DNA of 64,000 nucleotides from Narcine bancroftii (Eukaryota). Location: positions 219,170,001 to 219,234,000 of the forward strand of contig NC_091469.1 of assembly GCF_036971445.1 (NCBI RefSeq), read 5' to 3'. The stretch's first letter is position 1. Each line of letters begins with the position of its first letter. The notes under the pieces were generated by a model. The model was not told the DNA's origin. It saw only the letters and a program-made list of their open reading frames with translations, and searched no databases. Shown piece by piece: positions 1 to 64,000 of this stretch. The translations under genes were made by a program, and so were the position numbers.

Positions 1-497
1 CAGCTGACACGAAGAGTTATCCAGCTCACCTGTTAATGTGGAGTAGTTTAACATGGCCCATAAAAAGTATATTTTGCTTTGACTGTGCCACATCATCAGG
101 TATGCTGTAATGTGCCTATCCAATCTTTTAACATGACTTAAATATTCTAGTCCTAAGGACATCCTTGTAAATTTCTTCTACATCCTTTTCCATGCAATTG
201 TACTGTAATCTCTTGATTCTATATCTGCTGTGAAGTTCCAGATCTGAAAGGAATTGACTATAGCTTTTGCTCTTCCAGATGCACTCAACCAATTAATGTG
301 AAAATGTTGCAAAATTGGATATTTATGACTCAACTACCTGCATGTTAGGCATCTCTCAGCTGCTCCTTAGGAATAGAGCAGCATGCAGTAAAGGAATTCT
401 CAATGATTATGGCTTTTCAGTGGTGCAAGTAGCCAGCGCCTGAACCCATTATCCTGAGAATGCCATATGAGATTCCAGAGATGATGAACAGCAAGAT

Positions 498-945
498 GAG
501 GGTGTCCAAATCCATAGATTTCACCAGGATGCCATGCAGATTGATAAGATAGTTAAGAAGGCCTCCATTAGACAGGGGATTGAGTTCAAGATTTGTGAAA
601 TAATGTTGCAGCTCTATAAAACTCTGGTTTAACCACACTTGAAATATTGTGTTCAGTTCTGGCTGGCTCAATTCAGGAAGGAAGTGGTAGCTATGGAGAG
701 GGGGCAGAGGAGATTAACCAGGATGTTGCCTGGATTGGAGAACATGCCTTATGAAGCAAGGTTAACAGAGCTTGGACTTTTTGCTTTGGAATGAAGGAGA
801 GGTGACTTCATAGAGGTTTACAAGATAATGAGAGGCATAGATAAGGTGGACAGCCAGAACCTTTTTCCTGGAATGAGAGTAGAAAACACAAGTACAAGGT
901 GAGGGGAAGAAAGTTAAGGGGAGATGTCAGACTTAAGTTTTTTAA
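498..945 (+). mobile_element. CR1-clade LINE (HER1-like) 3' ORF2 fragment, decayed
   Basis: Typical CR1 C-terminal motifs: 'ctctataaaactctggtt...ccacacttgaaatattgtgttcagttctgg', 'ggatgttgcctggattggag', 'atagaggtttacaagataatgagaggcatagata'. Close to the copy at 37955-38552. Confidence 0.85.
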
Positions 946-961
946 AACTGCCTGATCTCTG

Positions 962-1178
962 AAATCGTGGTAACAAAGCTGGAGGAACTCTGTAAGTCTC
1001 ACAGCATCCATAGGAGGTAAAGATATATATATGTAAAGATATATTGAAGAAGGGCTCAGGCCTGAAATAACAGTAAAATATCTTTACCTCCTATGGATGC
1101 TGCGAGATCTACTGACTTCCTGCTGCATGACTGTGTTTTTTCCATAATCTTCCTGTCTACAGCCTCTTGTGTTTCAGC
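962..1178. mobile_element. Palindromic Penelope-like pLTR remnant
   Basis: Perfect 25-bp inverted repeat, 1002-1026 (cagcatccataggaggtaaagatat) vs 1078-1102. The loop holds 'tgaagaagggctcaggcctgaaa', a degenerate hammerhead core typical of PLE terminal repeats. Confidence 0.7.
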
Positions 1179-3899
1179 TCATGATAATGAGGACAGAGCT
1201 TGTATATAATTTGCATGACGGTGAATTGCATGCATGTTAATGATGATCAGTATGGACTTGGTTTGGTCAAAGGGTCATTTTCCATGTTGTATTACTAGTG
1301 CTTTGTAATTTTAATGTTCTTTTCCAGTGTTATCAAATATAACCCTTCTTATCTATGGACCACGAGTTCTTGTTTTATGACATAAGGTGTTTTGGATAAT
1401 TCTTTGCTGTCCCCATCCTAATATCTGCAGCGGGATCATTTCATGGGGCACGTTGAACATGTAAGTAAGTGTAGCACTTATGATTTGATGGGTTAAAACT
1501 TACCTAAAATGCAATTAGCGATAATCAACGCGCAATAAATTTAGATTGAATAATTAGCAAAAAGCTGGTGAAGTTTAAAACAGCAGACAAGTATATGGAA
1601 AGGGTTTATTAATAAGATTAAATTAAATCCTGCTTCAGAACTAGCACTTACTTTACTGTAGACAGATTTTATCTTTCGACTCAAAGGATTGAAGTGAAAT
1701 CGTACATGTTGAATTTAATTATCTTCAAGCAAAACTGAATTTTACACATGAATCTTGTGACAACATTGTGAGAGCATTTTGTCTTTGTTTCAAAGATTCT
1801 GATTTGCTTCTGTATGCAACACAACTAATATTACTTGGGCAATAATGAAGAGAATTGATCATATTCCAATTGTTTCCTTTTGCAACTCAATAGATTCTCT
1901 TTGCTTGATGTCCTGGGGGATTTTGTCAGAATGGCCTTGCCATCAGCACCATTGAATAAAGTCTTCCTCACAACATTTCAGCCAGATATTGGAGTGAGTC
2001 AAATTTGTGTGTGTGAATCCTGACATTCAATCATAATAGGTGAGAGTGGGATGTTTTCTTGTATGTATAACACATGCATTAAAACACCATAATCACTGAA
2101 GGAAAGGACATCCTGAATTTTAGAATCTAATGCAGTGCCTTTTTTTTACGTATATACAAGGTTGATTATCAGCATCTTTACTCTATGTCATGTGATATTT
2201 AAAAAAATACATTGGGTTGGAACAAATGAATGTTTTACGTAGCCACGGACAATTACTGCAGAACACATTAAATATTGTCACAGATATAGATATGTTTTTG
2301 GGGACTCGTCCTTTCGGATTCAAAATTTGAGTTTTTGTGATTTATTAGTTAATTTTTTTTTTCAAGCTAATTTAAAGCTCGTGTGTGTAAAAACAGAAAT
2401 AATGAAGGTTGATCCATTTTTGCCTCAACCATCACCTGCAGAGCTGCAGAGCAAGAGAAAAGAGGAACTGATGGTTATTTCTAAGGCAATAAAGCTGACT
2501 GGAGTCAAACGTTGGATGAGAAAAATACAAATACAGAGGATTAAAGTGAAATATTATGTAACTGAGGGAAAATATGTTGTTAGATAATTTTCTGGAGGAT
2601 CGATCTTTTGAGTTGAAATTGGAATTGGAGAAACTGAGGCTGAAAACGAATAGAAAAACATATCTCTATCTGTGACAATATCATAATGTAGACCTTGGCA
2701 ATGTGGATATTCTAATGTCAATTGAGAACACACTATTTTAAGTAGATACTTTTATGTTACTTTTATATTTAATTTGATGATTAATCTTTTTTTTTTAATT
2801 CTTCCATTTTAGGCTTTGTAAATGCCAGATTCAACATTATATGAATATAGTTCTACAGTTTAAAAAAAATCAGAAACAACTTTCCAGTTGCAAATATCAA
2901 ACTGACATTTTTAATGGTCTAACGGTCCGCAGTGTGCATAGTTGGAAATCTTCCAAAGAGTAACTTGTATTCTTTGGGGGGCGAAAAAGCAGAACAAAAG
3001 TTGACAAATTATCTGCAAGTATGGTAAATAATTATTTTGGTTCGGTCAATATAAATTATAGTATTGCTTCTTTGACACTTCAGTGCACTTCAGGTCATAC
3101 ACCACCTGCAGGCAAAAACTCAGATAGTTGAATGGTTCCAGAGTCTCCTGCAATACTGATTCGAGTTAGTTGCTAGGAAACAGCAGATGACAGTCCAGAA
3201 ATATCTTCTTCTGATGTTCATTCCCCAGCATTGTTCAGGTTGACAACTTAGTGCTGGAAAGGAGTTAGTGCTCTTTGTAATACAGTCCATCAAAATTGCA
3301 ACTAGTTTGTTACTGTGCATGAAGGAAACTAATATTTATAAATAAACTACATCCTGTCTAGCTTGTCATAAAAGTACTTCAGTTAATCTTATAATATTAA
3401 TGTGTTCATTGTTTGGCTTTCAATGGCACGATACTTACTGCTGTTGATTTTAGAGTGAAGAAAAACGGGAAGTAATTTTCATTTCTTTCTGCCTGCAATG
3501 GTGAACTGGGTTACTGCTAGGATTTTAATTTTACATACTTTTGGAAACCATTGCCTGCAGTTGGAGAACATGACATAGTTGTCAACAGAGATCTGTTTTA
3601 CTGTATTCCTGATTTGACAGGCAAGTTTCTGCTCCCTTTAGTGATAATATGAATGTCTGATATTCAATCATGGCTTTATCTCCTCCCTGGTGATCTTTGT
3701 CCGTTTCCTAAGCACCTCACACATGCAGACTAATGATAATCCTATTCTCAGAAACAATGTGATGATGCCAATTATCTATTAATACACAATGTCACATATT
3801 TAAACATCAAATTAAGAGTGATATCTTGGGAAATCTGTGGTGAGAACGGTCCAGCAAGAGAATTGTTTCAATGCCTTTGTGCAGTTTTCAGGTGACATC

Positions 3900-4125
3900 C
3901 TGGGCTGAGTATTATTGCTCTTACTTTCGGGTTAAAGGTTCAATCTTCATTCAAGAGACATTCATACATAATCCAAATTAGCGTCCATTTTCAATTTTGC
4001 ATCATCGGAAATCCCCTTGTCGATCCTCTCAGTAGACATAAAGATTGCACTTTTTTAGAAGAAAATCATTTGTACTCCAAACAACATTAATTAACTGATT
4101 TTACACTAATTTGTCATGTCACATC
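3900..4125 (+). mobile_element. Ancient tRNA-derived DeuSINE-like SINE, highly decayed
   Basis: Remnant A/B boxes (ggctgagt...ggttcaatc), then 'cctctcagtagacataaagat' and 'ccaaacaacattaattaactgatt', resembling the recalled Deu domain. Confidence 0.4.
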
Positions 4126-4979
4126 CGCGGAGCAATATGTTGAGAAAAAAAACCCTGAATGCTGGAGGTGGCGTTTTCCTACTTTGCATAGAAGCTACAA
4201 TCCACAAGCGAGAATCTGAGAAAGGCTGAATATAAATGCAAATGTTTGCCTGTCAGTGAGTGCATGGAGAAAAGCAGTCTCGGAATTGTAGTATTTCATG
4301 TGAATTGCAAATAAGCTCTGATTTCATGGAAATGACCAATGTAAATTCCAGTTCTTTTTTTTTTCAAGTGCATTTCAAATACATAGGAGGGGAAAAAGAA
4401 AACATTTCAGACACAATTGTGTCATTAGGGAGGTTTTTAGATTGACAGTATTCCTGGATTTTGAATCTGATTGGAGAAAAGGTGCCAAATATTTTGCTAA
4501 TGCACATGTCAAGGGCACCAGACTGGAGGAGACTTTTGTGGAGGGAATCTGAGAAAGGGCAGACATTTTGCACACTGTTTTCTGCTCTTCACTGTGGCTT
4601 TTGGACAATGTGAGAGGGAAGGCAATGCATCTGCAAATTAATAGCTCATAGACAACAATCATTTTACAGTTTGGTAGGTAACATTAACAGTGAGGCTTTG
4701 ATGATAGTTGAAGATCACCATGATTGACAAAGGTAACTGGTGGTCAAAAATTATGAAATCTTTGTATTAATATTATCACTGAAGAGAGCTGAACTTGCCT
4801 GTCCGATCAGAAATATAGTAAGACAGATAATTTATGCCAAGTATGTTGTATTCTCCAGCTTCAAGCAATTGTTTACAACTGTATGCAAAATTAAAATCCT
4901 GGCCATAAGTCAGTTTAAAAGGCAAACTGTAATGAAAATTGCTTCTGTTCTCTTGGCACTCTAAAATTAACAACTAAGG

Positions 4980-6108
4980 ATGAGGTTATGGAGTTCCAAG
5001 ATAGGCCAAAGTCAGCATTGTTTCCTTAAGAGAAAATCTTGCCTGAAAAAGCTACTGCAATTTTTTTGAGAAAACCACAAGCCGGCTGGACAAAAGACAT
5101 GCAGTGGATGCTGTATATTTGCAAGGAGCTGCACGTGAGGCCCATTGGAAACATACTTGCATTAGTAGAACCTAGGCTGATCGGCAGGAAGTAGAGTGGC
5201 AATAAAGGGTATTTTGGTTGGTTACCACAGGGATTATTGTTGGTGCTGTTTCTTTTTGCTTTGTATGTTAATGACTTGGAATACAGAATAAATGACTTGC
5301 AGATGGTACAAAGATAGTTGGAGGGGTAGGTAATGAGGGAGAAACAGAGATGCTGCAGAAAGACTTGGATAGATTAGGAGAAAGGGCAAAGAAATAGAAA
5401 ATGAAATACAATGTTCGAAAGTCTCTGGTCATGCCGTTTGGAAGAAGGAATAAAAGGGCAGACTATTATTTGGATGGGGAAATAATTCAAAATTCATACA
5501 TGCAAAGGAGACCCTAAAGATTGAGTCAGTAAAGAAGAAAAATGCAATGATGACATTCCTATCTCGAGGAATTGGGTACAACAGGGATGTGATGTTGAGG
5601 CTTTATAAGGCACTGGTGAGGCCTCACTTGGAGTATGGGGTACAGTTTTAGGTTCCTTATTTAAGGAAGCTGTGTTGGCATTGTAGAGGACTCAGAGAAG
5701 ATTTGCAAGAATAATTCCTGGTATGAAAGTATTAGCATATGAGGAATGTTTAACTGCTCTTGGACTGAACCCCTTGGAGTACAGAATGATTGGGGACCTC
5801 ATAGAAGCATTTTGAATGTTGAAAGTAGATGTGGCAAAGATATTTCCCATGTCAAGGCCAAGAGGGCATAATTTCAGGATTGTAGGACACCCACTTAAAA
5901 CAGAGATGTAAAGGAATTTCTTGAGCCAGTGAGTGGCGAACCTCTTGAATTTACTACAATGGGCATCTGTGGAAGATAGTTCATTGGTATATTTAAAGCA
6001 GAGTTTGATAAGGTTGTGGGGAGAAAGCAAGGAAGTGTGGCTGAGTGAGAGAATGGATCAGGTGGAGTGAACTCAATGGGTTGAATGGCCTGTCTCTCAT
6101 GGTCTTCA
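4980..6108 (+). mobile_element. CR1-clade LINE RT/3' end, decayed
   Basis: SQH-F and 'gtggatgctgtatattt' RT motifs, 'aggctttataaggcactggtgaggcctcacttggagtat', and the 3' tail 'aatgggttgaatggcct'. Confidence 0.85.
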
Positions 6109-6214
6109 ATTGCAATTTCTATATTTGTTGGTTAAATCAATCAGGGAAGGTTGGCAAGATTGATGACTTTAACAGAACTGTCTTGCACCTACTTCAAGTC
6201 TACCTGTCAACATT

Positions 6215-7476
6215 CTACAGGTCCCATTATCCAATGGTGGGGGGGGGGGTGCAAATATAGATCAATTTCCCATGGGATGATGGAAACATTCACTTACATT
6301 AGACTTTAGCTCGGTGTTTGGTATGATCATTCCCCAGAGGCCGGTGGAGAAGCTGTCCTCTCTGGGACACAACACCCCTCTCTGTAATTGAATTTTGGTC
6401 TTCCTAACAGAAAGAGCACAGTCTCTCCGGGTCAGTAGCAGGACATCAAGCACTGTCATGCTGACCATAGGTGCACTGCAGGGCAGTGTGCTCAGCTCGC
6501 TCCTGATCATGCCACTAACCCATGACTGCAAGCCAGATCCAGCTCCAACAGAGTCATCAAATTGCAAATGACATAACAGTCGTCGGCCTCATCAGCATCA
6601 ACAATGAGTTGCACTTCAGAGAGCAGGCGGGAAATCTCTTGATATGGTGTGAGAATAACAACCTGAGTTTCCACATGGTCAAGATGAGGGAGATGATCAT
6701 GGACTTCAGGAGGACCTACTTTGACCACCCTCCACTACACATCAATAACTCAGTAGTGGAAAACGTTGAGAGCATCAAGTTCATTGGAGTCCACTTAACA
6801 AGTGACTTATATCATGGACACATAACATCTCCTCACTTGTCAGGAAGACACAACAGTGACTACACTTCATGAGAAGACTGAAGAGGGCAATGCTCCTGTC
6901 CTCCATCATATCAACATTCTGCAGGAGCTCTATTGAGAGCATCCTGGTTGACTGCATCACAGGGTGGTTTGTTTGCTGTAGAGAATTTTATCGGAGGTCT
7001 ATCCACAAGACCATAAGGATGGCAGAGAGAATCACTGGGGTCTTGCTCCCCCCATCATCCCCCCAACCCGCCTCCCCCAACTCCCATTGATATGATCCAC
7101 TGGGATCATTGTCAGAAGATCATTGAGGACCCCTATTACCCCAGAAGCTTTCAACTACTCCCATCGGCAAAGAGATACAGGAGTATCAGAGCCTGCACAT
7201 CCAGGCTGAGAAACAGCTTCTTCCTGCGGGCAATGAAACTGCTGAACGACCAAAGGAACTGCTGACACTAATCATCCGAGATGCTAATTTTTATTCTAAA
7301 CAATATTTATTATTGATTTATTCTTATATATGTATACTTGCCCTGTGTGTATATTGTTTGTCTGTGCATGTCTTATGTTTCATTGTTTGTCTGCATGTTT
7401 TTCACTAAGGACAAGGCAATACTGTTTTGTTGGGTTCTATTTGTATCATCGGATGGTAATGAACTTAAACTTGAAT
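6215..7476 (+). mobile_element. Rex1/Babar-clade LINE, 5'-truncated
   Basis: ORFs 6522-6872 (ANDITVVGLIS...KMREMIMDFRR...VESIKFIGVHL) and 6869-7090 (TFCRSSIESILVDCITGWF); tail 'gaacttaaacttga'. Confidence 0.9.
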
Positions 7477-7654
7477 GAGAAGACTATCCAAATCATGTCA
7501 AGGCTTTTCTAACTGTGATGTGATTAAGTTACTCTACTAATGTGCAGACACCAGGAACATTTATCCAATTTTTTTTTCTTATAACAAATGGGGAATTTAA
7601 AGTCAAGTGTGTTGAAATAAAAGTGGAATCAATTCGCGAGTAAACCACTGTGCA

Positions 7655-7689
7655 CCATGACTCGACTTATATGCCAAAATATATGGTAG
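7655..7689 (+). mobile_element. Possible Tc2/pogo-like DNA transposon terminus
   Basis: 'ctcgacttatatgccaaaatatatggta' resembles the ...CGACTTATACGCC..AAAATACGG-TA terminal repeat. No partner TIR was found. Confidence 0.3.
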
Positions 7690-8214
7690 TTCATCACTAT
7701 TTTTCAGGAAAGGAATTCTTCCATCCTGAATTACCTTGGTCTCTTTCTCATCACCAACATGTGGCTTGTAATTGTCCTTTGAATTACCCAAGAATCTATT
7801 TTTTCATGGAAAAATAAAGGAATGGACTGTCACTGTTAACCTTACCCAATACATTCTTTCAATACCATATGGTGAGTTTTAACATTTACCCAGAGTCTGT
7901 AGCTTTGCTGTGTCAAGTAATTAATATGGGGTTCATAGTCTATGTTTGTATTGCAATCCTTGGAGAGTTCACTTTGATGTGCATGAAAACCCACTTAATT
8001 AATAAACATATTACCTCAGCATCATGTTAAAGTTGTAATTCTATCAGCTGGCTTTTCCAATCAACTGGTCTTTTTTTAAAATCTTTTCTAACTACAGTAT
8101 TAAATCTTTGGCCTGAAATTACATGTCCATACCTGGAAGCAACTTTTCTCAGTAACTAAAAATAGAAGTGCTGTTGCAAGTTCTCCATCTGAAAGGCAAT
8201 GATTTAGAAATGTT

Positions 8215-9020
8215 ATTAAGGAGGAAGTTAGGAGAACATGATCTATTCCTCATCGAGAGCTCAGTGGTGGAGAGGGTCAAGAACTTCAAATCCCTGGGTG
8301 TCAACATCTCCGAGGATCTGTCCTGGAGCCTCCGTGTGAATGCAATCACAAAGAAGGCTAGCCAGTGGCTATACTTTGTGAGGTGTCTGAGGAGAGTCGG
8401 TATGTCATCGAAGGCTCTCGAAAATTTCTACAGGTGTACCATGGAGAGCATTCTGTCTGATTGTATCACTGTCTGGCACAGTGGTGCCAATGCTTAGGAC
8501 GAGAAAAATCTCCAGACGGTTGTAAACTCAACCTGAGCCATCAAGGACATTAGACTTCACTCCATTGAGGACATCTACAAGAGACATTGTCTTAAGAAAG
8601 CAGCCTCTTTTCTTAAAGACTCCCACTACTCAAGCTATGCCCTCTTCACTCTGCTTCTTCTTCTTTTCTTTGGCTTGGCTTCGCGGATGAAGATTTATGG
8701 AAGAGTAACGTCCACGTCAGCTGCAGGCTCGTTTGTGGCTGACAAGTCCGATGCGGGACAGGCAGGCACTCTGCTACCATCAGGTAAAAGGTACAGAAGC
8801 CTGAGGATGAGCACTCAGCGGCATAAGGACAGCTTCTTCCCCGTTGCCATCAGATTCCTGAATGATCAATGAAACAAAGACACTGCCTTTCTTTGACTTT
8901 TTGTGAACTAAATAGTCCATTTATTTATGATCTTGTAAGGTAGTTTATATGAATGTTTGCACTGTGATGCAAAAGAATGAAGTTCATGATTTGTTCATGG
9001 CAATAGATTCTGATTCTGAT
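8215..9020 (+). mobile_element. Rex1/Babar-clade LINE 3' portion, interrupted by an RTE
   Basis: ORF 8168-8497 (VVERVKNFKSLGVNISEDLSWS...NFYRCTMESILSDCITVW); (ttctga)n tail at ~9008-9020. Confidence 0.9.
8656..8766 (-). mobile_element. RTE-clade LINE 3' end, very short young insertion
   Basis: Matches the 3' end of the other RTE copies. Flanked by the 9-bp TSD cactctgct (8647-8655 and 8767-8775). Confidence 0.9.
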
Positions 9021-9371
9021 ACTAGAATCTGATACTAGAATCTTGTCAGTAGGCCACACTGACCATTGTTCCCTTGGCAGGTTCCAAGCTGCATCAGGTT
9101 ATATCTGCAGGACGCATCAATCCACAATCCATTGATGTAGATTGAACAGACTGCAATCAACATATTTATATTATTATTTAATTTTCATATTTTCTCCCAT
9201 AGGAGACTCATTTTACTTAATGAGTCTATGGGAGCTCTCAGTACATTCCCATCAGTCCCATTCCCCAATTATTTTTCTGTATCCTACTGCCTGTCGTGTG
9301 ATGATCTTGATTATCCATCTATCAATAAATTTTAGAAATTCATAATTTGATTCAATAGAATTTATATATTT

Positions 9372-9602
9372 TTAGAATTTAGAGGTACAGCATGTTGACA
9401 GGCCCTACTGGCCCATGAGCCCATGCTGTCCAAGTACACCAATTAACCCATAAATCCTGTCTATTTTTGGAGGGTGAGAGAAAATTAGGGCTCCCAGAGG
9501 AAACACACGCAGACATGAAGAAAATGTACAAACCTCTTACAGGCAGCAGAGGATTAAAATCTGGGTCCTGGCACTGTCATAGCGTTGCCCTAACCGCTAG
9601 AT
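9372..9602 (-). mobile_element. tRNA-derived V-SINE (HE1-like)
   Basis: Reverse complement of the V-domain ('ggaaacacacgcagacatg...aaaatgtacaaac') and of a CR1-like tail ('acaggccctactggccca'). Confidence 0.75.
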
Positions 9603-10068
9603 GGTAACCATTTCAAACAGGATGCAGGCACAAAAGGAGATCCTCTTGCCTTTGGGGATGGGTGCATAGCTGCACAGACAGTTGGTGTTGGAGAAGATGC
9701 GAAAGGGGCATCCTGGGGCAGTCCCAGGGATGTGGAGAGGCAGGAGATGAGGTTGCTTTCCTTGGGCAGAGAGAGTTAAAGATTTAATGAAAGCTTACAA
9801 AATAGTGAGGAGTTCCCCACGGGGTAGCCTGGAACTGCTAACTGTGCAGGTGAGGGGAATGGTTGCACAGTCGCTGCGATTACAAACATGCAGCCTGGAA
9901 AGACAGTGGGATCTGATTCATCACGGTTTTGAGGAAACCTCAGTTGTGAGTTTCCATGGAGGAACGGAGATGTGGCACAAACTGGGCAGTGCTGAAGGTT
10001 CTCCTGTGCACCCAAAACCATGATCGTACCTCTGCCTCTCTTGTTATGCCATGCCCATGACCCAGTAA

Positions 10069-10299
10069 TACAAGAATATAATAGCCTGAATACACCTTGG
10101 ATTGTCTGATCTCAGAAGCTAAATAGGCACCGGGGGGGAGACTGCCTCAGAACACCAGGTGGCGTAGGTTTCTGTAAGGGGCACTGGACCAAGCAGCAGC
10201 TCTCTGTCTGCCTTATGATAGACAAAAGTTAAAGAATTTCATGTATGTTATATTCTAAATGTAGTATTATGTGACAATAATGGAGCCTTTACCTTAACC
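10069..10299 (+). mobile_element. 5S rRNA-derived SINE (SINE3-type)
   Basis: 'gtctgatctcagaagctaa' (10104-10122) and 'gggagactgcctcagaacaccaggtggcgtaggttt' (10136-10171) match 5S rRNA with an internal deletion. A non-5S body follows, ending in a 'gtgacaataa...cctttaccttaacc' tail. Confidence 0.75.
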
Positions 10300-10489
10300 A
10301 TCTCCCTTGGTGCAGTTGAGGAGATAGACCCACTGCCTATCAATTTACATTCCTGTGAAGCTGTAGCCATGCTTGTTTCTCAGACCCTCAGATACGATGC
10401 ACCTGGTCAAAAAGCTGCCAACTTGGTGTGCTCCAACATTTCCTATAGTTTTCACCATTGGATGGTAAGCAATCCACATCTATAGTATT

Positions 10490-12430
10490 AATTCCATAGA
10501 TCCATAAATTCACTGACAACGCTACTGTTATTGACTAATGATAATGGGTAATGATCAGTTAGATTATAAAAGAGAGACCAACAATCTTACTCTTAACATC
10601 AGCAAGACCGAGAAGGTTGTTGGCATCTTAAGGAACGGGAAGCCAAAGGACCACACACTGAGAAGGTGGTGGAAAGGGAAAGTACCTTTGAGTTCCTGAT
10701 ATTGGAAGTCCTCTCCTGGGAGCCAACACATCAAGGCTACTGTCAAGAAAGTTTGAGGAGATATGGCATGCTATTAAACCCTACATTCTCGAGTACTTCG
10801 ATGCTGGTGATGAAGTCGCTCCAATGAATGTTGAGGATGGAGCGGAAACAACGCTGGTGGAAGCGTTCTAGGAGCTGTAGGTGATGCCGGTAAAGGACCC
10901 ATGATTCGGAGCCGAACAGGAGTGTGGTATGACAACGGCTCTGTATACGCTAATCTTTGTGAGGTTTTTCAGTTGATTGTTTTTCCAGACTCTTTTGTGT
11001 AGTCTTCCAAAGGCGCTATTTGCCTTGGTGAGTCTGTTGTCTATCTCATTGTCGATCCTTGCATCCGATGAAATGGTGCAGCCGAGATAGGTAAACTGGT
11101 TGACCGTTTTGAGTTTTGTATGCCCGATGGAGATGTGGGGGGGGGGGGGGGGGGCTGGTAGTCGTGGTGTGGGGAGTTGGCTGATGGAGGACCTCGGTTT
11201 TCTTCAGGCTGACTTCCAGGCCAAATGTTTTGGCAGTTTCCGCAAAACAGGACATCAAGCGCTGAAGAGCTGGCTCTGAATGGGCAACTAAAGCGGCATC
11301 GTCTGCAAAGAGTAGTTCACGGACAAGTTGCTCTTGTGTTTTGGTGTGAGCTTGCAGGCGCCTCAGATTGAAGAGACTGCCATCCGTGCGGTACCGGATG
11401 TAAACAGCGTCTTCATTTTAAAATAAATTCATATTATTCATCACCAACATCGAAGTACTCAAGATGGCAGAGGCCGACAGCATCGAATCCACGCTGCTGA
11501 AGATCAAACTGCGCTGGGTAGGTCACGTCTCCAGAATGGAGGACCATCGCCTTCCCAAGATCGTGTTGTATGGCGAGCTCTCCACTGGCCACTGAGACAG
11601 AGGTGCACCAAAGAAGAGGTTCAAGGACTGCCTAAAGAAATCTCTTGGTGCCTGCCACATTGACCACCTCCAGTGGGCTGATATCGCCTCGAACCGTGCA
11701 TCTTGGCGCCTCACAGTTCGGCGGGCAGCAGCCTCCTTTGAAGAAGACCGCAGAGCCCACCTCACTGTCAAAAGACAAAGGAGGAAAAACCCAACACCCA
11801 ACCCCCAACCCACCAATTTTCCCTTGCAACCGCTGCAACCGTGCCTGCCTGTCCCGTATCGGACGAGCCTGCAGCTGACGTGGACTTTACCCCTCCATAA
11901 ATCTTCGTCCGCGAAGCTAAGCCAAAGAAAGAAGAAACCCTACATTTTACTGTGAAAAGCATATTAACTGGCTGCATAGTTTGGAAATGCAAATGCCCAG
12001 GAATCCAGAAAGCTGCAGAGAATGGCAGACACAATCTATAATGGCCAATGACCACCAGTCCATCAAAGACATTTACTTGAAGCACTGCCTCAAGAAGGCA
12101 GCCAATATCATAAGGGATCCGTGTCATCCTTGGCCATGCTCTTTCAGCAGAAGGCGCAGAAACCTGCAGCCCAGCACCTCCAGGTTCAAGAACAATTCCT
12201 TTCCAACAACAATCAGACCATAACACTGCTGCAAGTCCACAGAAGACCCAAAGGCACAAATGACAGAACACATTTTTTGCACTACTGGACAACAATGATT
12301 ACGTGTTATTATTTATTTTATTTTCTCTTTGTGGTGTCTTAATGATACTTCATTTTCTTAACTGAGAAGCTGCAGCATGTCAGACTTCCACTACATCTGT
12401 ACGTTGTGTTTTTGTTAATGGCAATGAACT
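10490..12430 (+). mobile_element. Rex1/Babar-clade LINE, decayed, interrupted by RTE at 10788-11934
   Basis: 'aaattcactgacaacgctactgttattg' (KF.DD.TV) and 'cttaacatcagcaagacc'. It resumes after the TSD with 'tactgtgaaaagcatattaactggctgcat' and IKDIYLKHCLKKAANIIRDP. Confidence 0.8.
10788..11934 (+). mobile_element. RTE-clade LINE insertion with inverted 5' part
   Basis: Antisense RT segment 10788-11417, 19-nt filler, sense 3' segment 11437-11934. 12-bp TSD aaaccctacatt (10776-10787 and 11935-11946). Confidence 0.92.
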
Positions 12431-13063
12431 CTAATTAATTTATTCGTGTCCTGGCCAATATCTAAACTAACAGGGTAACTTAACTTCCATCTTTGGATAG
12501 TGTGAGGGAACCAGAGCACCAAGTGAAAATCCATTTGGTCACAGGCTGCTACATTCATGCCGCATCAAAAATTCTCCTGTGGGATCGCTGTGTGGAACAA
12601 CCTCTAATAGCACATAGATTAGTTGTCTTTAATGGCATTTAGATACTCTATTCCCATTAGCTGACCAACCTTCATTAGTTGTGTACGCTCCAGATCTGAA
12701 TTAGTGCACAATCATCAAAAGTTGGGTCGGTGACCTAGACATTGAAGATGTAATGTCAACGGTTTCAATACTGCAAGCCTGAAGAATTTTCTTTTGATTG
12801 AATGCAATGGAGCCAGTGTGGCAGCCAGGGAATATTAATTTATTTTAAAATGAAGTTGGAAATAAAAAGTGTGAGGAGTTACACTTAGGATGTCAGATGT
12901 AAAGGGAACTTGTAAAGATAATGAAAACATTGATGTGCAGATAGATCTGGGAGTCCAGGTTGCCAACTCCTTGAAAGTGGCAATGCAAGTAGCTCTTTAT
13001 ACAGAGGCTGGTTGGTTCCTGGAATGGACTGCCAGGAGTCATGGTGGAAGCAACTACAAATAG

Positions 13064-13328
13064 TGTAGCATGCTGGATGCGAGTGAGTGAACAGACTGGA
13101 GGCACAGACTGTGAGCTCTGAGGTCGCAGCAGGAATGTTTATTTAAACTTTGCGTGCTTGCTTTTCATCGGTGCGGCTGCTTGCGTCATATTGATGCAAG
13201 CGAATATGCCAACTTCCGTCGTGGAGTGGAAAAGATGGGAGAGCATCGCCATCTCTGCTGTGACTGCCCCGCCGACTGTGCAGAACCAGCGGGGTCAATT
13301 CGTCGAGGCAGATTTATGAGTCGCCACA
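13064..13328 (-). repeat. 3' LTR of the CsRn1-like Gypsy
   Basis: tgtagc...gccaca; aligns with 16947-17217; adjacent PPT at 13329-13338. Confidence 0.9.
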
Positions 13329-13699
13329 TAACCCTCCCGCCAGAACCGGAACAAGTGGCGACTTGGCATGTGGGAAGCCTGCCTCTGCGTGGTGGCCGCC
13401 ATATAGGGTCGGCCTATGTCTGGTCCAGATGTGCTGTTTTCAGGCAGTCTACCGTGAAGATCTCCTCCCTGTTGCTGACCTGCAAAGTGAAAGTGGAGGT
13501 GGTGCAGTGGAGTACCTTGTAGGGTCCCTCGTAGGGGTGCTGGAGTGAGGCTCTGTGGCCACCCCTTCGCACAAACACAAAAGCACAAGTCATTAAATCT
13601 GTGGGTACATGAGTGGGGGGTTTACAGTGTCTGGTAGGGGCTGACGGAGATGCTGTTGGAGATGCTGCAGGTCCCTGTGGAGGCCCTGGGGCTGTTGTG

Positions 13700-16200
13700 A
13701 AGTCAGGGGTAAGAATTGACCTGGCACTGTGAGCATCTCATTGTAGAGCATTTTGGTGGTGGAAGCCTACAGGTCCTCTTTGGGGGCTGTGCGGATGCCA
13801 AGGAAGACCCAGGGAAGCTGGTCCACCTAGTTGGGGCCATCTAGGCATGCCATGAGGGAAGCCTTGAGATGATGGTGGAACTGCTCAACCAGGCAATTAG
13901 ATTGGGGGAGGTATGTGGTGATGCGGTCTATGCCCAGGAGTTTGGCCAGGTCTGACTACAGGGACAATGTGAATTGGGCTCCACAGTCCATGGTGATGTG
14001 TGATGGAATGTTGAAATGGGTGATCCAGGAGAAGAGGAATGCCCTGGCACAAGTGTCTGTGGCTATGTCAGGGATGGGAACTGCCTCGGGCCAACTGGTG
14101 TGTCTGTCTACTTTTGTGAGTAGGTATCTCTGGCCCCTAGAGACGGGGAGGGGCCTCACGATGTCCATGCAGACATGTTGGAAATGGGCAGGTGAGGGTC
14201 TGGATTTTTGCCAGTTGGCAGTCGGGGCATGCCCATGCCCACTCTGTGACACATTTATGTAGGCCGTGTCAGATGAATCTGGTGGAGACCATGTGGACTG
14301 TGGTGTGGATGTAAAGGTGAGACAGACCATGTATTAGATGGAATACCGCCTTGTGTTACTTCGCTAGGACCACTAGCCGAGGAATGTCAGTGAAGACCCT
14401 GCAGAGGATAGTGGTCTTGCTGTCTGCCAGGTGGAGGCTGGTTAGGGTTGTGTGGAAGCAGGCTGTGTCCGGGTCTGACTCCTGTGTGCAGGCCAACTCA
14501 TAGTAGTTGCGACTACTATGGCTGGCCTGGAGAGGGAGTCCATGACAAAGTTGTCCTTGCCTGAGAGATGGCATATATCGGTGGTGAATTAGGAGATGTA
14601 CGATAGGTGTCTCATCTGAGGAGCCAACCAGGGTTCTGAGACCTTGGTGAAGGTGAAGGTCAATGGTTTGTGGTCGGTGAAGACCATGAAGTCTTGGCCC
14701 TCAAGGAAATAGCGGAAATGGCATATGGACAGGAACAGGGCCAGCAATTCTCTGTTGAAAGACCTGCATTTGAACTTGGGCAGGCATAAATGGCGACTAA
14801 AAAAGGCAAGTGGCTTCATGTACTCTTCATGAACTGCTGGAGGACTGCTCCTATCACTGTTGTGGACGTGTCAAGTGTACGGGCGGTTGGGGCCTCCATC
14901 TGTAGGTGCATGAGCATGGCTGAGCTGGGAGGGCATCCTTCATCTTCTTGAAAGCGGCAGAAGTGTCAGTGGCCCAATGGAGTTCTTTCATGGAGGCAGA
15001 AATGAGGTCAAAGAGGGGTCACTCAATAGCAACAGCCTGGGGAATGAACCTTTTGTAGAAATTGACCATACAAATTCCTCCAGGCCTTTCAGTGTGGCAA
15101 GCTGTGGGAACAGGTGATTGGCCTCTACTTTGTCTGGGAGGGCACTGTGCCATTCTTGGTTATACTGTGGCCCAGGAAATATATCTGTTGGCAGCCAAAA
15201 TGGCGTAGGTGGGAAAAGAGTTGGTGGAGGTGTGGTGGCGTTGTGCTTGCCACCAAGATGTTGTCCAGGTAAATAAAGAGGTAGGGCATGTCACGCCCTA
15301 TGGCATCCATTAGTCCCTGGAACATTTGGTTGCCATTTTTAAGGCCAAAAGGCCTCCGTAGAAATTCGAAATGCCGAAAGGGATGATAATGTCCGTTTTT
15401 TGTACGTTGTCGGGGTGGACCAATATTTGGTGGTAGCCCCTGATGAAGTCGACCTTGGAGAAAATATGGGCACCATTGAGGTTCGCCGTGAAGTCCTGTA
15501 TATGTGGGACTGGATAGCAGTTGGGAATGGTGACATCTTTTAATCTCCTTTAATTGTCACAAGGTCTCCAACTGTTGTTGGACTTTGGTACCACGTGTAG
15601 AGGTGAAGGCCATGTGCTGTCTGACCTTCAGACAATTTCCAGCTCCTCCATGCATACAAAATCTTCCCTTGTGAGCTTGATCTTGTCGGGTGCCAGCGGC
15701 GGACCCTGGAGTGGATGGGCGCACCCTTGGTTGAAATGTGGTGCTACCCTCCATGGGGTGGCTGAATATTTGAAAACTATGGGCGCAGGATGGCTGGAAA
15801 CCCGGCGAGGAGGCATGAGTATAGTTTGTAGCCATCTCTACCGCGGCGAGGTGAGTGGCCTGTTCGTTTGATGATCTGAGGGGGACGGTTTGAAATGTCT
15901 CTGCATGTTGTAGCTGCCTGCCCTGTAGGCCGACGAGGAGACAGTGTGTCCGGGGAAAGTCTTCTCCCAGCAGGGGCTTGTCGACTGTGGCCAGTCCGTA
16001 TCGCCAAAATGCAGGGGAATGTGGAGATGGCAGAGTTGTTGGCTGTACAAAGGGTGGGGCCACGTGGTCTCGTGCACATCTCAAGGGAACTGGGTGGAAT
16101 GACACTAATCTTGGCTCCCGTGTCGACCAGTAACCTGCAGCCCGAGATGCTGTCCCACAGATGAAACAGGCTTTTCGTCTGGCTAGCCATCACGGTCACT
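13700..16200 (-). pseudogene. pol: pol (PR-RT-RH-IN) of the CsRn1-like Gypsy, frameshifted
   Basis: LVDTGA protease, YLDNILVAS RT, KPLAFFSR...FTDHKPL RNase H, FQHVCMDIVRPLP...WPEAVP integrase. Confidence 0.88.
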
Positions 16201-16901
16201 AATGATGGCTGGCCCACTCGTTTCCCTGAAAGAGCAGGGTTGATGGCATTTTCATGCCTCTGCCCCCCCCAGCGTTGGTGGTAGAAGCACAGGTGTGACT
16301 CCATGGACCTTTGAGCCTGGCAGGAGGGGCATTTATCTGCTGGCGGGTTCAATTTGTGGGGCGGCTGCTGTGGCAATTTGGTTAGTCGGTGAAGGGCCTC
16401 TAGATTTTTATGTTTCATGTGGTAGAGGACGTCGACCCCAGCAGCCACCTTCCTAGCGTTGCTGAAATTAGCGTCAGCAAGCAGGAGGCGAATGTCCTTG
16501 GGCATTTGCTCCAGGAAGGCCAGTTCGAAAATAAAACAGGGCTTATGTCCTTTCACCAGTGTGAGCTTCTCATTCATCAAGGTGGACTGCATGCAATCCC
16601 CTAAACTGTCTAGGTGCAAGAGTCTGGCTTCCTTTTGTTGGTGTGAGAGACCATAGGTGACTATGAGGAGGTTCTTTAAGGCCAGGTATTTACCCTCCGC
16701 CAGTGGCGCTTGGATGAGGTCATCCACATGGGCAGCGGTCTCCTGGTCGAGGGAACTGACAATGTAGAAATACCTGGTGGAGTCCAAGGAGATTTGTTGG
16801 AGCTGGAACTGGACCTCTGCCTGGCTGAACTGGGTGCGTATCCAGTTGGTCCATAACTTGAGTAGCTTGAACGCTACAGTGCCGATCACTGCAGGATCCA
16901 T
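16200..16901 (-). pseudogene. gag: gag of the CsRn1-like Gypsy
   Basis: ORF 15777-16901 N-terminus (KLWTNW...FSQAEVQF...TRYFYIVSSLD) and CFYHQRWG, the start of a CHCC-type knuckle. Confidence 0.85.
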
Positions 16902-16930
16902 GTAGTGAGAGTCTCCAGAACATCAAGACT

Positions 16931-16944
16931 CCTCAGGGTCACCA
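16931..16944 (-). other. Primer binding site, tRNA-Trp-like
   Basis: Minus strand TGGTGACCCTGAGG, 2 nt after the 5' LTR; canonical Trp PBS is TGGTGACCCCGACG. Confidence 0.8.
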
Positions 16945-16946
16945 AT

Positions 16947-17217
16947 TGTAGCGTGCTGGACGCAAGTGAGGGAACAGACTGGAGACGCAGACTGTGAGCT
17001 CTGAACTCTCAGCAGGAATGATTATTTAAACCATGCACTTGCTTTTCAGCTGCGTGTATGCCTTGCCACTTGAGTCACGTTGACGCAAGCACCCACACCA
17101 ACTTCCATCATGGAGCAGAAGAGTTGGGAATGCGTCGCCATCTTTGCTGCGACTGCCCCGCCGACAGTGCGGAACAAGCGGGGCTGTTTCGTCACCGCAG
17201 ATTTGTGCGTTGCCACA
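16947..17217 (-). repeat. 5' LTR of the CsRn1-like Gypsy
   Basis: tgtagc...gccaca; 8 mismatches to the other LTR in the first 60 nt, many at CpG sites. Confidence 0.9.
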
Positions 17218-17529
17218 GTAGCAGCTTTCCAGGGGCTTCTTGATAGACAAATGGAAATGCAGGCAATGATTTTGCATGTCACAGTGTGTGCAATGGCTTT
17301 GCCAAATGCCTTTGGCCTCAGGGTCTGCTGAATTTTAAGAGTGGTACTCAGCACTAAAACACTTGTTGCAAGACTCTGCAATGATAAAGCATGTTCCACT
17401 GGGGGCTCTTGAATTTCTAGGACAGTCTTCTGCTACTGCCTGTGCCCTGTTTTGCATCCAGACTCTGGAAGAAACAAGGTGGAATAGTGGGTGGCTCAGG
17501 GGAGCAGCTGCTGTGTCACAGCTCCAGTG

Positions 17530-17725
17530 ACAAGAGCTCAATCGATAAGTGTGCAGATGACGCCACTGTTATTGGATAGATCTCGAATAATGACAAGATG
17601 GAGTAGAGGAATCTGCTGTCAAGGTATCAGGCAACAACCTCTCACCAAAGAAAGGAACTGCTTATTGACTTCAGGATGTGGGGTGGAGCACTTCTGCATT
17701 AATGGCACTGAAGTGGAGATGGTGG
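17530..17725 (+). mobile_element. Rex1/Babar RT fragment
   Basis: 'aagtgtgcagatgacgccactgttattgga' (K.ADD.TVIG) and 'aaggaactgcttattgacttcagg' (KEL.IDFR). Confidence 0.65.
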
Positions 17726-19639
17726 GTTAATTGGCCATTGTAAATTATCCCTCCTCATTTGGTCATTAATAAAATTATGAAGGTAATGTGGCGAGATTAA
17801 ATTATGCTAAAGTAGTAACAGGTGCTTGATGGTCAGTGCAGATGTGATGGGTCTGTGAAATAATTATTTGAAAATCTTCTGAGATATCTGTAGAAGCAGC
17901 CATGATAATAGACAAGAGGCATTTTCAAGTGGAGAAAAAGGAACAAAAATGTCTCCAGGCTCTTGCAGTGTCTGGTACTTTTATACTATGAATGGTAAAT
18001 CATCTGAAGGAATAAGGTCTATACAGTAATGGTTCTGTAGTACATTATGATATAGTAACAGAATGAATGTACTACAAAATCATTACTGTATAGACGTATA
18101 GTTTTGATTTATTAAAATGGTATCAGTTGACTTGTATTAAATCATGGTAAATGATGTGACATAACAATTTCATTCTGACAGGGCTATTGTGGCAGGGCAC
18201 ATTGTCATTGGATGAGCACTGACAATAAAGCCAATTCTTAATATTAGATTTATTAGGAGTTTCACCTTAGGAAAGGTATATTTTTTGTCCACATATTAAA
18301 ACACGGTAAATCTGCTACATATAAAACTCTTAACTAGACATTTACATTTCTGACATAATGCCAGGCTAAGGAGGTCCATTGCTTGTTCTAGCAGCTCTTG
18401 GAGGTAAAACATTAACTCAGCCTGAACCAACAAGATAATGTTGCTCTTTGATTGACAAAGCCACTGCAGAATTTTAAACATACATAATTTCTTGTATAAT
18501 TATTGTACTCTGTTTATTTTTGGCACCTTTTCAATCTGGGATAGTCCATGTTTCAACTTTCAATCGTGAACAATTCAATCCTCTCCCAAGGGTCATTGTG
18601 CACTAACTGGACTGGCGGGTTTTAATAGTTTTTAATAAATACTGATAAAAACTATGCAATAGTAAATTTAAAAAAATATATAGTAACCTTATTAAAAGTT
18701 TGGCACAATAGTCAAGATTACTTCATTCAATTTTACATTGATTTTATTTGACATTAGATTGAAAGCCAATTTTCTTATACTCAACCAATGTTTTCTATTG
18801 AATCAATACCCTCTCAAATCAGCTCCAGGCTTGGAATAACTAGATTTATACCTAATCTTTAAGTGTATGGTTTATATTAACCAGCAGGTGACCAATCTTC
18901 GTGTTCATTGCAATCCTACAGGATAAGGGTCAAAATCTTAGAAAGTCGCTTCCAATTTTATTTGGACCAGTATGTATTTTCTGCAGGTTCAGAGGCTGGT
19001 AAAAGAAATAATTAAGTTTTATTATAATATTCAAGTGACATATGAATATTTCGGTGGTGTTTCTTTGGTTAGTTTCAAGCCTTTGCACTGGTTCCAAAGT
19101 GTTTGCATGTGAATGGACTTCCAAGTTGGCCAAAATCTAGAATCTATAAATTGGAAGACAAAAAAAATCTGTTAAATTGTTCTGATGTTTTGGCACGTGA
19201 ATACTTCATGCTAATTACCTTTGATGCTTAACAAGAGAGATTACAAAATGTGGATTAGTTAGAGAGGGGTGCACAACAGTAATTACGCAATAACTCCTGC
19301 ACTCTTTCCACTGATGTACGGAGCATGGCAGGGAAATATTACACTCAAACAATTTACCTACAGAAGTAAGTTTCATCATCACATCCAATAGCACTGGCAG
19401 AAGCAAAACCTTGATTGTTATACTCAATAGTCTTATAATATTATACGTTAGTTATAAGCCTTTCAAAGGCTTACATAAAATCTCTATGTTCTTGTTCAGG
19501 CAAAAATAACATATCCCACATAATAAGACCTATGGGATATTTGGAGATTTACTGTTGGGTACTGGGTCAAAAATTGTCCCTTAAAAGAATACATTCAAAA
19601 TATCCGTATCTTTCTTGTCCCTTAAAAGCATGCAGCCAA

Positions 19640-22205
19640 AATATTTTTCTCTCTTTCTCTCTGTCTCGTTGTTGTTCTGACCATATATTCCTTAAAAACC
19701 CTCCCTACCTTGTAACCCTCTATTTTCCTTCTATTCATATGCCTGTCTGAGTCTCTTAAGTGCCCCATAATGTTTCAGTGTTCACCACCACACAAGGCAT
19801 TCCAGGCACCCATAACACACTGTGTAAAAAAAGCTTACCCCTGATGTCTCCCCTAAATTTCCCTCCCTTCACTTTGTACACGTCCTCTGGTATTTGCCTG
19901 GGAAACAGATGCTGGCTATCTATGCCTCTCATAATCTTGTACACCTCTATTAAGTCTCCTCTCATCCTTCCACGCTCCAAAGTGAAAAGTCCCAGCTCTG
20001 CTAACCTTGCCTCATAAGACTTATTTTCCAATCTAGGCAACATCCTAGTAAATTTCCTCTGCACCTTCTCCATAGCTTCCACCTCCTTCCTATAATGAGG
20101 TGACCAGAACTAAACACAGTACTCAGATGTGATCTCATCAGAGATTTGTAAAGTTTCAAAATGGCCACTTGATTGTTGAACTCAACACCCTCCCCCCCCC
20201 CCCCCCCCCCGTTAATGAAGCCCAGTATCCCATAGGTCTTCTTAACTATCCTATTACCCGGTGTGGCAACCTTGAGGGATGTATGGATTTGGACCCCAAG
20301 GTCCCTCTGTTCATCCACACTCTTAAGTAACTGACTATTAACCCTGTACTCAGCCTTCTGGTTTGTCCTTCCAAAATGCATCACCTCATTTATATGAATT
20401 GAATTCCATCTGCCATATTTCTGCCCAACTCTGTATCCTGCCTATTTCCTTTTGTAAACTTCAACAACCTTCAGCACCATCCAAAACTCCTCCAACCTTT
20501 GTACCATCTTTCCACCTCTTCATCTAAATCATTTATAAAGATCACAAAGGTCTCTGTGGAACTCCACTAGTCACTGACATCTAAGTAGAATATTTTCCTT
20601 TCACTACTACACTCTGCTTTCTACATGCAAGTCAATTTTTTATTCACACAGCCAAGGTTCCATGGATCCCATACCTCATGATTTTTGGAACAAGTTTCTC
20701 ATGGGAGACCTTGTTAAATGCCTTACTATCATCCACCACATCTACTGCCCTACCCTCATCAATTTCCTTTGTTACCTCCTCAAAAAACTCAATTAGGCTC
20801 GTGATGCACAACATTCTCTTCACAAAGCCATGCTGACTATCTCTGAGTTGACAGGGCTTCTCCAAGCCCTCATAGATCCTATCCTTAAGAATCCTCTCCA
20901 ATAGTTTGCACATCACTGATGCAAGACTCACTGGTCTATGATTCCCAGAATTCACCCTATTACATTTTTTTTAACAAGGGAGCCACATTTAGCATACTTC
21001 AATCCTCTGGCACCTCCCTTGTGCCCAAAGAGGACTCAAGGATCATAGCCACTGCCCCAGCTATCTCTTCCCTCACTCCCACAGCAACCTGGTGTATATG
21101 GCATCTGACCCTGGAGACTTATCAATCTAAATATTTTTTTAAGGAGATCCAACACTTCCTCTTGCTTAATCTCACACAGTTCAGCCCACAAGCCTGATCT
21201 TTTCTGACCTCACCCTGATCAAAGTCCTTTTCTCTTGTGAATACTGAAGCTAGGTATTCATTTAGGACCTCCCCAACCTTCTCCACCTCCAGGCACATGT
21301 TGCCTCCTTTATACTTTTTCCCATCTTCATTCTCATCATCCCTCTATTCTTCACATATGCATAGAACGCCTTAGGATTCTCTTTAACCCTACATGCCAAA
21401 GCCTTCTCATGCTGTAATGGAGGATTTAGACCAGCTTATGTAAGAAGGGATGCAGTTGCATCAGAAGACATAATCTAAATTCCACCATGAACCTCAGGAT
21501 GCGTATGAATTAGTAGACACATCTAAATTCCACCATGGGGCCCAGGGATCAATAGACATAATGTAATTTACACCATGAGGCCCAGAGATGCAGTTGCCTT
21601 TTGTTGGTCGCAGACTGTCAGGAGACCTTGAAGATAATTAAATAATTTATTCAAAGAGATAAGCTATGAGTAAACAATTTTTTGGGTAATATAAGCCATG
21701 GTCCACTGCTGAAGTGGAGACTCTCTGAGGGGTGGAAACGTCTCTCAGCAAGAAGTACTTCTAGAGTGCAGCTAACGGGGGAGGTGGAGAAGCTGCTACC
21801 AGCGCCCTGACAACCTACTACAAGTGTGCGGTCATTGCCTCGCTTTGGCAGTTGGGGCCAGTCCAGGCGTTGATAAGTATAATTGGGAAGGGGTTGCATA
21901 TTGTAGTTTGAAATCAGCTTTTGAATTTGTAATAAACATTTGTATAAACTGAACTACTCTCGGTGTGGGTGTCTATTTTCTTTCGGTAGCTCGAACACTG
22001 TGACCAATCTAAAATGAACAAAGTGAGAGGTACAAGTTTACCCAGGACACATGCCCCCTTTTAGCTCTGTCCTTTCTTAAGTTCTTTTTTGGCTACCTTA
22101 TACCTATCATGAGCCTTTCCTGTTTCCTGCTTCCTAACTCTAATGTGGCCTTCCTTCTTCCTCTTGACCGGCTGCCTCAACTGTTCGTTAAGCACAGTTC
22201 CATTT
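19640..22205 (-). mobile_element. CR1-clade LINE ORF2, decayed, interrupted by a solo LTR
   Basis: Minus-strand ORFs 20644-20955 (GNHRPVSLAS...SQHGFVK...KAFNKVSH), 20001-20384 and 19756-20082 (EKVQRKFTRMLP...RGDLIEVYKIM). Confidence 0.92.
21413..22049 (+). mobile_element. Solo LTR (unclassified LTR/ERV family), copy 1
   Basis: tgtaatgg...ggaca, perfect 5-bp TSD catgc (21408-21412 and 22050-22054), TATA-like 'taatataa' at ~21687, AATAAA at 21931, tandem repeats in U3. Confidence 0.88.
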
Positions 22206-22509
22206 CCCTTATCATGAGAATAGTCTTCAAGAGTTAAGGTTATTTCCATTTAAGAACTTTTCTAGTGATTTGATTGGGATGGTCAACGATGAGAGACTTT
22301 GACTGCTTCCAAATAGAAAGATTTTTGAGATGAGAAAATTGATGTGGTGGAGGACATTATGAAATCTACAAGAAAAGAATAAGCCAGATGTCAGGATGTT
22401 AGGCATTTAGTTTTTCAAAGCTTCGTTGTTGCTCTCGGTAATCAATTGTTGAAGCATCTGTCAAGAAAGGTTCACACGATTCCTTTAACAGGGCAGTCAG
22501 GAATTTAAC

Positions 22510-24085
22510 CTAAACACAATCTGCTGCAAAGATTTAGTGGGCCAGGCATCATCACAGAGAGAGAGAAAAAAAGAATGGTCAACATTTTGGGCTGGTCCTC
22601 TTCATCATGACTGGAAATGCAGAGAAAAGAAGCCAATGCAAAGAATACGTGTTGGGAGGAGTCAGGGGGCCGTGTGGAATTGGTGAACCAAGGAAGGGTT
22701 GAAGCATAATGGGCAGAGTCAGATGATTGGCAAATGTCAGAGGAAGGGAGATAGAGGTAAGAAAAACATGGGGGTGAAGTGGAGGACGATGAATCATATA
22801 GGGTGGGGTGGCTGCGAGCACTGAGAAGCAGAGAAGTTAGCAAAAGTAGTATAAAGAGAGACCAGATGGAATAAAAGGGAGAGGGGTGAGAGAGAGCAGA
22901 GCATGAAGTGGGGTATGGGGATGGAACAAAAGTGGAGGAGGAGAATGGGTGGTGATGCCATGTTGGGAAGAGTATCAGGTTCCGTGGGTTCGCAGAGAGA
23001 CGAGTCTAGACACAGGTGTTACAATCATATGTAACTTTAATTAACGGGAGACAAACAGGGGAGAACATTAAATGGTACCTGATTATTATTTTACTTAAGG
23101 AATAATATAGACCTAGATTGGACTCTGACAATTATGAACCTATACTCAACACACTTAAGTACCCACACTACAAACAGGAACTCTTACACCCACCCAGTTC
23201 CCTGTACCAATGGGGTGCAGCTCACTGCAAGTATTGATCTATCGCAATACTACAGCTCAGCTTCAGTGTAGTGCACACCTTACCAGCATCACTTCCAGTG
23301 ATGCCTACAGAAGAGACCTAGCGTGGAGCGGTGTACAGGGCTTGGACCACAAGACAGAGAGAAAGAATGTGCTGTGCGTTGGTGTTATATGTGGTGCTGA
23401 TATATGCTTCTAGTCAACAATGACCCTAGGTGATTTAAATTAGTCAATGGCAAGTTGTGCACTAATGGGTGGCCAGAGTCCAACCGTGATGGACAGGTAT
23501 ATGTCTCCTGAAAAAAGTTTCAGACAGGAAGGACATGTGACTACCTGCAATACGCACATTCTAGACAGGCCACGTTTCTTCCAATCATAACAGGTGGGGG
23601 TGGGAAATGGGACAAAAGAAGAGATAAAAATGTATAATTAATGTGAAGGAGAGGGTAAAAGGTGAAGAGTGTAAAGGGTACAGAGGAAGAAAGAGGGGAC
23701 TTATGACCTGGAATTAGAAAATTCCATGTTCCTACAATTGGGCTGCAGACTTTCCAGTCAGAATATGAGGTGTTGTTCCTCTAGTTTATGTTGGGCTTCA
23801 CTCTCTGGCATTGGAGTTGGCCAAGGATGAACCAGTGGAGAGGAAATGGGAAGGGGAGTTGAAATAGTATGCAACTGGAAGCTCAGAAGAGCCATTGCCA
23901 ACAGTAGAGATGCCCTGTGAAATGATCTCCAAATGTGTGCTTGGTTTCACCAATGTAGAGGAGGCCACCTTGGGAGCACTGAATGCAGTCGATGAGATTT
24001 AAGGAACTGTGTGCTTGGTCTCACTGATGTAGATGAGGTGACATCAGGATAATTCCAGCATCTGCAATCGCCTGCGTGTCTCCAG
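22510..24085 (-). mobile_element. Penelope-like element: GIY-YIG endonuclease end plus pLTR, decayed
   Basis: Minus strand ~24005-23700 reads ...CIQCSQGGLLYIGETKHTFGDHF...PVAYYFNSPSH...KLEEQHLIF...; pyrimidine-rich 3' region; degenerate hammerhead core at 22578-22611. Confidence 0.8.
22961..23592 (-). mobile_element. Unclassified LTR-like insertion inside the Penelope element
   Basis: Block interrupting a purine-rich tract; tgtt...aaca ends; minus-strand ATTAAA and TATA-like motifs. No TSD found. Confidence 0.35.
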
Positions 24086-24674
24086 TAATTTAAGGTAAGT
24101 TGCTTGGAGGCTGCATGTTATCTTCAATTTAGGTTCTTGAGGTCGTTAGGGGCAGCAGGACCAGAAGTAATCTCAGTGGGTGACGATGATGGGGTCGAGA
24201 ATCTTCTCTGAATGCCCATAGCAGACAATAAAGCCCAGTTTCAGTATCTAGCAAAACTGTTAACATTTTTCAGTAATTCTGAATCGGAAACTGAGAAATA
24301 AGGACGTGCCCAAGTGGAAAAGGCCAGGTGCATAATTCTGCAGTTGGATGAGGAAGGCACAAGTAGCATCGTCCCTTTGTTGCATCTGAAGGCTCTTCCT
24401 ATAGAATGGTTCCGCAATGCAGCAGGAAGGTGTTGACAGCTCCTCTCAGTATTGTAACTCCTCTGGATGTTTTTCATCAATTAAATCTGCTGCCTAAACT
24501 CAGGATGGCATTGCTGTCATATCTGGCCCTTGCAGCTCGGCATATGGAAGCGCACAATCGTTCCTGGGTGAGTGTTCTGAAGACCACACTTGTGATCCAG
24601 AGATAAGCTTAAATTGCATCGTGCCAGATATAAAATTAGACAATTAAATAAGATTCATATTAAAAATTAAATAA

Positions 24675-24830
24675 AAGTCGAAAGAGACTCTCAGATAGGC
24701 ACATGGATAGAAGGAAAAAAGAGGCTTATGGGTATGAAGTCGGGAAGGATTAGATTGTTGTGGAGTAGATTTACGTGGCACAACATTGTGGGTCTAAGGG
24801 CCTGTACTGTGCTGCAATGTTCTATGTTAT
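24675..24830 (+). mobile_element. CR1 LINE 3' tail
   Basis: 'gataggcacatggatag...ggcacaacattgtgggtctaagggcctgtactgtgctgcaatgttctatgtt'. Confidence 0.8.
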
Positions 24831-26206
24831 AAAATGGTGAACGTGAAGCTACTGGATAAAAGTACAGTGATTCCTGCCTTGAAATGCTGATTGCTTTTTA
24901 CTTCCTGTGCATGCTGCTGAGTTGCTCATTTTCATCAGGGAAAGGAATCTGTTATGCTTTCCTGATCTAAATATGTCTCCATGCCAATTAATGCCCATGC
25001 CTATGAATGAGAAATGTTAAAAAAAGAAAATCACTGTTTGACAAATGCAAATGAACAGGAAATATTAGATTGTTGCAAAACTATGATTGGACTGGACTGC
25101 TCCTCATTAAATAGATAATCAAAGTATTCGTTCCAGAAAATTGCACTTTTTCTGCTCCTCATTGGTGACTGTGAGCTATTGAAATGAGAAGGTGTTATAT
25201 TTATGTTTTCTTTTAGGAATGTTATTCAGATTATTCTGCATTAAAATTAGTAACCAAAAGCAATGGAAATCTGTGCTGAAAGCAAATGGTAAAACTGAAA
25301 GATAAAAGAAATGCTAAAAAGCTTTAGACTTGTGCAAGAGCTTTGTCACAAGTGGAGCTTTCCTTCAGCCCACTTCAGATAAGTGAAATGGGTACAAAGC
25401 CTGTTTGTACTTTAAGTGGATCGAGTTCATTTCAATGCATTGCAATGGAGTTCATTTCACTTGACCACTTCAGGCCAGTTTAAAAGTCTATTGAAAAACC
25501 CCAACCAACAGTATATTTCTGGTGAGATTATTGGAATTTATTTCAGTCCCTCATCATCAATTCTGTTGCTTCTATCACCCATCTTATGAATTAAGAATTA
25601 TACACATCGGGTGCTACTCAACCATCAACAATTTATATTGACATAAGCCCAGAGTGTAGCACTATATGGATTCAACATTCATTAAAGTGCATGATTTTTC
25701 ATACATCTGACATGTTAATAAATGAAAGATTCCAGATTTCAGCGGTTTAAACAATGCTCAGTAGATTAATCTACATTCCCACATCACACATTATATAAAC
25801 TAACCGTCCTTCTATTAACTCCATTCATTCTCCTGTAGCACACAAACCAACACTCCCACCATCCACTTCATCTACACTCCAGCATAAGAGAAACTAAGCC
25901 GATTTCATTCGACACTCCACCTACACCCCCACTGTCTCGGGAAAACTGCGCACATGCGAAAGGACCCACCCAATCCAGGTCACCCTCTCTTGTCCCATCT
26001 TACGTTGGGCAGAGGAAAACATGAACCCCCTGATTCAAGGACAGCTTATTTCCTGCTGTTATTAGGCTCTCACTTTGGCATGTCCAGAAATTGTTGGTAT
26101 TAAGGTATGAACACCAATGGAAATACCAGAGGTTGTTGTCTACCTCTAATTTCTCCAATCTGCAGAGAACTGACCACACTGTTAAGACTGGAGTCACTAA
26201 GAGGGC

Positions 26207-26369
26207 AAGGAGAACATATTCTTTGATTAGCTTATAACTGAGGGTAGGGTGTCATAGTGGTCTTCAGAAGGGCTCAGGGTTTAGGTGGAAACCAGGGTTA
26301 TATATGGGTAGATGGGTGCGGAGCCAGGCATCAGTATAACACACCACCAGTGAATCCCAGTTCACTGCA
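26207..26369 (-). mobile_element. Partial solo LTR of the same family as Gypsy 51793-56060
   Basis: The reverse complement aligns to LTR 55854-56060 (tgcagtgaactgg...tatataaccctggtttcc...gaagaccact...ataagctaat). Confidence 0.85.
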
Positions 26370-26939
26370 CTCACCAACCTCTGCGTGGAGAAGATACCCT
26401 CAGATCCTTTCTTTCCTCTTTTACCTTAAATCTATTCCATCCAGTTTTAGATTCCAAGATCTTTCTTCATAGTGTTCTGAAATTTTCAGATTAAACCAAT
26501 AGAACTGAAAATCAAAGGATGGAAATGTCACAGGTTCTGACTTCAGCCATTCACTGGGCAAATATGCAACCTGTTGAATTGCCCCTGCCTGTCGGTGTTT
26601 GTCTACTATGCGACAGTGCCCATTTACTGTTTTAATCATAACATTGACCATCTACTTTTTAAAGGCTAGCTTGTTAGTGACTCTCTTTCTAATATCTATA
26701 AAGAATTTTGTCTGAAGTAAAATGGAAGATCTTGCTTTTTTTGCTTCTTCGTGTGTGGAAAAACAACCAAATTCTTTCAATAGCGCTTAAACATTATAGT
26801 TCCATGGCTGCATTCAAGTTGCATTGTCCATAATAATATTCTTCTAGTTTGCATGCAGAGCAATCTTCAATGAACTCTGTGCTGGATTAGAATCAGAGAC
26901 TTAGTTACTGCATGAGAGAGAACAGCAGTGCATTAGATT

Positions 26940-27165
26940 TTGAAATTTAAAAAAAACAGCACCGTAACAGTCTATTTCAGCCCATGAACCCGTGCCACCC
27001 AATTGACCACAACCACAGTACGTTCTGAATGGTGTGAGGACACTGGAACAACCCACGCAGACACAGGGAAAACGTACAAATTCCTTGCAGACAGAGCTGG
27101 ATTCGAACCCAGACACTGGTCTTGTAAACAGCATTATTCTCACTGTTATGCTACCCGTGCCACCC
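26940..27165 (-). mobile_element. tRNA-derived V-SINE (HE1-like)
   Basis: B box 'ggattcgaaccc'; V-domain 'acccacgcagacacagggaaaacgtacaaattcctt'. Confidence 0.85.
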
Positions 27166-28539
27166 TCTTAGCTCTCTACCCCTTTTTCTCACACTGAAGA
27201 TGCTGGAGCCTGCATTAAACCCTGAGTAGAAAGCTCTTTTATTGTGCAGCTTTCAAATTCACACAGCGTTTTTAGACCTGGGACACGATCCCTGAGGGAA
27301 AGCCAATCAAAATGTGTTATCTGCTAAATTTCAAAGTTGCGAAATAGGATTATAGAAAATGTACAATTATGCTGCATATTTTAGAATTGTTGATTTTGTT
27401 TTGTATGTTTGTTAATTTTATTTTGTGCATGTAGTTTACTTTTAAAGTTAAAGTAAACCTGTGAAAGCTTTATGCTATGAATATTATCAATGTCCCGAAT
27501 CACAGTTGTGTACCCTTTATCGATTTGTAGTATGTATTATTTGATAATAATTCCTTCATAGTAACAAGATAAAGAAAGCTTCGGTTCCCATTTTAACATA
27601 TTACACGCTAACCTCCTGCACAACATTTTATTCAGGAAATTTATAGAGAAGTCTACAGCCATGGCCATAACAGAATATGTGTCAAAGATCCTTCATGGCT
27701 TAAAAAAATGTGAAATCCTTTTGTATCCAGTGGAGAAATCCCTACTTTTCAAGAAAGGATTCTGAATATATCATAGTGATGTGTATTTTTTTTTAACAAG
27801 TACAAATAATTCTGGTGAAATTCAACAATGGTTCAAGTACCAAAGGACTAGTAGTGGTTTGACAGATCATCTTTCTGTTTGAATTTGATTAAATTAGTGA
27901 AGTAGTCAACTCAATGAAAGGAGCTCGGTCCTCATTATGTCTGCAAAAAAGGGCAAACTGTTCTGCACCACCCAGAACACCTGATAGAAATCTCACCCAG
28001 AATCTGGAAGGATGATATTTTGGACATTTGGCACAGTGGCCTAAATGGGCACCAAATACCTCGCAGGTGCCCTTGGACTGTGTCATATGCATGTTTTAAG
28101 GACCTTTTTATAGGATATTAAAATACTCAGTGAAGTGAATGTTTTTTGGTTAGATTTTTGTAATATGGGTTTGGATTATGATGCTATAGTAAAGCCAAAT
28201 ATAATTTTTATTTTCATTTTCAAAGTCAAGCCATATGGAGCAGGAGGGATTGGCAATGGTTTTGATTGGTCTCCTATCCCGTGTCCTGACTAAAGTGACG
28301 ATGGCATCAAATGGCAAAGGCAAGCAACTAAAGGCAAAGCTGTATCATTTTATGACCTCCATTGCCCAACAGATTTCAGATTTTGGATTTCAGATTTATT
28401 GACATCACATACAGCCCTGAGATGCATTTTTTTTTCTGTGGGCGAGGCAGAATTACCACTGATTGGTAGTGCAAGATAAAAACCCGTAAAAAGTGTATTC
28501 ATTTAAAAAGTAGAGAACTGATACCTGAGTACTCAAACA

Positions 28540-28772
28540 CCTGTGAAACTAAATGTCCCAAATATTATGGTGCCCTGAAATGAGGGAACTATGTATAAAA
28601 ACCACTGTAATTTTTCCATGGTAAAACCAAAATGTATACCAATAACCTTGAATAAAATCTGGAATGTGCACTCTAGAACATGTGAATTGTTTGATTACTA
28701 ATTTAAAACTGTCATGCACAGGGGCAAATGAATGAAAAAGTGTCTTTGTCCAAAAGATTATGAAGGGCACTG
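28540..28772 (+). mobile_element. Tc1-like DNA transposon right terminal inverted repeat (IR/DR type)
   Basis: Ends in ...gggcactg-t (CAGTG terminus). Inner direct repeat 'tgtcccaaatattatggtgccctg' (~28554) and outer 'tgtccaaaagattatgaagggcactg' (~28747) lie about 200 bp apart. Confidence 0.7.
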
Positions 28773-28773
28773 T

Positions 28774-29993
28774 CTTTTGCCTTGTCTTTAGCTTGGCTTC
28801 GCGGACGAAGATTTATGGAGGGGGTAAAAGTCCACGTCAGCTGCAGGCTCGTTTGTGGCTGACAAGTCCGATGCGGGACAGGCAGACACGGTTGCAGCGG
28901 CTGCAGGGGAAAATTGGTTGGTTGGGGTTGGGTGTTGGGTTTTTCCTCCTTTGCCTTTTGTCAGTGAGGTGGGCTCTGCGGTCTTCTTCAAAGGAGGTTG
29001 CTGCCCGCCAAACTGTGAGGCGCCAAGATGCACGGTTTGAGGCGATATCAGCCCACTGGCGGTGGTCAATGTGGCAGGCACCAAGAGATTTCTTTAGGCA
29101 GTCCTTGTACCTTTTCTTTGGTGCACCTCTGTCACGGTGGCCAGTGGAGAGCTCTCCATATAACACGATCTTGGGAAGGCGATGGTCCTCCATTCTGGAG
29201 ACGTGACCCACCCAGCGCAGCTGGATCTTCAGCAGCGTGGACTTGATGCTGTCGACCTCTGCCATCTCGAGTACTTCGACGTTAGGGATGAAAGCGCTCC
29301 AATGGATGTTGAGGATGGAGCGGAGACAACGCTGGTGGAAGTGTTCTAGGAGCCGTAGGTGATGCCGGTAGAGGACCCATAATTCAGAGCCGAACAGGAG
29401 TGTGGGTATGACAACGGCTCTGTATACGCTTATCTTTGTGAGGTTTTTCAGTTGGTTGTTTTTCCAGACTCTTTTGTGTAGTCTTCCAAAGGCGCTATTT
29501 GCCTTGGCGAGTCTGTTGTTTATCTCATTGTCGATCCTTGCATCTGATGAAATGGTGCAGCCGAGATAGGTAAACTGGTTGACCGTTTTGAGTTTTGTGT
29601 GCCCGATGGAGATGTGGGGGGCTGGTAGTCATGGTGGGGAGCTGGCTGATGGAGGACCTCAGTTTTCTTCAGGCTGACTTCCAGGCCAAACACTTTGGCA
29701 GTTTCCGCAAAGCAGGACGTCAAGCGCTGAAGAGCTGGCTCTGAATGGGCAACTAAAGCAGCATCGTCTGCAAAGAGTAGTTCACGGACAAGTTTCTCTT
29801 GTGTCTTGGTGTGAGCTTGCAGGCGCCTCAGATTGAAGAGACTGCCATCCGTGCGGTACCGGATGTAAACAGCGTCTTCATTGTTGGGGTCTTTCATGGC
29901 TTGGTTCAGCATCATGCTGAAGAAGATTGAAAAGAGGGTTGGTGCGAGAACACAGCCTTGCTTCACGCCATTGTTAATGGAGAAGGGTTCAGA
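28774..29993 (-). mobile_element. RTE-clade LINE (AviRTE/BovB-related), 5'-truncated, nearly intact RT C-terminal half
   Basis: GVKQGCVLAPTLF, ELLFADDAAL, QLRWVGHVSRMEDHRLPK, C-terminal CxxC...H zinc finger. A frameshift at the G-run near 29617. CpGs are retained. Confidence 0.95.
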
Positions 29994-30516
29994 TTTTAAC
30001 AATCCAGCCAGCTCTCCGCCTTCTTCTCCTGGGCGATTATTGTGGATTCTAAATGTTTGCCTTGCAGAAATGCTTGGATTCCTTTTACATTGTAAATTGT
30101 AGAAGGAAGCAAATGATCTTTTTAATAATTTTTTTTTTGGGCCACTACTCACCTGAAAAATAAGTAAAATTAAAACAATGTTTGGATCTTTATGTTTCTT
30201 TTATAACATCATCAAAATACAGCAGTTTTCACTGACTTTTATATTCCCTATCCAATAATGTACTTTTCAAAATTTACAAACACCAACATGTGCTCAAAGC
30301 TTGTAGAACAATATCATTGCCAGAAAAGAGAAGTAAATGGTGAAAATACAGTATAGATGCTTAAATAGTTCCTATTCTTTTCCATATTAGAAATGCATGT
30401 AGAGTATCATAAGACAATGCAAAATACATCAGCCATACCAATTATTGCGTCAGCTCCAAAAACTGATCCAACGTGGCCTGAGAAAAAGAAAACAGACAAA
30501 CTAGTAAATACATTCC

Positions 30517-30638
30517 AAAATTACTGTTCAGCAATGCAAGTTGATCACTGAAATGCTCAAGGAAGCAGTTCCTTGCAAAAATCACTGTTCAGCAATGCAA
30601 GTTGATCACTGAAATGTTCGAGGAAGCAGTTCCTTGCA
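30517..30638 (+). repeat. Tandem duplication, 2 x 61 bp
   Basis: aaaat(t/c)actgttcagcaatgcaagttgatcactgaaatg(c/t)tc(a/g)aggaagcagttccttgca, repeated twice with 3 differences. Confidence 0.92.
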
Positions 30639-31241
30639 GTAGATTTTATATAAAATCTTTGGATACTAGTCGACATGAATACTGCGTGTTTTCATGTGTT
30701 AATAGAAAAGGCAAATGGCTTCTAACTATGAAATGAAGGATATTCCTGAAGCAAAAATTGATTCTAGCAGAAGGCTAGGTGTCCTGATGGCTGAATGCAG
30801 GGACTGACAGAAGATGGGGTTGTTATAATTTAAACAGTCAGTTAAGGATGATACATTGAGACTGTCAGCTTAATGACAGTCTTTCCTAACTCCCTTGGAT
30901 TGACAGTGAAAATTCTGTACATTATTGCATAGGGCAAGGCATCTTACACGCATGTCTTGGTGCACAAGTTCATCTTTTTTTTTTAAACAGCATGTTAATT
31001 TTGCAATAGAATTATTCCGATCCTCTTATGTTATAAAGTAAGATTAAAATGTGCTTTACCTCAGATCAGTAAATGTACCTCACAGCGTGGCTAACTTTAT
31101 TTTTATGGTAGATCAATGTTTATTACAGTTCTTCATTTACAATTCCTAAATTAAAGGTTAATTCATTGTTTTGATTTACCAAATGCAGGAGATATAAAGT
31201 TTAAAAAAATTAGACAATAGTACTTCAAGTAACTGTAAGAG

Positions 31242-31260
31242 TAGGCACTAGGTGGCGCCA
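31242..31260 (+). promoter_or_regulatory. Candidate CTCF binding site
   Basis: taggCACTAGGTGGCGCCa closely matches the CTCF core CCACYAGRKGGCGC; it is GC-rich within AT-rich unique DNA. Confidence 0.5.
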
Positions 31261-31974
31261 TAAGATTTAAGATCAATGGAAAAGCACAAGTTTGTTTGAT
31301 CGATGTCCCACCACTGCTGCTTTGGAGAGGTAAAAACTCTAAACAATCAGGATTTTCTCAATGTAATGTCCAATCTGTGACATTTTGAAACAATACAAAT
31401 TAAATCTGCACATCACAAGATTTTTCATTTATTGTGTTTAAAGAATTCAAAATCAGTTTAAGTCATTTTTTCACTGAAGGTCAGATTAATTTGTTTCTTT
31501 TTAACATTTATCGATTGCATTTTTAGAAAGTTAAACTATTTAAAATCGTCTTAATTTTCTGAGGCATCTTTCCCAGTTCGTGGAGTTCATTCATTCTGAC
31601 TGTGCATGAAATATTAAAGTGGCATTTATGTATTAAAAAAATTGGTTTATACAATTAAATTCTAGATTAAATCTGTGTTGTTGAACAAAATAATTAATGA
31701 TAGATAACAAGCTATCATAGTGCTAACCACACAACGAAAATATTGTCTCACAATGGTTTGCCAATTCAAAAAATTGTCAAACAATTCTACAGGAAGGAAA
31801 GCCAATCCGATTGAAATACATGTATATTGTGATCACTAATATGGATTGAACTCTCTCACATGAAGAATAGTTTTTAGAGTGGTTTCTTTGTTACTTGGAA
31901 GGCTTTAAAATTGTGGATTAACATCAAAACATTAGATAACTGCAGGAGGACATTTAATTGAGCCATATATATTT

Positions 31975-32259
31975 GGGCTGATAACGCCTCAAACCGTGCA
32001 TCTTGGCGCCTCACAGTTTGGCGGGCAGCAGCCTCCTTTGAAGAAGACCGCAGAGCCCACCTCACTGACAAAAGGCAAAGGAGGAAAAACCCAACACCCA
32101 ACCCCAACCAACCAATTTTCCCTTGCAACCGCTGCAATCGTGTCTGCCTGTCCCGCATCGGACTGGTCAGCCACAAACGAGCCTGCAGCTGACGTGGACT
32201 TTTTACCCCCTCCATAAATCTTCGTCCGCGAAGCCAAGCCAAAGAAGAAAGAAGAAAGA
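31975..32259 (+). mobile_element. RTE-clade LINE 3' end
   Basis: Near-identical to the other RTE 3' ends; (aaga)n tail; TSD atatattt (31967-31974 and 32260-32267). Confidence 0.92.
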
Positions 32260-32300
32260 ATATATTTTCTGTAAATAATTAAATAAATCAGACACTACTT

Positions 32301-32666
32301 CAGTGGTTTTCAAACTTTTTCTTTCCACTCACATCCCACTTTAATTAATCCCTATGCTCTGTGATTAGCAAGGGATTGGTTAAGGTGGGATGTAAGTGGG
32401 AAGGGAAGGTTGAGAATCACTGCTCTAGACCCAATTGTTACTGAAATATTTTGCTTGAGAAAAATTGTCATTGGCCCATTTACTTTGGAGTTAGGAAACC
32501 GTGCACAGAACTAGTCAATGAGGGACGATTAAAACCGTGGTTTTCAAACTTTTTCTTCCTACCTACATCCTACCTTAAGCGATCCCTCACTAATCACAGA
32601 GCACCAATGGCCTAGGGATTACTTAAAGAGGAATGTGAGTGGAAAGGAAAAGGTTGAGAATCACTG
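32301..32666. mobile_element. Composite hAT/Charlie-like MITE (two inverted palindromic units)
   Basis: TIRs cagtggttttcaaacttt...aaggttgagaatcactg bound both unit 1 (32301-32422) and unit 2 (32535-32666). An hAT-like target 'ctctagac' follows unit 1. Confidence 0.75.
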
Positions 32667-34359
32667 CTAAACCCTGAAACAATGTACATGTTAATTAATT
32701 GATCAGAATTTGCAGTCAGCCCATTGTTGAAAAATGCTTATGGAATAGAATTTTTAAAAAATAGGAACAAATTTTATATAGAAAAGCAGCAACTAAAGCA
32801 GGAAATTTATCCACAATTGTTCTGCTTATCTTTCAGTTAAACTTTCCTGATTTTACATACATTTTATGCATAATTGCCTACAATGCAATTCACTCGCTAC
32901 ATTTTAAAACATTTTGCCGGAAGCATAACCGGTAGATTTTTGAAGAGACATCAAATTTGTAACTCTTCCAAATTGAAGGCCATACCTTGAAAGCTGTGAA
33001 AGGATTAATAAAATATCGAGGAAATGATTTCTCCTCCCAATACTGCTACAAAATAATTTTATGTATCCCTTTGAAGTAGTTAATATTAAACTGAACTTGT
33101 GGCATCGGCTGGTGACGTAAAAAACATTTTTTTTTCTTATTTTCAGCTGCACTTTCAAATATTTGGTTTCCATTTTTTATGTCTTATTCCAAACAATTTA
33201 ATAATAATGATGCTTAACTGTGTCACTCAATTGTTTATTCATGGTGGGTTTCGTGTCCAGTATTATACAAATACATTTGTGGAAATTTAGAAATGGTAGG
33301 AGGCTTCAGAGAATCACATTTCAAAATGGCCATAATTTGGAGTGTAACGTGCAATGGCATTGTAGGCAATGTAAGAAAGAGGAATTTCATTCACTTTCCC
33401 AATATTTAATTGTGCATCATATAGCTCTAACTCCTTGTGCACCATTTCTATCCCTATTGTCTTACAGTGAACCAAATTTTGGAGCCGCTAAACATAAGGC
33501 ATGTTTATATAACAATTACAGTACAGAAACAGGCCATCTCACCCCCTCTAGTCCATATCGATTTAAGTGATCTCCTCTAGTCCCACTTACAACAATTAGT
33601 GGATGTCCAAACAATCCATCATTCTAGGTGAAGCATTTGAGATGTTTTTGAAGGACTTGGGAAACCCTGTGTAAATGATCATTTGTTTTGCTGTTTAGTG
33701 GATGTAATTCCAGTGGTTGCGACACTGAAAATCTCATAACGATTCTGCATCTCCTTGGAAATCTTGACAGCAAAACCTTTCCTAGGAGCTTTTGCTGGCT
33801 TCTGCAGCATGTAATCTTTTAAGGAGCACATGTGCTGCTTTTTATATCCCTGTTAAGGTTGTATCACTGGCTGAGGCCCTGGGAGGTCAATGTCAGGCTG
33901 ATTTCTCTCTCAAGTCCTTGATTTGTAAGGTAAATGTTGGATGTGGACTTTTTACCCTTTTACTACAAAGTTCTTTGGTCCCTCTCTTCTGTATCGTAAG
34001 AAAATTAACTTTTCCCACTAAACGTAATAAAGGGCAATGTTGAAATGTCGAATTAACATACTCCTGGATGTTGATTCAATTTACTTGTGTATTCAGAATT
34101 AGATAATGGTATCCATTATAATAAAGTGAAACATGTAAAAGTTAGATTGCTTAGTTCACAATGAAAGGGATTTTACTATATTTTAAAAACTACTATTAAT
34201 CTGTGAAGTGGATTGTGCTTACAATTGGCCAGCAATTCCTGGCAGAACCACTTGTTTGCCCTTTCTAGAGGTCAAGAGGTCCATAACTTTGATGCGCTGC
34301 TGCGCAGGAATTGGGAACATGCCAGAGGTCAGGTGCCAGGGCATATAACCTTTTGTCAT

Positions 34360-34551
34360 GAACACTACATTGAGACCAGGGCTACTTCCAGATCTTCCTG
34401 AGCCAAGGGGCCAGACATAACACACGTCGAGGCGCTTCAGGCAATTTCTTCCGATGGCGAATCTGTCTGCCTTATGGCAGGGAAAAACACATTTTGTGCA
34501 ACATTGCACGATCTCTATTACGTGACAATAAATTGGATCTTGAGTCGAGTC
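34360..34551 (+). mobile_element. Putative SINE sharing body and tail with the 5S-SINE at 10069
   Basis: Identical 15-mer tctgtctgccttatg (34462-34476 vs 10203-10217) and tatta(c/t)gtgacaataa (34516-34531 vs 10265-10280). Confidence 0.5.
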
Positions 34552-35904
34552 CTTTATCTTTGGGCCAAACTTGCTGCTGCATCTATCATTTAATCATTTG
34601 AATTGGACCACTGAACTTCATTAAGAAAATAGGGATGGTTTATTTTTCTTCAGCTCTCTTCATATTTACATTTTAATGTAGTATAACCATTTTTATTTTT
34701 AATTTTTAATTGAATTATGATTTTAAAAAATACATTTGAACTGTTTCCAAACGACTCTGATATTCGGAGAATAAAAACAAATGTATCAGCAAAAAATACG
34801 ACTGCTGGAACTGTGCAGGAGTGGAGTTGAGGTGTGTGTTGTCGTGAGTGCAGTTCAGGCCATTATCAGGTGAAATCCTTTGTGCAGAGAGTGAATAGCA
34901 TCTGGAACTTGATATCACATTGACTGGTGAAGGGTGATGGGGTAAATATGTCAGGGTAATGTCACGTGAGTGCATAAGGGAGAAAGGACCTCCATGAGGT
35001 GCTAGGATGAATGAAGTAGAGGAGAGAAGGTTCATGTGGAGTGCAAACAGCAATGCAGATTATCTGGGTTAAAGGACCAGCAGCAGTCCTGAAAATTCTT
35101 CTGTGATCATGATTTGAGGTCTCTCAAATTCAAGCCTTCAACTCCTGTCACTAGAACTGGGGAGTTTAAATTCAGTTTACTTTATAAGTGAGCATTATGA
35201 AATAAAGTACATAATAATGGTCTCCCTGAAAATCCTTGATTTATTATTGGACTTCATCTGGTTTATTCACGTCCTTTCGAGAAGGAAATCTGCCACCCAT
35301 ACCTCGTGAGAAGTGAGAATCCAATTCCACAGCTGACTCTCTTCTTCCCAAGTATAGTCTACCATCCAAATCAGCTATGTCAAAACCATCATGTTGAAAG
35401 ATATTACCATTAGAATATGCCAGACTCCTGCACCATAATCTCTGGCTACATCCTATTACACACCCACTGGGGGCAGAGGTATGGTGTATAGATGTGGGGA
35501 AGAGTAATCCTCAATATTAATTCCAGACCTCATAAAGTCTCACTAGGTCAATCTTGGACAAGGTAACCAATTACTGTCCTTCCTCGGCTAATGAATCAAT
35601 GCTTCTCATCTCTGAATAACGTCTGGAAAACAAACACTGGATTATGATTTATCATTAAGTTATCTTGGCAACATGAGACTGTAGATGTGATTAGTGGCTT
35701 GCTGAGTTGATGAGTTTTTCCAGCATTTTCTGGTTTGTCATTTTAGTTAAAAACTGGGTATTTCTGAAACACTCAAAATTCATTAGCCACAAAAATCTAT
35801 TCCATCTTAATCTGCAACCAGATGAAGTGACATAACCATCACTCTACCATTGCTATCACGTCAGGGCATCATCCCTGGTTCAGTAATAAGTACAGGAGAC
35901 CATG

Positions 35905-36690
35905 TGTAATGGAAGATTCTAACCTATATTTTAACCTGTTTTTTTCTTAATTCCCAGCTCTTGGTTCTGCAGAGCTGAGAACCTTTTTTTAAAAACTTGC
36001 AGCTTTGGGTTCTGCAAGGCTGAGAACCTAATTGTTTTTAGACTCAGCAGACATAAGCAAAATTCCACCGAGGGGCCAGAGATGCTGTTATCTGAAGAAA
36101 GGACATCTGTGTACTGAGAACATTTAATCTTCCTGCTTGTTTTGGTCACAGACTGTCAGAGCCTAGCCTTGATGTAGAATAAACCATTGTATTAAAAATG
36201 ATAAGTTGAAAATTATGTTATTCGTTAATTAACCTAGCATGCTAGCTTGCTTGCTTATCTTTCTTGCTGTGCTGGGAATAGGTGCTTGGGTAAGCAGTTT
36301 TTGGGTAATAAAAGGCAAGGTCCCGCTGCCGAAGAGGGAGACTCTCTCCGAGAGGTGGCAACGTCTCTCAGCAAGAAGAAGAAGAACTTCTGGAGTCCAG
36401 CCAACGTCCCGGTCAGGGGAGGTGGAGAAGGTGCTACCGGCACCCTGACAACCTACTACAAGTGTGCAGTCGTTGCCTCACTTCGGCAGTTGGGACCAGT
36501 CCAAAGCGTTGATAAGTATAGTTGGGAAGGGCTTGCATATTGTAGTGTGAAATCAGCTTTTGAATTTGTAATAAACATTTGTATAATCTGAACTGCTCTC
36601 GGTGTGTGTGTGTCTATTTTCTTTCGGTAGTTCAAACACTGTGACCAATCTAAAATGAACAAAGTGAGAGGTACAAGTTTACCCAAGACA
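35905..36690 (+). mobile_element. Solo LTR, copy 2 (same R-U5 as 21413-22049)
   Basis: tgtaatgg...aagaca; TSD ccatg/ccacg; the 3' ~350 bp aligns closely to copy 1. Confidence 0.88.
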
Positions 36691-36769
36691 CCACGCCAGA
36701 GGCAACACCTAAAAATGAGGCAAAATGACAACGCACAATTAAACCTGCACTCGAAAAGCTTAAGAATGC

Positions 36770-37340
36770 GATGGCCTGAGCAGGTGTGATCCCCCGGCCA
36801 ACGATTAGATCAAAGGTCTTCTGTTGCATCTAGACATGAATGGTGGTGAACAACTAATGGAAGAATTAAGCATCAAACATGTGTCAACATCAAAGGCAAG
36901 GATACCATACCTTCTTTGCAACCTTCTTGGGCGAGAAGTACAATATGGATGATCCATCCTGGCTTGATTGACTACTTCTCTCCATGGATGCTGGTTTCTC
37001 TGGGAGGCTGGAGTGTCCTTTAGCTTCAAGGAGGCCACTGCTCTCTTGGAGTTGAAGAATGTAGTGATGGGACTAAAAGACAACTGGCCGGTGGCTCTGA
37101 CATCCACTATCATGAAGCGCTTTGAAAGGTTGGACATGACATATACTAACTCCAGCTTCCCAACCACTCCAATTCACATAAAAAGAGGTCCTCACCTGTC
37201 CCTGCACTCAGCCCTTGAAAGTTTGGACAACAAATATACTACATCGGACTACTACTTATTCAACAACAGCTTAACTTTCAGCCCAAGAGTACAAAACTAA
37301 TCACCAGGCTAAGAGACCTTGGTTTCATCAACATCTCTGC
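36770..37340 (+). mobile_element. Rex1/Babar RT fragment, old
   Basis: ORF 36968-37300: SFKEAT...DNWPVALTSTIMKRFERL...LHSALESLD. Confidence 0.75.
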
Positions 37341-37954
37341 AACCCTGTTGGCTAATAGTTCAAGGTTACAGTGATTGTCACTGTGGCATGTACACGGCTG
37401 GTTCACTCCCTTTCGAAAGTGACAGATCAGATTATAGCTAACTTAGAAGACCTCGATCTCTTGGATGCATTTTTGCCCTCAAGCAGATGGAAGTAGAATG
37501 GCCCTAAGAAAAACTCCAATGAGCTTTTTGTTTCTCTGTAGATGTGATTGGTGGCTTGCTGAGTTGCTGAGTTTTGTCTTCTTTGGTATCCCAAGAAATC
37601 TGCATAGAATTGGTGATCCACTTAAGCATCATAAATGCAAAGAATTCTCCTTTATTGTGAATTTATGCTATTCTTTGAGTGTGAATCAATTCACAGTAGA
37701 GCAGCAAGTAGGCATTTCACGGGGATTGAAATTTCTAAGTTGCATTCTACATCACATGCAAAGACATGTATGACCAAAAGTAATGTTATGTGACCATATT
37801 TTGTTTTAATTTTTACCCTCTAAGTAATCTTATATTGCTTTAAATACAATTGAATTTCAACAATGCAGTCTTTTAGATCCTTTTCAAAAATTTGTTTTTC
37901 CTTGTAGTATTCTTAAAATAGAAAAATCTTGTTTCAGAAGTGGAGGAAAATTCA

Positions 37955-38552
37955 TTAGTTGGGGGATTGAGTTCATCAGTAGAGAGGTCATGTTGCAACT
38001 CTACAAATCTCTGGTAAGACCACACTTCTGGTCACCCCATTACTGGAAGGATGTGGTAGCTATGGAGAGGATGTAGAGGAGATTCATCAGGATGTTGCCT
38101 GGATTTGAGAACCTGTCTTATGAGGCAAGGTTAACAGAGCTGGGACTTTTTGCTTTGGAGTGAAGAAGGATGAGAGGTGACTTAAATAGAGGTCTACAAG
38201 ATTCTGAGAGGCATAGATAAGGTAGACAACTGGCATCTCTTTCCCAGGATGGGGGTAGCACACATCAGAGGACATATGTACAAAATGAAAGGAGGAACAT
38301 TTAGGGGAGACATCAGGAGTAAGTTATTTTTTACACAGAGATTTGTGGGTGCTTGGAATGCCCCTTGCCAGGGATGGTGGTGGAGGCTGAAACATTAGGG
38401 GCATTTAAGAAACTCTTAGACAGGCACATGGATGAAAGAAAAAAATAAGGTTACGAGATAGGAAGGGTTTCTTTTTTTGGGTAACAATATATTGGTCGAC
38501 ACAACACTGAGGGCCGAATGGCCTGTACTGTGCTGTGATGTTCTATGTTCTA
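37955..38552 (+). mobile_element. CR1-clade LINE 3' end
   Basis: CR1 C-terminal motifs and tail 'gggccgaatggcctgtactgtgctgtgatgttctatgttct'. Confidence 0.88.
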
Positions 38553-39382
38553 AAATTTAAATTTTGATTTACTTTGTCCAGTCACTTTAATAGAACAAGC
38601 AATGAGACACAGAGTACACTTACTTGTCTGGTCTCACACTAGTTTTGATTGCAGGTTGAACAGTCAATGTTTGCAGTCAGTTGGCATTGAGGTTAATCAT
38701 AGGCCAGTTGTGTTTATGTTTGGGTAATACCAGCTTAAACTCTGTGACTACTACTCTCAGCTTTACTGAAGACATTTTCTCCATTTACAATAACAGAAAA
38801 ATATCCCAGAATCATGACCAATTAGTTACTAATGAGTAGCCCTCCTAATGAGAACCAAATGCAGTAGCATGCTGTGTACAATGTATCTCTGTAAAATCCA
38901 CAAATGGTAATAGTTGAGCAATTAGTCAAAATGAGAGAGTGAGGGAGAGAAATTTTGATAATTATTTACACATGTGTGTAATGATTGTGAAACTCAAGAC
39001 CCATGTTAAAGAAGAATGAGCAACAAATGTCAAAATTAAATTACCATGCAAGGTCACAAGGAGGCAAGGACTGAACACATGGGTAACCGGTATTTTACAT
39101 GGAAAAAGGCAATAAATTGTTATTTGGCGCACTTTGTTCCCATTTTCATGATTTAATGCTTGATTGAATTGCCTTTGATTTCTAACTAAAAGATCCCATT
39201 TTAAAGTACCCTGCAAACAATTCACCCCTTAACAATTCTTCAATTGGATTCCTCTCTTATTCCTGAACCAAAAAGATAGCATTATAAAATTCTACAAGAA
39301 AATGCCATTTGTTGCTCAGAAAAATGAAAAGAGATCAAAGAAATTTGGCTGTAGGCTGTTTCAATCAATTGTTTTCTTCTAG

Positions 39383-39694
39383 ATCTCTTGGTGCCTGCCA
39401 CATTGACCACCGCCAGTGGGCTGATCTCGCCTCAAACCGTGCATCTTGGCGCCTCACAGTTTGGTGGGCAACAACCTCCTTTGAAGAAGACCGCAGAGCC
39501 CACCTCACTGACAAAAGACAAAGGAGGAAAAACCCAACACCCAACCCCAACCAACCAATTTTCCCCTGCAACCGCTGCAATCGTGTCTGCCTGTCCCGCA
39601 TCGGACTTGTCAGCCACAAACGAGCCTGCAGCTGACGTGGACTTTTACCCCCTCCATAAATCTTCGTCCGCGAAGCCAAGCCAAAGAAAGAAAA
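39383..39694 (+). mobile_element. RTE-clade LINE 3' end
   Basis: SLGACHIDHRQWADLASNRASW...CNRCNRVCLSRIGLVSHKRACS, followed by the ...gcgaagccaagccaaagaaag tail. Confidence 0.93.
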
Positions 39695-40714
39695 GATGTT
39701 TTGAAATATTATCAAAACATTTAAAATAATTACCAAATAATTTTCTTATTAATGGTAAGTATGGGAAAGTCTTCAAGAATGTTAATATTTGTGAATTAAA
39801 AATGTAATTGTATTGCTTTGTTGTAATATTTCCTAAAGGAATGAAACACATGTTCTTTGAATTCCATCTGTGTAGATTATATGGTAACTATGTGCAGATG
39901 GTGTTGATTCTAGGGGACAGGTTGCTGGATGCAAGAAGTATGTTTTGGTTATTTTAGCAAGATTTATTGCAGTGGTCACAGGTAACTACTTCAATGTTAA
40001 TGATAATTGCTGTTAATACTTAAAACAAAACAATGATTGAAGGTTAAAACAACCAAATGGCTATTTCTCCGACATGTGCTGAAAACACATCATTGCAAAG
40101 GTATGTTCTTAATATTCATCAATTGTAACAAAGTTTGTCAAAAAATTTAAATTCCATTTTTTGATCATTTTAATGATGTTGATTTTAACATAACTTAAGG
40201 ATTAGAAAATTTGGCTAATATCATCTTAATCTAATGCCGTATTTGATGCATCTAAAAATCTCATTAAGGACAGGATCTGCGATCATTCGGACCATGTATG
40301 GAGACCAAAAACGGTGGAAAATATTAAAAGAGAGCTAACACAATTGTGCTGAAGTATTTGGGATAGGAATTGATTTTCCATTTAGTAGTGATTGCACAGA
40401 AAATAAAATAAGGAAATTGACAATTTAAAGTTACGAGTCTGTGTTGCATTCATTCTCCAGATTATACACACACAAAAAAACAAATCCTTGTTCCATGAGC
40501 TCATCTTGCCCCAGTCTCCACATTGGATTTTCTTCAACTACTGTATTTCCAAAATCTGCTTGATTGTATTTGTTGGAATCCTTTAAGCATACACGAACCA
40601 GGTACACATTGTTAGTTGTCTGCTCCATCTACTATTTTGTATAGCTGAGATGGCAGTTTTTTTGAGGTGGCTACATCGTTCCCTCATGTAAATAATGACA
40701 AAATAACATTTCTT

Positions 40715-40858
40715 NNNNNNNNNNNNNNNNNNNNNNNNNNNNNNNNNNNNNNNNNNNNNNNNNNNNNNNNNNNNNNNNNNNNNNNNNNNNNNNNNNNNNN
40801 NNNNNNNNNNNNNNNNNNNNNNNNNNNNNNNNNNNNNNNNNNNNNNNNNNNNNNNNNN
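40715..40858. other. Assembly gap (144 N)
   Basis: Run of n. Confidence 1.
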
Positions 40859-42095
40859 TTTTGAGAAGAACTTATTTAAATGGTTATGCCACTTAGGGTA
40901 CTCTATCTTGGAAGAAAATGATTGTTCAGACTCCATGAAGTGCTCTACCATTGTCTGCAGAACTGTGCAGTGGTTCCTCGAGTCATTAAATACGATTCAT
41001 AAAACAAGCACGATGATGTGGTGGGGATGCAATGATGGTAAGTAAATCTGTGCCATCTGCTACAGAACCTTTTACAAACTGCTGCTGAAGGTCACAACCA
41101 TTTTCAAATTCGATAACTCCATCTGCTTTTGTGCAGCCATAGGGGACGTCTGCAGCATCAGATAATCGATCGTGCACAAATACATCTAGCAGGACACTGA
41201 TGCTTTGTTCAACTGGGAAAATGCCTTTATCACCTTCCCAAAGGAAAAAAAAAACACTAGAAAGGGAAAACAGAAGATTACAATTGTTCTGAATTGCAAG
41301 ATTTTCCCAAGTCTGGCGCATTATTGATATTACCCTGCACTCATCAAGGCTCTTTGGTTTCTTATAAAGCTGTTCAGAAACTGTAAACGACCCCTGGAAC
41401 AATGTCCAAATGTTCAGCAAGTTAACAACCACTTGCAAGGAAGCATAGTGATTTTATCAGTTTATGTTGGGAATTGTGGAAAGGAAACTGGAATCAGTGG
41501 CTGAGGGATGAATCTCTTTAACATCGTGACTGAAAGCCACATGGGGAAAATAAAATGAGGACCATACCCTGGCCGTGGATAATTAGTGCTGTTGCGAATG
41601 CAGATAAGGTAGGTGAGGAATCCAATAATTTTTTAAGAGACATTGCAAATCTCTATTGATACTGCCTGTTCTGGTTGGCTGAAGAAGAACATTGTTGTCC
41701 AGTTGCAGCGAAGATTCAACCTGCCCCTTCTTAAAAGTCTCTGAAGGGGGTATATTTGGACTGCAAAGCTCTTCCTTTCAAGCATGTTATCAGAAAATAT
41801 GACACAAATTGGTTAAATGGAGGTAAAGCAGTTGCCATGTTTGGGTAGACAAGGAAGACCCTGAAAGGCAGAAGGTTTAAGATAATATTCATTAAGATGT
41901 GACAATTAAAATCTACTAAATATTTTAATAATTCACTCACTAAGCCCATAATATTAATGATGCCCAGCGTCAATGTGGTTACCAAAATCTCAACCCCTGT
42001 GCATCTTCCTCTTTTGCTCTACCTGTACAGTTCAAGCATTTAGACTCTAAGTTCTGGACTTCTCACTTGAAATCTCACTGCTGATTTCTTCCTTT

Positions 42096-43430
42096 AAGTC
42101 AAATTTATTATCATCTGATTGCACAAGTACAACCCGACGAAACAGCGTTCTCTGGTCCTCAGTGCAAAACATTCAGACACACAACCAGACATAGCACATA
42201 CATATGCAAGGCAAGTATTCGTAGATATAAATAAATGTCCATTTGTAAATATGAGATGGTTAGTGTAAGCAGTACTTTTGGTAGCTCAGCATTCTCCCTG
42301 CCTGTGGGAAGAAGCTGTTTCTTAGCCTGGTGGTGTTAGCTCTGATACTCTTGTACTGATACTCCCCGATGGGAGCAGCTGAAAGATGTCGTGTGCAGGA
42401 TGGAAGGGGCCCTCAATGATCTTATGCGCCCTCTTCAGACAACAATCCCGTTAGATCATGATGATGAAGCGGAAGGAGGATCCAGTGATCCTCTCTGCCA
42501 CTCTTATAGTCCTGTGGATTGACCTCCTCATTTCTCATTTCTCTGCAGCAACCGTACCATAATGTGATGCAGCTGGCCAGGATGCTCTCAATAGAGCTCC
42601 TGTAGAAGATTGACATCATGGTGGCTGCTAGCCCTGTCCCCTTTAATCCTCTCAGGAAGTGCAGTCACTGTTGCACCTTTCTGACAAGTGAGGAGATGTT
42701 GAGAGTCCACGATAGGTCACGAGTTAAGTGAACTCCAAGGAACTCTCCACTCTCTCCACTGTAGAGTTATTGATGAGTAGTGGAGGGTGGTCACTCCTGG
42801 TCCTCCTGATGTGCATGAACACCTCCTTCAACTTGAGACTCAGGTTGCTAACCTTGGCACTGTACAACAAGATTTTCCACCTCTGCTCTGAAGAGTTACT
42901 CATCGTTGTTGCTGATGAGGCCAACTGCTATTGTGTCATCTGAAAACTTGATGACACTGTTGGAGCTGGATCTGGCAGTGCAGTCGTGGGGCAGTAGAGT
43001 GGGCTGAGCACACAGGTCTGGAGTATGCTAGTGTTCAATGTGATGTTGATAGACTTTCTGCTACCAACCTGAACAGACTGTGGTCTTTTCATTAGGAAAT
43101 TCACAAGCCAGTTAGAGGGAAGGGTGTTAAGTTCCAGTGAGGACAGCTTCTCCACCAGCCTCTGGTTAATGTCCGTATTAAAAGCCGAGCTGAAGTTGAT
43201 GAACAGCAGCCTGGTGCATGAGGCATCATTCTCCAGGTGGGTCAAGACAGAGTGAAGGGGCAAGGCTAGAGCATTATCAATTGAATGATTTCTTCTACAA
43301 GCAAATTGAAATGGAAAAAGTGTCTCGGGGATATGTGCTTTCATGCTTTCTATCACCAGACATTAGAAGCATTTCTTACTGGTGGAGGTCAGTGCCACAG
43401 AGTGGTAGCCATTGAAGCCTGTTATTGTCA
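42096..43430 (-). mobile_element. Rex1/Babar-clade LINE RT and 3' end
   Basis: ORF 42928-43356 (PFQFACRRNHSIDNAL..LHSVLTHLE...LLFINFSSAFNT) and ORF 42422-42619 (FYRSSIESILASCITLWYG). Confidence 0.9.
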
Positions 43431-43464
43431 GAACCTCTTCAAAAGTGTGATCAAATGTTTGGGA

Positions 43465-46066
43465 ACTTCTAATTCCTAAAACTTACAGGAATTAAATATT
43501 AAAGTTGGCTCATAATACACCTTTGGGAGGTCATCTTGGAGTGAAGAAGATGGTAGAAAAGATAAGGAAACAGTTTCATTGGCTGAAAATAAGAAAGGAT
43601 GTTGTGAACTTTTGTAGAACCTGTCACACTTGTCAACTGGTGGGCAAGCCTAATCAAGGACCACCAGTGGCACCTTTACAACCCATCCCTGCTTTCGGGG
43701 ACCCTTTCTCAAAAGTAATAGTGGATTGTCCTGGCCCATTGCCAAAAACCAAAGAGGGAAATTAATATTTGTTAACACTCATAGCTTCAAGGTTTCCAGA
43801 GGCTATTCCCCTGAGAAACATTAAAGCAAAGAAGATTGTGAAGGCTATGCTAAAATTTTTCACACTGTTTGGCCTACCAAGGGAAATTCACTCAGACCAA
43901 GGGAGTAACTTTATGTTTGGAATATTTCAACAGGTGGTGTATGAATTGGGAGCCCATCAAATTGTGTCATCTGCCTATCATCCTGAAAGTCAAGGGGCCT
44001 TGGAAAGGTTCCTTTTAACTGTGAAAAATATGATGAGTGCTTATTGCATGGATATTAAAAAGGATTGGGATGAAGGAATCCATTTGTTATTGTTTGCTGT
44101 TAGAGAGGTAACTCAGGAGTCTCTTGGATTTAGTCCATTTGAGTTGGTGTTTGGTCATGAAGTCAAGGGTCCGTTACTATTGTTGAAGGAACAGTGGATA
44201 CATAATAATATACAATCAAATCTGTTGGATTATGTTTCAAAATTTAAAAACAGATTACATCAGGCTTGCGAGATGGCAAGGAAAAATTTAAAAACTACTC
44301 AGGGAAAAATGAAAATTTGGTACGATCAAAAAGCAAAAATTAGGGACATTAAACCTGGCGACAAAGTATTTGCTTTGTTTCCAATGCAGTCAAACCCTTT
44401 GAGAGCTCAGTTTTCAGGACCATATAAGGTGAAATCAAAAATTAACCAGCTCACCTATGTCATTAAGACGCCTGATCGTCGAAGAGAGACACAGGTCTGT
44501 CACGTGAACATGCTTAAACCTTACTTTGAGAAAATGATTGAGGGGAGACTAGGATTCCAATGAAGGTGCTAGTTATAGAGGAAAGTAAGGAGGAGATAGG
44601 TTTCGTGGAAGGTCATGAATCACAGAAAGTGATAAGCTCCAGGCTGGAAAATTCCATAGTTTTGCAAAACTTAGAAACCAAGTTAATGCATTTGAATAAA
44701 TCAGAAAGGGAAGAAATGAAGACATTACTTATGAAATTTAAGGATATATTCCCAGATGTTCCAAGAATAACTACTGTGGCTTGTCATGATGTGGAGGTCT
44801 GTGATGCTAAATCTATTAAGCAGCATCCTTACCGAGTTAATCAGGAAAAGGGCAAATTGTTGGATCAAGAGGTGGATTATATGCTCAAAAATGACATAAT
44901 CCGAAAATCAAGTTCAAAATGGAATTCACCCTGTGTTCTGGTGCCTAAGCTAGATGGCTCAATTAGGTTATGTATAGATTATAGAAAGGTAAACATGGTG
45001 ACAAAGACTGATGCCTTCCCTATCCTCAGAGTAGATGATTGTATAGGTAAGGTGGGAAAGGCTAAATTTTTACAAAGATTGATCTCTTAAAAGGATACTG
45101 GTGTGTTCCTTTGACAGAGAGAGTCAGGGAGATTTCTGCATTTGTTATACCTTTGGAATTGTATGAGTATAATGCTATGCCTTTTGGGATGAAAAATGCA
45201 CTTGGCACATTTCAGAGAATGATTAATGCAGTAATTCAGGGTTTGGAGCACACAGGAGCCTATATCAATGATTTAGTAATTAGTACGGATACATGGGAAG
45301 AACACATGTTTGAATTAGAGCAGTTATTTCGGAGACTGGTGGAAGCACACCTCACAGTGAATTTGCACAAGAGTGAGTTTGGACATGCCACTATAATTTA
45401 TCTGGGTTTTGTGGTAGGACTGTGACAGGTGGCACCGGTTGGAGCTAAAGTATTGGCTATCACTGTGTTCCCTATCCCCGGTAACGAGAAAGCTCTTCGG
45501 AGATTTCTAGGTATGATTGGCTGCTATTGTAGATTTTGTAAAAACTTTGCAGAAATTGCACTCCCGTTAACAAAACTACTTGGAAAGAAAGAAAAAATGA
45601 TCTGGTCAGATGCATGTCAGGAAGCATTTCTGAAGTTAAAGGCCATTTTATGCTATCAGTCTGTATTTGTGTCCCCTAACTTTGAAAAGCCATTCTCTTT
45701 AGCCATGGATGCCAGTGATGAAGCGTTGGCATTGTACTGTTACAGAAGAAGGATGGTAATGGAGTAGAACATCCTATTTTGTACTTCTCAAAAAAGTTTA
45801 ACGACCATCAATGAAATTACTCGTCCATTGAGAAGGAGTTATTAGCGCTTGTTTTGGCATTGCAACATTTTGATGTGTACATTTGTACTGCTCGAAAACC
45901 ATTAATAATATATACTGATCATAATCCATTAGTTTTTCTGTCTAAATGAAAAATAAGAACAGATGGTTATTGAATTGGAGCTTAATGTTACAAGAGTATG
46001 ACTTAATTATTACACACATAAAGGGGATGGATAACACAATAGCAGATTGTTTGTCAAGATGTTAAT
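43465..46066 (+). pseudogene. pol: pol (IN-RT-RH) of the Gmr1-type element, with several stops and frameshifts
   Basis: AHNTPLGGHLG...CRTCHTCQ; RFPEAIPL...SDQGSNF...YHPESQGALER; IKQHPYR...CIDYRKVN; MPFGMKNA...YINDLV; DASD...YTDHNPL. Confidence 0.9.
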
Positions 46067-46187
46067 CTGGGTAGATATGAATCTAATCACATGCTGTTAA
46101 AAATGGAGTGTTTATTTTATTTATGTAATACTTCCATTAATTGTTAAAAATTTGTTCTTGTGGACCAATTTTTTTTAGCAGGGGAGG

Positions 46188-46877
46188 TGTTACAGAGTTT
46201 TGTGTCATGTATTGGCCTATGTGTTATGTGGTTTTGTGTTGAAAAGTGACAGTTTGCCTTAGAGAGCCAAGGGAGAGTGGGAGACAGACTGAGCATGTAC
46301 AGAAAATGAAAAAGATTTCTGGACTTGGATGATAAACCACCCCTGGGGGTGCTGTGGAGTGGAAGGTGGCCCAAAAACATGAGTCATGGACTGGAGGACA
46401 GTTTAGAATGTTGGGATTTCAAAAAGGGATGAACATTCCGAAGGCAGCCAGAAGGATCTGGACCAAGCCAGTTGTTCCTCCCTCTGCAAGCAACACAAGA
46501 AGACAACTTCAAATTTTGTGCTCTCTCTCTCTCAAAGATCTTTTAGCTTCAGTTTACCAAACACACTGAATTTTGTTTATGATCTTTGCTTCGGTTGAGA
46601 TCGAAGTTTTGTGAGTCTTGTGTATTTTGTGTCTAAGTTTTTCTGTGGGCTGGTTGGAAATATAACTTAGACTTTAATTACATATGTAATATTTAGGCTG
46701 GGGAATTTATTAGTTTTACACTGTTATAGAAATTTGCATAGTAACCAGTGGGCATTGTTACAAAAGGGGGGTTTTTGAATTAAAGTTTGAAGGTGAATTT
46801 TTGTTAATAAATTAATTGTCCATATTTACCCCTGTGTGATAAACCTTCTTTGTGGTTGCTGATTTGATCTTGTAACA
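46188..46877 (+). repeat. 3' LTR of the Gmr1-type element
   Basis: Follows PPT agcaggggagg; terminal inverted repeats tgttaca...tgtaaca; AATAAA at 46805. Confidence 0.82.
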
Positions 46878-46989
46878 ATACACAGAAATAATCAATTATT
46901 TATAAAGCAGCAAGAATATTATCATTGTTTTGTAGATTGCTCTTAATCTACTCTTGAGAAGGTCAAAATCATAGAATAAATTGGACAAT

Positions 46990-48985
46990 CGAATTGTGAT
47001 GGTACCAATGTGGCTAACAAACTAAGTGAAGGCCAAGATGAAAGCAAAGGGGAGGGCATACAAGGAAGCAAAAGTGGGAAATCAGAGGACTGGGATTTCT
47101 TTAGAAAGTTTCAGAAAGAAATAAAGTCATAAGGAAAGAAAAGATGAGTTGTGAAAGGAGATTGGCAAACAATATAAAAAAAAACTAAGAATTTAAAAAA
47201 TATATAAAGAATAAAAGAGAGATACTTATTGACAGAGGACTGATAGAAAACAAAGCTAGGGAAACTATAGTGGGTTACAAAGATATGCCAGAAGAATTAA
47301 ATACATATTTTACGTCTGTATTCACTGTGGAATATATTAGTGATATCCCTGACAGATAGAGGCTTCAGGGAGTAGAGTTGGATACAGTTAAGATGACTCA
47401 AGAAATTGTGCTAGGTAAATTGAATGGATTAAAGATAGACAAATCTCCCGGACCGGATGAGGTACACCCATGGCTTTGGAGATTGTGGATCCATTGGTCA
47501 CAAACTTCCAGAAATCAATAGTCTCAGGCATGGTTCCAGGGGATTGGAAGGTTGCAAATGTGTTTCCACTGTACAAGAAAGGTGGAAAGCAGAAAAAAAG
47601 GGAACTATAGACCTATATGTCTGACGTCGGTGGTGAAGGAGATATTAGAGTCAATCATCAAGGTTGAAGTTATGAAATACCTGGAAATGCCTGACAGGAT
47701 TGGTCCTAGTCAGCATGGTTTTTTAAAGGGTAGATCCTGCCTGACCAACATATTAGAGTTTTTTGAAAAAATCTCAGGTAGGATAGACAAAGGGGAGGCT
47801 GTGCATGTTATATATTTGGATTTTCAAAAGGCTTTCGATAAGGTTCCGCATGTTAGGCTGATAAATAAAATGAAGGCCCATTGAATTACAGGGATGCTAT
47901 TAGACTGGATAGAAAATTGGCTGATAGGCAGAAGGCAAAGGGTTGAAATTAAGGGATCCCATTCAGAATGGCTGCCTGTAACAAGTGGTATTCTGCAAGG
48001 TTTGGTCTTGGGGCCGCTGCTGTTTACAATTTATATTAATGATTTGGATTGTGGAATGAATGGTTTTCTGGCCAAATTTGTGGATGACACCAAGATAAGT
48101 GGCGGAGCAGGAAATGTTGAAGAAACCTTAAAATTGCAGAGGGATATAGACAGATTGGGAGATCGGGCAAAAATATGGCAGATGAAGTACGATGTGGAGA
48201 AGTGTTTGGTTTTACATTTTGACAGTGGAAATAAACAGGCTGAAAACTATCTGGATGGGGAAAAAATTCAATCCTCGGAGGTGCAAAGAGACCTGGGCAT
48301 CCTTGTGCAGAGTAACCTAAAAGTTAATGCCCAGGTGGGATTGGGAGTGAAGAAGGCGAATGCTATGCCAGCATTCATTTAAAGAGGAATAATGTATAAG
48401 AGTAGAGAGGTGTTAATGAGGCTCTATGGACATTGGTGAGACCCCCATCTACTGTGTACAGTTTTGAGCCCCCTATCTTAGAAAATATGTGATGTTGTTG
48501 CAGAAGGTGCAGAGGAGATGAATCCTGGAATGCAGGGGCTGGAGTATGGGAAACATTTGGCAGCTCTTGGGTTGTATTCATTGGAGTGTAGGAGGGTGAG
48601 GGGGGAACTCATAGAGACATTTCAAATATTGAAAGGTTTCAACAGAGTGAATGTGGATGTTTCCCTTGATGGATGAATAGAGGACAAGGGGTCTTAGTCT
48701 TTAATTAGTTATCCATTCAAAACAGAGAGGAGGAGGAACTTCTATAGTCAGAGGGTGATGGATCTGTGGAACTCACTGCTGCATAAAGCAATAGAGGCCA
48801 GATCATTGAGAGTATTTAAACAGGAAATGGATAGGTATCTCATTAGTAAGGGTATCAAGGGATTATGGGGAAAAGGCTGGAAAATGGAACTAGATGTGAG
48901 AATCTTTCAGCTTAGTGCATAGTCACGGAACAGACCTGATGGGCCTAGTGACCTCCTTCTGTTCCTTAATCTTGTGATCTTGTGA
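46990..48985 (+). mobile_element. CR1-clade LINE ORF2 RT and 3' UTR
   Basis: KSPGPD, GNYRPICLTSVV, SQHGFLKGRSCLTN, YLDFQKAFDKVPH, SGILQGLVLGPLLF, KFVDDTK; tail 'cttgtgatcttgtga'. Confidence 0.93.
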
Positions 48986-49935
48986 ATAGCACAAGGAGAA
49001 CAATCGGTCCATCAAGTAGCTATCTGCTGCAAATGATACTTAGAAGGCTCACATGAAAATAAATTGCAATTGTATCACACCATTTGTGTGCCAAATTACT
49101 CTGTTGTAAAGATCTGTGTTAATCTCAACCCTTTTGCTGGTACTGATGCAGTTAAGCCTGGATGGTTATGGGATCAGGCCACATGGTGAAACGAGCAGAG
49201 AATGTAAAAAGCCATTTCAGAGTATTATATAGGCAAGCCCACATTTAAAGAAGAATTGAAGGTGAAACTTCATATTTTCTGCTTTATTTTGATGAAGGAT
49301 CCTCTAACTTTATATAAGATTCTGTGAAGTCTCTAACTGTTAATGTACCTAGGAATAGCAATTCAATTCAGGCCTATCCTTAATAAAACCATAATCCTGC
49401 AGGCTTCTAACTGAATGTGAGACCAGAAAGAGATGTCCAAAATCACTTCCTCTTTTTGCCCTCCTATTGAGTTAACTTATGGTTAAAAAGGGGAAGACTG
49501 GTGATGTCTGGATTGAAAATATATTGGATAGATGGAAGCAATGATAACATTGAAGGATGGAAAAGACCAAATTGGAAAAATTGAGCCTTGATGTTATGAA
49601 AGTATGGTTCATGAAATTATAGATAATAATTGGAAATAAATTGGTATTTGGATTAGGTAAGAATTCTATGGGATTGCTACACTCCTGTTCAACCTTTGAA
49701 ATCTTCTCAATCCTCAATTTTATAAGGATGGATTTACCAATGTATGTACCTACCATGGAGTTGCACTCAACAAAATGTCTCATTATGAAATTGAGTATAT
49801 TCCCAAATTTTCTTTCCATTGATAGAGGATCCACAGAAAGCTTGTTATGGTTTACCAACATGCATTCCTGACAAATTACTTTTGTTAACTTGACCAAAAT
49901 CATCAGTAGTCCTTAGTCTTTTATTAGTTTGCTTT

Positions 49936-50335
49936 AACCATAACCATATAACCATTTACGGAGTGGAAACAGGCCATGTTGGCCTTTCGAGTCCGCACCG
50001 GTTCACTGATTTTGTGCGCCCTCTTCAGGCATTAGTCCCGGTAGATCTTCAATAACGATGGGCGAATTCAATGCAGGTGGAATCAGTCGTAGAAATGTTT
50101 GTAAAACGTGCAGTGCAATACTTCTGGGCACATTCAATACAGGGTCAACTAGTCCGAGAAATGTTTGTGAAATGCATCTTGATTGATTTTATCTATCAGT
50201 ATCCAACCACCAGATGTCAAACTAACATGTCTGCAGTTCATCCTCCAGGCTCATCTGTGCCAAGAAGCAAAGGGCAAAGACATAACCCAATGTTGCAACA
50301 AATCTAGAGATTAACTTCATTGAACAATTTGATAG
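49936..50335 (-). mobile_element. Unclassified element with a CR1/SINE-type 3' tail
   Basis: Minus-strand end '...ggccaacatggcctgtttccactccgtaaatggttatatggttatggtt' joined to a non-CR1, CpG-retaining body. The far boundary is uncertain. Confidence 0.45.
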
Positions 50336-51792
50336 TTTGAACATAGGAACATAAGAAATAGGAGCAGGTGTCGGCTGTCCGATCCGTCGAGCTTGCTCTG
50401 CCATTCAATGAGATCATGGCTGATTTGATGATGGGTTCATCTCCATCTAATGCCTTTTCCCTACAATCACATAATTCCCCAACTATGTAAAAATCTATTC
50501 AACCTTGTCTTAAATATACTTACTGAGGTTGCCTCTACTGCCTCAATGGGGCGCACTGCCACAGATTCACCATCCTCTGGGAAAAGCCATTCCTCCTCAT
50601 CTCCATCCTCAATCTACTGCCCTGAATCTTAAGGTTATGGCCCCTAGTTTTAGGCCTGCCCACTAATGGGAACAACTTACCAAACTCCATCTTATCTATG
50701 CCTTTCACAATTTTATTCCTTTCTATAAGGACACCTCTCATTCTTCTAAATTCAAGCAAGTATAGCCCAAGGTGACTCAATCTCTCCTCATATACTAATC
50801 CCCTCATCTCTGGAATCGACCTGGTGAACCTCCTCTGTACTGCCTCCAAAGCCAGCTGTACATCCTTCCTCAAGTAAGGAAACCAGAACTGGATGCAGTT
50901 CTCCAGAAGCAATCTCTCCAATACTTTGAAGAGTTAACCTCTCTGTTCTTACATTCAATCCTTCTATCAATGAAGGCCAATATTCCATTTTCCTTCTTGA
51001 TAGCCTGCTTTACTTGCAAACTAACCTTTTGTGATTCATGCATAAGCACTCCCAAGATGCTCTGCATGGCAGCATGCTGGAATTCTTGCCAGTTAAATAA
51101 AAATCGGATCTTCCAATTTTCATTCCAAAGTAGATGACCTCACATTTATCATCATTGTATTCCATCTGCCAGACATTTGTCCACTCATTTAACTCATCTA
51201 TATCTCTCTAAAGACTCGCCGCATTGTCTGTACAATTTGCTTTTCCACTTAATTTAGTGTTATCAGAAAATTAGATACACTACACTCTACCCCCTCTTGT
51301 AGATCATTAAAGTAAATCATGAAGAGTTGCGGGACCAGCACTGACCCCTGAAGCACCCCACTCACCACCAACTAGAAAAACACTGTTGTACCCCAACTCT
51401 TCTCTTTCTATTGGTTCACCAATCCTCTATTCATGCTAATACATCATTCCCAACCAACTCTGTGCATCCTCATCTTCTGTATAGGTCATTTATGTGGCAT
51501 CTTATCGAACGCCTTCTGGAAATCCAGGTAAACAACGTTCATCCGCTCCCCTTTATTTACTGCGCTCATTATATCCTCAAAGAACTCCAGTAAATTTGTC
51601 AAACAGGACCTGCCTTTGTTTAATCCATACTGCGTCTGCCTGATGGATCCACTTCATGCTGAATGTCTTGCTATTTCTTTTTTAATGATAGTTTCAAGCA
51701 TTTTCACCCTTATGGATGTTAAACTAACTGGCCTGTCGTCCCTGCCTTTTTTCCTACATCATTGTTTGAATAGTGGCACAACATTCACCACC

Positions 51793-51999
51793 TACAGTGA
51801 ACTGAGATTCATTGGTAGTGTGTTGTGCTGATGGCTGACTCTGCCTCCTGGCTCCGCCCCCATCTACCCATATATAACCCTGGTTTCCCGCCTAAACCCA
51901 GAGCTCATCCCAAGACCACTGTAAGACCCTACCCTCAATTATAAGCTAATAAAAGTGGTTGTTCTCCCTCCAGTTGTGAGAGCTTTGATTCGTGCTACA
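51793..51999 (+). repeat. 5' LTR
   Basis: tacagtgaactg...gctaca (TG changed to TA); TATA tatataa at ~51871; AATAAA at 51948. Confidence 0.9.
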
Positions 52000-52025
52000 A
52001 TTTTATTAGCTTATATCTCTAGAAG

Positions 52026-52838
52026 ATGGAAGCACTACTCAAGCCAGGGGTGCTGCTGATAGACCGTCTGGCTGCTACTGAGGAGTTCACATACTGGCTA
52101 GACTGCTTCCAGGCCTACCTGAATGAGACCAGAGACATCTTCTGCACCGATGAACTCAGGATGTCGGTACACATTTTGAGGTTAGGAATGAAAGAGTATG
52201 TAGTCATCGGGGACTGCACCACATATGATGCTGCCATTACGGCATTGAAGGCTCAGTACGTGAAGTCAAAGAACGAAGTCCTAGTGAGGCACAACCTCGC
52301 TCTATGTCGCCAATGGCCTGGAGAGACCATCGATGACTACCTGCTGGATCTGTGGATGTTTGCCAAGAAGTGCAGGTACGAAACTGATACACGATGTGTT
52401 CAGGAGGAAGAACAGATCCAGGATTCTCTAGTAGAGGGGGTCTGCTCAAGGTACGTGAGGCAGCGACTGCTCGAGTCGGATAAGAAGGAAATGGCAAGCC
52501 ACGTTGAACTGGCCAAGTGGCTGGAACAGGCCAAGCTTGAGAATGATGACCTCGAAGCTAGCGAGCTTGCTCACTCAGATGACTCCTTCCAAAGACCGGC
52601 TGCTCCTGCTATCCCTGCCCTAACAGCTGCTGCTTCCCGCGCTAGGGAGCACTCCCACAATAGGGAGTCCTTTTTCTCTAGTAAGAGCCAGCATCCCAAA
52701 TCACATTGCCTGGCAAAAGACTCAGTGTGCTCCAGCCGTGGTAAGAAAGGGCACTGGGCGAGGGTTTGCCATGCAAGGGGAAGACAGGGAAGTTCACAGT
52801 TCTTGGATCTGATTGCAGCCCCAAGCCGTCTGCCCTGA
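52026..52838 (+). pseudogene. gag: gag, still open for 270 aa but with degenerate zinc knuckles
   Basis: CRQWPGETIDDYL...IQDSLVEGV...VRQRLLE; knuckle remnant HPKSHCLAKDSVCSSRGKKGHWARVC. Confidence 0.85.
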
Positions 52839-53079
52839 ATTTGCCTGAACCCACTTGCTGCGCTACACACTGAAGGAGGGTGGCAGTTAGAAAACGGCGT
52901 GAAAAGGCTCAGTGGCCATCTTGCCGTGACTCAAATTCAAACTCGGCACCTTCATCATCAGAGGAAGAAGGAGGGTGGCCATCTTGCCACGCCACGAGGT
53001 CAGCGCCATCTTACCCGCAGGTAACTCGGGACGATGGCGGCCACTCAAGTGAGGAATACGGAATCTCCGGGGTCATAGC

Positions 53080-55560
53080 CTCCATGGTTCTGGATCAGGC
53101 CAGGCCTCTCCAGTTTAGCAACTCCATCGTGACTGTTAAGGTATATGGACATTCCACTAAATGCCTATTGACACAGGCTCTACTGAAAGATTCAGAGACT
53201 CACGAACTGCATGAGAATACAACCTGAAGGTGTATCCTTCCAATTATTTCATATTCCATTCGCACTCCACCCGTATTCAAGGAACATTGTATGGTACATT
53301 TTGTATGTACTTAATGAATTGTGTTCTCTGGTACTGTTGAGTTTGGATTTCTTGTGTCACCTTAAAAGCGTGACTTTGGAGTATTCTGGTCCCCTCTCTC
53401 CCATAATGGTTCGGAATGGAAAACTTTTAAAGTTTGAACCCACATGCAGCTTCTCCACACTAAATATCAACACCTGCCCTCCCCTCTTCCTAAATCTGTC
53501 CACAGGCTGCAAACCTATAACTACCAAGAACAGGCGCTACAGCACACCAATGTCTGCTCGATGAAGGTATCACGAACCTAGCACCAGCCCATGAAGAGTG
53601 CAAGTGGTGGTGGTAAAAGAGGAAAATTAGTCCAGGCTAGTAATTGACTATAGCCAAACAATTAATTGGTACACACTCCTGGATGCATACCCCCTCCCTT
53701 GAATCTTGGACATGGTGAATGATATAGCACAGCATCGGGTCTATTCAACTATTGACCTGAAAGCAGCTAATCCATACTGAGGACCGCCTCCACATGGCAT
53801 TTGAGGCATACGTTCATTTCTATCAATTCTAGAGAGACCCTTTCGGTATTATTAATGGGGTTTCTATCTTCCAGAGGCAGATGGGCAGAATGGTGTTTGA
53901 ATACAGGTTGAAGGCTACCTTTCTCTACCTCGACAGTGTCACCATCTCTGGTCTTACCTTGGAGGATCATGTTGCCAACCTTCAGAACTTTCTCCATGCA
54001 GCAAAAGCCATGTACCTCACAAAAATCCAGCATGTGTGTGTACAGGACTAAACGTCTGGCTATCCTTGGCTACATGGTGACGAATGGTATCAATTGCGCT
54101 GACCCCGATAGGATGTGCCCCCAGGACCATGAAAGCTTTGAGGAGATCCACGCACAGTGGATCCCTCAATACGCCGATAAGGTTCACCCCCTCCTAAAAG
54201 CCACTACATTTCCCCTCTTGGCTGAAGCCCAAACAGCTTTTAACTACCATGTGAAACCACATTGCAAAAGCCGCCATGCATACGGTGGCTGAGAATGTAC
54301 CTTTGCAGGTGGAAAGCGAAGCTTTGGATGTGACCCTGGCTACTACCCTCAACCAGGTGGGCAGGACGCTTGCATTTTTTTCTCGGACATTGAAAGCCCA
54401 TGTGCTCCAAAACCCCTCAGTGGAAAAGGAGGCTCAAGCCATTGTAGAAGCCATGAGGCACTAGAGACACTACCTGGCTGATTGGAAATTTATGCACCTC
54501 ACTGACCAGCGCTCGGTAACATTCATGTTTAATAATGTCAAGAGGGGAAAAATTAAGAATGACAAGATTGCTAGGTGGAGGTCGAGCTCTCCACCTACAA
54601 TTAAGTCATTGCCTATTGGCCAGGTGCCCTTAATGACCCTCCAGATGCCTTATCCAGAGGTAGCTGTGCCTCTGCACACATTGGCCAACTGCGGACTCTG
54701 CTTAATGAGCTCTGCCATTCAGGGGATAACCACATGGCTCATTTTGTCAAGGCGTGTAATCTGTCCTACTCTATGGAAGATGTCAGGGAAATGACCAGCT
54801 CTTGCCATGTCTATGCGGAGTCCAAGCCACATTTCTACTGCCCCACAAAAGCGCACCTGATCAAGTCATCCAGGCCCTTCGAACGGCTCCGTGTCGATTT
54901 TAAGGGACCTCTCCCCTCCATGAATGGGAACACTTTCTTCCTCTCTATCACTGATGAGTACTCCCGCTTCTCGTTCACCATCCCATGTCCAGACACGTCC
55001 ACTTTGCCAGTCATAAAGGCCCTAGACTCCATTTTTGCCCTGTTTGGGTATCCCAGCTATATTAATAGTGACCGGGGCTCATCCTTTATGAGTGACGAGC
55101 TGTGTCAGAACCTGCTGGTGAGGGGCATCGCATCCAGCAGGACTTCGAGCTACAAAGCCCAGGGGAACGGGCAGGTTGAAAAGGAAAATCCCACGGTCTG
55201 GAAGGCTGTCAAGCTGGCCCTCAAGTCAAGAGGCCTTCCTGACTCGTGCTAGCAGGAAGTCCTTCCTATGGCGCTCCATTCCATCCATTTGCTACTATGT
55301 ACAGTGACCAAAGCTACTCCTCATGGGCTCCTATTCAATTTCAAGAGAAGGTCGGCATCAGGAACTACACTTCCAACCTGGCTCACCACTCCTGGTCCAG
55401 TCCATCTCAAGTAGCATGTGAGGAGAAGCAAGACAAATTCCCTGGTGGAAAGAGTGAAACTGCTCCATGCCAATGGATGCCTTTGTGGAGTACCCAGATG
55501 GCAGGGAGGACAACGTCTCCATCAGGACCTGGCACCCGTCGGAACAAGTGCCCTATGAGC
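53080..55560 (+). pseudogene. pol: pol (PR-RT-RH-IN), frameshifted
   Basis: IDYSQTIN..TLLDAYPLP and YLD RT motifs; LAFFSRTL...SVEKEAQAIVEA and LTDQRSV RNase H; PFERLRVDFKGPLP...SDRGSSF...GNGQVE integrase. Confidence 0.88.
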
Positions 55561-55853
55561 CCCAGAGCTCATTCTCGCCACCCCCAGTCAGTGCCTCAGG
55601 GGATCTAGTTCAGGAGGAAAGTGCATCCCCCTCCATCGTAGAGCCGGAGACCCAGTCTGCCTCTCCTCCCGCACAAGGGGCCCAGGACACTCAAGGAGTT
55701 CAAGGCTCCCCGGTGCTAAGGCACTCAACCAGGATCTCCAGACCCCGGACCACTTTAACTTTTAAATAACTATATAATTAAAAAAAAAAATTCTTCTGAC
55801 TCTATATTCTCTGTCTTCATCCACATACCCTAAATTCTGCAGGATGGGGTGAA

Positions 55854-56060
55854 TGCAGTGAACTGGAATTTACTGATAGGCTGTTGTACTGATGGCCGCC
55901 TCCACCTCCTGACTCCACCCCCATCTGCTCATATATATCCCTGGTTTCCTGCCTAAACCCTGAGCCCTTCTGAAGACCACTGTAAGACCCTACCCACAAT
56001 TATCAGCTAATAAAAGCCCATATTCTCCCTCCAGTTGTGACAGCTTTTATTCACGCTACA
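55854..56060 (+). repeat. 3' LTR
   Basis: tgcagtgaactgg...cgctaca; aligns with 51793-51999. Confidence 0.9.
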
Positions 56061-58295
56061 TCATCTTCCAATCCACTGGGTCCTAACCAGAGACCAGAGA
56101 ATTTTGGTAAATAATCACCAAAGCCTCTTCTATAACTTCTGCCATTTCTTTCAGTATCCTGGGATGCATCAGGGTCAGGGCACTGGTCAACCATGCCAGT
56201 CAAATGTTATGGATGTGAGGATGTGATGGGAGGTGAGGATGTAATAACAATCACTAAAGATTTGACTGAGCAAATTTGTGAGTCTAAAGACAGATATATC
56301 CTCTACCATGAAAACTGATACAAAGCAGTCATTCAAAGCCTCAGCCTTTTCCTCATTACCCAATATCAATTCCCACTTCTCATCTTTCAAGGGACCAAGC
56401 TTTATTTTAGCCACCCATTTGCACTTTATATACGTTACTTTTACTGTCCATTTTTATATTTTTACTAATCTTTTCTCACAGTCTACCTTCCCTTTCATTA
56501 CTGCTTGCTTCGTGGCTCTTTTTGTTTCTTAAAGATTTTCCAATCTTTTGGTTTCCCACTGCACTTGGCTACTTTGAACACTCTAGCTGTTAGTTTGATG
56601 CCTTCCTTGATCTCTTGAGTTATCCAAGGCTGTCTTCCCCCACCCTTACCTTTCTTACTTTAAACTGGAATATACTTATGTTGAGCAACATAAAAAATCT
56701 CTTGGAAAGACTTACATGGTTCTTCAATCATCCCTCCATATAGCCTGCTTTCCCAGTCCACTCTTGCCAAAATGATAGGCAGTATTAGTGTCTGCCTTGA
56801 GATTTAAGAAGACTTTCGAAGAAATGGTGCTATTTTTGAATAATTATCTCTAATATTACATGTTGATATTAATTAATTATGGATAGATGATTATGTGCCT
56901 GGTTTTTAAAATGTTAATCTTATTATTATTTCTCTGAGTTACTTGGGAGGCTTCTTAAATAACTTAGAGATGCAAGATTCAAATAACAGAAGAGACTTTA
57001 CTTACTGATGCCTTCCACCATCTCAGGACACTGTTCACACACACTCATATACATACGTCCCACAGTGGTGCACTAGAGTTACTACAGTGAGAAGGGTGTA
57101 TTCTTACGTGGTTGCATTATAGTTCACATTATCCTGACTATATAACACTTACCATTATTAAGTTTTCCGGCCTCATCTCCAAAGAAATTGACTGCAGTGC
57201 TATGATTTTTCAGCTTTTCCTTGCTCTCTCTAAAGGTATGTGTGAAGTTCTGTTTTGGTGCATATACTCACAAATAGATGTTCATAAGGCTGGCACTTCT
57301 GAAGGAACCATAATATCAACATGTAAAAATTAATGCTTTCATTGGTCGAATAGTTATGATTTATTAACCGCTGTCTGAAATTTGTTGCTGATGCCATTTT
57401 TCCGTCATTTATTTATGTTACAATGTGCTATCCAAGAGTCAAGTAAGGCAGCAGCTGACATTTTGGGTGCTCCTTATGAAGTGCGGCTGGAGCAGATGTT
57501 TTACATATTGCAGCAGGAAAATAGTCTGAGATGGATCGTAGTGTTCTCGCTTTAGAATATCTGAGCCCACCCCCCTCATTTTGTGCTGATAATAACTTAA
57601 CTCGAAGAACACGAAATCCAAGGATGCATTTTCTGCCGTGACACTGAAGTTGCAATGGCAGGCACCAAGTTGTCACCAGATGGAATGGCTGAATTTTCTA
57701 GAATCAGCAGTAATAAATGACTTAAGGTGAGTTCCTGACCTAAACAGAGAGCTCACCGACAAAGTAGCAGCTGGTGATTGAACTATTCTGAGCTCATTTG
57801 AAGAAGCCTTACAAAGGCTGTGAATATTTTAGAATGGCTCCCATCTGCCGTTTGTTTGGTAAAAGGTGTAGAAGGCAAAATCAGTGTGGAACCAAGATAC
57901 CAAGATATAAATAAATCACAGCAGCAGGTATTCACCCCTGCAAGCCTTCTCCACCGTACAATCAGATCAGGACTGATTATTCAAATTTAGTACACTATTC
58001 CTACCCTAGGGCACTTGATCTCTTTCTTACTCTGATTTGACTTCCACTCTTTGAGAGAAGAAATTTCTCCTCACCTTAGTCCTAAATGACTCCTTCCATA
58101 TCGTTAGCCTGTGACACTTGGTACATGTGAATGCAGGTGATGAGGCCCTGGAGTCTCACTAACTTTTGATCAGTTTTCTCAACACCATTTTCTTACTAAT
58201 ATTGATTTCCTTCAGTTCCTCCCTGTTTCACTAGCACTTTTGGCAAGTGTTTTTGTTTCCTCTTTTGTAATACAGATTGGAAGCATTTTTTTGTA

Positions 58296-58640
58296 AAGAA
58301 CATAAGAAATAGAAGTGGGGGGCAGCCATTCGGCCCATCGAGCCTGATCTGCTATTCAATGAGATCACAGCTGATCTGATGATAGGCTCATCTCAATCCA
58401 CCTGCCTTTTCCCCATATTACTTAATTTCCTTACTATGTAGAAATCTATATTAATTTTCAATTGCTTTGCCCATTATTCCCATTTTAAATTTCCCTGTTT
58501 CTGAAAGTAAATTGTCTGCAATTGTTTTCACCAATTATTTTATTTTCAAATGCCTACTGAAGCTTTTGCGGTCACTTTTTCATGTTCTCTGCAAGCTTGC
58601 ATTGTTACCCTACGCCTCTTGGTCCTTGTTTGTCATGTCC
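58296..58640 (-). mobile_element. CR1 LINE fragments (3' tail plus internal piece)
   Basis: 'gaacataagaaatagaag...gccattcggcccatcgagcctg', homologous to 50345-50500. Confidence 0.75.
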
Positions 58641-58694
58641 TAACTGATCCCCAGAGCATCAAAGGCCAATACCAGAGGATATACCGGAGGATTG

Positions 58695-58962
58695 AGGTGG
58701 CAATGGTTAGCGTAGTAGTCACCACAATGCCTTTACTGCGCCAGCAACCAAGACTGGGGTTCCAATCCCGCACTGTCTGTAAGGAGTTTTTTACGTTCTC
58801 CCCCGTGTCTGCGTGGGTTTTCCCCCGGGGACTCCAGGTTCCACCCACTGTTTGAGACATACCGGGAGGGGGGGGGGGTTCAGATTATTTGAGTGTACAT
58901 TGGGCGGCATGGACTTGTCGGCTAAAATGGCCTGTAACTGTGGTGTGTGTGTAAATTTAAAT
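58695..58962 (+). mobile_element. tRNA-derived V-SINE (HE1-like)
   Basis: A box 'tggttagcgtagt', B box 'ggttccaatccc', V-domain 'gttctccccgtgtctgcgtgggtttt', tail 'aaatttaaatt'. Confidence 0.87.
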
Positions 58963-59044
58963 TATGTTTAGGGTGAGTGGAGGAAATTTTAGAGAGATGT
59001 CAGAGGTAAGTTTTTTTACATTGTGATGGATGCCTGGAATACAT

Positions 59045-59172
59045 CCTTAAGAATGGCGCAGGTCTGAAACATTGACTGCTTTTTACTTCGGGTGGATGGT
59101 GCATGAGCTCCTGAATTTCTCCAGCAATTTGTCCGCCGCACTAGACCCCAGCATCTGCAGATTTTCTTGCTT
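59045..59172 (+). mobile_element. Penelope-like pLTR fragment
   Basis: 'ctgaaacattgactg...gatggtgc...ctgaatttctccagca...ccagcatctgcagattttctt'. Confidence 0.6.
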
Positions 59173-59339
59173 ATGAGCAATTGTTGTAGTTCATCAATGA
59201 GCTCATTAAATGCTTGCTTTTGCCATTTTAAATGTCAATTCCAAAAGTAACATTCCCCAATATATCTTAGCCTCATATGTAAAAAAAAAAATGGAAACAG
59301 CATTGGGAGGAAGAACTAGAATACTTGAAGCACAATTCA

Positions 59340-59720
59340 TGCCCCTCAGCATATCCTAAAGCACTTCACAGCAAATGAAACACTGTTGACATGCAGTTGT
59401 TCTTACATATAGGGAAAAGAGGCATCAAATGGTGTGGAGCAAGCTTACAAATGAGGTGAATGATGATCTGTTTTCATTGTATTGAGTCAAGAATGGTAGA
59501 CATCTGGAGACCCCCCCCCCCCCCCCGCCCCCCACCCCATCCCCGACCTCCACCAGCTTTTCCTTGAAAGAATACAGCATTCCTATTTCAATAAGCATTA
59601 GGTTTCTCTTTATCTGAGGCATGGCAGAAAGTAGCTCTCTGTCAAAGCTGATTGAGAACATGCACACAAATCATGTAGAACTTGAATTAAAAGGGATTAA
59701 AAAAAGGGACCACTGAGCCA
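59340..59720 (-). mobile_element. Ancient DeuSINE-like SINE, decayed
   Basis: Reverse-complement tail 'cctaaagcacttcacagcaaatgaa' and head 'ccactgagcca' (TGGCTCAGTGG A box). Confidence 0.45.
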
Positions 59721-60201
59721 AACCTGTCTTGCAGCATTTTATGCTCCATGTTTGTTGGCTAGAAACTAGTGTAGGGATTGAACATTAGTTGGCATATTTG
59801 ACACCTCAGTTCCAACATAAAACAATGTAATAAAGCAAGACTGAATGTTGCATATGCTCACTCCAAGTTCTGGAAAATAAGAGAGAAAAAATTGTTGCAT
59901 CCACAGTAACTTGCAATAAAATGACCGCTTAAAATATTACATGCCAGAAAGGTGATTCAGGGGTGCATACCTTAGAACATTTCTTGTCAATCTATTGTGC
60001 ATTTCTTCCTGGCACATGCCATGCAGTTACTGTAGCCTCTGTGGCCCTGTCTATGTACCTACTGGCTTATTGTTAAATTATGGGTCAAATCTCGGATGGA
60101 AGAAATTTTGCATCAAAAAATCTACCCCCCAGATATTGGCTAAACTGTACCCAGATCCCAGGTTAACTTATAGACATGCTGTAGGTGTAGGTGTAGGTGT
60201 A

Positions 60202-60375
60202 GGAGGAAAAACCCAACACCCAACCCCAACCCACCAATTTTCCCCTGCAACCGCTGCAACCGTGTCTGCCTGTCCCGCATCGGACTTGTCAGCCACAAAC
60301 GAGCCTGCAGCTGACGTGGACATTTACCCCCTCCATAAATCTTCGTCCGCGAAGCCAAGCCAAAGAAGCCAAAGA
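60202..60375 (+). mobile_element. RTE-clade LINE 3' end
   Basis: Matches the other copies; TSD aggtgta, with extra tandem copies at the 5' junction. Confidence 0.9.
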
Positions 60376-60904
60376 AGGTGTATAAAGAAGGCCTTCGATG
60401 TAAAACACTAATTCTGAATAATAAAAGTACTGACATGGATTTACACAGAAATGAGGCAGAATAACAAATCATTTGTTTCATTAGTTCCATGTTGAATTTC
60501 ATGTATCAAATGAATTGCCCTTTGGACTATTTCATCTGCCTCTCCCAGATTTTCCCTCAGACACTTACAGTATGTAGATTATGCTTAATTTAATCAGTAT
60601 CTACAGTGTGATGTTTTTGTAACAGGTAGGAACAATCTAGTCATTTGGGTGTATTCATCAGTTGTCTGTTTAGAACTTGGTGAGCACTTCCTTCAACAAT
60701 ATTATGGATCATCCATCAGATTACGAAAGGGAAAGTGGAAGAGGTATTAGGACATTGTGTCCTCTTGTGCTGTAACAGCCATGTGGTGAAAGATTGTTTG
60801 CATTGTTTATTCCAGCAAATAGCACCAATCTGGAACTGGAGTAAGTCTGGGGACACCGCCGCCATTTCTCAGGAGGCATTTTCGAGATGTCTAAGAATAA
60901 TGAT

Positions 60905-61100
60905 GCAAACACAACAAACAATTTGCTGGAGGGAATCAGCAAGTTGAACAATATCAGTGGGAGAAAAAGAATGGTCAATATTTCAGGCATCATCAAGACC
61001 AGGTTCCGGCCTGAAATCCTGATCATTCTTTTTAATCCCACTGAAGCCACTCAACCCATTGAGTTGTTCCACCCGAATGTAAGTTGCTCCAGATTCCAAC
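60905..61100. mobile_element. Palindromic Penelope-like pLTR remnant
   Basis: Imperfect inverted repeat 'cagtgggagaaaaagaatggtcaatatttcaggc' / 'gcctgaaatcctgatcattctttttaatcccactg' (60955-61043). Confidence 0.65.
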
Positions 61101-62499
61101 ATCTGTAATCTCCTCTGTGTACCTAAGAATAATGATAGTAGTCCGCAATCTCACAGTGGCTTCTGTTGGTCTACCTTGACCGACAAAAATTATTTAAGTT
61201 AATCTGATCAGCATAGAAATCTTCTGAAATATTTTCATGCATAAACTTTGTTTTAAACATGGCTCAATTTTCCCATTTCAGACCATTATGCTGAAATCTT
61301 GGCATACAATTTATTTAGCTTTCCAGTCAATGTTTGGCTTTAGCTTCCCAAAAAAATGTTAGCAAAACAATTAAAAGAACACCATCACTTTAATGAAAAA
61401 AATCATAATTATCCCAATTAAAAAATACATACCTGTACTGCAGCCACATGATAGAACTAGAAATTAGAAAAGACGTTGAAACCTTTGAGAATTCTGTGAT
61501 TTCATAAATGCTCACCCCTGCCCAGCAATTTCCTAAGTGGGTAGAAACTTGTGCAAGCTTCATTTTTATTGTAGGATTGAAATAAAGATCTATCACCTTT
61601 TTGGCATCACACCTTTAGACTTAACCAAGGTGCCGGCCAAAAGTATCATGGTACCCACTAAAAACTGTCAGTAAGTGAGGGAGATTGCCCAGTCCCTCTG
61701 CACACGTTACATTCCTTTTATCTGGAGAGGGTTCCTATTGGTTGGCTTCCTTGAAAACATAAAACAAGAAGTTAGCACATTTCTTAACAATGTGTTTCTC
61801 CGTTATATGCCAATCTTTTTTTTAAATTTTGCTTTTACGAAATTCTTCAGGACATTGTGCTGTGTTATGTGCGTTGCTAAAGATGATAATGAATCAGTTT
61901 TGATTTGGCCTAGACGAACACAATGCATCTTCTTTGCAGATGTTGGTGACTCAATCTGAAAGAGGTTTGAGGATTCTCACTGAATGCCAACACATAGACC
62001 ATCAACAAATTGACATCAACTTTGCTAAATCAACAAGCTCGTTCTGCCAAAGTAAGATAACTTCTCTCGACAGTGATCTCACCCTTTCTTTATAAAAGCA
62101 CTCCAAACTCCTTTTCCTTCCATCCTCATGCTAGTTTCTCTGGAATATTCAGTTCCCGGGTATATAACAGCATCTTTGAAATGGAAATCAACTCGGACTT
62201 ATTTATTTTTGTACATGCCACTAATTGATCTGCCTTGTAATTAATGCAGCATGCACATATAAAGAGCTTATAATTTTGTATTGTTTTATCATCTTCACCT
62301 ACATTAACCTTGTTTGCCAGTGCACTGATATAATTTCCACATGGGGTGGGGGGGGGGGCAGAAAATAACATGTTGCTGCAGAAAATAGACTGAGGACATT
62401 CCCAGAACAATTAGCTTTAAATAGCACAGCTATAAATTCTATTAACCTACCTCTGCCCTCCAATGTACCCAGCTTCTCCCACCCCCTGATCAGGGAACC

Positions 62500-63015
62500 T
62501 AGAACAGTATAGCACAGGAATAGGACCTTTAACCAATTATATCTGTGTCTATCGTAATGCTCAAATGAAAATAGAACTCAGCTGCTTGTGTCTATCCATC
62601 CATGTCCCAAATATTTAAATGCTACTATTGTATCTACTTCCACACTTCAGCCTGTCCATTCTCTCTGTTTAAAAAATAACATCCCACTCATCTCTTTTAA
62701 ACTTCCTCCTCCCCTCACCTTATCGCAAGGCCTCTCTCATGCGGCATTTTTACGCTGGGCTAAAGATTCTGACTGTCTACCCTAAGAACCTCTTATAATT
62801 TTAGAAAATTCTATCAGGTCTCCCTTCATCTTCGCTCCAGAGAGAAAAAAACAAGGCCGTCCAACATACCCCCAGAGATCGTACTCTCTAATTCAGGAAG
62901 AAACCTGGTAAATTTCTTCTGTACCCTCTCACATCCTTCCTGTAACGGGTGGCCAGAATTACCCAAAGTTCAGCCTAACCAAAGTTTTATATACCCATGT
63001 CATGACTTCATTACT
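62500..63015 (-). mobile_element. CR1 LINE 3' end
   Basis: 'agaacagtatagcacaggaataggaccttt' tail and 'ctatcaggtctcccttcatc' (reverse complement of RGDLIE). Confidence 0.8.
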
Positions 63016-63630
63016 TAGAGTAAAAGGGTGGATAGGGAGAGAATTGGTCCCATTGAAGATTAAAAAGGACATCTTTGTGTGGAGTCACAGGAGATGGGTG
63101 TGGTCTTTACTGTGGAGGAGATGATGGAACCCAAGGAATTGGAGGAAACAAGTGGGGAGGTGCTGAACCATATTGGAACCATCAGGCCCGAAATGTCGGT
63201 AATATGCCTCTACCTCCTATGGGCACTGCTTCACCGGCTGAGTACCTCGATCTTTTCTGTGTTTTTACTACGATCGCAGTGACTGCAAACTTTCATGTTT
63301 CAGTCCTACCAGAGGGTGGAGCAGTCTTGGAGGGCATTAAATTGGACAAATCCACATGGCCTGATGAAGTGCATCTCTGCACTATGTGAGAAGGCAGAGA
63401 AGAAATTACAGAGGCCCTTGCTGAGCGTGGGTGACGTGCTAGAGAACTGGAGGGTGGCTAATGTTGGGTCATAATTAAAAAGGCGCAGCAAGGACAGATC
63501 AGTCAACTACAGGCTAGTGAACTTGACAACAGTGGTTGGAAAATTGCAGGAGAGAATTCTGACAGACAGGATCTACATTTTGATTGTCAAGGACTGATTG
63601 GAAATAATCAGCATGTCTGTGCATGACAGA
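63016..63630 (+). mobile_element. CR1 LINE internal ORF2 fragment
   Basis: VFTVEE, LDKSTWPDEVH, 'tggagggtggctaatgtt', NYRLVNLTTVVGK. Confidence 0.8.
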
Positions 63631-63636
63631 TCCACT

Positions 63637-63895
63637 AAATTTAAATTTAGACATGCAGCACAGTAACTGACCATTTTGGTACACGAGTCCAGACCGCCTA
63701 ATTTACACTCGATTAACCTACAACCCCTAGTACATTTCATACGGTGGGAGGAAACCGGAGCCCGTGGGGAAAATCCACACAGACACAGGGAGGACTTACA
63801 AACTCCTTATGGACAGCATGGGATTCAAACCCCGGTCCTGATCGCTGGCGCTGTAACAGCGTCAGGCTAACCACTACGCTGACCATGCCACCCAG
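63637..63895 (-). mobile_element. tRNA-derived V-SINE (HE1-like)
   Basis: B box 'gggattcaaaccc', V-domain 'gggaggaaaccggagc...ccacacagacacaggg', tail aaatttaaattt. Confidence 0.87.
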
Positions 63896-64000
63896 CCATA
63901 CCCGCTCATTAATCTGAAGTGATAACCAAAAGGATTGAAGAGGGCAGGCCAGTGGGCATGACATATATGCACATTAGCAAGGCCTTTAACCTTGCAGGTT

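Follow-up and report, generated by a model that had tools for sequence, protein, structure and literature searches.

A Gypsy lineage of rays and other animals whose primer site pairs with its own LTR: likely self-priming without tRNA

An old Gypsy element and its LTR/leader duplex

The window, the whole stretch of 64,000 nucleotides from the ray Narcine bancroftii that was analysed, contains an LTR retrotransposon with the following features.

51793..51999, forward strand: 5' LTR of 207 nt ending in CA, a direct repeat of 55854-56060; family copies start with TG at the same column
51871..51877, forward strand: TATA-like box after GC-box-like motifs, from which an RNA start near 51900 would be predicted
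51940..51954 (51941-51954 at family level), forward strand: LTR arm complementary to the primer site, candidate 3' part of a self-primer, holding AATAAA at 51948-51953
51955..51999, forward strand: loop that separates the arm from the primer site; a stem stacked on the primer helix is predicted to begin with the first bases of this loop
52001..52015, forward strand: primer-binding position one base past the LTR, without TGG, complementary to the arm
52026..52838, forward strand: gag with decayed zinc knuckles and a premature stop at its end, weak Retrotrans_gag match
53050..55769 (start approximate), forward strand: broken pol (protease, RT, RNase H and integrase, in that order), with the integrase core inside the frame 54605-55252
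55841..55853, forward strand: polypurine tract region before the 3' LTR
55854..56060, forward strand: 3' LTR, in which the arm recurs at 56001-56015 with a single mismatch against the primer site and AATAAA is covered by a 9-bp stem

The element belongs to Ty3/Gypsy by its TG..CA LTRs, its polypurine tract and its protease-RT-RNase H-integrase order, the order being read from the intact sister family L032 since the window copy is broken. The two LTRs of the window copy are 83% identical over 205 aligned nt, and with gag stopped and pol broken this copy is old and dead. No chromodomain was seen in its pol. The twin-CCHC gag described in an earlier note on this DNA is decayed in the window copy and intact in L032, a young family, and two CCHC knuckles are also found in 90 of the 120 relatives listed.

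No TGG tRNA primer site is present at the post-LTR position. As the earlier note had pointed out, 52001-52015 is the exact reverse complement (15 bp) of 51940-51954 and is separated from the terminal CA of the 5' LTR (51998-51999) by the single base 52000, with AATAAA lying inside the LTR arm. The stem over AATAAA that the same note had placed in the 3' LTR (56009-56017 with 56043-56051) is likewise present. None of 2000 dinucleotide shuffles of the window LTR reached 15 bp with the post-LTR sequence, and the flank after the 3' LTR pairs over only 4 bp. The MFE z-score of the leader region (-0.89) is non-significant, so that the signal lies in the position and covariation of the duplex and not in overall folding energy. 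Perfect inverted repeats of at least 15 bp within 130 nt occur at two other places in the whole window, 1002-1026 with about 1078-1105 (25 bp) and 18017 with about 18080-18095, both with short A/T-rich spacers and possibly representing miniature inverted-repeat elements.

The primer site was compared with 30 host tRNA genes representing 11 anticodon types, mitochondrial tRNAs not being among them. The best match within this set is 6 nt anywhere and 1 nt at a 3' end, the latter being the outcome of the search against tRNA 3' ends suggested in the earlier note; the control element L160, by comparison, matches the 3' end of tRNA-Ser(GCT) over 14 nt. A search of Rfam with 51700-52200 gave no match at E<=1.

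Conservation and covariation in the ray genome and beyond

An LTR query of the 3.3-Gb genome gave 5710 candidates at first look; 40 of these were scored, and 30 copies, the window copy among them, were retrieved. A normal TGG site, for which the earlier note had proposed to look in the family, is carried by none of these 30 copies. A duplex of at least 12 bp is kept by 19 copies and one of at least 14 bp by 16 (the misparsed copy L012 being entered as a miss), whereas the 15th pair occurs in the window copy only; the 15-bp duplex first reported thus holds for that copy and becomes 14 bp at family level. This family also possesses a second, U5-based hairpin over AATAAA (51948-51990 and 56009-56051), whose 8-bp core is found in 22 of 30 copies. 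Either LTR can adopt this hairpin, which at the 5' LTR is in competition with the primer helix; it resembles the poly(A) hairpin of HIV-1. By eye, no such stem was seen in the L032 or L044/47/50 families.

Further families of the lineage were found in the ray genome by integrase search. Their arms differ from one another, and their post-LTR sequences differ correspondingly. The young sister family L032 has LTRs 96-100% identical and a single gag-pol frame of 1429 aa. Young elements, with LTRs 99-100% identical and 5-bp target duplications (6 of 6), possess the duplex and no TGG, indicating that they moved without a tRNA site. The RT-RNase H of L032 is identical to a protein labelled Narcine bancroftii. 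It shares 73-80% of its residues with proteins from sharks and rays, and 58-64% with proteins labelled sea anemone, whipworm and sea cucumber, hosts that are known by these proteins alone and not by LTRs.

Related elements were collected from metagenome and genome contigs. Of 87 loci, some of which were binned with bacteria and are presumably eukaryotic DNA, 49 gave a match running from the gag start, and for 41 the DNA upstream was long enough. Eight loci of this animal lineage (L130-L137) lie in assemblies titled bacterial MAGs and are likely host DNA binned with bacteria. In 28 of the 41 loci, which fall into about 19 family groups, an inverted repeat of 10-19 bp is the longest one locally and begins exactly one base after the CA; expressed otherwise, 28 of the 31 loci with a duplex of at least 10 bp share this register. 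The 13 misses comprise four mutated copies of positive families, three copies of one family with wobble pairs, L058 and L061 (13-15 bp when read by hand), and four loci without a recognisable LTR or gag start. The LTR/post-LTR duplex is a real, lineage-wide trait.

The pairing is specific to each family. Across 26 families the post-LTR sequence pairs with its own LTR over 13.5 bp on average versus 4.9 bp with a foreign LTR, and only 10 of 650 foreign pairs reach 10 bp. The observed pairing sum was matched in 0 of 100,000 permutations, a count that is not a probability because 19 of the 26 families were chosen among the positives (the other seven come from the ray) and the families are related. 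At most of duplex positions 5-13, three or four Watson-Crick pair types are found, and close relatives differ by compensating paired single changes (L085/L087, L044/L047). Such variety does not come from ancestry alone: the covariation check put forward in the earlier note gave two-sided change across families and hosts, within a fixed register. A site that changes with each family's LTR is also a stronger argument against a tRNA primer than the partial tRNA set.

Nine TGG-bearing Gypsy elements of the same genome, examined as controls, pair with their own LTRs over only 4-7 bp, and the tRNA sites of control families start 0-5 nt past the LTR. A positive control on the sushi LTRs of this genome was unsuccessful, the copy found being decayed. 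In IMG/VR, none of 56 pattern matches was a relative.

Lineage placement and known systems

Phylogenetic trees of RT-RNase H included chromodomain-bearing fish elements, Gmr1-type elements and TGG-bearing families of the genome. From one tree 13 of 63 rows were dropped as redundant, short or poorly read; other trees held 34 and 24 rows. The trees are unrooted, with Gmr1-type elements as outgroup and without fungal Tf1 or named Mag elements, and the AU tests were run on the 24 rows under a simpler model. The RT of the lineage forms one deep long branch (100/100), as do the chromoviruses (100/100), in the 34-row tree; the tree from which the 13 rows were dropped gave the same result. Forcing the window copy among six fish and ray chromoviruses was rejected (p-AU 2.3e-6), which places its RT outside the vertebrate chromoviruses, in keeping with the position outside Tf1/sushi suggested in the earlier note. 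Forcing the whole lineage to be the sister of the chromoviruses was not rejected (p-AU 0.35). The 1429-aa L032 protein has no chromo or SH3_Tf2-1 match at E<=1, and PF00385 or PF24626 is found in 0 of the 120 relatives listed, which upholds the missing chromodomain also claimed there. By the features tested, the lineage is not a member of Tf1/sushi. The earlier note had further suggested an independent self-priming mechanism outside that group; self-priming is the best reading of the present data, while an independent origin is unproven because the sister position is not rejected. An abundant Gmr1-type family (L141-L156, L164-L173; integrase before RT, TGG-containing site) scores above the Pfam SH3_Tf2-1 cut-off, and matches to this model in the genome are mostly Gmr1-type, so the model is not chromovirus-specific.

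Membership in Mag, to which the earlier note had likened the gag, is uncertain. The free tree joins the long branch of the lineage to four Mag-like TGG families at 86/87 only, and the label of those families is itself one that we take from primer-site motifs and not from named references. Twin CCHC knuckles in gag are a feature of Mag, though not specific to it, and Mag elements have a tRNA primer site with TGG. For the present lineage a Mag-like label, resting on twin knuckles and compact size, is unproven. The lineage shares 5-bp target duplications with the Mag-like families of the genome; unlike it, these have TGG sites, one of which matches tRNA-Ser, and they are only about 30% identical to it in RT-RNase H. 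The Mag lineage (clades A, B and C) and the MolGy clades of molluscs and annelids resemble it in being compact, with LTRs near 200 nt, one gag-pol frame (as in puffer Mag1/2, PMC11117352) and a wide metazoan range. The lineage may already bear a clade name; a search for its peptide motifs in supplementary files of PMC6238403 and PMC12471100 gave no match.

Several self-priming systems have been described. In Tf1, an LTR segment complementary to the primer-binding position is cleaved to free the primer, according to the text available from PMC7175516, PMC5341516, PMC4600332 and bioRxiv 2022.12.06.519325. Like Tf1, Tf2, Tj1 and sushi, the present elements are Ty3/Gypsy elements without a tRNA site and with a primer site complementary to their own LTR. 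Unlike Tf1/sushi, they possess neither a chromodomain nor a Tf2-type SH3 domain and their RT falls outside the fish chromovirus branch; their duplex is 10-19 bp as against 11; their arm usually covers the poly(A) hexamer and is predicted to lie within R, while that of Tf1/sushi is the first bases of the RNA; and in place of the flanking duplexes of the Tf1 'pretzel' a stem is stacked at the AAA|RCC junction. Self-priming has also been predicted, from at least 10 bp of LTR/post-LTR complementarity, for Tcn1 chromoviruses and for the TAR (Houba, Osr-1) Ty1/copia elements of plants (PMC6317226, as far as its text was available). The type of evidence is the same as here, the lineage or superfamily and the plant hosts are different, and TAR puts self-priming outside Tf1/sushi already in print.

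Other systems are alike in part. Saci2/lennie of flatworms have a single gag-pol frame, a length of 4.7-5.2 kb and a primer site varying between families (PMC12471100), but their target duplications are of 4 bp, not 5 bp, and their sites are assigned to tRNAs (PMC12471100, PMC4558846, both in the text available). Identity with Saci2/lennie was set aside for these two reasons, in a comparison by description and not by sequence. Skipper of dictyostelids also has a pyrimidine-rich primer site without TGG; however, it carries a chromodomain, and the accessible part of PMC5006619 describes its LTR as having no complementary segment. In the literature accessible in whole or part (including PMC8220671, PMC10680173 and PMC5443660; subscription papers and Repbase lay outside the scope), self-priming was encountered only for Tf1/Tf2/Tj1/sushi, Tcn1 and TAR copia, with a novel mode suspected for Skipper. 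The PBS is unmentioned (0 matches) in the available text of the metazoan Gypsy surveys PMC11117352, PMC8556966 and PMC6238403. What is found here is likely self-priming, a known mechanism, in a lineage for which no report was found.

The proposed priming and its alternatives

In 21 less redundant families the 3' end of the arm has A at -3, -2 and -1 (21, 21 and 20 families), and the bases past it are a purine at +1 (20), C at +2 (19) and C at +3 (17). A G stands ten bases before the arm end in 17 of these families, and positions -14 to -30 are weakly conserved. The bases +1 to +3 have a pairing probability of 0.68 versus 0.31 in shuffled loops, the value being higher in 17 of the 21 families. 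The MFE z-score of the loop alone averages -0.53. The primer helix itself has a probability of at least 0.73 in 24 of 25 families. In a simple duplex test, counterparts of the two Tf1 'pretzel' flanking duplexes rose above shuffles in only 2/21 and 1/21 families, and the cutting step proposed below is therefore borrowed from Tf1 without its full structure. A constant spacing of one base after CA would be needed for a primer 3' end, since minus-strand synthesis has to start at the end that integrase uses; the hiding of a poly(A) signal needs no such spacing.

In three ray families, GC boxes and a TATA-like box were read by eye 55-70 nt before the arm, an initiator-like dinucleotide follows about 30 nt past the TATA-like box, and no box stands 30 nt before the arm. 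These motifs were assigned by what we take to be their consensus, and they predict an RNA start 30-40 nt upstream of the arm. No clear TATA-like box is seen in the LTRs of invertebrate type. Contigs of four sets from one study, presumed to be RNA, cover the LTR of a young family; contigs cannot show starts, ends or cuts.

From these features we infer the RNA start, the cut site and the nuclease as follows. Transcription would start near 51900 in the window copy, and the arm would fold onto the primer site. The RNA would then be cut at the conserved AAA|RCC junction (after 51954), where the primer helix meets the stacked stem, probably by the element's own RNase H, by analogy with Tf1. The resulting primer would measure about 55 nt, of which the terminal 14 nt would pair, and its freed 3' end would prime a strong-stop DNA of about 46 nt on the loop 51955-51999. 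The strong-stop DNA could jump to the 3' R by means of the 15-30 nt past the poly(A) hexamer. In elements with AATAAA inside the arm, masking of the 5' poly(A) signal may be a further effect of the primer duplex. Self-priming in some form is highly probable. The version just described, in which an internal arm of the element's own RNA replaces the tRNA, is the reading that we prefer, at a probability of roughly 0.6. A more ambitious claim combines three parts, namely the independent invention of tRNA-free priming by an animal-wide Gypsy lineage, a long capped primer cut from R at AAA|RCC, and the recruitment of the poly(A) signal as the 3' arm of the primer, one duplex both silencing the 5' poly(A) site and starting reverse transcription. 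We put it forward tentatively and consider it rather doubtful. The lineage extends over rays and sharks and, by RT relatives, over sea anemones, a sea cucumber and whipworms.

Among the alternatives, the exact geometry of Tf1 would have the RNA start at the arm or a few bases before it, the primer being the first 14-19 nt of the transcript, as the RNA 5' ends are for Tf1 and Tj1 (PMC7175516 and PMC4600332, in their available text). Such a start would suit the initiator-like motifs (TCAGTT, CCATTC and TTATTC, by the consensus as we presume it to be) that several ray families carry 3-4 nt upstream of the arm, and also the ending of the duplexes at 10-19 bp, but the promoter motifs of the three ray families lie at the wrong distance for it and the weak conservation at -14 to -30 also speaks against it, so that it is unlikely. 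The arm might also prime from elsewhere, that is, as part of the 3' R of the same RNA or of the second one packaged with it, or as part of a short LTR transcript, perhaps released by host 3'-end processing and not by RNase H. The arm lies in R and hence at both RNA ends, its end is one base past the poly(A) hexamer in many families, and flanking duplexes like those of Tf1 are missing, all of which would fit. Host poly(A) cleavage, however, is expected 10-30 nt after the hexamer and not at +1. Eight of 25 arms lack the hexamer altogether, and structure predictions for 24 of 25 families are dominated by the cis pairing at the 5' end. All this makes priming from elsewhere quite improbable.

As a further or alternative role, the earlier note had proposed that the pairing may conceal the 5' poly(A) signal. 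In favour of this, A(A/T)TAAA lies within the paired stretch in 17 of 25 families, pairing is possible only at the 5' LTR, and the window family has in addition its U5 hairpin over the hexamer. With the canonical hexamer missing from the arm in 8/25 families, it fails as the general purpose of the duplex. In L057 and L070 the pairing arm has no hexamer, and an unpaired AATAAA follows 26-28 nt further downstream; L134 contains a second free AATAAA, and the arms of L136 and L099 have none. Hiding of the poly(A) signal is accordingly a second role at most. That it should be the only role, reverse transcription being primed otherwise, is a little less probable still than priming from elsewhere, given also a one-base register (28/31) for which it has no need and the lack of any other visible primer site. 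Least probable by far is that a tRNA, a tRNA half or another host small RNA binds the site and that the match to the LTR is incidental or a chance repeat. Half-tRNA priming without TGG does occur in Copia lineages (PMC6317226, available text), and the tRNA comparison covered 11 anticodon types only; yet the site varies by family and always tracks its own LTR, the tRNA genes compared match over 6 nt at most and Rfam not at all at E<=1, and no shuffle reached 15 bp.

LTR elements are generally regarded as tRNA-primed, the exceptions listed being Tf1/sushi, Tcn1 and TAR. Whether hairpin or tRNA priming came first is an open question (PMC3601003, available text), on which a further deep and widespread animal lineage without tRNA priming would bear directly. 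Defences based on tRNA fragments aimed at the primer site would be expected to miss self-priming elements, and annotation tools demanding a tRNA site would report too few of them. With its constant AAA|RCC junction the lineage offers an exact cut position that can be put to the test, for an RT that would need to cleave an RNA duplex.

Some loci deviate from the common arrangement. In L094 (150-250) the motif of LTR end and primer site is present twice, about 60 nt apart, upstream of gag. In one family (L124, L125 and L128, about 4930-5000) the duplex is imperfect, contains a G-U pair and begins at a displaced position, and L099 has the variant junction AAAT|TTC; both are natural variants useful for defining the cut rule. 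In two relatives of invertebrate type (L061:3990-4046 and L063:3760-3800, both in the region of the 3' LTR), the arm is preceded at 15-20 nt by a run of pyrimidines that ends in CAG and resembles a splice acceptor, which could mean a leader intron or trans-splicing.
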